Positions 1 to 32,000 of a stretch of 32,000 nucleotides of DNA are shown here, piece after piece. The stretch is from contig CAZHYN010000002.1 of NCBI GenBank assembly GCA_964536865.1, positions 97,772 to 129,771 of the forward strand, written 5' to 3'. The position numbers and the translations under genes are program-made. Origin of the DNA: an uncultured Planctomycetia bacterium (GTDB taxonomy: Bacteria > Omnitrophota > Gorgyraeia > Duberdicusellales > 4484-171). The notes beneath the pieces were generated by a model. That model made no database searches, was not told where the DNA came from, and saw only the letters and a program-made list of their open reading frames with translations. Within the stretch, counting starts at the first letter, position 1. Each line of letters starts with the position of its first letter.

Positions 1-185
1 TCATAAATGATTACCTCATCAAGATAAGGATTTCCCTCTAATATATCCTTAGTGTAAGGCCGGCACATAAAAGCAATCCAACTATTAGGAAAGGCTATTC
101 TTAAGTTCTTAATCACTGGCGTAGAAAGGACTACATCTCCAATTCTGTCTGTACGAACAATCAATATTTTTTTAACTCCTCTCAT
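1..185 (-). CDS. Glycosyltransferase family 9 (heptosyltransferase-like), N-terminal fragment; the gene runs off the window start
   Basis: Not in the ORF track because it is truncated. Manual minus-strand translation from the ATG at 185-183 gives MRGVKKILIVRTDRIGDVVLSTPVIKNLRIAFPNSWIAFMCRPYTKDILEGNPYLDEVIIYD, a typical GT9 N-terminus (ILIVR-x-D-x-IGD...TP). It overlaps the stop of the upstream gene by 14 nt. Confidence 0.7.
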   Translation of the reverse strand, partial: MRGVKKILIVRTDRIGDVVLSTPVIKNLRIAFPNSWIAFMCRPYTKDILEGNPYLDEVIIY

Positions 186-1101
186 AGGATAATAACTTTC
201 TTACTGCCTCTATTACTCTATGAGGGGAAATCTTCATGCAATCGGAATTATAGGGACAAATTGATCTTCCACAGGGAGAACACAATAGATTTTCATTACG
301 TAGAACTATAGATTTAGTAGACCAAGGACCGTAACGAAGAGAAGATGTGGGGCCAAAGATAGCAACGATAGGTAGATCAATATAACTGGCTAAATGAAGA
401 AGAGCGGAATCCACTCCTAAAAAAAGTATAGCATAGTTTTCTAAAAGAAAGAATACTTCACTCATTGTAGTTTTACCTACCAAATCTATAACTCCTCTTA
501 TTTTAAGAATGTCTTTATAAAACTCTCTATCTTCATTTCTCCCTACTATCACTGAAGGATAATCTTTAACTAAATCCATAATTACTTCCTTAAGGTATGG
601 GTAACGTTTAACAGCAGAGCGAGAGGAACAGCCCACGAATATCGAAGGAGGTATATTTTCTCGATGCCATTTTTCCTCCTCTTGGGGGGTTAATAAGAAA
701 CTACTCTTTTTAATAACTGTATTTTGGGAGGTAATTTTTCTCACTAAACTGAGATACTCATCTTTCATATGCATATCTTTGCAGGACTTCCTCCAAAACG
801 GTGTTCTCCTCCTAATCCCCAAAAGAAAAGGCAGGAGAGAGTTTTTAAAATCAATTATTAAATCATACTTGCCCTTTAGATCATAACAGAATCTCATCTT
901 CTCTCTTATTCTCCACCTTTTATCAAACACAGCAACATCATCGATAAAATTATTTCTCAGTAGAAACTCCTTAGTCTTAGGAGAAACTATGGCAGTAATC
1001 TTAGCTTGAGGATAGGAGGATTTAACTTTATCTAACACAGGGAGAGCTAAGATTGTATCTCCTAAATTAGTAGGAAAATTGAAAATTATTCTTTCAGGCA
1101 T
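172..1101 (-). CDS. Glycosyltransferase family 9 (ADP-heptose:LPS heptosyltransferase-like)
   Basis: 309 aa. GT9 N-terminus FPTNLGDTILALPVLDKVK and C-terminal DSALLHLASYIDLPIVAIFGPT (canonical D-[ST]-G-x-x-H-[LI]-A-x-A-x-x-x-P-x-[VI]-x-[LI]-[FY]-G-P-T). Lies in an LPS-core gene run and overlaps its neighbours. Confidence 0.85.
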   Translation of the reverse strand: MPERIIFNFPTNLGDTILALPVLDKVKSSYPQAKITAIVSPKTKEFLLRNNFIDDVAVFDKRWRIREKMRFCYDLKGKYDLIIDFKNSLLPFLLGIRRRTPFWRKSCKDMHMKDEYLSLVRKITSQNTVIKKSSFLLTPQEEEKWHRENIPPSIFVGCSSRSAVKRYPYLKEVIMDLVKDYPSVIVGRNEDREFYKDILKIRGVIDLVGKTTMSEVFFLLENYAILFLGVDSALLHLASYIDLPIVAIFGPTSSLRYGPWSTKSIVLRNENLLCSPCGRSICPYNSDCMKISPHRVIEAVRKLLSYERS

Positions 1102-2093
1102 TGGAGAATCTCTTTTGCCTCTCGGAAAACCTCCTCAGCAGATACATTCTTCATGCAAATATTATTCCTACAATTCAATTTAAAACAGGGGACTTTGCAT
1201 TCCTTATTCTTATAAATTAATCTAATCAATCCTTTACCTCGTGGTCCACTGATAGAAGGATGAGTAGGACCGAATATAGCTATGAGAGGAGTCCCCACAC
1301 TTGCAGCTAAGTGCATTATTCCAGTATCTGCAGAAATAAACAAATTAACTCTCTTTAAAACTGCTCCTAACTCTCTTAAGCTTGTTCTACCTACCAAAAG
1401 ATAAGGCTTGTTCTTCATTAGCTTCTTTATCTGGAAAGCTAAATCTAAATCATCTCTTGTGCCAGTAATTATAACCGAAGCATCTAACTCCTCTATTAAC
1501 TTATCCCCTAACTGAGCGAAATACTCTTTTGGCCACATCTTAAGGGCCCAGTTAGCCTTAGGATGGAGAACTACTTTTAATCTACTATTTAAAATAGACG
1601 AAGGAAGAATTGAACCTACTTGTTCGATTTCTTGAGGCAAGAGAAAAAATTCTGGTTCTTTCTTACTTACTTTGAGACCTATACTCTCTATCAAATTTAA
1701 ATAGTAATCCATCTTATGAGTACCTTTGGGGGGAAGGGAAATCTTCCTATTTATAAAAGTAATTTTTTTTGATTCGTATCCGTAAATATCTTTGATGTGT
1801 GCTAACTTACACATCAACGATTTAGTAAAGGAAGGTTTAAGTAGAAAGGCAGTATCAAACTCTTTCTTTGATATCCTCTTGGTAATTTTTAAATTAGAGA
1901 GCAAATCTCGGTGAGAAGAAAAAGTTATAATCTCGTCCACAAAAGGACTGTGGATAAAAATCTGCTCCACTCTTTTATGAATTAAAATACCTATCCAACA
2001 ATGAGGTTTATTTTCTTTTAAACTACGTAAGAGAGGGGTAGCCATAAGAGAATCTCCTATCCAGTTAGGTAGAAATACCAAAATCTTTTTCAT
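1086..2093 (-). CDS. Glycosyltransferase family 9 (heptosyltransferase, WaaF/WaaC-like)
   Basis: 335 aa. MKKILVFLPNWIGDSLMATPLLRSLK N-terminus and DTGIMHLAASVGTPLIAIFGPT C-terminal GT9 signature. Confidence 0.85.
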   Translation of the reverse strand: MKKILVFLPNWIGDSLMATPLLRSLKENKPHCWIGILIHKRVEQIFIHSPFVDEIITFSSHRDLLSNLKITKRISKKEFDTAFLLKPSFTKSLMCKLAHIKDIYGYESKKITFINRKISLPPKGTHKMDYYLNLIESIGLKVSKKEPEFFLLPQEIEQVGSILPSSILNSRLKVVLHPKANWALKMWPKEYFAQLGDKLIEELDASVIITGTRDDLDLAFQIKKLMKNKPYLLVGRTSLRELGAVLKRVNLFISADTGIMHLAASVGTPLIAIFGPTHPSISGPRGKGLIRLIYKNKECKVPCFKLNCRNNICMKNVSAEEVFREAKEILQCLKE

Positions 2094-2095
2094 AC

Positions 2096-3193
2096 TTAAT
2101 TACTGTGGATTAAAACCTCCTCATATACCTGATAAGTAGACTCCCCCATCCTCTCTAAACTAAATCTCTCCTCCACCCTCTTTTTAGCGTTAGCTACCAT
2201 CCGCCTCCTTAAATCGTTATCCTCTAAAAGAAGTTCGATAGCCTCTAAGATTTCTTTAGAATCACTCCTCTTTAAAACGACACCTGTTACTCTATTTTCT
2301 ACTATCTCCTTTAAAGCGCCAGAATTTGTTACTATTACAGGGATACCCACATACTGAGCTTCAACAACTGAAAATCCAAAAGGCTCTCCCTCACTTAAGG
2401 AGAGGAAAATATCTAAATTTCTCAATACTACTAAAGACGACAGTTTCTTTAAAAAGACAACTCTATTATCTACACCTAAATTCTTACTCATTTCCTTTAA
2501 TTTTGCCTCTTCTTTCCCCTCTCCTAAAATTAAAGTAACTGCCTTAGGATACTTCTTCAGAATAAGAGGCATAGTTTGGATAAGCAAAGAAATATTCTTT
2601 TCTGGAGCCAAGCGAGATATCATCCCTATAACAGGATAACCATTAAAGCCTACAGGTAAGACCTCTTCCTTAATAGAATTATCTATTTGAGAAAAAGAAT
2701 TGATATCAATACCGTTATAAATTACTCGTACTTTCTTAGGATCAATCTTAAGATTTCTGATTAAGTGGTCTTTTACATAATTACTCACTGCTATGGTTCT
2801 TAACCCTGCGAAGGGAAATAGTCTTCTAAATAGATGGGGTCGATAACATCCATGGAAAGTGGATACATAAGGAATTTTTCTAGTTGCCCATAAACGATGA
2901 GCTAAAGATTGAGTTACTCTAGTGTTAGCATGAATAATGTCTACTTTCCTCTTTTTAAGAAATCTACTTAATATGTGAAACGATTTAGCTATCTTAGGAG
3001 AAAGAATAGACTTTGTAGCTATAGGAAGGTTTAAGACTACCGTATTACTTACTCCTACCAACTTTTTCTCCCATTCTCCTCCACTGGTTGCTACAATAAC
3101 AAAATTCTTCCTTGCTAAAAATTTCGCTAAATTTATTACATAGCGGGGGATACCTCCCACATTAAGATGAGTAGTAAGAAGGAGAATCCTCAT
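2096..3193 (-). CDS. Glycosyltransferase family 4 (GT-B, Glycos_transf_1 type)
   Basis: 365 aa. N-terminal GGIPRYV sugar-transferase motif and C-terminal EGEPFGFSVVEAQYVGIPVIVTNSGALKEIV (E-x7-E type GT4 motif). Confidence 0.85.
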   Translation of the reverse strand: MRILLLTTHLNVGGIPRYVINLAKFLARKNFVIVATSGGEWEKKLVGVSNTVVLNLPIATKSILSPKIAKSFHILSRFLKKRKVDIIHANTRVTQSLAHRLWATRKIPYVSTFHGCYRPHLFRRLFPFAGLRTIAVSNYVKDHLIRNLKIDPKKVRVIYNGIDINSFSQIDNSIKEEVLPVGFNGYPVIGMISRLAPEKNISLLIQTMPLILKKYPKAVTLILGEGKEEAKLKEMSKNLGVDNRVVFLKKLSSLVVLRNLDIFLSLSEGEPFGFSVVEAQYVGIPVIVTNSGALKEIVENRVTGVVLKRSDSKEILEAIELLLEDNDLRRRMVANAKKRVEERFSLERMGESTYQVYEEVLIHSN

Positions 3194-5241
3194 CTTTCTA
3201 TAATCTCTTTGATCTTCCTAAAAACTTCTTGGGGGCTAATACTTTTCATACAAGTATTTAACCGGCACCTTGGCTTATAACAGAAGGAGCAAGGAAGTTG
3301 TTTATATAATACATAAAGATTTCTGCTCTCTACTATATGACGTTTAGGATCGGTAGGACCAAATAGAGCGACAGTCTCTACTCCTAATGCTGCAGAAATA
3401 TGCAGAGTAGCAGTATCTTGACATACAAACACTTTAAGGATACTTAAGAGTACTATTAGTTCTTTTAGATTGGTCTTGCCACAGAGATTGATAACTCCAT
3501 CTTTAAAGTTTTTTCTTATATGATTTGCTGCTTCCCTGCTATGAGAATCTCCTACTAAAACTATCTTATAAGAAGGGAATTCTTTCCTTATAAATTCTAT
3601 AAGTTTAATAATATTCACTATAGGCCAGTTCTTTGTCTTCCATCTCACCGAAGCAGAAACACTTATCCCAATCAAATTTTTCTCTCCGGATAACCCTAAC
3701 TTCTCTATAGAGGTAAGGGATGGCTTCTTCATAATCAATTTTCTTTCCTTTATCTCGATCCCCAATAACCGTAAGATTCTATTTTGTGACTGAAGAGGGT
3801 TGATTCTTTCTTTGGGAAACTTTACCGAGGATGTAAGAAGAAAACCAAGCTTACGGGAGAAACCGAAAGACTTCTGAGGAAAACTTAAAAAAGCAATAAG
3901 ATGTGTAGCTAGATTATTCTGCAAATCTATTATATAATCAAAACTCTCTCTCCGTAAACTATTAGAAATTTTAATAATCCTCTTCATCTTCTTATAATCT
4001 CTATCTATCCCTATTACCTTATCCACAAAGGGAAACTCATAAAACAGAGAAGCATATTTTTTTAAAGTCAAAACTACCAGTTTACTTTTAGGAAAACTCT
4101 CCTTTATCGCCTTAAGTGAAGGAATAGCTAACACTACATCACCCAAGGAAGAAACTTTTATAACTAAAATTCTTTTAAACTCTATAGCTTCTCGGTAAGT
4201 CTGAAGAATTTTACTATAACAGTTTTGGAGGGTATAAAGCGTTTCTACTTTCTTGCGCCCATTATAAGCCAGCTTCCTTGCTAAAGATGGATTATCTATC
4301 AGAGTTAAAATAGCTTCCTTTATCTGGTTGGAATCACCAGGTAAAACTAAAATGCCGTTTTTTTTATCTTCTACAATTTCCTCCAGAGCACCTACCTTGG
4401 TAGCAATTACTGGAACTCCACTAGCAAATGCTTCTACCACCACCCTCCCAAAAGACTCCTTAGCAACGGAAGGAACTACCATAAGAGAGGCTTTTTCTAA
4501 TATTCTCTCTACGTTAGACTGATACCCCAAAAATTCCACATGATAATCTAAAGATAAGCGTCTCACTAAATTCTTTAAATACTCAAAGTAATTCCATTTA
4601 GACTTCTCCGCCTCTCCTACGATAAGAAGATTCAGATAAGGTTTCACTCTTATAACCTTATGAAATGCCTGAATAAGATACTCAAAGCCCTTAGAGGGAG
4701 ATATTCTTCCTATACTTACTATTATATTGGAAGCTAACCTCTGAGAAGGATCTTTAAAAGTAAATCGAGATAGATCTACCCAACGACTGATTATTCTAAT
4801 TTTTTCTTCACTGACACCGAAATTTTTCATCATATGACGAGCAATCACCTTGGAAGGACATATAACAAATTTACCCCACCCCATTACCTTACTAAATGTA
4901 TGTTTAGAATAGGCTCCATGAGCAGTAGTGATAAAGGGAATATCTCTCCCTCGAGTAGCAAAAAAAGTAACCCATGCAGGAACACGAGAGCGAGCATGAA
5001 CTATCTCTGCCTTCTCTTGCTGAATAATTTTTCTCACTTTTCTTATCAGCCGAAGAGTAAGAGGGGATTTTTTATGTATGGGAAGATTATAGCAAGTTAC
5101 TCCTTCTTCTTTTAATTTTGCGATTAGCCTTCCTCCCCCAGAAATAACTACCATCTCCTCCTTAAAATACTTAGCTAAATCTAAAACTCCTCGTTCCACT
5201 CCTCCTAAATCCATTTTGGGAAGAACTTGAATAACCTTCAT
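3190..5241 (-). CDS. Two-domain glycosyltransferase: N-terminal GT4 fused to C-terminal GT9 (heptosyltransferase-like)
   Basis: 683 aa. Residues ~1-350 have GT4 motifs (GGVERGV; ESFGRVVVEAFASGVPVIATKVGALEEIV). Residues ~355-683 have GT9 motifs (ILVIKVSSLGDVVLAIPSLKAIKE; DTATLHISAALGVETVALFGPT). ATGA overlap with the downstream gene. Confidence 0.85.
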   Translation of the reverse strand: MKVIQVLPKMDLGGVERGVLDLAKYFKEEMVVISGGGRLIAKLKEEGVTCYNLPIHKKSPLTLRLIRKVRKIIQQEKAEIVHARSRVPAWVTFFATRGRDIPFITTAHGAYSKHTFSKVMGWGKFVICPSKVIARHMMKNFGVSEEKIRIISRWVDLSRFTFKDPSQRLASNIIVSIGRISPSKGFEYLIQAFHKVIRVKPYLNLLIVGEAEKSKWNYFEYLKNLVRRLSLDYHVEFLGYQSNVERILEKASLMVVPSVAKESFGRVVVEAFASGVPVIATKVGALEEIVEDKKNGILVLPGDSNQIKEAILTLIDNPSLARKLAYNGRKKVETLYTLQNCYSKILQTYREAIEFKRILVIKVSSLGDVVLAIPSLKAIKESFPKSKLVVLTLKKYASLFYEFPFVDKVIGIDRDYKKMKRIIKISNSLRRESFDYIIDLQNNLATHLIAFLSFPQKSFGFSRKLGFLLTSSVKFPKERINPLQSQNRILRLLGIEIKERKLIMKKPSLTSIEKLGLSGEKNLIGISVSASVRWKTKNWPIVNIIKLIEFIRKEFPSYKIVLVGDSHSREAANHIRKNFKDGVINLCGKTNLKELIVLLSILKVFVCQDTATLHISAALGVETVALFGPTDPKRHIVESRNLYVLYKQLPCSFCYKPRCRLNTCMKSISPQEVFRKIKEIIER

Positions 5242-5242
5242 C

Positions 5243-7051
5243 TTAAAGAAGCACCTCTTTTGCTTTCTGTAGTTGAGAGTAATTATACTCCCATAAACTT
5301 TTCTGAGGAGCTTGAAAAGTAAAATTATTGTAAGGAAAAACTAAAAAGTTTAGAAAATCATCCTTTAAAGAATTCAAAAAATTTAGATGACGGGATCTCA
5401 TCTTCTCCAGAAGAACACTCACTGTAAGTTTACCTATACTAAGGCTCTCAGAAATCATGGAAACACTATCGCTAGAGACAAAAACAATCTCACTTAAAGA
5501 AACAAACGTTTCCATTATAAAAGGATAATTTTTTTCTCTAACTACTATTAAAGACTCTAAATTAGGAAAGTTAGCTAAACTCTCTCTAATTATCTTCTCT
5601 ACAGAAAGAGAAGTACGTCTTGAAGTAGAAACAAGTAGTTTATAGCCTTCAGTAAAGGAGAACTCTTTTAACCTACTCAGAAAAATTTTCAAATTCTCAC
5701 AGAACTCCTCCTCTCTATGAAGAAAATTTCCTAAGAACAAAGAAATTTTCTTACACTCTCCTAAATTAAGAAATCTTTTGCCTTCCTCCACTTTTTTTTG
5801 AAGATCCTTAAAATGCGTTAATGCTCCTTTTATCTGCACTACATTCTTTCCTCTAACTCCATCATGATGAGGGACTATAACTAAATCGAATTTAGAAAGA
5901 GCTACATTGGGTTTTAAAATGCAACATGACTTTGCTCCTAAACTTTTAGAATAAATAGCACATACCGGAGCACACAAAGAACCAGCACTCACTACTAAAT
6001 CAAAAAAATTCTTCGACATAAACTCAGCAGTGTAGGAATCAAGAAAAAGTTTTAGACATCTACCACATCCTAAGCAATTCTTTGTTGAGAAAAAAGCAAA
6101 AATTTCTGCTAATAATCTGGCAAATCTATTTTTGTAATTTATCTCCAATATATCTTTTTCTATAGAATAAGGAAGCTCCTCAAGCACATCTACCAAACTT
6201 AAAGACTGCTTAAGGTGACCGACCTTCCCATCGGTAAGAATGAGAATTCTCCTCTTCTTTTTTCTCTTAAACCTTTTATACCACCAAAGATAGGACCAAG
6301 GGTAAGAAGTTAAGAAATCTTCAAAAACTTCGTTTATTTCTCTTAATATTTCTCTACTCTCCCTTCCTTCACAATCTATAGGCTTCTCTATAATTCCTAT
6401 ATGATAGTTACCTTCTCTATATCCAAAAGCAGGATAAATTTTTCTTCCAAATTTCTTAGCTAAATACACTGCCCCCCCAGGAGTAGGAACAGGGATATTA
6501 AAAAAATCTACAATCTCAGAATTTTTCTCTGCTCCATGATCCGCTACCATCCCTACCCACCAGTTTTTTTTAAGTAGTTTTACAACTTCTTTTAAAGAAG
6601 TGCATATCTTTAAACTACTCTTCTCTCTAAGTTCATTTAAAAATTTATTCATAGCAGGGTTTCTCTGCTCTCTAACAAAGATAGCGTATTTAAACCTGTC
6701 TGCTAAACAACTATTATAAAGCTCCCAACTCCCCTCATGGATGCCTACTAAAATATTTCCCCAAGGAGGCAAAGCTTCTCGGAATTGAATGCGAACTCTA
6801 TTTTTTAATCTATCTACGATAAGTGTTTCTATAAAACTTATCCCAAAAGAGATAAAACTCTTTCTGATGATGGAAAATATAGACTTATTAGTTTTTTTAG
6901 GAAATACTTGCTTTAAGTTTATAAAGGCAATTCTCTTTTTTTTCTTATCAAAGTAGTAAAATCCTAACCCTACTACTTTCCCTAAGGCCAAAGAAAGAGA
7001 TAGAGGTAATAATCTAACCAACCTATAGACTAACCTTATCAGTAAGTACAT
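5243..7051 (-). CDS. Lipid A late acyltransferase (LpxL/HtrB family) fused to an ELM1/DUF1022-family domain
   Basis: 602 aa. The N-terminal ~265 aa have a membrane anchor and HEGSWE (the H-x4-E motif of the LpxL/LpxM family). The C-terminal ~330 aa start RRILILTDGKVGHLKQSLSLVDVL and contain FDLVIVPHHD and LLVSTSRRTS, which I recognise as hallmarks of bacterial ELM1-family (PF06258-like) proteins. Confidence 0.8.
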   Translation of the reverse strand: MYLLIRLVYRLVRLLPLSLSLALGKVVGLGFYYFDKKKKRIAFINLKQVFPKKTNKSIFSIIRKSFISFGISFIETLIVDRLKNRVRIQFREALPPWGNILVGIHEGSWELYNSCLADRFKYAIFVREQRNPAMNKFLNELREKSSLKICTSLKEVVKLLKKNWWVGMVADHGAEKNSEIVDFFNIPVPTPGGAVYLAKKFGRKIYPAFGYREGNYHIGIIEKPIDCEGRESREILREINEVFEDFLTSYPWSYLWWYKRFKRKKKRRILILTDGKVGHLKQSLSLVDVLEELPYSIEKDILEINYKNRFARLLAEIFAFFSTKNCLGCGRCLKLFLDSYTAEFMSKNFFDLVVSAGSLCAPVCAIYSKSLGAKSCCILKPNVALSKFDLVIVPHHDGVRGKNVVQIKGALTHFKDLQKKVEEGKRFLNLGECKKISLFLGNFLHREEEFCENLKIFLSRLKEFSFTEGYKLLVSTSRRTSLSVEKIIRESLANFPNLESLIVVREKNYPFIMETFVSLSEIVFVSSDSVSMISESLSIGKLTVSVLLEKMRSRHLNFLNSLKDDFLNFLVFPYNNFTFQAPQKSLWEYNYSQLQKAKEVLL

Positions 7052-8054
7052 CTTCTATATACCTTAAGAATTTGCCCTCCTCCAAGATTTTTAACTCTAC
7101 CCAGAAGATAAAGTAGTTAAGATTTGCTCTTGTGAAATCTAAATGGTAGTAATCTTTATAAGTAATTATTATATCTTCTATCCCTTCTTTTATGAAGGAT
7201 TCTTCAAGAAGAGCAATCTCCTCAGGGCTAAAACAGTAGTGGTCAGGAAAAATTTCTACCTTCCCTATCCAGAGCTTCCTATTTGTAAGCTTCTCCAAAA
7301 ATCCTTGAGGATATCCGGTAGCAGTCAAGACACCCAGCTTTCTACCTCTAAAGTAATCTAAACTAATCAATTTTTTATCTTTATCTAAAAATCCCTTAAA
7401 TACATAATCAGCAAAAAAAACTTTTAGTTTGCTATTTACCCTTAACACCTTCTCCCTATAAGAATCACAAAGTTTAGCTCCACTATAGGTAATAACCACT
7501 ATATCTGCCCTCCTTAAAGAAGTTAGAGATTCACGAAAATAGGAAGCCGGCAAAAGGTATTTACTTCTTGCCAGCTCATCTTTTCTTATAACAACGATAT
7601 CCAAATCCCGGTCTAACCTTCTGTATTGAAAAGCGTCATCAAGAATAAAGAGATCGAAATTATTAGCAAGTCTCCTAATAAGACTGATTCTGTTTTTACC
7701 ATCAAAAACCTTTTTTAAGTTATCTTTAAGAAGACGATATTCATCCTCAGCATATCCTTTAGTAATTACAGCTACCCTAAATTTAGAGGCTAGCTTGCGG
7801 AAAAGATAAATTGCCAAAGAGGTCTTGCCTGACCCTCCCCAACAGATGTTCCCTATGCTAATTACTTTTTTATTTAAGCGATAAACCTTAAGAATACGTT
7901 TATCGTAAAGAAAGTTCCTCAAACTCACTATCATACCAAAAAGATAAGAACTAATTAACAGAAAGAAAAAAAGAATATTTTCTAACCAATTCTTTTTCTC
8001 TTTCTCCAGAAAAGTTAAGTACCACCTTTTTATACCTAAAGAATAAGAGTTCAT
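7023..8054 (-). CDS. lpxK: Tetraacyldisaccharide 4'-kinase
   Basis: 343 aa. N-terminal membrane helix and P-loop GNICWGGSGKTSLAIYL (canonical GN-x3-GG-x-GKT). Sits between waaA and an lpxL-like gene. Confidence 0.85.
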   Translation of the reverse strand: MNSYSLGIKRWYLTFLEKEKKNWLENILFFFLLISSYLFGMIVSLRNFLYDKRILKVYRLNKKVISIGNICWGGSGKTSLAIYLFRKLASKFRVAVITKGYAEDEYRLLKDNLKKVFDGKNRISLIRRLANNFDLFILDDAFQYRRLDRDLDIVVIRKDELARSKYLLPASYFRESLTSLRRADIVVITYSGAKLCDSYREKVLRVNSKLKVFFADYVFKGFLDKDKKLISLDYFRGRKLGVLTATGYPQGFLEKLTNRKLWIGKVEIFPDHYCFSPEEIALLEESFIKEGIEDIIITYKDYYHLDFTRANLNYFIFWVELKILEEGKFLRYIEDVLTDKVSL

Positions 8055-9331
8055 AAGTAGGTGCTGATAATATCTATATTCCTTTTTAATATAGCTTCCC
8101 CTTCTTCAAATACTCGAGAAGCTCTCAAAGAAAGTTCCTCTCTTGCTCCAGAATCACTAATTAACTTCTCTAAAATTTCCCTTAATTCCTTTTTGTCTTT
8201 AACTTTTATTCCTGCTTTCTTCTCTAATACTACTTCTTCAATTTCTTTAAAGTTTTCCATATAGGGACCAAAGAGGGTGGGTCTCAAAAAATACAGAGGC
8301 TCTAAAATATTATGTCCCCCAAATTTTACCCAACTGCCTCCCACCAGACATATATCGGCTAAGCTATAGAAGTAGAATAGTTCTCCTATAGTATCTAAAA
8401 TATAAATACTTGGTGGCTGAAGATTTCCCCATCCCCCTCTGGTTACTCTCTGAGGCAGAAATCCCTTTGACTCTATCGTCTTCTCCAGCAAAGGTATTCT
8501 CTGTAAGTGCCTAGGTCCAATGAGCAACTTTAGATTGGGAAATTTTTCTAGCAGCTGTTGGTAAACTTCTATAATCATTTCTTCCTCCCCCGGATGGGTG
8601 CTACCCGCTACTAAAAGCATCTCCCCTTTCTTCTTTAGCTTGCTATACTTTAGATAGAAGTCATCTAAATCTTTTTTCTCAGCATATAAACTGGCTAATT
8701 TTAAATTTCCTACAACAGAAACTTTCTCTTCTTCCATCCCTAAAGACAAAAACCTCTCTCGAGAAATATTATCCTTAACTCCTACATAATCTATCAATGA
8801 AAAAATCTTCTTCATAAAAAACTTAACTTTCTTATAGTAAGAGAAAGCTTTCTCAGAAATTCTTCCATTAATAATTAATATCTTAGTTCCCCTTCTTTTT
8901 AAATGATAGTAAAGATTAGGCCAAATCTCTGTCTCCACAGCAATAAAGATTTTGGGCTTAAATAAGTTGAGTGCTCTTAAGAGCGAGAAGGTAAAATCAA
9001 AGGGGAAATAAACTACAGCAAGATTAGGGTAAAATTTTTTAGCTACTCTCTTCCCTGTCAAAGTAGTTGTGGTAATAAGAATTGTGTAGTTTTTTAACCC
9101 TAATTCTTTAATTAATCTCCGCACAAGTAAAACCTCTCCTACACTTACAGCTTGAATCCAGATGGAAGCACCAGTTTGAGCAAATAGGCTCCTTATCTGG
9201 CTTGAGTAAAAGGTAAATTTCTCCAACAAACCTTCCCAGTCAACTTTCTTTTTATAAATATAGGGAAAGAGATTGACAACTAATCCTACCAGAAGAAGAA
9301 TCTCGTAAACTGCAACTAAAAATACCATCAT
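8051..9331 (-). CDS. waaA: 3-deoxy-D-manno-octulosonic acid (Kdo) transferase
   Basis: 426 aa. N-terminal anchor, WIQAVSVGE (canonical H/Q-x-x-S-x-GE) and VETEIWPNL motifs, plus a C-terminal GT-B half GGSWVKFGGHNILEP. Confidence 0.9.
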   Translation of the reverse strand: MMVFLVAVYEILLLVGLVVNLFPYIYKKKVDWEGLLEKFTFYSSQIRSLFAQTGASIWIQAVSVGEVLLVRRLIKELGLKNYTILITTTTLTGKRVAKKFYPNLAVVYFPFDFTFSLLRALNLFKPKIFIAVETEIWPNLYYHLKRRGTKILIINGRISEKAFSYYKKVKFFMKKIFSLIDYVGVKDNISRERFLSLGMEEEKVSVVGNLKLASLYAEKKDLDDFYLKYSKLKKKGEMLLVAGSTHPGEEEMIIEVYQQLLEKFPNLKLLIGPRHLQRIPLLEKTIESKGFLPQRVTRGGWGNLQPPSIYILDTIGELFYFYSLADICLVGGSWVKFGGHNILEPLYFLRPTLFGPYMENFKEIEEVVLEKKAGIKVKDKKELREILEKLISDSGAREELSLRASRVFEEGEAILKRNIDIISTYL

Positions 9332-10209
9332 GCTCTGGGATGTGCTCTTTGATAAACTTTTTTCAAACTTTCAATAGAAAGGTGGGTATATACCTGAGTG
9401 GTAGAGATACTCGCGTGCCCTAAGAGTTCCTGAACACTTCGTAAGTCCGCTCCTCGATTCAAAAGATGAGTAGCAAATGAGTGTCTAAAGGTATGGGGAG
9501 AAACTTTTAAACTTAAAGCGGCTTTTCTTATATACCTATCTACTATCAATCTAAATGCTCTCTCACTAAGCTTAGTCCCTCTTCTATTTATAAAAAGGTA
9601 AGGATTGCTGTCTTTGCGCGACTTAAGGTAGTTTCTTATTGCTAAGATAGCTGGTTCTCCCAAAGGAAGAAGACGTTCTTTTCTCCCTTTTCCTTTTACC
9701 TTGACAATCCCTCCTAATAAGTCTACATCCTCTATTTTAAGAGAAGCTGCTTCAGAAACTCTTGCTCCGGTGGAGTAAAGAAATTCCAGAATTGCTTTAT
9801 CCCTCAAACTGATGAAGGTATCTCCTCCTGGCATATTTAAGATTTTTGCTACTTCCTCCTCAGTAAGAAACTTTGGGAGTGGCTTTTCTAACTTAGGATA
9901 AATTAGGGCAGTTGCAGGATTACTTTTTATAATTCCTTCTCTATAGAGAAATTTGAAGAAACTCTTCAAAGTAGAGATTTTCCTCGAGATACTTCTCCTA
10001 CTAAGGTCTCTGGTAGCTAAATTGCCTAAAAATTTTCTTAGAGTAAAGTAATCTATCTCTTTTATATCTCTATTCTGGCAATGTTTCTGTAAGAAATCTC
10101 CAAACTCCTGGAGATCACGGAGATAATTAGAAATAGTATGATGAGAATAATTCCTCTCCATTTTCAAGTAAGAGATAAACTTATTAAGGTAATAAGAAAA
10201 TAGATTCAT
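9328..10209 (-). CDS. xerC: Tyrosine site-specific recombinase XerC/XerD family
   Basis: 293 aa. SAM-like N-domain, catalytic residues in GARVSEA, HTFRHSFATHLL and GHASISTTQVYTH. The position after dprA-topA matches the widespread dprA-topA-xerC(codV) synteny. The XerC versus XerD assignment is not resolved. Confidence 0.85.
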   Translation of the reverse strand: MNLFSYYLNKFISYLKMERNYSHHTISNYLRDLQEFGDFLQKHCQNRDIKEIDYFTLRKFLGNLATRDLSRRSISRKISTLKSFFKFLYREGIIKSNPATALIYPKLEKPLPKFLTEEEVAKILNMPGGDTFISLRDKAILEFLYSTGARVSEAASLKIEDVDLLGGIVKVKGKGRKERLLPLGEPAILAIRNYLKSRKDSNPYLFINRRGTKLSERAFRLIVDRYIRKAALSLKVSPHTFRHSFATHLLNRGADLRSVQELLGHASISTTQVYTHLSIESLKKVYQRAHPRA

Positions 10210-10210
10210 A

Positions 10211-12151
10211 TTAACTTTGAGGCAACCTTTTTGTAGTATACCTACATTTGGGAAATCGTGAGCATCCGTAAAAGAAATAACCTTTTTTATTCCTTCTCTC
10301 TATAAGAACTCCCTCTTTACATTCTGGACAACTTACTCCTGTATCTATACTTTTAGCATACTTGCATTGGGGAAATCGAGAGCAACTTAAGAATTTACCC
10401 CTTCTTGACCATTTTACCACAAGAAAGCTTCCACATTTAGGACATCTTTCTTTAGTAACCTCCTGATGCTTTTTTATTGCCTGAGTAGCCTTTACTACCC
10501 TATCTCTAAATGAAGGATAAAATTCTTCTAAGATTCTTATCCCTTCTAACTTTCCTTCTTCCACTGCATCAAGCTTCTCCTCCATCTTAGCAGTAAAACT
10601 CTCATCCATAATTTCAGGGAAATACTCCATAAGTAAATCACATACTTTAATCCCCAACTCCCGAGGAACAAAATACCCTCTCTCTCTCCTGATATAATTC
10701 CTTTTAATTAAAGTAGAAATTGTAGGAGCGTAGGTAGAAGGTCTACCAATACCTTTTTCTTCCAGGAGCTTTACTAAAGAAGCATCGGTAAATCTAGCAG
10801 GAGGTTTGGTCTTATGTTCCACTACTCTACAATCGGACAAAATAAGCTGCTCTTCCTCTCTTAAAGGAGGAAGAATGGCCTCTTCATCTCTTCCTGTAAC
10901 TTTTTGATAGCCATCGAATATTATCTTTTTCCCTTCCAATAAAAACTCTGCTTTACCATCTTGAGAAGTTATCTCTACCTTAGTAGTTCTAAGTATTGCT
11001 TCCTTCATAAAGGAAGCTAGGAACCTCTGCCATATAAGTTCATATAGTTTCCCTAAATCAAGAGAAACGTACTTCTTTAACTCCTCAGGAGTTAAAGAAA
11101 CATCTGTAGGCCTTATTGCTTCGTGAGCGCCTTGGGTTTGTTTTCTCTCCTTATACTTCCGCTCCTTAAGAAATAGATAATCTGAACCATAAACTTTTCT
11201 AATGTAATCTCTTACCTCTCTCTTTGCCTTCTCTGAAACAGTGTAAGAATCAGTTCTCATATAGGTAATGACTCCTACCATCTTATCAGCAATTTCCACT
11301 CCTTCGTATAACTTCTGAGCTAAAATCATAGTCTTTTGGGAAGAAAACCTAAATTTGTTAAATGCCTCCTGCTGCAGAGAAGAAGTAATAAAAGGAGGAG
11401 GGGGTCTCTTTCTATAATCTCTTTCTTTAATACTTCTTACAAAAAAATTCTTACCTTTTATCTCTTCTATTACTTCTTTGGCTTCCTCTTTTTTAGAGAA
11501 AGGAGCCTTCTTAGTCCCAAATCTCATAAGCTTTGATTTAAAACTCTTGCCCTCTATAGTAAAATTACCTTCTACTCCGTAACTAAACTGAGGAGTAAAA
11601 CTTTCAATTTCCCTTTCTCTCTCTACAATAAACTTTAAAGCTACCGATTGAACTCTCCCTGCAGAAAGTCCTCTTACAATCTTCTTCCAAAGAAGAGGAG
11701 AAAGAAAGTAACCTACGATTCTATCTAAAATTCTTCTTGCCTTCTGAGCATTAACTTTATTCATATCTATATCTTGAGGAGAGGTGAAAGCCTCCTTTAT
11801 CGCATCCTCAGTTATCTCATGAAATATTACTCTAAGAAAGGCCTTACCGTATCTAGCTAATTTATTCTTTATATGCCATCCAATAGCTTCTCCTTCTCTA
11901 TCCGGGTCTGTAGCTAAGTAGATAGCTTCTTTGCCCTTAGCTTTTTCCCTTAAAAGTTTAATGATTTTCTCTTTCCCCGGAATAGTTCTATAATAAGGAA
12001 GAAAACCTTTTTTTATACTCACCCCTAAACTGTTAGGAGGTAAATCTACTACATGCCCCATAGAGGAAGTTACCTCAAAATCTTTTCCCAAAATTTTAGA
12101 AATAGTTTTAGCCTTAGTAGGAGATTCTACAACAACCAAATACCTACCCAT
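10211..12151 (-). CDS. topA: DNA topoisomerase I
   Basis: 646 aa. Toprim start VVESPTKAKTI, active-site Tyr region ITYMRTDS, and two C-terminal C4 zinc ribbons (CPKCGS...CSRFPQC; CPECKEG...CSRFPKC). Confidence 0.95.
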   Translation of the reverse strand: MGRYLVVVESPTKAKTISKILGKDFEVTSSMGHVVDLPPNSLGVSIKKGFLPYYRTIPGKEKIIKLLREKAKGKEAIYLATDPDREGEAIGWHIKNKLARYGKAFLRVIFHEITEDAIKEAFTSPQDIDMNKVNAQKARRILDRIVGYFLSPLLWKKIVRGLSAGRVQSVALKFIVEREREIESFTPQFSYGVEGNFTIEGKSFKSKLMRFGTKKAPFSKKEEAKEVIEEIKGKNFFVRSIKERDYRKRPPPPFITSSLQQEAFNKFRFSSQKTMILAQKLYEGVEIADKMVGVITYMRTDSYTVSEKAKREVRDYIRKVYGSDYLFLKERKYKERKQTQGAHEAIRPTDVSLTPEELKKYVSLDLGKLYELIWQRFLASFMKEAILRTTKVEITSQDGKAEFLLEGKKIIFDGYQKVTGRDEEAILPPLREEEQLILSDCRVVEHKTKPPARFTDASLVKLLEEKGIGRPSTYAPTISTLIKRNYIRRERGYFVPRELGIKVCDLLMEYFPEIMDESFTAKMEEKLDAVEEGKLEGIRILEEFYPSFRDRVVKATQAIKKHQEVTKERCPKCGSFLVVKWSRRGKFLSCSRFPQCKYAKSIDTGVSCPECKEGVLIERRNKKGYFFYGCSRFPKCRYTTKRLPQS

Positions 12152-12152
12152 A

Positions 12153-13235
12153 CTAAAGATTTACGGTTCTTACAAAATGTAAAGGAGTTCTTTCCTTTAT
12201 TAATCCCTTTAGGCGCAAACTGACCACAGTCTTGTTTACCATATCAAAACTTAAGCCAGTCTTTAAAATAAGTTCCTCTAAGTGAGTTCCTTTTTCTGAA
12301 ATAGCTTCTAACGTCCTTCTCTCCTGAGGAGAAAGAGATAATCCCCTTTTGCCTTTGTGAGCTTCTATCTCTATATCTAAGTTTAGTTCTTCTAAGATAT
12401 CTTCTATACCCTCCACTAACTTTGCTCCTTCTCTTATAAGAAAATTAGTCCCTTTACTCAAAGGAGAATTAGCCTGCCCGGGAAGAGCAAAGACCTCACG
12501 ATTCTGTTCACAGGCGTAGCGAGCAGTAATTAAAGCCCCGCTCTTAGCAGAGGCTTCAACTACCAGTACCCCCTTAGAAAGTCCACTTATTATCCTATTA
12601 CGCCGGGGAAAATTCTCTCTTAACGGTGGCTCAAAGAGAGAGAATTCACTAACTAAAGCTCCTTCTTCTGAAATCTTGTAAGCTAACTTCCTGTTCTCTT
12701 TAGGATAGAGATTAAGAAGACCACTTCCTAATACAGCAACCGTTTTCCCTCCTCTTAAGGCAGATCTGTGAACCTGAGTATCTATTCCTCGAGCTAAACC
12801 AGAAACAACTACTATCCCTAAAGAGGCGAGACCAAAAGAAAACCTTTCTGCCATACTCAAACCGTAAACAGTAGGTATCCTACTTCCTACAATAGCAAAA
12901 CATATTTGACTTAATACCTCTCTTTCTCCTTTAACGTAGAGGACAGGGGGAGCAAAAACTATCTCTTTAAGAAGAGGGGGATAATCTTGAGAAAAAATAT
13001 CTATAATCTCTATCCCTTCTTTTTCTGCAATCTCTAATTCCTTCTCTATCTGGAATGAGTTCTTTACTGAGAAAAACTTTTCTATCTCATAATCTTTAAA
13101 GTGTAGCTTCTCTCTTAGAGATCCGCTACCCATTTTTAGAATTTCATCAGGGTCAGCAAAAATAGAAACTGCTCTTTGAATCTTTTGAGGCGATATCTTT
13201 ATGTGATTAAGCAGAAGGAGTGATTTTTTTATCAT
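12153..13235 (-). CDS. dprA: DNA processing protein A (Smf)
   Basis: 360 aa. Rossmann-like core GLARGIDTQVHRSALRGGKTVAVLGSGL and FPRRNRIISGLS, plus a C-terminal winged-helix-like tail. The annotated start overlaps aroK by 29 nt, so the exact start is uncertain. Confidence 0.9.
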   Translation of the reverse strand: MIKKSLLLLNHIKISPQKIQRAVSIFADPDEILKMGSGSLREKLHFKDYEIEKFFSVKNSFQIEKELEIAEKEGIEIIDIFSQDYPPLLKEIVFAPPVLYVKGEREVLSQICFAIVGSRIPTVYGLSMAERFSFGLASLGIVVVSGLARGIDTQVHRSALRGGKTVAVLGSGLLNLYPKENRKLAYKISEEGALVSEFSLFEPPLRENFPRRNRIISGLSKGVLVVEASAKSGALITARYACEQNREVFALPGQANSPLSKGTNFLIREGAKLVEGIEDILEELNLDIEIEAHKGKRGLSLSPQERRTLEAISEKGTHLEELILKTGLSFDMVNKTVVSLRLKGLIKERTPLHFVRTVNL

Positions 13236-13737
13236 CTTTTAGAATCTCCATAATCTTATCCACCACTTGAGAGGGATTTAAACCAGAAGTATCTACTCTT
13301 AAGGGAACCTGGTGATAAAAAGGAGAACGATAAGCAAGAAGCTCCTCTATCTTTTTCTTAGGGTCAGCTACATTGAGAAGAGGACGATGCGTGTAACTTT
13401 TCGTCCTTTCATAGATTACCTCAACACTGGCTTCAAGACATACAGGTATTCCTGTAGCTTTAAGAATTTGTAAATTCTCTCTATCGATTACTATCCCTCC
13501 TCCACAGCTTACCACTAAATTTTTTCTCTCAGCAATTTCTTTTAAAACTTCTTTTTCAACTTTTCTAAAATAACTCTCTCCATATAAGGAAAATATGTCT
13601 ACAATTTTTTTGTTCTCTTTCTTTTCTATCTCTTCATCCATCTCTATAAATTCTCTATTTAGCCTTTTAGCTAAAAGCTTACCCACAGTGGTTTTGCCTG
13701 TTCCCATAAATCCTACGATATATATGTTCTTATCCAT
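13207..13737 (-). CDS. aroK: Shikimate kinase
   Basis: 176 aa. Walker A GFMGTGKTTVGKLLA, shikimate-binding SCGGG, and typical length. Confidence 0.9.
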   Translation of the reverse strand: MDKNIYIVGFMGTGKTTVGKLLAKRLNREFIEMDEEIEKKENKKIVDIFSLYGESYFRKVEKEVLKEIAERKNLVVSCGGGIVIDRENLQILKATGIPVCLEASVEVIYERTKSYTHRPLLNVADPKKKIEELLAYRSPFYHQVPLRVDTSGLNPSQVVDKIMEILKDDKKITPSA

Positions 13738-13745
13738 TTTCTCAA

Positions 13746-13774
13746 AATTTATACTACAAATGGCGATTTGTCAA
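13746..13774 (-). promoter_or_regulatory. Candidate sigma70-type promoter for the aroK operon (possibly giving a leaderless transcript)
   Basis: On the minus strand there is a perfect TTGACA (13774-13769), then either TATAAA (13753-13748, 15-nt spacer) or TAAATT (13751-13746, 17-nt spacer). The -10 element ends 8-10 nt before the aroK ATG (13737) and no Shine-Dalgarno sequence lies between them. Confidence 0.35.
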
Positions 13775-13787
13775 CTCTTAAGTAAAA

Positions 13788-13851
13788 CCCGAACCACGGG
13801 CTTACCCTCGCCCTTTCAAGGAAAGGGCGAGGTGGCTTTCTGTGGTTCGGG
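13788..13851. other. 64-nt GC-rich nested inverted repeat (outer 10-bp stem, inner 12-bp stem) between divergent promoters
   Basis: The outer arm CCCGAACCAC (13788-13797) pairs perfectly with GTGGTTCGGG (13842-13851). The inner arm CCTCGCCCTTTC (13806-13817) pairs perfectly with GAAAGGGCGAGG (13821-13832) around a 3-nt loop. Its local G+C is far above the surrounding DNA. Confidence 0.6.
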
Positions 13852-13876
13852 GTAAATACTTCAATATATATTTTAC

Positions 13877-13905
13877 TTGAAGAGAGAGTAAAGAGATGAT
13901 AAGAT
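13877..13905 (+). promoter_or_regulatory. Candidate sigma70-type promoter for the cheC / receiver-GGDEF pair
   Basis: TTGAAG (13877-13882), a 17-nt spacer, then TAAGAT (13900-13905). It is followed by the SD GGGAGGAGG and the ATG at 13928. Confidence 0.3.
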
Positions 13906-13927
13906 TGAGAAGAAAGGGAGGAGGATT

Positions 13928-14551
13928 ATGAAAGACGAAATGGATATCTTAAAAGAAGTAGGAAACACCGCTGCTGCTCATGGTAGTATTGCTCTCTCAG
14001 AAATCTTAGGGAAAAAAATCAAACTTCATCTTCCTGTTGTAGACATAATTCCTTGCAAGAATATAGGAAAAGCAATGCCTCAGGAAGGAATGAGTATAAC
14101 TCTACAAACTCAACTCTTAAGTGGTTTAGATGGGAAAGTTGTTTTTATTTTGGAGGAAAAGCAAGCCTACAAACTTATCGATATATGCTATACAGGGGGA
14201 GAGATCAAAAAAACTGGAATATTTACGGAAATGGGAATGAGTCTAATAAAAGAAGTAGGAAATGTAGTTATTGCTAGTTACATAAGTGCTTTAGGGTTCT
14301 TTCTAAGAAAATTAATTGTTCCCTCTCTACCTATACTTATAAATGCTCCACTCCAAGAGATTATAAAACTTGTAGTTGCCGGTTACGGGGAACATGACTA
14401 CGTATTGGTAGTAGAGAGTATCTTTGAAGAGTCAGAAACTAAAATAAAAGGGACTTTCTGGCTCCTTCTTGCTCCTGATTCTGTAAAGCAGATAAAGGAA
14501 GCTTGTAAGAAGCTGTTAGAAGAAGTAGGTAAAAATGATGGAGGAAACTAG
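13928..14551 (+). CDS. cheC: CheC-family CheY-P phosphatase with both active sites intact
   Basis: 207 aa. Two complete [DS]-x3-E-x2-N-x22-P motifs are present: D6-E10-N13-P36 (DILKEVGN...HLP) and SLIKEVGN followed by 22 residues and then P. Confidence 0.85.
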   Translation: MKDEMDILKEVGNTAAAHGSIALSEILGKKIKLHLPVVDIIPCKNIGKAMPQEGMSITLQTQLLSGLDGKVVFILEEKQAYKLIDICYTGGEIKKTGIFTEMGMSLIKEVGNVVIASYISALGFFLRKLIVPSLPILINAPLQEIIKLVVAGYGEHDYVLVVESIFEESETKIKGTFWLLLAPDSVKQIKEACKKLLEEVGKNDGGN

Positions 14552-15467
14552 TAACATCTTAATCTTTACTCCGGATTCCGAACTAAAGGAGTATATCCAA
14601 AAACTTATCAAAGGAGAAGGTTATGAGGTGGATGAAGTCAATCAATTAGAGATGCTTCAGGAGAAGCTATCTCAAGAGAAAGTGGGACTTCTTCTCATTG
14701 ATTCCATGGGAAGCAGTACCATAGATATATGTAAAAAAGTAAGATCTGATTTTACGTTACGCCATATTCCTATAATTGTAATAGTGGAAAAGGAAAGTAC
14801 TATAGAAAAGATAAAAGTTATTTATGCGGGAGCTGACGACTATGTAGAAAAACCTATTAATGCAGGAGAGTTGCTTATACGGATAAAAGCAAACCTTTGG
14901 CGAGCTAACCGTGACTTAGATGCCAATCCTTTAACCAAACTTCCTGGTAATGTTTCTATATTTAGGGAGTTAGAAAAGAGACTAAGAAACAAAGAATTTT
15001 TCTGTGTAGGATATGCGGATTTAGATAAGTTTAAAGAATACAACGACTACTATGGATTTGAGTGGGGAGACAAAGTAATAAAACATACAGCTAAAATTTT
15101 AACTAATGCTCTAAAAGAAGCAGGTTCACCCAACGATTTTCTTGGACATATAGGAGGTGACGATTTCATCTTTATTACCGGCTGGGAAAGTATTAATAAT
15201 GTATGCGAAAATATCATAGAGAACTTCGATAAAACTATTCCTTCCTTCTATAAAGAGGAAGATTTAAAAAAGAGATATATTATTGTAAAAAACCGTTTAG
15301 GGAAAGTAACTTCTGTCCCTATACTCACAATCTCCATTGGAGTAGCTACTAATGAAAAGAGATCTTTAGCTCACGTGGGTCAAATAATTCAAATAGCTAC
15401 GGAATTAAAAACCTACGCTAAAACTTTTTCTAAGAGCTTGTATATAATCGATCGTCGAAGAGGTTAA
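14535..15467 (+). CDS. Response-regulator receiver (atypical) fused to a GGDEF-family domain with a GGDDF motif
   Basis: 310 aa. The REC fold has LLLID (phospho-Asp position) and YVEKP (Lys), but FTPD replaces the DD acidic pair and IVIVE replaces the conserved Thr/Ser position. The GGDEF domain has [26 protein letters not shown] and HIGGDDF. SPND sits in place of the RxxD I-site. Overlaps cheC by 17 nt. Confidence 0.85.
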
Positions 15468-17086
15468 CTACCTTCAAACTTAAATTTCTTCATTAACTCT
15501 TCCACTGACTTCGCTAGTTCACTTAGCTGCTGTGCTGAACTGACCATCTCTTCCATAGAGGTAGTCTGCTCCTGGATAGAAGCACTAGCTTCTTCTACTC
15601 CTGCAGATGTCCCTTCAATGATAGAGGCTACCTCCTCTACTGCCTTTACTCCTTCTTCAGTTCGAGCAAGCTGCTCAGATATGACTTTTACTATCTGCTG
15701 AGCCATAGTATTGGCTTCATTTACCGAAGAAATCACTTCCTTTAAAGTATTTCTTACCTCTATTACTACGTTTCTTCCTTCAGTTACTTCTTTGGAACCA
15801 ATCTCTATAGAAGAAATCGCTTTACCTATATCTTCCTGAATACTCTTTATCAAACCACCAATACGGCTAGCAGCTTGAGCAGAATTTTCTGCTAACTTTC
15901 TTATCTCATCAGCAACTACACCAAAACCTCTTCCTGCTTCTCCAGCACGTGCTGCTTCAATGGCAGCATTCAAGGATAAAAGATTAGTTTGGTCAGCAAT
16001 ATTAGTAATGGTAACAGTGATCTCTCCAATCTGTTGAGACCTTTCCTCTAAGATACGCATAACCTCCACGTTTTTATTTACCGTATCAAATACTCTATCC
16101 ATTTTTTCTGATAAAGTGGGAATTTTCTCTCCACTTAAATTTACTTGAGAAGCTGCAGAAGCAGAAACATCAGCGGTGTTTTTTGCCTTATCACCAACTT
16201 CTCTTAAGGATACATTAACCTCTCCCATAATCCTAGATACATTTTCCACCTTAACTGTCTGGTCAGTAACGCCCTTGGAGAGTTGAGCCATGGCAGCACT
16301 TATCTGCTGTATAACTTCACTCATCTGATGAGTTATATCTACAAACTGATGAGACGTCTCACTAATCTTTCTCCCCACTCTGCTGATTTCTAAAAGCGTG
16401 CCTTTCCAGAAAGAAACTATCTTATTTAGAATGTTATTCAGTTTCCCTACTTTCTCTATACTTTTCTCTATTTCCTTAGGAAATCTTCCCTCTGCTATCT
16501 CTTCAAAGATAGAAACGAAACGATCAATAGGATGAAAAAGACGAGCAGAGAGGAATTTTACTAAAAAGAAAACTAACACCACTCCTGCCAAGAGAGGAAT
16601 CACAATAGTAGTTGCTACCTTAGAAACTGCTTTTGTTACTATCTTAGAATTTTTGACTAAGGAGAGGAATCCCAATAGCTTACCTTCTTCGTCCTTTATA
16701 GGATGAAGAACACCAATCACTCTGTAGCCTAAGAGTTTCTCTATCCTCTCCTTATCTAGTTTGTTAATATCTATACTCTTATCTAACAATTTTGGGCTGC
16801 TACTAATTTCCACTCTTCCTTTCCTATCAGTAACAGCAACTACAAAATTCTGTAAAGTTTTGCTAAAAACTTTCAGGCTATCCTCTATTCCAGACTTACC
16901 CTCCTTAACCCACCTATTACTTACCGCAGCCTCTAAAACTTTTGCTAAATTCTTTAAAGCTTCTCCTTCTCGACTATAAATAACACTCTTTTGGTAGAAA
17001 AAACTAACTACACCCATAATAAAGAAAAATATGCACAGAACAGTGGTAATCCAAATAGTAATTTTATCCTTCAAAAATTTTGGCAC
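15464..17086 (-). CDS. Methyl-accepting chemotaxis protein (two TM segments, small periplasmic sensor, HAMP, MA domain)
   Basis: 540 aa. Hydrophobic segments lie at ~10-30 and ~160-180. The signalling hairpin is highly conserved: [38 protein letters not shown]. Confidence 0.9.
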
Positions 17087-17221
17087 CCCGCCCTCCTTGT
17101 TAACAACTTTTCTCGTTCATCAAAATTATATTTAAAAAAAGACGCACTCCCCCCTTTAAGGCAAAGTTTCAGGATAACACTTCCTTATCCAGAAAATTAG
17201 GCTTCTAAATTAACTAGGAAA

Positions 17222-17515
17222 TTAAGCTTCTAAAGGTAGTGTACTTACTTTCTCAAATTCAACTGCTACTTCCCACATCCCTTCCTTTTCCATCACTCTA
17301 CTAACTTTACCTCTAACAAAGAAAGAACCTATAGTGGGAAGAATTTTGAACTCTCCGTAGATAATCGAACCTATCTCCACAGGGCGAGAAAGGTTAATCT
17401 TCATTCCTCCTGCGCTAATATCAACGACCTTCCCTTCTTCTCTTACCCCCGCACAGGAAATAACTGCCTTCTCCTCCTCTACGTACCAACGATTAAATTT
17501 GCGTCTCTCTTCCAT
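17222..17515 (-). CDS. Stand-alone PilZ-domain protein (c-di-GMP binding motifs intact)
   Basis: 97 aa. RKFNR (RxxxR) at residues 5-9 and DISAGG (D-x-S-x-x-G) at residues 32-37, followed by a beta-barrel-like remainder. Confidence 0.85.
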   Translation of the reverse strand: MEERRKFNRWYVEEEKAVISCAGVREEGKVVDISAGGMKINLSRPVEIGSIIYGEFKILPTIGSFFVRGKVSRVMEKEGMWEVAVEFEKVSTLPLEA

Positions 17516-17531
17516 CTTTTATCCCTCCTTT

Positions 17532-18155
17532 CTATTCACCTTCTTTAACTCCTAAAGCCTTAAATAATTTCCTTAAAGATTCTAAATCAGGAAAAAATAA
17601 AAGGCAACCCCCAAAATCCATATCTCTTACTTTTAATTCTGTTCTTATAAAAATGGCTTCATCGCTATGCTGAGCTATATGGATGAAAAAAAAGTCCATT
17701 ATTGCTCCCACCATATCCATAGCTAATGAGGGGGTAGTATACATTATAGTAAAACCAGTCATATCAGAAAGAACATTCATATAAGCTCCTACTAAAATGT
17801 TAACCATTTCTCTCAAAGAGGAAAGGAACATGCCATCGTTAAGGTCTACTTCCTCAGGAGGTTTCCCTAACAGAGTGCTCCCTAGGATCTTACCCTCTTG
17901 AGGTGCTAAAAGAAAGAATACCCTACCAGAGATTTCTCCCTCTACCCCAATATCTAAAACAAAATATAAATCTTCCGGATTACCCAAAACTTTATGGAGA
18001 GACTCTAAAGGTACTAATTTTGTCTCAGGGAGAGTAATCTCTACTTTGCAATTAAGAAGCTCAGCTAAAGCAGTAGCGGATCTACCTGCTCCGATAGTCC
18101 CTACTTCTTTAAGAACATCTAACTGGTTCGAAGAAATTTTTTTAGTTTCATCCAT
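17532..18155 (-). CDS. CheC-family protein; first active site degenerate (N to T), second intact
   Basis: 207 aa. Site 1 reads D13-VLK-E17-VG-T20-x22-P43, with Thr in place of the catalytic Asn. Site 2 reads S-SLR-E-MV-N-x22-P and is intact. Confidence 0.85.
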   Translation of the reverse strand: MDETKKISSNQLDVLKEVGTIGAGRSATALAELLNCKVEITLPETKLVPLESLHKVLGNPEDLYFVLDIGVEGEISGRVFFLLAPQEGKILGSTLLGKPPEEVDLNDGMFLSSLREMVNILVGAYMNVLSDMTGFTIMYTTPSLAMDMVGAIMDFFFIHIAQHSDEAIFIRTELKVRDMDFGGCLLFFPDLESLRKLFKALGVKEGE

Positions 18156-19182
18156 CTTTCAAATATTCTAAAATTTTGTCAGGTATTTTACTTACAGGTA
18201 AAATTTCATCAGCCAATTTTGCCTCTATTACTGCCCTAGGCATCCCATAAACCACACAACTTGCCTCATCCTGAGCAATTATCCTACCTCCTTTTTCTTT
18301 CACCTTCCTTGCTCCTTCTAACCCATCTTTACCCATTCCAGTAAGAATTACCACTACTATCTCACCATCAAATACTTCCGCCAAAGAAGTTAAAGTCACG
18401 TCTATCGCTGGTCTTACATAGTTTACCAATGCTGTCTCATCTAATCTTATGCAATAACCCTCTAGGGCCTTTTCTATCATCATATGATATCCTGAGGGAG
18501 CTACAAATCCTGCTCCTTTTATAAGAAAATCCCCATCTTCGGCTTCCTTTATCTTGATATTTGAATACCACGAAAGTCTCTCAGCAAAACTTCTGGTAAA
18601 TCCTGGGGGCATATGTTGAATAATCAGAAAAGTATAATCACAGTAGGAAGGAAATGTTTGCATTAAATCTAGTATGGCTTTAGGGCCACCAGTAGAAGCG
18701 CCTATTGCCACTATCTTTTTTACTGCTAGTTTCTCTTTATCAACGACTTTCTCTACCGTTAGAGAAAGAAACTTATTTAAATCTACCCTAGCAGTTAACT
18801 TAATCTTGGAGATTATTTCCTCTCTAAAATTATATAAATCTAAGGATACTTCCCCGCTAGGTTTAGGAATGAAGTCCAATGCTCCAAGTTCTAACGCTTT
18901 CATAGTAACTTTTGCCCCTCTCTGGGTATAGGCGGAGAGCATAACTACTCGTGTAGGGAAATTATGCATAAGTTCTTCTAGTACTTTCAACCCACTTATA
19001 TCAGGAAGATTTACATCCAAGGTCACTACATCGGGCTTCAGCTCTGGAATCCTTTGGAGAGCCTCTCTTCCCAACTTAGTAGATCCTACCACTTCTATTT
19101 GAGGCTCACTGGATAAAATATCTCCTATTACTTTCTGCATTAAAATTGAATCTTCTACAATAAAGACTCTTACTTTTCTCAT
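18148..19182 (-). CDS. cheB: Chemotaxis response regulator protein-glutamate methylesterase
   Basis: 344 aa. REC domain (FIVEDS, TLDVNLPD) plus a methylesterase domain with GASTGGP, QHMPPGFT and TGMGKDG. Confidence 0.92.
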   Translation of the reverse strand: MRKVRVFIVEDSILMQKVIGDILSSEPQIEVVGSTKLGREALQRIPELKPDVVTLDVNLPDISGLKVLEELMHNFPTRVVMLSAYTQRGAKVTMKALELGALDFIPKPSGEVSLDLYNFREEIISKIKLTARVDLNKFLSLTVEKVVDKEKLAVKKIVAIGASTGGPKAILDLMQTFPSYCDYTFLIIQHMPPGFTRSFAERLSWYSNIKIKEAEDGDFLIKGAGFVAPSGYHMMIEKALEGYCIRLDETALVNYVRPAIDVTLTSLAEVFDGEIVVVILTGMGKDGLEGARKVKEKGGRIIAQDEASCVVYGMPRAVIEAKLADEILPVSKIPDKILEYLKDG

Positions 19183-19676
19183 ACTTCTTTTTCTCCCTGA
19201 AACATCGTCTTTATTCTAACTTTGCCTGTATCTAAATCAAAGAAAATAGTTCTTCCGTAGCTACCCCCAGTATCCTCTCCTACAATTTTGATCCCATGAG
19301 AAGCCAAAATCTCTCTTGCCTTATCGATATTTTTACCTCCTACATTAAAAGGGCTATCTAAAGGAATAGAACTAAACATATGAGCTCCACCGAAAAGTTT
19401 TGCTACCAGTTGATGAGGTTGAACCCCCCGCTTCTTTAACTCATCAATCATAATGCCCACGGCAGAATCTACATACTTAGCAGGGTTAAACTTAGCTTTC
19501 GCATCAGCGATAGAAGGCAACATAGCATGAGCTAAAGCTCCTATCTTTTTTCTAGGTTCATAGACAGCGATACCAATACAAGATCCTAACCCCCGAGTGA
19601 CGAGTACATCTGGAAAGCTTCCTACTCTTACCTCTGCCATACCTACTTCTATAAGATTACCTTTCCTTGCCTCCAT
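19179..19676 (-). CDS. cheD: Chemoreceptor glutamine deamidase
   Basis: 165 aa. GLGSCIGI (catalytic Cys), HAMLP (His) and typical size. ATGA-type overlap with cheB. Confidence 0.9.
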   Translation of the reverse strand: MEARKGNLIEVGMAEVRVGSFPDVLVTRGLGSCIGIAVYEPRKKIGALAHAMLPSIADAKAKFNPAKYVDSAVGIMIDELKKRGVQPHQLVAKLFGGAHMFSSIPLDSPFNVGGKNIDKAREILASHGIKIVGEDTGGSYGRTIFFDLDTGKVRIKTMFQGEKEV

Positions 19677-19691
19677 GTTGAGAGATTTCTC

Positions 19692-20066
19692 CTATTCTCC
19701 TAACACTCTCCTTATAGCTTCTACAACACGAGATGGCTGAAATGGTTTTACGATAAAGTCCTTAGCTCCTGCCTGAATTGCTTCTACTACTAAAGCGTGC
19801 TGGCCCATAGCAGAAACCATTACAATTTTAGCATTAGGATCAATCCGCATAATCTCCTTTACCGCTCCAATCCCATCGATCTCTTCCATCTTAGGCATAA
19901 CAATATCCATTGTAACTAAATCTGGCTTTAACTCCTTATACTTCTCAATCGCCTCTTTACCATTCTCTGCTTCGCCACAAATTTCAAAACCTTCTTTCTT
20001 TAAGATGTCTCCTAGCATCCTACGCATGAAGAGAGCATCATCAACTATTAAGATTTTTGTCGGCAT
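19692..20066 (-). CDS. cheY: Chemotaxis response regulator CheY (paralogue 1)
   Basis: 124 aa single REC domain. Closely resembles the Thermotoga/Bacillus-type CheY that I recall from memory (ILIVDDALFMR, DPNAKIVMVSAMGQ, AGAKDFIVKPFQPSRV). Confidence 0.9.
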   Translation of the reverse strand: MPTKILIVDDALFMRRMLGDILKKEGFEICGEAENGKEAIEKYKELKPDLVTMDIVMPKMEEIDGIGAVKEIMRIDPNAKIVMVSAMGQHALVVEAIQAGAKDFIVKPFQPSRVVEAIRRVLGE

Positions 20067-20095
20067 ACTAACCTCCTTTTTAACCTCGCCCTTTT

Positions 20096-20941
20096 CTATA
20101 TCTTAACAAATATTTTATCAAGTAGACTTACAGGTTTAAAATAATTCCTTAGAGAAACACCTACACTCTCTACTTTCCCGAGAACTAAGTATCCTCCCTC
20201 CTTTAAGGACTTATGTACCTCTAAGAGAATTCTCTCGCTTTCCTCTAAACTAAAATATATTCTTACATTTCTAAAAAAGACCACATCTATAAACTTTAAG
20301 GGTGGGTCAAATAGTAAGTTGTGTTTTCTAAAAGTAACCACTTCCTTTAAAGTATCTTTAACTTGATAAAGCCCTTTGCCTAAGGGAGTAAAATACTTAT
20401 TTAAAATTAGAGGATCTACATTCCTCAAAGATCTCTCTGAGTAAATACCTTCCCTGGCTTTCTTTAAAGCTTGCTCATCAATATCGGTACCGTATATTTT
20501 TAAAACAAACTTATCGTTTATATTTATATTTTTTAACTTCTCCAAAAAAATAATTGCTAAAGAATAGGGCTCCTCCCCACAAGAACACCCAGATGACCAA
20601 CACCGTATCGTTTTCTCTCTTTGCTCTCTTTTCCTCTCTATTAGAGAGGGGATACAGATATCTCTAAACGTAGCAAAGACTTCGGGATCACGGAAAAGTT
20701 CAGAAACATTTATACTGAGGTTATCAAAAAAAATATCCCATTCTTGAGGTTGTTTTTTTAATATCTGAATATAACCCAATAAATTATCCAAACCTAAATG
20801 GCTAAGTCTTAGCTTCAGTCTGCGGGTAAGAAAGCTTTTTCTATAGGAGGTTAAGTCTATTCCTCGATGTTTCCTTACAAAATTAAAGAAAAGGTCAATC
20901 TCATGGGAAGAAAAAAAATCTTTCTTTTCCACTTCCACCAT
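20096..20941 (-). CDS. cheR: Chemotaxis protein methyltransferase
   Basis: 281 aa. N-terminal helical domain and SAM-binding IRCWSSGCSCGEEPYSLA, DIDEQALKKAREGIY and FRNVRIYF. Confidence 0.9.
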   Translation of the reverse strand: MVEVEKKDFFSSHEIDLFFNFVRKHRGIDLTSYRKSFLTRRLKLRLSHLGLDNLLGYIQILKKQPQEWDIFFDNLSINVSELFRDPEVFATFRDICIPSLIERKREQREKTIRCWSSGCSCGEEPYSLAIIFLEKLKNININDKFVLKIYGTDIDEQALKKAREGIYSERSLRNVDPLILNKYFTPLGKGLYQVKDTLKEVVTFRKHNLLFDPPLKFIDVVFFRNVRIYFSLEESERILLEVHKSLKEGGYLVLGKVESVGVSLRNYFKPVSLLDKIFVKI

Positions 20942-20945
20942 GCTT

Positions 20946-21209
20946 TTAATGTTGGGGAGCCTTTTTAACCTTCTCTATTGCCTTGGTGAGCTCTTTAACT
21001 ACATCAGCTCTAAGCTGAAGTTCAAGTTCAGCTATTTTAGTGTATACTCTCCCTTTATCGGTAACCACATATTTAGAGGGGAGATTATTTAAAGCTAAAG
21101 CCATTATATCCAATGTACACTTTTCACATTTGCATACATCGTTTCTTCTGGAAAGTAAATTTTCCAAAGTATTTTTCACTATATCCTCCATGTAATTATG
21201 GCATTCCAT
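20946..21209 (-). CDS. ComFB-family (late competence development protein ComFB-like) small protein
   Basis: 87 aa. N-Y-x-E-x-x-V start, Cys cluster CKCEKC, then DIMALALNNLPSKYV, matching the ComFB (PF10719-like) core pattern C-x-C-x-x-C-x-x-D-x-x-A-x-A-L-N-x-L-P-x-x-Y as I recall it. Confidence 0.75.
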   Translation of the reverse strand: MECHNYMEDIVKNTLENLLSRRNDVCKCEKCTLDIMALALNNLPSKYVVTDKGRVYTKIAELELQLRADVVKELTKAIEKVKKAPQH

Positions 21210-21233
21210 TATCCACCTCCTTAGAAAATAGTA

Positions 21234-21256
21234 GTATAAAATTAATTATTTTATAC
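21234..21256. promoter_or_regulatory. 23-bp perfect AT-rich palindrome upstream of the comFB-like gene (candidate operator or internal promoter element)
   Basis: GTATAAAAT (21234-21242), TAATT, ATTTTATAC (21248-21256). It lies in the 77-bp cheA to comFB gap, 25 nt upstream of the comFB-like start. Confidence 0.3.
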
Positions 21257-21286
21257 GTCAATAGAAAAATCATTTTTAACTATAAA

Positions 21287-23206
21287 TTACTTTATATTAA
21301 CTACATCCAAGATTAAAGCTATCCGACCGTCACCTAAGATAGTTCCTCCTGCAATCCCTCTTATTCTTTTAACGAAGGAACCCAAAGGTTTTACTACAAT
21401 ATCCTGCTCACCTATCACTTTATCTACAACCAGACCCATACTTTTTGTTCTACCTTCTACTATCACTACCGAGATTTCTTCCTTCTCGTAAGTAGCTAAT
21501 GTCTTCATCCCTAACTCCTTATCTAACCTAAGAATAGGAACAATCTCTTCTCTTACACGCATCACTTCTATATCTTTTATTCTTTTTAGCTCCGCTTCTT
21601 TTACCTTTACTGTCTCTCGGATGTTCATAAGAGGAATAGCATAAATCTGTTCTCCAATAACGACTAACATAGCTTTTATAATAGCTAAAGTTAAAGGTAA
21701 AGTAAGAATAAATTTTGTTCCCTTCCCTCGCTGCGTCTCCAAATCCAATCTTCCTCCCAGAGCATCTAACTTGTTACGTACTACATCTAATCCCACTCCT
21801 CGGCCTGATACATCAGTCACTTTCTCACTGGTAGAGAAACCAGGCATAGTAAGGATATCTAAAATTTGACGATAGTCATTTTTGGAAACCTCTTGAGGAG
21901 AAATTAGTCCTTTTTCTGCTGCAGCAGCTACCACCTTATCTATATCTATCCCCCTCCCATCGTCACTAATCTCTATTATAATATGACCCTTCTCTCGGGA
22001 TACTTTGATAAGTATCTTACCACGGGGGGGTTTACCTATTTTCCTTCTCTCTTGAGGAGTCTCTATTCCATGGTCTATAGCATTTCTAATAAGGTGTACT
22101 AAAGGATCACCTATCTCATCTAAAACTACCCTGTCTAACTCTATCTCACTGCCCACTATGTCTAAATCTACCTCCTTACCTTCTTTCCGAGATAGATCTC
22201 TTACAATCCGAGGGAAATTATCCAGGATATAAGAAACAGGTAAGAGCCTCATCTTCAATGCCTCATCCTGAAGAGAAGAGACCAATCTTTCGATAAGATA
22301 AGTGGTCTCTTCTAAAGCTGTATAATCCTTGCTTATTACAGTCTGAGTAAGTCTACTTTTAGTAATAGCTAACTCCCCCATCAGATTCATAATCTTATCT
22401 AATCGCTCTACCGGTATCCGCATACTCTGAATCTTCTTAATATAAGGGGTAGTTTTTCCTTTTTTTCTTTCTACTTTCTCAGCAGAAGAAGTGAATTTAG
22501 AAACTCTAATCTCCTTAACTTCTAAAATCTTAGAAACTTCTTCTTTGATTTTTTCTGGCGGTTCCTTAGTAGCCAAAAAGAAATGAAATGAATTTCCAAA
22601 TGTACCGGCTTTCAACTTATCCTCAGAAGGGATAACCTGGATTATTTGACCTAACATTCTCACTCTCTTAAGAATAAGAAAGGCCCTTGCCCCTTTAAGA
22701 AGACAGTCATCTTGCAGGGTTACTTCCACTTTTAAGAGTTCCTTATTCTCCTTCCTTAACTTTTTAATATACTCCTCATCTATGTGTGTTGGATATTCCT
22801 GAAGAACTTGAGGATATTCTTTTCTCTCTTCTTTAGAGACTAAACTACTTAACCTTACTAAATAGGAAGGAATATCTACAGATATAGGTTTCTCTTCTCT
22901 TAACTCCTCTACAACAGTAGTAAAGGCATCGATACTCTCAAAAACAACATCCATTATCTCAGGCGTCAGTGTTGATTTACCAGACCGGAAATTATCAAAA
23001 GTGTCCTCTAAATGATGAGCAAACTCTGCCAACTCTTTATATCCCATAGTTGCTGCCATCCCTTTAAGGGTATGCATATGTCGGAATATCTCATTTATGG
23101 ATTGTTCATCATGAGGATTCTTTTCTAAATTAACTAAAGCTTTATTTATCTCCTTCAGATACTCTTGGGACTCACTGAAGAATAGCTCACGATAATTCTT
23201 TTCCAT
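21287..23206 (-). CDS. cheA: Chemotaxis histidine kinase CheA
   Basis: 639 aa. Hpt domain with HMHTLKGMAATMG, N-box HLIRNAIDHGIE, G1 DDGRGID, G2 GRGVGLDVV, and a C-terminal CheW-like P5 domain (GLVVDKVIGEQDIVVKPL). Confidence 0.95.
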   Translation of the reverse strand: MEKNYRELFFSESQEYLKEINKALVNLEKNPHDEQSINEIFRHMHTLKGMAATMGYKELAEFAHHLEDTFDNFRSGKSTLTPEIMDVVFESIDAFTTVVEELREEKPISVDIPSYLVRLSSLVSKEERKEYPQVLQEYPTHIDEEYIKKLRKENKELLKVEVTLQDDCLLKGARAFLILKRVRMLGQIIQVIPSEDKLKAGTFGNSFHFFLATKEPPEKIKEEVSKILEVKEIRVSKFTSSAEKVERKKGKTTPYIKKIQSMRIPVERLDKIMNLMGELAITKSRLTQTVISKDYTALEETTYLIERLVSSLQDEALKMRLLPVSYILDNFPRIVRDLSRKEGKEVDLDIVGSEIELDRVVLDEIGDPLVHLIRNAIDHGIETPQERRKIGKPPRGKILIKVSREKGHIIIEISDDGRGIDIDKVVAAAAEKGLISPQEVSKNDYRQILDILTMPGFSTSEKVTDVSGRGVGLDVVRNKLDALGGRLDLETQRGKGTKFILTLPLTLAIIKAMLVVIGEQIYAIPLMNIRETVKVKEAELKRIKDIEVMRVREEIVPILRLDKELGMKTLATYEKEEISVVIVEGRTKSMGLVVDKVIGEQDIVVKPLGSFVKRIRGIAGGTILGDGRIALILDVVNIK

Positions 23207-23212
23207 AATGAT

Positions 23213-23818
23213 TTAAATTTCGGTAGCTTTAAGAAGAATCTCCAAGCCCTTAGGATTGGGTAGGAGAAAAAAATGTCCGGTAACTTTTGTTGTGGCTTCA
23301 CTAAACTCTGATTTTATAAGTAAAGCGTAAGGAGAAATATTACTCAATTCTATAAGAATGTAATCTACCATTGCTCCTGCCATATCCTCAATAACTTCAG
23401 GGACGGTGGGAACAAGTCCCCACTTTACAAACACGGAGAGTGCTCCCAGATAAGCGTTGGCTAGAATCACTCCTATTTCTTTAAGAGCTGAACGTTCCAT
23501 ATCAGTTATTACTCCTCCGTTAGATGACTTTCTATTAGTTAACAGAGAAGCTAATCCTAACGCATCTTTATGGGAAAAGATAAGAAGAATCACACTGGGA
23601 AAGTCACCTAGAATTCTTACAATTAACCCTACAACTAATTTCTCTTCTCCTACAATTTGAGGAACTTTCTCCACAGGAAGAAAATAAATTTCGGGGACAT
23701 TTATTTCTATTTTCTTATTGGTAAGTTGAGATAGAGCAGTAGCAGCGTTACCTGCACAGATATTCCCAATTTCTCTTAGAGCATCTTTTTGAAACTCATC
23801 GAACTTTATCTCTTCCAT
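23213..23818 (-). CDS. CheC/CheX-family protein; first active site intact, second degenerate (N to V)
   Basis: 201 aa. Site 1 reads D12-ALR-E16-IG-N19-x22-P42 and is intact. Site 2 reads S-ALK-E-IG-V-x22-P, with Val in place of the catalytic Asn. Confidence 0.85.
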   Translation of the reverse strand: MEEIKFDEFQKDALREIGNICAGNAATALSQLTNKKIEINVPEIYFLPVEKVPQIVGEEKLVVGLIVRILGDFPSVILLIFSHKDALGLASLLTNRKSSNGGVITDMERSALKEIGVILANAYLGALSVFVKWGLVPTVPEVIEDMAGAMVDYILIELSNISPYALLIKSEFSEATTKVTGHFFLLPNPKGLEILLKATEI

Positions 23819-24208
23819 CTACTTATTTTCCGAAGAGATGGCTTTCTTTATTACCTCCAAGAGCTTCTCTGCAGTAAAGGGTTTAATCACGAAGTCCTTA
23901 GCCCCATAAGCTAAAGCCTCCTGAACCAATCTCCTATCCCCCAAAGCGGAAATAACCACAATTTTTGCCTCAGGATCAAAGGATATAATTTCCCTTACTG
24001 CACTAATCCCATCCATTTCTTCCATCATAGGCATTACAATATCCAAAGTAACTAAATCTGGATTGAGCTCCTTATACTTCTGCACTCCCTCTAAGGCGTT
24101 GGATGCTTCTCCACAGATCTCAAAACCTGCCTTTACTAGAATATCCCTTATAAGATTTCTCATGAATAAAGCATCATCAACTATTAATACACGTTTCCTC
24201 TCCATCAT
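23819..24208 (-). CDS. cheY: Chemotaxis response regulator CheY (paralogue 2)
   Basis: 129 aa single REC domain (LIVDDALFMR, TLDIVMP, KIVVISALG, AKDFVIKPF). Its stop abuts the start of the CheC-like gene. Confidence 0.9.
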   Translation of the reverse strand: MMERKRVLIVDDALFMRNLIRDILVKAGFEICGEASNALEGVQKYKELNPDLVTLDIVMPMMEEMDGISAVREIISFDPEAKIVVISALGDRRLVQEALAYGAKDFVIKPFTAEKLLEVIKKAISSENK

Positions 24209-24213
24209 TACTT

Positions 24214-24241
24214 ATTATACCTTCTTCTTAAAAATCCACAA
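24214..24241 (-). promoter_or_regulatory. Candidate promoter at the head of the che operon
   Basis: On the minus strand: TTGTGG (24241-24236), a 16-nt spacer, then a perfect TATAAT (24219-24214). The -10 ends 5 nt before the ATGATG start (24208 and 24205). The -35 is weak and the background is AT-rich, so confidence is low. Confidence 0.25.
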
Positions 24242-24250
24242 TAAAAAACT

Positions 24251-25411
24251 TTACTTAGTATACTTTTTTATAAGACTCAGAGCAATTATATTCTTCTGAA
24301 TCTGATTGGTCCCTTCATATATCTGAGTAATCTTAGCATCGCGCATGAATTTCTCTATTCCATACTCACGCATATACCCGTAACCTCCAAAAATCTGCAC
24401 AGCTTCAGTAGTAACTTCCATAGCAACATCGGAAGCAAAAAGCTTTGCACAAGCAGAGGCTGCTCCAATATCCTTCTTACCTCTATCTACCATAGAGGCA
24501 ACAGCGTAAACTAAGCTTCTTGCTGCTTCTATTTTCGTAGCCATATCTGCTAGCATCCATTGAATTCCCTGAAAAGAAGTGATAACCTTACCAAACTGGA
24601 CTCTTTTGTGGGCGTACTCTACGGCTAACTCTAACGACCCTTGAGCAATACCTACCGCTTGAGCAGCTACCCCTGGTCGAGATTGCTCAAATGTCTTCAT
24701 AGTAACAATGAATCCTGTGCCCTCTTTCCCTCCTAAAAGGTTCTCTGCAGGAACTTTTGCTTCGTTAAAGATAAGCTCCCTGGTAGAAGAAGCTCTTATT
24801 CCCATCTTTTCTTCTTTCTTACCAAATTCAAAACCCCCAGCTCCTTTCTCTATAATAAAAGCAGACATTCCTCTCGGTCCTCTCTTTTTGTCAGTAACAG
24901 CAATCACGGTATAGATATCTGCTTCTCCTCCATTAGTAATAAAATGTTTAGTGCCATTAAGAATATAAGAATCACCTTCTTTCCTTGCAGTAGTCTTTAC
25001 TGCTGCAGCGTCAGAGCCTGCTTCTGGCTCAGTAAGACAAAAAGCAGCTAATTTTTCTCCCGAAGCAATACTAGGCAGATACCTTTTTTTCTGCTCTTCG
25101 GTACCAAACAAAAGGATAGGAAACATACCTAAGAAAGAGGCAGCATAAGAAGCAGCAATTCCTCCGTCTATACGAGAAATTTCTTCAGTAGCGATACACA
25201 ACTCAAGTAATCCTCCCCCCATTCCTCCATACTCTTGGGGAATACATATCCTAAAAAGATCAGACTGAGCTAAAACTTCCATAATAAAACGAGGGAATTC
25301 TTCCTTCTCATCAAACTCTCTCGATACTGGCTTAATCTTCGTTTCAGCAACTTGCCGACACAAATCTTTAAGCATTAACTGTTCTTCAGTTAACTGATAC
25401 TCCACAAACAT
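24251..25411 (-). CDS. Acyl-CoA dehydrogenase (short/medium-chain, butyryl-CoA dehydrogenase-like)
   Basis: 386 aa. FCLTEPEAGSDAA, GTKHFITNG, and the C-terminal QIYEGTNQIQ containing the catalytic Glu. Confidence 0.92.
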   Translation of the reverse strand: MFVEYQLTEEQLMLKDLCRQVAETKIKPVSREFDEKEEFPRFIMEVLAQSDLFRICIPQEYGGMGGGLLELCIATEEISRIDGGIAASYAASFLGMFPILLFGTEEQKKRYLPSIASGEKLAAFCLTEPEAGSDAAAVKTTARKEGDSYILNGTKHFITNGGEADIYTVIAVTDKKRGPRGMSAFIIEKGAGGFEFGKKEEKMGIRASSTRELIFNEAKVPAENLLGGKEGTGFIVTMKTFEQSRPGVAAQAVGIAQGSLELAVEYAHKRVQFGKVITSFQGIQWMLADMATKIEAARSLVYAVASMVDRGKKDIGAASACAKLFASDVAMEVTTEAVQIFGGYGYMREYGIEKFMRDAKITQIYEGTNQIQKNIIALSLIKKYTK

Positions 25412-25425
25412 CTCCCGCCTCCTTC

Positions 25426-25884
25426 TTAGGAATTAATCTTTAAAATAAACGCTTTCTCTTTACAATGAGGAAAATAAGGACAAGTTACACATTCACTCCA
25501 AATCTTATGAGGCAGTTTCTCTTTAGGTATCTTTTTAAAACCTAATCTTCTAAAAAACGCTCCTACAAAAGTTAAAGCAAAAACTCTCTTAACCCCTAAA
25601 GATTTAGCTTCTTCTATACATACGGAGACTAACTTCTTCCCTATACCTTTTCTTTGATATTCTTTAACCACTACCAAAGATTTAATCTCTGCTAAATCAT
25701 CCCATCCCACAATATGAAGAGCACAGGCACCCACAATTTTTCTTCTTTCTTGATAAACCCAAAAGTCTCTAATATGCTCATAGATATAGTTGAGAGAACG
25801 AGAAAGAACTTTTCCCTCTTTTGCCCAAAAGGCTATAAGACGGTAAATTTTTTCTGCATCGGTAATTTTTGCTCTTCGAAGCAT
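25426..25884 (-). CDS. GNAT acetyltransferase, ArgA-like (short N-acetylglutamate synthase-type)
   Basis: 152 aa. IR-x-A-x-x-x-D start, LAEIKSLVVVKEYQRKGIGKKL (acetyl-CoA Q/R-x-x-G-x-G motif), and the C-terminal LPHKIWSECVTCPYFPHC typical of this subfamily. Confidence 0.8.
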   Translation of the reverse strand: MLRRAKITDAEKIYRLIAFWAKEGKVLSRSLNYIYEHIRDFWVYQERRKIVGACALHIVGWDDLAEIKSLVVVKEYQRKGIGKKLVSVCIEEAKSLGVKRVFALTFVGAFFRRLGFKKIPKEKLPHKIWSECVTCPYFPHCKEKAFILKINS

Positions 25885-25888
25885 ACCT

Positions 25889-26440
25889 TTAAAAGAAAAA
25901 AGAAAAACCTATCAAAGCTAATTTAGCATCTATCCCTTTATTGGGCTTTTTGATTCCAGCGTTAGAAAGATGCCGGTAGCGATATTCTAAACTTATCGCT
26001 GAATTCTTACTAATAAAGTAGTGAAAACCTGCTCCTATCTGAGGCAAGAAATTATATTGGCTACCCTGCTCACGAGTGTGCTGACTCATATAAACAACAC
26101 CTACACCTCCCTTAAGATAAGGCTGTATATTCTTGGTAAAATTGAATCTGTATTTGGCAAGAAAATTTACCCCTCCTTCTAAATTTGGATCGGGCTGCAC
26201 TATCAAAGTAGTAAACATCTCTACAATAAAGCTTAAGTGAGAGTTCCCTTTTAGGTCTATTCTCCTTAAAACTTCTTGGGAGGAGAAGTCAAACGAAAAG
26301 AAAAAAGGTATTCCTATGTAATCTTGCTTTTCATCCAAGGAAGCAGAAAGATATCCTGTAAAAACCTCTATCCCTTCCAAACAGAACCCTGCCCGAGGAA
26401 TAAAAACAAAAAGAAGGAGAAGTAACGTTTTCTTCACCAA
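25889..26440 (-). CDS. Outer-membrane beta-barrel, lipid A 3-O-deacylase (PagL)-like / acyloxyacyl hydrolase family
   Basis: 183 aa. Signal peptide; alternating beta-strand pattern; YRHLSNAGIKKPNKGID resembles the PagL His/Ser catalytic region (H-x-S-N-x-G...N-x-G); terminal Phe typical of OMPs. The start is TTG (26440) or GTG (26437). Confidence 0.7.
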   Translation of the reverse strand: MVKKTLLLLLFVFIPRAGFCLEGIEVFTGYLSASLDEKQDYIGIPFFFSFDFSSQEVLRRIDLKGNSHLSFIVEMFTTLIVQPDPNLEGGVNFLAKYRFNFTKNIQPYLKGGVGVVYMSQHTREQGSQYNFLPQIGAGFHYFISKNSAISLEYRYRHLSNAGIKKPNKGIDAKLALIGFSFFF

Positions 26441-26463
26441 TCTCTCTCTTTCTTTAAGAATTA

Positions 26464-26492
26464 ATTTTAAACTTTAAGCCAAACTGTGTCAA
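26464..26492 (-). promoter_or_regulatory. Candidate sigma70-type promoter for the PagL-like / GNAT / acyl-CoA dehydrogenase genes
   Basis: On the minus strand: perfect TTGACA (26492-26487), a 17-nt spacer, then TAAAAT (26469-26464), 23 nt upstream of the start codon. Confidence 0.4.
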
Positions 26493-26527
26493 ACGCTTTT
26501 TCTTTATCAAACGAGGTAAGACAAAAG

Positions 26528-26920
26528 TTACTTTCCCACCAAAATCTTATCTACCACCTCTATTAATTGCTCAGGGGTAAAGGGTTTAGCTAAGAGTTGA
26601 TACTTTCCACCCGAAGGATAAAGTCTTCTTATCTCTTCTTCTCGAATTAAACAGGTGAGAAAGATAACAGGTATCTTTTTGGTCAAAAAATCTTCTTGAA
26701 GACTTTGAGCCATGGTAGTTCCATCCATTATTGGCATAAGAATATCTAGGATGATTAAATCAGGAAGGATCTCTTTTGCTTTCTTTAACCCATCCTCTCC
26801 ATTACGGGCACCTATTACTTGATAACCTTTTTGTGTAAGGATGCGCTCTACTGCCTCTACAATATAGGGTTCATCATCTACCACTAAAACTTTTTTTTCC
26901 ACATTCACCTCCTTATCCAA
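26528..26920 (-). CDS. Stand-alone response regulator (receiver domain only)
   Basis: 130 aa. Canonical VLVVDDEP, ILDILMPIMDG, IFLT and LAKPF residues. Confidence 0.9.
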   Translation of the reverse strand: MDKEVNVEKKVLVVDDEPYIVEAVERILTQKGYQVIGARNGEDGLKKAKEILPDLIILDILMPIMDGTTMAQSLQEDFLTKKIPVIFLTCLIREEEIRRLYPSGGKYQLLAKPFTPEQLIEVVDKILVGK

Positions 26921-26941
26921 ATTAAATCTCTCATTTTATTG

Positions 26942-28000
26942 TCACTCTCCGATTTTAGTAAAATAGATAGTTTGGGTAGGATAGGCAAACTCTATACCAC
27001 GTTTTTCGAATTCTTCTTTTATAGCAAAGTTAATTTCCTGTTGAATATCCATATATTTGTTATAATCACTTCCTATAACGTAATAAACTATCTCAAAAAT
27101 TAGACTAAAATCACCATAAGAGAAAAAATGTGCCCTATCAAAAACTGCATCCTTCACATTTTTAATAATACTCTCAATTATCTTAGGTATCTCTTTCAAT
27201 TTTTCTAAGGGAGTACTATAAACTACCCCAATGCGAAAAAGAACCCTCCTTTTTTCCATACGTTTGTAGTTTCTTACCCGAGAATCGGTAAGGTCAGTAT
27301 TGGAAAAAACTAACTGCTCCCCACTTAAGCTCCTTATCCTGGTAGTCTTAGCCCCAATGTACTCTACCGTACCTAAGTAGTCATCAATGATAATAAAGTC
27401 TCCTACCTCAAAGGGACGATCAAAAATTATAGAGAAATAGCTGAACAAATCTTTTAGGATTGCCTGAGCTGCTAAACCTACAGCTATGCCTCCAATTCCT
27501 AAACCAGCAATTACCGTAGAGATTTTAAACCCTAAGTTATCTAAGAAAAAGACGATAGCTAATCCCCAGATAACTACCCTGATCACCCTTAAAATCCCTT
27601 TAAGGCTCCGCTGTAACGCCACATCTTTACCTCGCTTTATCCAGTAAATCTCGAAAATATAACTTATAACTTCTCCCAGAAGACGAGCCCCTGCTAACGT
27701 TAAAATAGCTATTCCTAAAATATTAATTACTTTTCTTAAGTAGGGATGTAACTTCAGGATATTCACACTGATATAGAATGCCCCCCAATAAAGCAAAGGC
27801 AGACCAATTTTTTCTATGAGAGCTATGATGAAATCGTCAATAGTGGTTTTACTTTTCTGAGCCCATTCCTTAAGCCGCCTAAGAGCTATTCTCTTAAAGA
27901 CTCTAATAATAAAAATTGCAACAGAAAGGGTAAGAAGAAAAATAAAATAACTTAATAAGTGATTACCAAAAAATGTAATGTCTAAAAAACTATCCCCCAT
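26942..28000 (-). CDS. Mechanosensitive ion channel, MscS family
   Basis: 352 aa. Several N-terminal TM helices, then the MscS core GIGGIAVGLAAQAILKDLFS and PFEVGDFIIIDDYLGTVEYIGAKTTRIRSLSGEQLVFSNTDL. Confidence 0.88.
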   Translation of the reverse strand: MGDSFLDITFFGNHLLSYFIFLLTLSVAIFIIRVFKRIALRRLKEWAQKSKTTIDDFIIALIEKIGLPLLYWGAFYISVNILKLHPYLRKVINILGIAILTLAGARLLGEVISYIFEIYWIKRGKDVALQRSLKGILRVIRVVIWGLAIVFFLDNLGFKISTVIAGLGIGGIAVGLAAQAILKDLFSYFSIIFDRPFEVGDFIIIDDYLGTVEYIGAKTTRIRSLSGEQLVFSNTDLTDSRVRNYKRMEKRRVLFRIGVVYSTPLEKLKEIPKIIESIIKNVKDAVFDRAHFFSYGDFSLIFEIVYYVIGSDYNKYMDIQQEINFAIKEEFEKRGIEFAYPTQTIYFTKIGE

Positions 28001-28042
28001 CTTTTCCTCCTCCTTTTATCTTCAATCATTCCACTTAGAATT

Positions 28043-28071
28043 ATCTTAATCGATGAAGGGAAAAATGTAAA
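28043..28071 (-). promoter_or_regulatory. Candidate sigma70-type promoter for the MscS / response-regulator genes
   Basis: On the minus strand: TTTACA (28071-28066), a 17-nt spacer, then TAAGAT (28048-28043). It is followed by the SD AAAGGAGGAGG and the ATG at 28000. Confidence 0.4.
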
Positions 28072-28091
28072 GGTTATTAAAATGTTCCAGG

Positions 28092-29198
28092 CTACTTACT
28101 CATACTTCGCCAATAATTCTTAAGGAGCTTCTTAAGAGAAAAAACCATCTCTTTTGTCTCTTCTAACTTAAAATCAGGGCTAGGTAAGCTTCTCTCTTTA
28201 AAATCATCCAAATCAACTTCCTGATTCAATACGCCGGCAATTAGGGCGGTCCAGCAAAATGGTAAGAGCTCTTCATTGTATCCTGAGGTAACTAAATCTA
28301 CGCTCTTACCTTGACAAACTTCTTCGGCTATCTCCCTGGTGTAGCTACCAATCATCTTAAAGCCATCAAGAGTTAATCCCAAATTAGTTAAATTATCTAA
28401 ATAGTGGGGATCACTTCCTCCATACCTAATTATTAATTGAGGAGAAAACTCTTTTGCTAAAGGAAAAATTATCTTCTCAAATAGATACTGATAAGACTTA
28501 TTAGAAGCACCTATAGGAAGAGGTAAGTTAATAGTGAATCCTTTTCCCCTTCCCTCTCCTATTTGATGTATAAATCCTGTACCAGGATAAATTGTTGCGG
28601 GATTTTGATGTAAATCTATAAATAAAACGCAAGGGTCGTTATAGAAAAATTGAGCCACTCCATTCCCTGCGTGAGCATCGGTATCTAAAACTAAAATTCT
28701 TTCTAACTTATACTTTCGCTTAAGATTCTCTACACCTATAGCTATATCGTTATAAATGCAAAATCCTTCTCCAAAATCAGGCTGAGCGTGATGTAGCCCC
28801 CCTCCTATAACTATTGCCTTCTTTAAACTTCCCCTAACCACCATCTCTAATGCTTCTACCGATGAGCCTACAATAACTCTGGCTGCCTCATCTATTCCTT
28901 GAGGAAATCTGCCTGTTAAGGGATTAATGTTATCACTACTTAGGTAGCGAAAAAGGTAAGGAACTTCTATACCAGAAGAGGCACTTTTTACTACATCGAT
29001 ATAATCCTGAGTATGAACTAAACAAAGAAGTTGGTCACTAGCGGGAGAAGCCAGTATGTGTTGAAAGTAATTTTTAAAATCTGGAAACCTTCCCTTAAAG
29101 AAATTTAAAAAAATCTCAAATCTTTTCCCCCTAAAGGGGTGACCTTCTCCAAAATCATATTTCTCTATCTCGGGATGGTAAAAGAAACCTGCTTCCAT
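28092..29198 (-). CDS. Histone deacetylase-family (AcuC/AphA-like) zinc-dependent deacetylase
   Basis: 368 aa. GGGLHHAQPDFGEGFCIYNDIAI (HH pair plus a Zn ligand), LDTDAHAGNG (D-x-H Zn ligands) and RYGGSDPH. Confidence 0.9.
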   Translation of the reverse strand: MEAGFFYHPEIEKYDFGEGHPFRGKRFEIFLNFFKGRFPDFKNYFQHILASPASDQLLCLVHTQDYIDVVKSASSGIEVPYLFRYLSSDNINPLTGRFPQGIDEAARVIVGSSVEALEMVVRGSLKKAIVIGGGLHHAQPDFGEGFCIYNDIAIGVENLKRKYKLERILVLDTDAHAGNGVAQFFYNDPCVLFIDLHQNPATIYPGTGFIHQIGEGRGKGFTINLPLPIGASNKSYQYLFEKIIFPLAKEFSPQLIIRYGGSDPHYLDNLTNLGLTLDGFKMIGSYTREIAEEVCQGKSVDLVTSGYNEELLPFCWTALIAGVLNQEVDLDDFKERSLPSPDFKLEETKEMVFSLKKLLKNYWRSMSK

Positions 29199-29279
29199 CT
29201 AATAAGACTATTCTTATAAAGCAACCTAACTCCTATACATTAAAAATTTTCCTCCCTGTGCTATTTTGCAGAAAAAAAA

Positions 29280-29810
29280 TTACTTAGATGGCATTTTCTC
29301 TTCTACTTTATAAACTCTATCGTTAGGATGTACTTTTTGGATAACTTTAATCCCTATCTCCCTACCTTTAGGGGCATAGGAAATATCTTTGTGGTTAAGC
29401 TGCATGGAGTTAACAGTCTGAATGAAATCGTCGTGGGCTCCCTTTATATGGATTCTCTCACCGATTCTTAATGGCTTTTTAAGTTTAATCACCCCTACAG
29501 ATATTTTTCCAAAATAGTGAGTGATTATGCCTATTTCTTCTTCTCTCTTTTTTTTAGATTTCTTTAAGACTTTTTTAACTTTGAAAGAAGGTTTCTTATA
29601 AATTCTTTTTGTTTTCTTGTAGGGTCTTCTTACTTTCCCCTTAGTTCTTTTTACTTTGCGGAGAGGTTTTTTGTATTTTACCTTTCTTGTTTTAAATTTA
29701 GTCCTTTTAGAACTCTTCTTTTTAGATTTTCTAGATTTTCGGATAACTTTTCTTTCTTTGGCTGGATTAAACAACCTTCTCCAGAAATCAAGAAATCCCA
29801 TATTCTCCAA
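29280..29810 (-). CDS. Protein with a very Lys/Arg-rich N-terminal tail and a C-terminal EF-Tu-domain-2-like beta-barrel ('translation elongation factor-like' small-protein family)
   Basis: 176 aa. By my count 42 of the 72 residues K18-R89 are K or R. The C-terminal ~85 aa (IGIITHYFGKISVGVIKLKKPLRIGERIHIKG...IQTVNSMQLNHKDISYAPKGREIGIKV...NDRVYKV) match that conserved barrel family. The start is TTG at 29810 or ATG at 29801. Confidence 0.7.
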   Translation of the reverse strand: MENMGFLDFWRRLFNPAKERKVIRKSRKSKKKSSKRTKFKTRKVKYKKPLRKVKRTKGKVRRPYKKTKRIYKKPSFKVKKVLKKSKKKREEEIGIITHYFGKISVGVIKLKKPLRIGERIHIKGAHDDFIQTVNSMQLNHKDISYAPKGREIGIKVIQKVHPNDRVYKVEEKMPSK

Positions 29811-30426
29811 AAGTTTGCCTTATAGAAATTATATCCCCCTAAGTCATTTTTTTAAAGATAATTTTAACAGAAAATACTACCAAAATAATCAGGAGGGGTT
29901 TAGCGGATATCCTATACTCGAAGGCTCTCTATAAATAAATATAATGTAAATCCTTTGGGAAAAACAAACGAGCTTTATTTTCTGTTTTTGTAATAAATTC
30001 AAAAGTTTTCGTAATCCTGTGGCACAATTATATAACAAATATTTTGGTGCCAAAACGTTTATAATTACCTAATTTTTTATATCCAAAACCTTACAGAGCG
30101 GAATAAGTGTTTCTAAAGTTAAATTTACTTTCCCTTTTTCTATTCAAGTTAACTTTATATTATAAGCAAGGCTTTTATTGTAAACTTAGGCTCTTTTAAG
30201 ACAAACCTCTTAAATTAAATAACCACACCTCCTCCTTTTCCTTTTTCTTTCTGCTCGCCCCTCAAGTGACCCTGTGCTGAAAGCTTCACAGCCAAATAAA
30301 GCGGGGACACAGGTTACGATACAGAGATGAGGCTACTATTTATAAGATAAACCTCACAATACATTGATAGTGCTTACCAATATTAAGAGTGAGGTGGTTT
30401 TTGGGGTGCTTGACAAAGTTTAATCT

Positions 30427-30711
30427 CTAACACATAAATACTATGGATGTTTTGGGAACCTTGAAAAGAGTAGGTATTTCTATCCCTTTCTCTTTTGCTT
30501 TTCTGTAAACTGCCTTGGCATTGTAATCGCTTAAGATTACTTTATTTAAGATTACTTTATTATCAGAAGAAAGAGCAACCCACTTTCCTCTGTATTTAGT
30601 CAACAATATCTTATCGAAATCATTATTTCTCTTCAAAAAATTTACCTTTTTAAACATCTTAGATAGAGATTTTATTAAAGTATTTTTTGATATAGTTGCA
30701 GAGAATCTCAA
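30427..30711 (-). CDS. DUF5678-like small protein
   Basis: Core YRGKWVAL...AKAVYRKAKEKGIEIPTLFKVPK resembles the DUF5678 pattern (GKWVA...v.a..d..ea...a...g...p.i..VP). The track start is a TTG with no SD. The ATG at 30657 (76 aa) is an equally plausible start. Confidence 0.55.
   Translation of the reverse strand: MRFSATISKNTLIKSLSKMFKKVNFLKRNNDFDKILLTKYRGKWVALSSDNKVILNKVILSDYNAKAVYRKAKEKGIEIPTLFKVPKTSIVFMC
30531..30561. repeat. Perfect 15-bp tandem duplication inside the DUF5678-like gene
   Basis: TAAGATTACTTTATT occurs at 30532-30546 and again at 30547-30561, with one extra matching base at 30531. It is in frame and encodes NKVIL-NKVIL. Confidence 0.9.
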
Positions 30712-30845
30712 TAGAAATTATCTTTTTAGCCTATTTTCAAAATAATAAACTAATATCAAAGCAGGTGCTATAAGTAAAAAAATTATATAAATAAAAAAAT
30801 GGTTCTTCTTCATTTTTGTCTCTTGATTAACTTATAAAGATAGAT

Positions 30846-31352
30846 TTACTTAATCCTTACCAGTTTATTTTTTAAATTATCAGGGATTTGGTCTATTGTT
30901 ACAATCTTCAGTAATCTTTCCTTTTTATTTAACGAGAGGTCTTTTTCAACTAACGTTACGATAAGTTCCTTAGGCAGACTCCACATAGCACCTGTTAAAG
31001 GATCTACAATTAGCATACCAATTAATCCTCCAAAAAGAATATTTCCGATGTACCATCCATCTAACCCAGCTTTTATAACTGCGGTTTGCTCTTCATAACC
31101 AGATTTTGAAAAAGTAACTGTATATGATTTAGCATGAAAATAAGCCTCGCCAGCAGATAAGGTAAGAGTGGCAGGTGTCTTTCCTTTGTATATCTGCCTT
31201 CCATATTCATCCTTGACAACTATATTTGCTTCATCCGGATAACTATTGATAGTTACTGGATACATAGACTTACTAATGATACTTGCACATCCAGTTAGAA
31301 AAATCAATACAACTACTGTCCCTACACTTTTAACTATCCTTCTCATAACCAC
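30846..31352 (-). CDS. Lipoprotein with a PEGA-like beta-sandwich domain and a C-terminal glycine-zipper hydrophobic segment
   Basis: Lipobox LTGC after a hydrophobic signal. YPVTINSYPDEANIVVKD...GKTPATL is PEGA-like. GNILFGGLIGMLIVDPLTGAMW is a Gly-zipper. The likely true start is the ATG at 31346, which is preceded by AGGGGG 5 nt upstream; the track start is a GTG at 31352. Confidence 0.75.
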   Translation of the reverse strand: MVMRRIVKSVGTVVVLIFLTGCASIISKSMYPVTINSYPDEANIVVKDEYGRQIYKGKTPATLTLSAGEAYFHAKSYTVTFSKSGYEEQTAVIKAGLDGWYIGNILFGGLIGMLIVDPLTGAMWSLPKELIVTLVEKDLSLNKKERLLKIVTIDQIPDNLKNKLVRIK

Positions 31353-31907
31353 CCCCTATCTTTGTTACCAGCACAATTTTATATATTATCGTTCAAGAAT
31401 CTATTTTCTTTTAGTAAAGATTATCAACTACAGATTACTTTACAGCAGAAGTCTCTCTTTTGCAAGAATTTTTTGCTTTATCAAAAGAGTGTTATGGCAG
31501 AAATAAATTTGCTATTTGCTAAATAGAAAGTAACAATTGCATTAATGTAATTAGAGTATCTAGTATTTAATAAAAATCAGAATCAATAATAACTATAACA
31601 GATTTGATTATTTTTTTATTGTTAATTTCAATCATTATCTCTTTATTATTCTCCAATCCATTAGAAGATAAATTGCAGGAACCAACAAGGAGGGTTTTGT
31701 TATCTATTATGATGAATTTTCTGTGGAAGATGGCGGGTCGCCTATGCGACCAAATTCTAACCTATTTCAAAGAGAAATATAAATGACTTTATATCCCACC
31801 CACCCTTGCAGTCTCGGTGCTCGGGGCTGAGCCTGTAGTCTCAGCCTGCCTGCGCTCCGAGCCTGCTTTCCCTAATAAGCTTCCTCAAGCACCTGCTTTC
31901 GTCGGAT

Positions 31908-31930
31908 TTTTTCGCCTTAGGCGAAAATTT
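31908..31930 (+). terminator. Weak intrinsic-terminator-like hairpin
   Basis: TTTTCGCC (31908-31915), TTA, GGCGAAAA (31919-31926), followed by TTTT. Only 4 G:C pairs, and the symmetric A/T tracts mean it could act in either direction. Confidence 0.3.
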
Positions 31931-32000
31931 TAGTATTTAAATCAAGGAACAATAAAGAAAATATTTTGTGGGACGCCTGCTTTTTGTGAATTTGAGAAAA

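Follow-up and report, generated by a model that had tools for sequence, protein, structure and literature searches.

Several described systems connect chemosensory pathways to c-di-GMP, and each resembles part of the locus considered here. In the Wsp system of Pseudomonas, a Che-like pathway has a REC-GGDEF cyclase as its response regulator; this protein, WspR (PDB 3BRE), with the motif GGEEF and an I-site of the RxxD form, is the sole output and is served by a CheA-REC hybrid kinase, two CheW-like proteins, and, beyond these, only CheR and CheB. To our knowledge, Wsp contains no CheC, CheD, CheY, PilZ, or ComFB. The same architecture of receiver, helical linker, and GGDEF domain is found in Leptospira DgcR (PDB 6ZXM) and Caulobacter PleD, both of which have GGEEF and an I-site, and we know of no CheC-like partner for either.

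On the side of reception, the gene for the single-domain PilZ protein MapZ of P. aeruginosa is, as far as we know, not located inside a che operon. MapZ inhibits CheR1 (PMC6370697), which it contacts through two C-terminal helices beyond its β-barrel (bioRxiv 10.1101/2020.02.11.943704), and in this way a small c-di-GMP receptor acting on a chemotaxis methyltransferase changes MCP methylation. In Vibrio cholerae, the PilZ protein PlzC modulates the CheC-family phosphatase CheX, and its effect on motility is reported to be separable from c-di-GMP binding (PMC12799141). ComFB proteins form a further family of c-di-NMP receptors (ComFB/CdgR) that controls motility through c-di-GMP (PMC12448109; bioRxiv 10.1101/2025.07.11.664319), and ComFB-CheR fusions have already been noted in Omnitrophota (Samir et al., 2025, PMC12448109; UniProt A0A1G1PT98).

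Here we describe a locus from a Candidatus Omnitrophota metagenome in which a cyclase-like response regulator, a PilZ protein, and a ComFB protein all accompany one set of che genes. We consider it somewhat probable that this is a Che-type chemosensory pathway with a dedicated c-di-GMP circuit wired in.

Organization of the Locus

The window, that is, the whole 32-kb stretch of DNA that was analyzed, contains the thirteen genes of Table 1, all of which lie where the preliminary description had placed them. Domains were called by comparing Pfam bit scores with the gathering cut-off of each family, and these profile searches agree with the GGDEF, PilZ, ComFB, and CheC assignments made earlier; scores above cut-off were also obtained for CheA, CheB, CheR, CheD, two CheY, the MCP, and three CheC-family proteins. 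The earlier designation of the Che set as full holds for the CheA/CheB/CheR/CheD/CheC/CheY/MCP profiles and fails for CheW, as no stand-alone CheW gene is present in the 32-kb window. No phosphodiesterase gene was seen in the window either.

Table 1. Genes of the chemosensory locus (positions within the window)
Feature	Position	Strand	Evidence or remark
CheC-like protein CheCa	13928..14551	+	Conserved partner of the REC-GGDDF gene
REC-GGDDF protein (response-regulator diguanylate-cyclase-like, no I-site)	14535..15467	+	Pfam, NCBIfam
MCP	15464..17086	-	MCPsignal 138.7 bits and weak HAMP; final gene of the minus-strand operon
Single-domain PilZ, 97 aa	17222..17515	-	PilZ 46 bits
CheC (CheCb)	17532..18155	-	CheC 56.8 bits, CheC_Thtogales 169 bits
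CheB methylesterase (REC and CheB_methylest)	18148..19182	-	Pfam
CheD	19179..19676	-	113.7 bits
CheY (CheY1)	19692..20066	-	Pfam, NCBIfam profiles
CheR methyltransferase	20096..20941	-	CheR 176.5 bits and CheR_N 48.4 bits
ComFB-family protein, 87 aa	20946..21209	-	ComFB 95.9 bits
CheA (Hpt-P2-dimerization-HATPase-CheW-like P5)	21287..23206	-	Pfam
CheC (CheCc)	23213..23818	-	CheC 66.7 bits
CheY (CheY2)	23819..24208	-	First gene of the che block; Pfam

The minus-strand operon reads, with Pfam confirmation, CheY, CheC, CheA, ComFB, CheR, CheY, CheD, CheB, CheC, PilZ, and MCP, and the plus-strand pair of CheC-like and REC-GGDDF genes converges on it, the stops of the MCP and REC-GGDDF genes overlapping by 4 nt. 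Spacing within both groups is tight: the ATG of the REC-GGDDF gene (14535) precedes the TAG stop of the CheC-like gene (14549-14551), giving an overlap of 17 nt; comFB ends 4 nt upstream of cheR; the CheCb gene overlaps cheB by 8 nt and lies 16 nt upstream of pilZ; and the CheCc gene abuts cheY2.

The active-site motif of the CheC/CheX/FliY family (PF04509), [D/S]xxxExxN-x22-P, is present at one site at least in all three CheC proteins. CheCb has Thr in place of the site 1 Asn and an unaltered site 2, and in CheCc site 1 is intact and the Asn of site 2 is Val. CheCa matches Pfam CheC weakly (28.5 bits) and NCBIfam CheC_Thtogales at 89.6 bits, a score below the cut-off of that model, and both of its D/SxxxExxN-x22-P sites, as read from the translation, are intact (DILKEVGN and SLIKEVGN). 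Site 1 has degenerated across the 12 CheCa orthologues compared, nine of which retain site 2 as SxIKE[IV]GN. The gene lies directly upstream of the REC-GGDDF gene in 12 of 15 loci, at a distance of -16 to +10 nt in most of them.

In its cyclase output the locus appears to resemble Wsp. Membership in the Wsp type was considered and rejected: the CheA of the window has no REC domain, CheW is missing from the window, and three CheC, a CheD, two CheY, a GGDDF motif with no I-site, and operon-encoded putative receptors all set the locus apart.

The Cyclase-Like Response Regulator

The REC-GGDDF protein scores 57.4 bits against Pfam GGDEF (PF00990, cut-off 23.8) and 46.6 bits against Response_reg, and NCBIfam TIGR00254 spans residues 144-297. 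Its closest PDB sequence is that of DgcR (E=6.5e-18). An AF2 model (pLDDT 91) shows a complete GGDEF fold, for which the best PDB matches by Foldseek are WspR, at the top, DgcR, and PleD. At an identity of 50% or higher, the family numbers at least 120 clusters, and every named member is from Omnitrophota; conservation was assessed in an alignment of 120 sequences, namely the window protein and 119 homologues.

The active-site motif is HIGGDDF rather than [G/A/S]G[D/E]E[F/Y]. Asp is the fourth motif residue (D210) in 117 of the 120 sequences, and His (H205) replaces the usual conserved Arg before GG in every one. The window protein has the residues expected to bind metal, phosphate, and guanine (D162, K167, N170, and D179), which vary little or not at all in the family. 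From the motif DxDxFKxxND..G..GD, we take these to be equivalent to D327, K332, N335, and D344 of PleD. Near-invariance of GHIGGDDF together with these residues is what one expects of an enzyme that selection maintains. At the place of the I-site, whose RxxD would stand five residues ahead of the motif, the window protein has SPND, and no I-site was found there; in the alignment, its Arg position is occupied by T, N, S, or G.

Two precedents bear on the variant motif. The GGDDF domain of Geobacter GSU1937, a Hypr GGDEF, is catalytically active (PMC8835794), and other GGDDF proteins, for example PA3258, have been reported as inactive, so that the non-canonical motif makes activity less likely while the GSU1937 precedent keeps it possible. 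The two proteins differ in predicted product: at the specificity position, the cGAMP-producing GSU1937 carries Ser, whereas the window protein has Asp there (D179), as at the D344 position of PleD, which points to GTP as the substrate and predicts c-di-GMP as the product. The GGDDF protein is likely to be a c-di-GMP-making enzyme.

The receiver is less conventional. The phospho-acceptor position, D56, is Asp in 104 of the 120 sequences and Glu in 13, and the conserved Lys (K106) is present in 95. The acidic pair after β1 is reduced to a single acidic residue, D14 (Asp or Glu in 102 of 120), the first position being variable, and the Thr/Ser position at the end of β4 is V, M, or I across the family. 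With these two departures from a canonical receiver, phosphorylation is uncertain.

This atypical receiver, the variant motif with His for Arg, the reported inactivity of PA3258, and the frequent separation of the CheC-like and REC-GGDDF genes from cheA would all fit a pathway that reads c-di-GMP and does not make it. PilZ and ComFB would then couple the pathway to a cell-wide c-di-GMP pool supplied by other cyclases, and the REC-GGDDF protein, a dead enzyme, would form with its CheC-like partner a scaffold or a sink for phosphate. However, near-invariant substrate and metal residues in 120 aligned sequences are difficult to reconcile with a dead domain, the GGDEF fold is complete and confidently modeled, GSU1937 demonstrates that GGDDF can be active, and the I-site, through which degenerate GGDEF domains usually bind c-di-GMP, is missing. 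We therefore regard a purely reading pathway as unlikely and favor an active cyclase.

The ComFB and PilZ Proteins

The ComFB match extends over the full length of PF10719 (cut-off 25). Aligned with ComFB of Bacillus subtilis (BsComFB, PDB 4WAI), the window protein retains N5, E8, C26, C28, C31, D34, A37, L38, N41, Y47, V48, and Y56. In Bs numbering, all of the dimerization residues N4, E7, D33, N40, and Y46 are thus present (as N5, E8, D34, N41, and Y47), as are the Zn-binding cysteines C26, C28, and C31, which are joined by an invariant H87. Six of the seven c-di-GMP contact residues (D33, N40, R/K41, A36, L37, V47, and Y55) are kept; the seventh, R/K41, one of three electrostatic ligand residues, is Asn (N42) in the window protein and in its closest relative (L003). 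Most stand-alone che-linked orthologues have R or K at this position.

ComFB lies immediately upstream of CheR in the che operons of about 20 Omnitrophota loci, and paralogues (in L015, L026, L165, and L166) have the two domains fused. Samir et al. (2025, PMC12448109) describe neither the stand-alone comFB-cheR pair in che operons nor its association with PilZ and a REC-GGDDF cyclase.

An adaptor function is conceivable for such a protein: ComFB might be a Zn-stabilized, nucleotide-independent regulatory subunit of CheR, leaving PilZ as the sole c-di-GMP receptor of the system. The Asn at R/K41 would be in keeping with this idea, as would the fused ComFB domains of L015 and L166, in which the dimer residues and the CxCxxC...H site persist and D33 and N40 are lost; Samir et al. 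(2025, PMC12448109) likewise consider a loss of binding possible in some family members. Nonetheless, the window protein keeps D34, N41, Y47, V48, Y56, A37, and L38, position 42 is R or K in most of the che-linked stand-alone orthologues, and all six ComFB proteins assayed to date bind c-di-GMP (PMC12448109), so that a ComFB indifferent to nucleotide appears distinctly unlikely. Sharing its Zn-Cys residues, its dimer residues, and most ligand residues with the receptor family, ComFB is more readily seen as a putative c-di-GMP receptor.

The PilZ protein covers 89 of 102 positions of PF07238 (cut-off 22.5). Its two binding motifs, RKFNR (RxxxR) and DISAGG (DxSxxG), are retained in all orthologues examined, and we infer from them that it is also a c-di-GMP receptor. 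Its family consists of 28 clusters, each of which, where a source is named, is from Omnitrophota. Unlike MapZ, the window PilZ has no CheR1-binding C-terminal helices, its chain ending at residue 97 straight after the barrel.

Conservation of the Gene Grouping

The preliminary description had asked whether the neighborhoods cheA-comFB-cheR, cheC-pilZ-mcp, and cheC-REC-GGDEF recur together in other genomes, and cheA-comFB-cheR, cheC-pilZ, and cheC-REC-GGDDF do co-occur in eight distinct Omnitrophota genomes, in rearranged order. REC-GGDDF, PilZ, and ComFB genes lie within 12 kb of one another in eight distinct genomes (the window, L006, L011, L015, L165, L166, L170, and L171) and in at least four arrangements, the REC-GGDDF proteins of these relatives being 47-65% identical to that of the window. 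The arrangements differ by inversion, by the presence or absence of MCP or CheW, and by ComFB-CheR fusion; the MCP at the position seen in the window, for example, is missing from L006, L011, L170, and L171. Since the same three families recur in related genomes despite these rearrangements, their grouping is not due to chance.

Elsewhere the association is looser. In several genomes, no cheA lies within 10 kb of the CheC-like and REC-GGDDF genes, and where the REC-GGDDF gene lies away from the operon, its neighbors include CheW, MCP, or PilZ. An MCP stands beside REC-GGDDF in L163, L168, and L169. No PilZ accompanies ComFB-CheR in L167 or in a whole sister clade. Such relatives, without PilZ or with REC-GGDDF elsewhere, and the lack of a strictly conserved gene order are what would be expected if three unrelated signaling genes had simply come to lie in or beside a che operon with no common function. 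However, the association has outlasted inversion, insertion, and gene fusion in the eight genomes, and it persists even where the operon does not: in L165, a ComFB-CheR fusion, REC-GGDDF, and PilZ stand side by side with no CheA nearby, and in L164 the group is reduced to CheC-like, REC-GGDDF, PilZ, and CheW. Incidental clustering is accordingly very improbable, and a functional association of the three families is preferred.

Proposed Circuit

The preliminary description read the locus as a pathway that both produces and reads a second messenger. Profile searches and neighborhood comparison support this reading, in which c-di-GMP production and binding are predicted from residues, and together they suggest that the pathway both writes and reads c-di-GMP.

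Together with a CheW whose gene lies elsewhere, the MCP and CheA would phosphorylate both CheYs and CheB, and CheA would also phosphorylate the receiver of the WspR/DgcR-like REC-GGDDF protein, which could then dimerize and make c-di-GMP until reset by its translationally coupled CheC-like partner. Two small operon-encoded receptors, ComFB and PilZ, would read the product. The target of ComFB may be CheR, its neighbor in the operon and its fusion partner in paralogues; receptor methylation would then be tuned by the same logic as for MapZ on CheR1, the receptor fold here being ComFB and not PilZ. PilZ may act on the neighboring CheC phosphatase, as PlzC does on CheX; other possible targets are CheW or the array and, as in the HapZ-REC case, a receiver domain. 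As in V. cholerae, PilZ would here stand functionally upstream of a CheC/CheX-family CheY-P phosphatase, a putative link in that pilZ follows a cheC gene; in contrast to PlzC-CheX, PilZ is coupled to CheW instead in relatives. The net effect would be a second-messenger layer of feedback or memory over adaptation and CheY-P lifetime.

The arrangement had earlier been thought to be undescribed. This stands for the three-part circuit, as no description of a cyclase, PilZ, and ComFB within one che operon was found in the literature, and is partly pre-empted for its components, because the ComFB-CheR fusions of Samir et al. (2025), the REC-GGDEF output of Wsp, and the MapZ-CheR and PlzC-CheX links have all been published. 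Each link of the proposed circuit thus has a known analogue.

A more specific version can be envisaged as a self-contained feedback loop at the array, running from CheA to a dedicated GGDDF cyclase free of product inhibition, to local c-di-GMP, and back through two distinct receptor folds to two distinct nodes of adaptation, with ComFB addressing the methyltransferase and PilZ either the CheC phosphatase or CheW coupling. We hold this version to be possible but rather doubtful. If true, it would provide a slower, integrating memory layered on methylation, and CheR would be the first defined protein target of ComFB. With regard to the input of the cyclase, a PAS histidine kinase gene replaces the CheC-like gene beside REC-GGDDF in one relative (L166), which hints at a kinase other than CheA.

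Organization of the che Locus

Gene calls from the ORF listing and from Pfam and NCBIfam scans place the che genes of the window in a tight minus-strand block from cheY2 to mcp, which is convergent with a plus-strand pair comprising the CheC-like gene CheCa and the gene for a receiver-GGDEF protein with a GGDDF motif (REC-GGDDF). Every family in the locus passes its Pfam gathering cut-off, with ComFB at 95.9 bits (cut-off 25), PilZ at 46 (22.5), GGDEF at 57.4 (23.8) and, as the lowest score, CheCa at 28.5 (22), in line with the domains named in the preliminary description. Its view of the che set as full stands for CheA, CheB, CheR, CheD, CheC, CheY and an MCP, all above Pfam cut-offs, but neither the ORF listing nor annotation with HMMs reveals a stand-alone cheW in the 32-kb window, and the set is therefore not strictly complete. 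One flank consists of housekeeping genes (aroK, dprA, topA, xerC, waaA, lpxK), and the other (acyl-CoA dehydrogenase, a GNAT and pagL) is likewise classed as housekeeping. Metagenome contigs encoding an identical ComFB protein show the same gene order, and all close homologues bearing a name are from Candidatus Omnitrophota.

Rfam at gathering thresholds shows no c-di-GMP riboswitch or other RNA family in the whole window, and a tRNA search of the window found none. Promoter and terminator counts between 13000 and 25500 fall below the shuffled expectation and are therefore uninformative on operon structure. The 77-nt cheA-comFB spacer contains TTGACG-17-TATACT (10/12 matches) and, in an overall scan not enriched over shuffles, could act as a promoter inside the operon, ahead of comFB-cheR and the downstream genes.

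Features of the window and of related loci (L numbers, retrieved by homology scans)
Feature	Locus	Position	Strand	Remark
cheY2	window	23819-24208	-	first in block
cheC (CheCc)	window	23213-23818	-	Pfam/NCBIfam
cheA	window	21287-23206	-	Hpt, P2, dimerisation, HATPase, P5
cheA-comFB spacer	window	21210-21286	-	
comFB	window	20946-21209	-	Pfam ComFB
cheR	window	20096-20941	-	Pfam/NCBIfam
cheY1	window	19692-20066	-	Pfam/NCBIfam
cheD	window	19179-19676	-	Pfam/NCBIfam
cheB	window	18148-19182	-	Pfam/NCBIfam
cheC (CheCb)	window	17532-18155	-	Pfam/NCBIfam
pilZ	window	17222-17515	-	Pfam PilZ
mcp	window	15464-17086	-	last in block
CheC-like (CheCa)	window	13928-14551	+	Pfam CheC
REC-GGDEF	window	14535-15467	+	Pfam GGDEF
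Receiver and MscS-family pair	window	26528-28000		
176-aa ORF	window	29280-29810		
ComFB-CheR fusion	L015	6269-7360		
ComFB-CheR fusion	L166	18144-19229		
ComFB-CheR fusion	L026	3406-4533		
ComFB-CheR fusion	L165	8515-9627		
ComFB, long ORF	L010	9323-10261		312 aa
ComFB, long ORF	L012	9032-10261		409 aa
cheW	L004	13741-14238		
cheW	L015	14195-14710		
cheW	L164	11363-11860		
~715-aa protein	L004	7861-9999		
~715-aa protein	L014	7846-10005		
~715-aa protein	L026	7832-10000		
~715-aa protein	L057	6816-8984		
~715-aa protein	L061			
~715-aa protein	L066			
~715-aa protein	L167	15316-17472		
REC-GGDDF-MCP-cytochrome c	L163	11026-13241		
REC-GGDDF-MCP-cytochrome c	L168	10965-13117		
REC-GGDDF-MCP-cytochrome c	L169	11028-13360		
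Pilus/secretin genes	L084	1-1777		
Pilus/secretin genes	L165	1-3929		
Pilus/secretin genes	L166	3528-7990; 20047-20936		

Conservation of the Three-Module Grouping

A genome scan with the ComFB alignment yielded 80 loci, annotated by phmmer and by HMMs from the window proteins, and co-localisation was also searched from the REC-GGDDF and PilZ sides. ComFB lies directly upstream of CheR in about 20 loci, within Y-C-A-(...)-FB-R-Y-D-B-C operons; these loci carry an Omnitrophota label or have the che operon layout of that phylum, several being binned under other labels, and ComFB homologues of Actinomycetota, Clostridia, Goldbacteria and other groups lie outside che loci. REC-GGDDF, PilZ and ComFB occur within 12 kb of each other in eight distinct genomes, so that the neighbourhood to which the preliminary description drew attention recurs despite rearrangement. 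Because the association survives inversion, insertion and fusion, these comparisons argue for a functional grouping rather than chance.

Arrangements of the modules (Ca, CheC-like partner; RG, REC-GGDDF; PZ, PilZ; FB, ComFB; W, CheW)
Locus	Arrangement
window	...C-PZ-MCP, convergent on RG and Ca
L170	window arrangement without MCP
L006, L011, L171	co-directional ...C-PZ-Ca-RG-aroK
L015	PZ, then opposite strand W, RG, Ca
L166	RG and W, converging on PZ-C-B-D-Y-R-FB-A-Y-(FB-R)
L165	(FB-R fusion), RG, PZ, then opposite-strand W and MCP; type IV pilus genes nearby; no CheA within 10 kb of the cluster
L164	outside the eight genomes: Ca-RG only, facing PZ-W

One contig (L168 and L172) carries both a Ca-RG-cytochrome-MCP module and a che operon containing ComFB and PilZ, 21 kb apart and separated by haem and hydrogenase genes. 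In a sister clade (L004, L014, L026, L057, L061, L066, L167), ComFB-CheR is present and PilZ absent, its position being taken by CheW, and between a cheC and comFB these operons encode a protein of about 715 aa whose fold is actin-like, of the FtsA/MreB/PilM type. The C-terminal half of this protein has no Pfam match; it may be a pathway output or scaffold.

Away from the che operon, the CheC-like and REC-GGDDF pair converges on an MCP gene followed by a small multihaem cytochrome c gene, with Tat and cytochrome c maturation genes adjoining (L163, L168, L169), a gene content that suggests a redox-sensing receptor module. Type IV pilus/secretin genes (PilM, PilO, secretin and a PilB-type ATPase bearing a c-di-GMP-binding MshEN domain) stand beside several REC-GGDDF loci, and the pathway output may be pili rather than flagella.

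The REC-GGDDF Protein and Its CheC-Like Partner

The CheCa stop codon (TAG, 14549-14551) falls 17 nt within the REC-GGDEF reading frame, which bears out the translational coupling proposed earlier. CheC-like plus REC-GGDDF is the most constant unit (12/15 loci, with gaps mostly of -16 to +10 nt), and only the second ExxN site is conserved in the CheC-like family (9/12).

The REC-GGDDF family comprises at least 120 clusters at 50% identity or more; a metagenome scan with its alignment returned mostly unrelated receivers, with full-length relatives only in L083-L089. In the 120-sequence alignment, GHIGGDDF is essentially fixed, with Asp at motif position 4 in 117 sequences and His in place of the usual Arg in all 120, while D162, K167, N170 and D179 are invariant or nearly so and the I-site Arg is missing throughout. 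Of the receiver residues, the acceptor Asp and the Lys are retained, a single acidic residue follows beta-1 and the Thr/Ser is lacking. Leptospira DgcR is the top PDB sequence match, and the AlphaFold model (pLDDT 91, pTM 0.85) best matches WspR, DgcR and PleD.

An Asp occupies the specificity position, which favours c-di-GMP over cGAMP as the predicted product, and the cGAMP (Hypr) reading, for which this residue would be Ser, was rejected. A Cas10-like cyclic-oligoadenylate synthase, a reading prompted by the GGDD motif and a Cas10 palm2 match of 26 bits (below cut-off), was rejected in view of the diguanylate-cyclase fold and the guanine-binding residues. As to activity, the GGDDF domain of Geobacter GSU1937 has been shown to be active, and the GGDDF-EAL protein PA3258 is inactive (PMC8835794); the D-for-E and H-for-R changes would count against the predicted cyclase activity. 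Together, these putative cyclases form a large GGDDF/His-variant family that is so far known from Omnitrophota alone and whose members each have a CheC-like partner; if active, they would widen the accepted active-site motif.

Three receiver proteins are each translationally coupled to their own CheC paralogue: cheY2 abuts cheCc, cheB and cheCb overlap by 8 nt, and cheCa and REC-GGDDF by 17 nt. The intact ExxN sites, of two possible, vary between the paralogues, which suggests one dedicated phosphatase per receiver.

ComFB, CheR and PilZ

ComFB is a third widespread family of c-di-GMP receptors, recognised only in 2023-2025, and governs motility via c-di-GMP in Bacillus and Shewanella. The window gene sits between cheA and cheR, as first described, with 4 nt to cheR and a strong AAGGAGGTG ribosome-binding site on its own 5' side. 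Alignment to B. subtilis ComFB (4WAI), read against the residues that Samir et al. 2025 (PMC12448109) list, shows that the dimer residues (N5, E8, D34, N41, Y47), the zinc cysteines (C26, C28, C31) and the ligand contacts D34, N41, A37, L38, V48 and Y56 are kept, as is H87, invariant in a 30-sequence alignment. The R/K41 contact is Asn. Most che-linked orthologues carry R, as in L011 and L170, or K at this position, and Asn is limited to the window protein, its closest relative (L003) and L013.

An initial ComFB profile that contained ComFB-CheR fusions gave false labels to CheR proteins, and the rows concerned were left out. Fusion genes occur in four loci, three of which (L015, L166, L026) also have stand-alone ComFB and CheR, in agreement with the architecture that Samir et al. 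2025 (PMC12448109) had already pointed out. CxCxxC...H and the dimer residues persist in the fused domains, whereas those of L015 and L166 lack the ligand residues D33 and N40. Fused ComFB might heterodimerise with stand-alone ComFB. In two Actinomycetota 'Solincola' MAGs (L010, L012), a ComFB homologue forms the C-terminus of a long ORF, which may reflect an N-terminal extension or a start-codon artefact of mechanical ORF calls.

PilZ lies between a CheC gene and mcp with the RxxxR and DxSxxG motifs intact, as reported, and these (RKFNR, DISAGG) are conserved in every orthologue. A PDB sequence search found no significant relative, and PilZ membership therefore rests on Pfam and the motifs. 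The protein stops directly past the barrel; a MapZ-type role was rejected, as the C-terminal helices with which MapZ binds CheR1 are missing. CheW of relatives is found at the PilZ position of the window (after the last cheC) or beside REC-GGDDF, and abuts pilZ in L164, which hints that PilZ may act at the CheW or array level.

Proposed Mechanism and Its Novelty

The most economical reading is a WspR-like cyclase output with read-back through ComFB and PilZ. The cyclase would be one of the response regulators of the pathway, and would be reset by its coupled CheC-like protein. ComFB would read c-di-GMP and act on CheR, as fusion and gene adjacency suggest, with MapZ-CheR1 as a published analogue (PMC6370697). 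PilZ would also read c-di-GMP and act on the neighbouring CheC, CheW or a receiver, for which PlzC-CheX (PMC12799141) is one analogue and HapZ-REC, acting on a receiver, a second. Points of doubt for this mechanism, besides the D-for-E and H-for-R changes of the cyclase, are its atypical receiver, the histidine kinase adjoining REC-GGDDF in L166, Asn42 in the window ComFB and the degenerate ligand residues of fused ComFB in L015 and L166.

The locus falls outside the Wsp family: it encodes a non-hybrid CheA kinase as well as CheC, CheD and CheY. The novelty claimed for it holds in part: the literature searched contains no che operon with a cyclase plus both PilZ and ComFB receptors, no Omnitrophota REC-GGDDF family with a CheC-like partner and no stand-alone comFB-cheR pair, but precedents exist link by link (Wsp/WspR, MapZ, PlzC and the ComFB-CheR architecture), and the locus is therefore not categorically new. 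It represents a real and conserved variant form of predicted c-di-GMP and chemotaxis integration. With REC-GGDDF and PilZ co-located, it would be the first che operon found to encode, for a single messenger, one writer and two types of reader, and offers a compact system to study how chemotaxis and c-di-GMP signalling are integrated. The comFB-cheR pair and its natural fusions name CheR as a specific, testable ComFB target. As the hosts are uncultivated, progress depends on heterologous biochemistry.

Elsewhere in the window, a 130-aa stand-alone receiver is encoded at a distance of 2.3 kb from the che block; an MscS-family channel gene follows it directly on the same strand, and the pair is also found in the related locus L001. 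A 176-aa ORF product has an extremely Lys/Arg-rich N-terminal stretch of 90 residues, followed by a small globular C-terminal part.

Follow-up and report, generated by a model that had tools for sequence, protein, structure and literature searches.

A ComFB-Family Protein as a Candidate Cyclic-Dinucleotide-Responsive Partner of CheR in a Chemosensory Operon of Omnitrophota

Introduction

ComFB has recently been recognised as a third widespread family of c-di-GMP receptors, and in Bacillus subtilis it slows flagellar motility. We know of no ComFB with an established direct protein target. MapZ, a c-di-GMP receptor of Pseudomonas aeruginosa, works in the flagellar pathway, and to our knowledge its gene is not adjacent to cheR1. 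Pathways of the Wsp type have a receiver-GGDEF protein as their output, e.g., WspR in Pseudomonas.

[quoted passage not shown] The zinc site of B. subtilis ComFB (BsComFB) consists of Cys25, Cys27, and Cys30 together with Cys88. According to a preprint, B. subtilis ComFB lowers swimming speed and tumbling frequency. A survey of gene neighbourhoods found comFB in competence, flagellar, pilus, and hfq contexts, among them a type IV pilus context in Thermoanaerobacterales, and contained no che operon (PMC12448109). The same study noted ComFB-CheR fusions in Omnitrophota, e.g., UniProt A0A1G1PT98, in one sentence and without analysis (Samir et al. 2025; PMC12448109). Within the literature that we searched, ComFB and CheR are brought together only by Samir et al. 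2025 and its preprint. A c-di-GMP receptor of another family is known to act on CheR: in P. aeruginosa the PilZ protein MapZ, together with c-di-GMP, binds CheR1 and suppresses methylation of several methyl-accepting chemoreceptors (MCPs) (PMC6370697).

Here we describe a stretch of 32,000 nucleotides from an uncultured member of the Omnitrophota, referred to as the window, in which a comFB gene lies inside a che operon.

Results

The comFB gene (20946..21209, minus strand) starts with ATG, 6 nt downstream of a strong Shine-Dalgarno sequence, AAGGAGGTG, and encodes a stand-alone protein of 87 aa. This protein matches the Pfam ComFB profile (PF10719) over its full length, positions 1-83 of 83, with an E value of 1.5e-27 and a score of 95.9 bits, the Pfam cut-off being 25 bits. 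It has the hallmarks by which it was originally recognised: CKCEKC at residues 26-31, in which C26, C28, and C31 form the CxCxxC motif, and DIMALALNNLPSKYV at residues 34-48. Its C-terminal residue is His87. About 40 comFB-type clusters in Omnitrophota metagenomes have 59-91% identity to the window protein, and therefore the gene is not a chance open reading frame (ORF). All of the named relatives are Candidatus Omnitrophota.

Sequence matches in the PDB were B. subtilis ComFB (4WAI, E 8.9e-6) and CdgR, the c-di-GMP receptor of Synechocystis (8HJA, E 0.041). When an AlphaFold model built on 28 relatives (pLDDT 82) was compared with the PDB with Foldseek, the best five matches were all chains of these two entries (TM 0.58-0.71, with 0.71 for 4WAI and 0.61 for 8HJA; probability 0.96-1.0), and the sixth match had a probability of just 0.41. 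The profile match and the modelled fold agree with the original prediction that the window protein is a true member of the ComFB family. It scored 42.4 bits against the NCBIfam equivalog for the late competence ComFB of Bacillus (NF052654), for which the cut-off is 120, and its gene is flanked by cheA and cheR, not by comFA or comFC. The predicted fold is that of ComFB and not the PilZ fold of MapZ, and a Pfam search of the 87 residues gave no match to the CheW-like domain PF01584.

On the minus strand, from 24208 down to 15464, the gene order according to Pfam is cheY-cheC-cheA-comFB-cheR-cheY-cheD-cheB-cheC-PilZ-MCP. The operon starts with cheY (23819-24208), followed by cheC (23213-23818) and cheA (21287-23206), whose product has Hpt (P1), P2, H-kinase_dim, HATPase_c, and CheW-like (P5) domains. 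As had been claimed, comFB is the sole gene between cheA and cheR, with no other ORF of at least 50 aa on that strand. The spacer between cheA and comFB (21210..21286, minus strand) is 77 nt long and contains the Shine-Dalgarno sequence. A consensus scan of this spacer gave a sigma-70-like match, TTGACG-17-TATACT at 21261-21233 (10/12), but the cheA-comFB region has no more such matches than shuffled sequence does, and an internal promoter in the gap is therefore only a possibility.

The cheR gene (20096-20941, minus strand) encodes a 281-aa protein-glutamate methyltransferase (Pfam CheR_N and CheR, E 5.5e-52). Its start codon lies 4 nt beyond the comFB stop codon (TAA AAGC ATG), and at the junction no separate ribosome-binding site for cheR is obvious. 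These two features suggest that translation of comFB and cheR is coupled. The minus-strand genes downstream of cheR are cheY (19692-20066), cheD (19179-19676), cheB (18148-19182), and cheC (17532-18155), and the order cheR-cheY-cheD is kept in related loci. They are followed by a gene for a single-domain PilZ protein of 97 aa (17222..17515, minus strand; Pfam PilZ E 7e-12), in the translation of which the RxxxR and DxSxxG motifs read RKFNR and DISAGG. This protein is a second candidate c-di-GMP receptor and could itself be the c-di-GMP adaptor; no sequence-level PDB match marked it as a relative of MapZ. The last gene encodes a 540-aa MCP (15464..17086, minus strand; Pfam MCPsignal E 2.3e-40), which is presumed to be the substrate of CheR. 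Inspection of its translation by eye revealed no obvious C-terminal CheR-tethering pentapeptide.

Two genes on the plus strand are convergent with the operon. One encodes a CheC-like protein (13928-14551), and the other, whose start overlaps the end of the first, encodes a receiver-GGDEF protein with the motif GGDDF (14535-15467). The Pfam GGDEF match covers just profile positions 5-109 of 161, and we regard the protein as a possible c-di-GMP-producing output. In three related loci (L005, L009, and L010) homologues of the two genes are found a few kb past comFB-cheR, and in a fourth (L085) they come directly after cheR.

The assembly that contains the window is 1.29 Mb in 22 contigs and is 94% complete. 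It encodes one CheA, two MCPs, and two CheRs, one adjoining comFB and the other fused to ComFB. A search of the genome found no FliG, but there were 7 strong matches to PilB/PilT-type ATPases (five PilB/GspE-type and two PilT-type), a pilin/PilC cluster, 8 GGDEF matches, 17 PilZ matches, and one match to a diadenylate cyclase (DAC). The set of GGDEF and PilZ proteins is large for a genome of this size. The lack of FliG alongside type IV pilus genes and so many GGDEF and PilZ proteins indicates that the chemosensory pathway is probably not flagellar. Thus, the chemotaxis operon of the original prediction is probably not a flagellar one. FliG was detected in 12 of 401 sampled Omnitrophota genomes and in 1 of the 23 genomes that have comFB and cheR as separate, adjacent genes (split pairs). 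It is plausible, although speculative, that the output of the pathway is type IV pili or the adjacent receiver-GGDEF protein.

The operon has no cheW, and comFB occupies the slot where some che operons have it, an arrangement emphasised in the original prediction. Such a location might be expected if ComFB stood in for CheW as the protein that couples receptors to CheA. The similarity is positional only, however, because this genome has its cheW gene at another site and relatives have theirs at the end of the operon. CheW-domain matches in the genome were limited to the P5 domain of CheA and a stand-alone CheW of 178 aa on contig 1 (PF01584, E 1e-41), remote from other che genes, and a related operon (L003) has both comFB and cheW. 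In addition, ComFB has a small helical fold that is unrelated to the CheW beta-barrel. Replacement of CheW by ComFB is effectively refuted, and we rejected it.

The frequency of the association between ComFB and che genes was evaluated in two surveys. The first covered 80 loci of the nearest ComFB relatives on contigs from one genome per species. In all 13 Omnitrophota-type loci cheR was located 7-194 nt downstream of comFB on the same strand and was followed by cheY and then, in all except one short locus, by cheD. No CheA, CheR, CheD, CheC, or MCP match was found within 8 kb in the other 67 loci, which came from Actinomycetota, Clostridia, FCPU426, Firestonebacteria, and others. Non-Omnitrophota loci that were spot-checked had mixed neighbours, such as pilX-comFB-pilM in Caldanaerobacter, which agrees with the type IV pilus context published for Thermoanaerobacterales.

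The second survey covered the 401 sampled Omnitrophota genomes, of which 38 had ComFB (69 matches) and 137 had CheR above the cut-off. ComFB was linked to CheR in 51 of the 69 matches: 23 were stand-alone with cheR as the next gene downstream, 26 were the N-terminal domain of a ComFB-CheR fusion, and 2 were directly upstream of such a fusion. The remaining 18 had no CheR link, 11 of them in one family, f12. The expectation that homologues would be enriched beside che genes was thus borne out in Omnitrophota (13/13 loci; 51/69 linked to CheR) but failed in other phyla (0/67 loci).

Several loci depart from the simple pair. The two stand-alone comFB genes directly upstream of a fusion are at G284:C14:43003-44361 and G298:C136:4941-6297, and two fusion genes lie about 1-4 kb apart on one contig at G236:C6:546578-548744 and G390:C42:3765-8817. 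Three che-type stand-alone comFB genes have no intact cheR downstream (L094 on G359:C184, L101 on G213:C89, and L104 on G171:C60). One of these loci retains just a short CheR remnant, in another cheY comes next, and the third has an in-frame TAA; they look like decayed versions of the comFB-cheR pair. CheR-like matches also occur within giant ORFs of other Omnitrophota, of 54392 aa (G236:C6:374787-375395), 52518 aa (G242:C2:134019-134504), and 38661 aa (G189:C8:41745-42290).

Family f12 has a second ComFB subtype that does not have the CxCxxC cysteines and keeps D34, N41, and R42 (numbered as in the window protein). It is encoded at L108 1462-1749 and L109 1462-1755 and also in L110 and L111. 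A gene for a GGDEF-EAL protein is directly upstream of it and an AddB-like gene is downstream, and the subtype is present in all 11 sampled f12 genomes. Through it ComFB has a connection with c-di-GMP turnover enzymes that does not involve the che operon.

The fused architecture, of about 360 aa, is represented in public data by at least 120 clusters at 90% identity, and every cluster with a source name is from Omnitrophota/Omnitrophica. In fusions 223-235 nt separate the end of the ComFB match from the beginning of the CheR match, and in split pairs 235-337 nt do so. The two forms are therefore joined or broken at one and the same linker, and the split pair differs from the fusion by little beyond its stop and start codons and the short spacer between them. 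Both forms were present in 21 of the sampled genomes, and they are therefore paralogous systems and not alternatives to each other. The genome of the window has both forms: besides the pair it encodes a 357-aa ComFB-CheR_N-CheR fusion on contig 8 (L002 676-1749). This fusion gene is an orphan without che neighbours, flanked by a radical-SAM-like gene on one side and a gene whose product has a signal peptide on the other, and in its ComFB domain Ala replaces the ligand-contact Asp.

Membership of a che operon was expected to give ComFB a concrete set of partners. The set can be narrowed to CheR, because cheR is the constant downstream neighbour of comFB and CheR is the sole fusion partner that we saw. 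The upstream gene is not constant: cheA takes this place in the window and in about a dozen loci, while in 16 others the gene directly upstream of comFB-cheR encodes a 712-aa protein with a PilM/FtsA/MreB-like actin fold (L003 5861-7999; also L004, L007, L008, L029, L040, L044, L086, L089-L091, L093, L096-L098, and L102). The 712-aa gene is absent from the genome of the window. Its presence elsewhere hints at a pathway tied to type IV pili or to a cytoskeletal element. CheA is an unlikely partner, since its adjacency to comFB is lost in the 16 loci with the intervening PilM-like gene.

A maximum likelihood tree was constructed for 74 Omnitrophota CheRs, comprising 54 that are linked to ComFB (31 split and 23 fused) and 20 unlinked single-domain CheRs of about 270-300 aa. 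In this tree, which is unrooted and came from a quick search, a branch with an SH-aLRT support of 100 parts the 54 linked CheRs from 19 of the 20 unlinked ones, the exception being the long-branch L130. All fused CheRs group together with an SH-aLRT support of 93, and the CheR of the window falls in the ComFB-linked clade. The corresponding tree of ComFB domains, which bears on whether the fused domain descends from the split gene, is based on 91 columns, is poorly resolved, and places the fused domains on a divergent branch; on this tree an AU test rejected a single clade of split plus fused ComFBs (p 0.019), a rejection to be read with caution given that branch.

The constant adjacency to cheR, the fusion to CheR, the variable upstream neighbour, and the separate CheR clade indicate that CheR, rather than CheA, CheY, or the MCP, is the probable partner of ComFB. 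Adjacency shows co-expression, not contact; it is from the sequences of pairs and fusions that we infer physical contact between ComFB and CheR. A model of the fusion was confident throughout, including the linker (pLDDT 90.2, pTM 0.75), which fits a fixed arrangement of the two predicted domains. PDB entry 5XLY, the MapZ-CheR1 complex, was among the structural matches of its CheR part.

The same neighbourhoods can be read differently, with ComFB acting on CheA, a CheY, the type IV pilus machinery, or DNA uptake and cheR merely being co-transcribed. The window comFB adjoins cheA as well as cheR, the PilM/FtsA-like gene is directly upstream in the 16 related loci, comFB lies between two pil genes in Caldanaerobacter, and the ComFB of Synechocystis controls pilus biogenesis and competence (PMC12448109). 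Yet the upstream gene changes where cheR stays and is even fused to comFB, and a separate clade of linked CheRs is what would be expected of co-evolving partners. We consider a target other than CheR quite improbable.

Ligand-contact and dimer-interface positions were taken from PMC12448109, and their conservation was counted over 35 split che-operon ComFBs and 120 fused domains. The dimer-interface residues of BsComFB (Asn4, Glu7, Asp33, Asn40, and Tyr46) correspond to N5, E8, D34, N41, and Y47 in the window protein. The c-di-GMP contact positions are Asp33, Ala36, Leu37, Asn40, Arg/Lys41, Val47, and Tyr55 in BsComFB, and 6 of these 7 are kept in the window as D34, A37, L38, N41, V48, and Y56. 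The seventh, Arg/Lys41, corresponds to Asn42, a residue shared by just 3 of the 35 split orthologues, and this substitution could weaken ligand binding. The window protein has no counterpart of Cys88. Its His87, which all 28 aligned relatives share, is likely to take the place of Cys88 as the fourth zinc ligand.

Split and fused proteins are alike at the predicted zinc site. Each of the CxCxxC cysteines is present in 33 of the 35 split ComFBs and in 117, 118, and 118 of the 120 fused domains, and His87 is present in 33 and 116, respectively. They differ at the contact positions: D34 is found in 35/35 split but 53/120 fused proteins, N41 in 35/35 but 0/120 (mostly Ser), and Tyr or Phe at position 56 in 32/35 but, among the residues listed, 0/120. 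Arg or Lys at position 42 is present in 29/35 split and 92/120 fused proteins (47 Lys and 45 Arg). Because the contact positions are kept in the split form and largely lost in the fused form, the stand-alone ComFB of che operons is read as still being a nucleotide receptor, and the fused ComFB has probably changed or lost this ability. A partnership between ComFB and CheR would then not always depend on ligand.

The last point also fits a reading in which ComFB is a ligand-independent, zinc-held dimerisation or targeting module that pairs two CheRs or anchors CheR to the receptor array. Fused domains, while devoid of N41 and Y56 and mostly of D34, keep N5, E8, and Y47 at the dimer interface as well as the zinc site (C26 in 117/120 and H87 in 116/120); the window protein has neither Arg nor Lys at position 42; and the operon MCP has no obvious pentapeptide by which CheR might be tethered. 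It is hard to see without ligand binding why D34 and N41 should be invariant in stand-alone ComFBs and positions 42 and 56 so well conserved, and all ComFBs assayed so far bound c-di-GMP (PMC12448109). A purely structural role is thus unlikely for the stand-alone protein.

Discussion

The explanation that we favour, with a probability of about 0.6, is that ComFB is a cyclic-dinucleotide receptor acting as an accessory subunit dedicated to CheR in a nonflagellar chemosensory pathway of Omnitrophota. The window ComFB would be a zinc-stabilised, probably dimeric receptor that is produced together with CheR through coupled translation. It would bind c-di-GMP, or possibly c-di-AMP, a ligand identity that we infer from the conserved contact positions. 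The ligand-loaded dimer would then bind CheR and alter receptor methylation, so that adaptation, and hence the output of CheA, would be set by the second-messenger level of the cell. By analogy with MapZ and CheR1, the effect on CheR may be inhibition.

The genes convergent with the operon permit a more speculative extension, which we consider doubtful, in which adaptation is a closed second-messenger loop. The chemosensory kinase would drive the adjacent receiver-GGDEF protein to produce c-di-GMP; ComFB, and perhaps the PilZ protein of the operon, would sense the c-di-GMP and retune CheR; and the fused, ligand-blind ComFB-CheR paralogue would give a constitutive baseline. If such a loop exists, nonflagellar adaptation, for type IV pili or surface behaviour, would be set by c-di-GMP and not by CheB/CheR kinetics alone.

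With ComFB either joined to CheR in one protein or encoded 4 nt ahead of it, these bacteria offer a concrete, testable ComFB target, and the separate CheR clade strengthens the case. The arrangement further suggests that receptor methylation has come under c-di-GMP control at least twice through unrelated receptor folds, PilZ in Pseudomonas and ComFB here. The picture of Omnitrophota that emerges is one of small genomes that are rich in c-di-GMP signalling and have a chemosensory pathway without flagella.

Compared with the ComFB and CdgR proteins of known structure (4WAI and 8HJA), the window protein is similar in its full-length Pfam match, predicted fold, CxCxxC motif, dimer residues, and 6 of 7 contact positions; like them it is small and stand-alone and belongs to a family linked to motility. 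It differs in that its gene is in a che operon next to cheR. Unlike B. subtilis ComFB, to which it is not orthologous, it probably uses His87 for Cys88 and has Asn for Arg/Lys41. The ComFB-CheR fusions of Omnitrophota have the same modules in the same order, with the same linker and in the same phylum, whereas the window has two genes in a complete che operon, and the stand-alone form keeps contact residues that fused domains have mostly lost. With MapZ and CheR1 the likeness is confined to the proposed mechanism, a small c-di-GMP receptor acting on CheR, since MapZ has a PilZ fold and the window protein a predicted ComFB fold. The locus resembles Wsp systems in combining a che-like operon with a receiver-GGDEF protein in an organism whose pathway is probably nonflagellar, but its GGDEF motif is GGDDF, CheC and CheD are present, and ComFB and PilZ are encoded inside the operon. 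Given that fusions were already mentioned by Samir et al. 2025, the link between ComFB and CheR is not wholly new. What we believe to be new is the conserved stand-alone comFB-cheR pair in che operons, its occurrence in genomes that also encode the fusion, the separate clade formed by ComFB-linked CheRs, the difference in ligand-site conservation between split and fused forms, and the flagellum-less setting.
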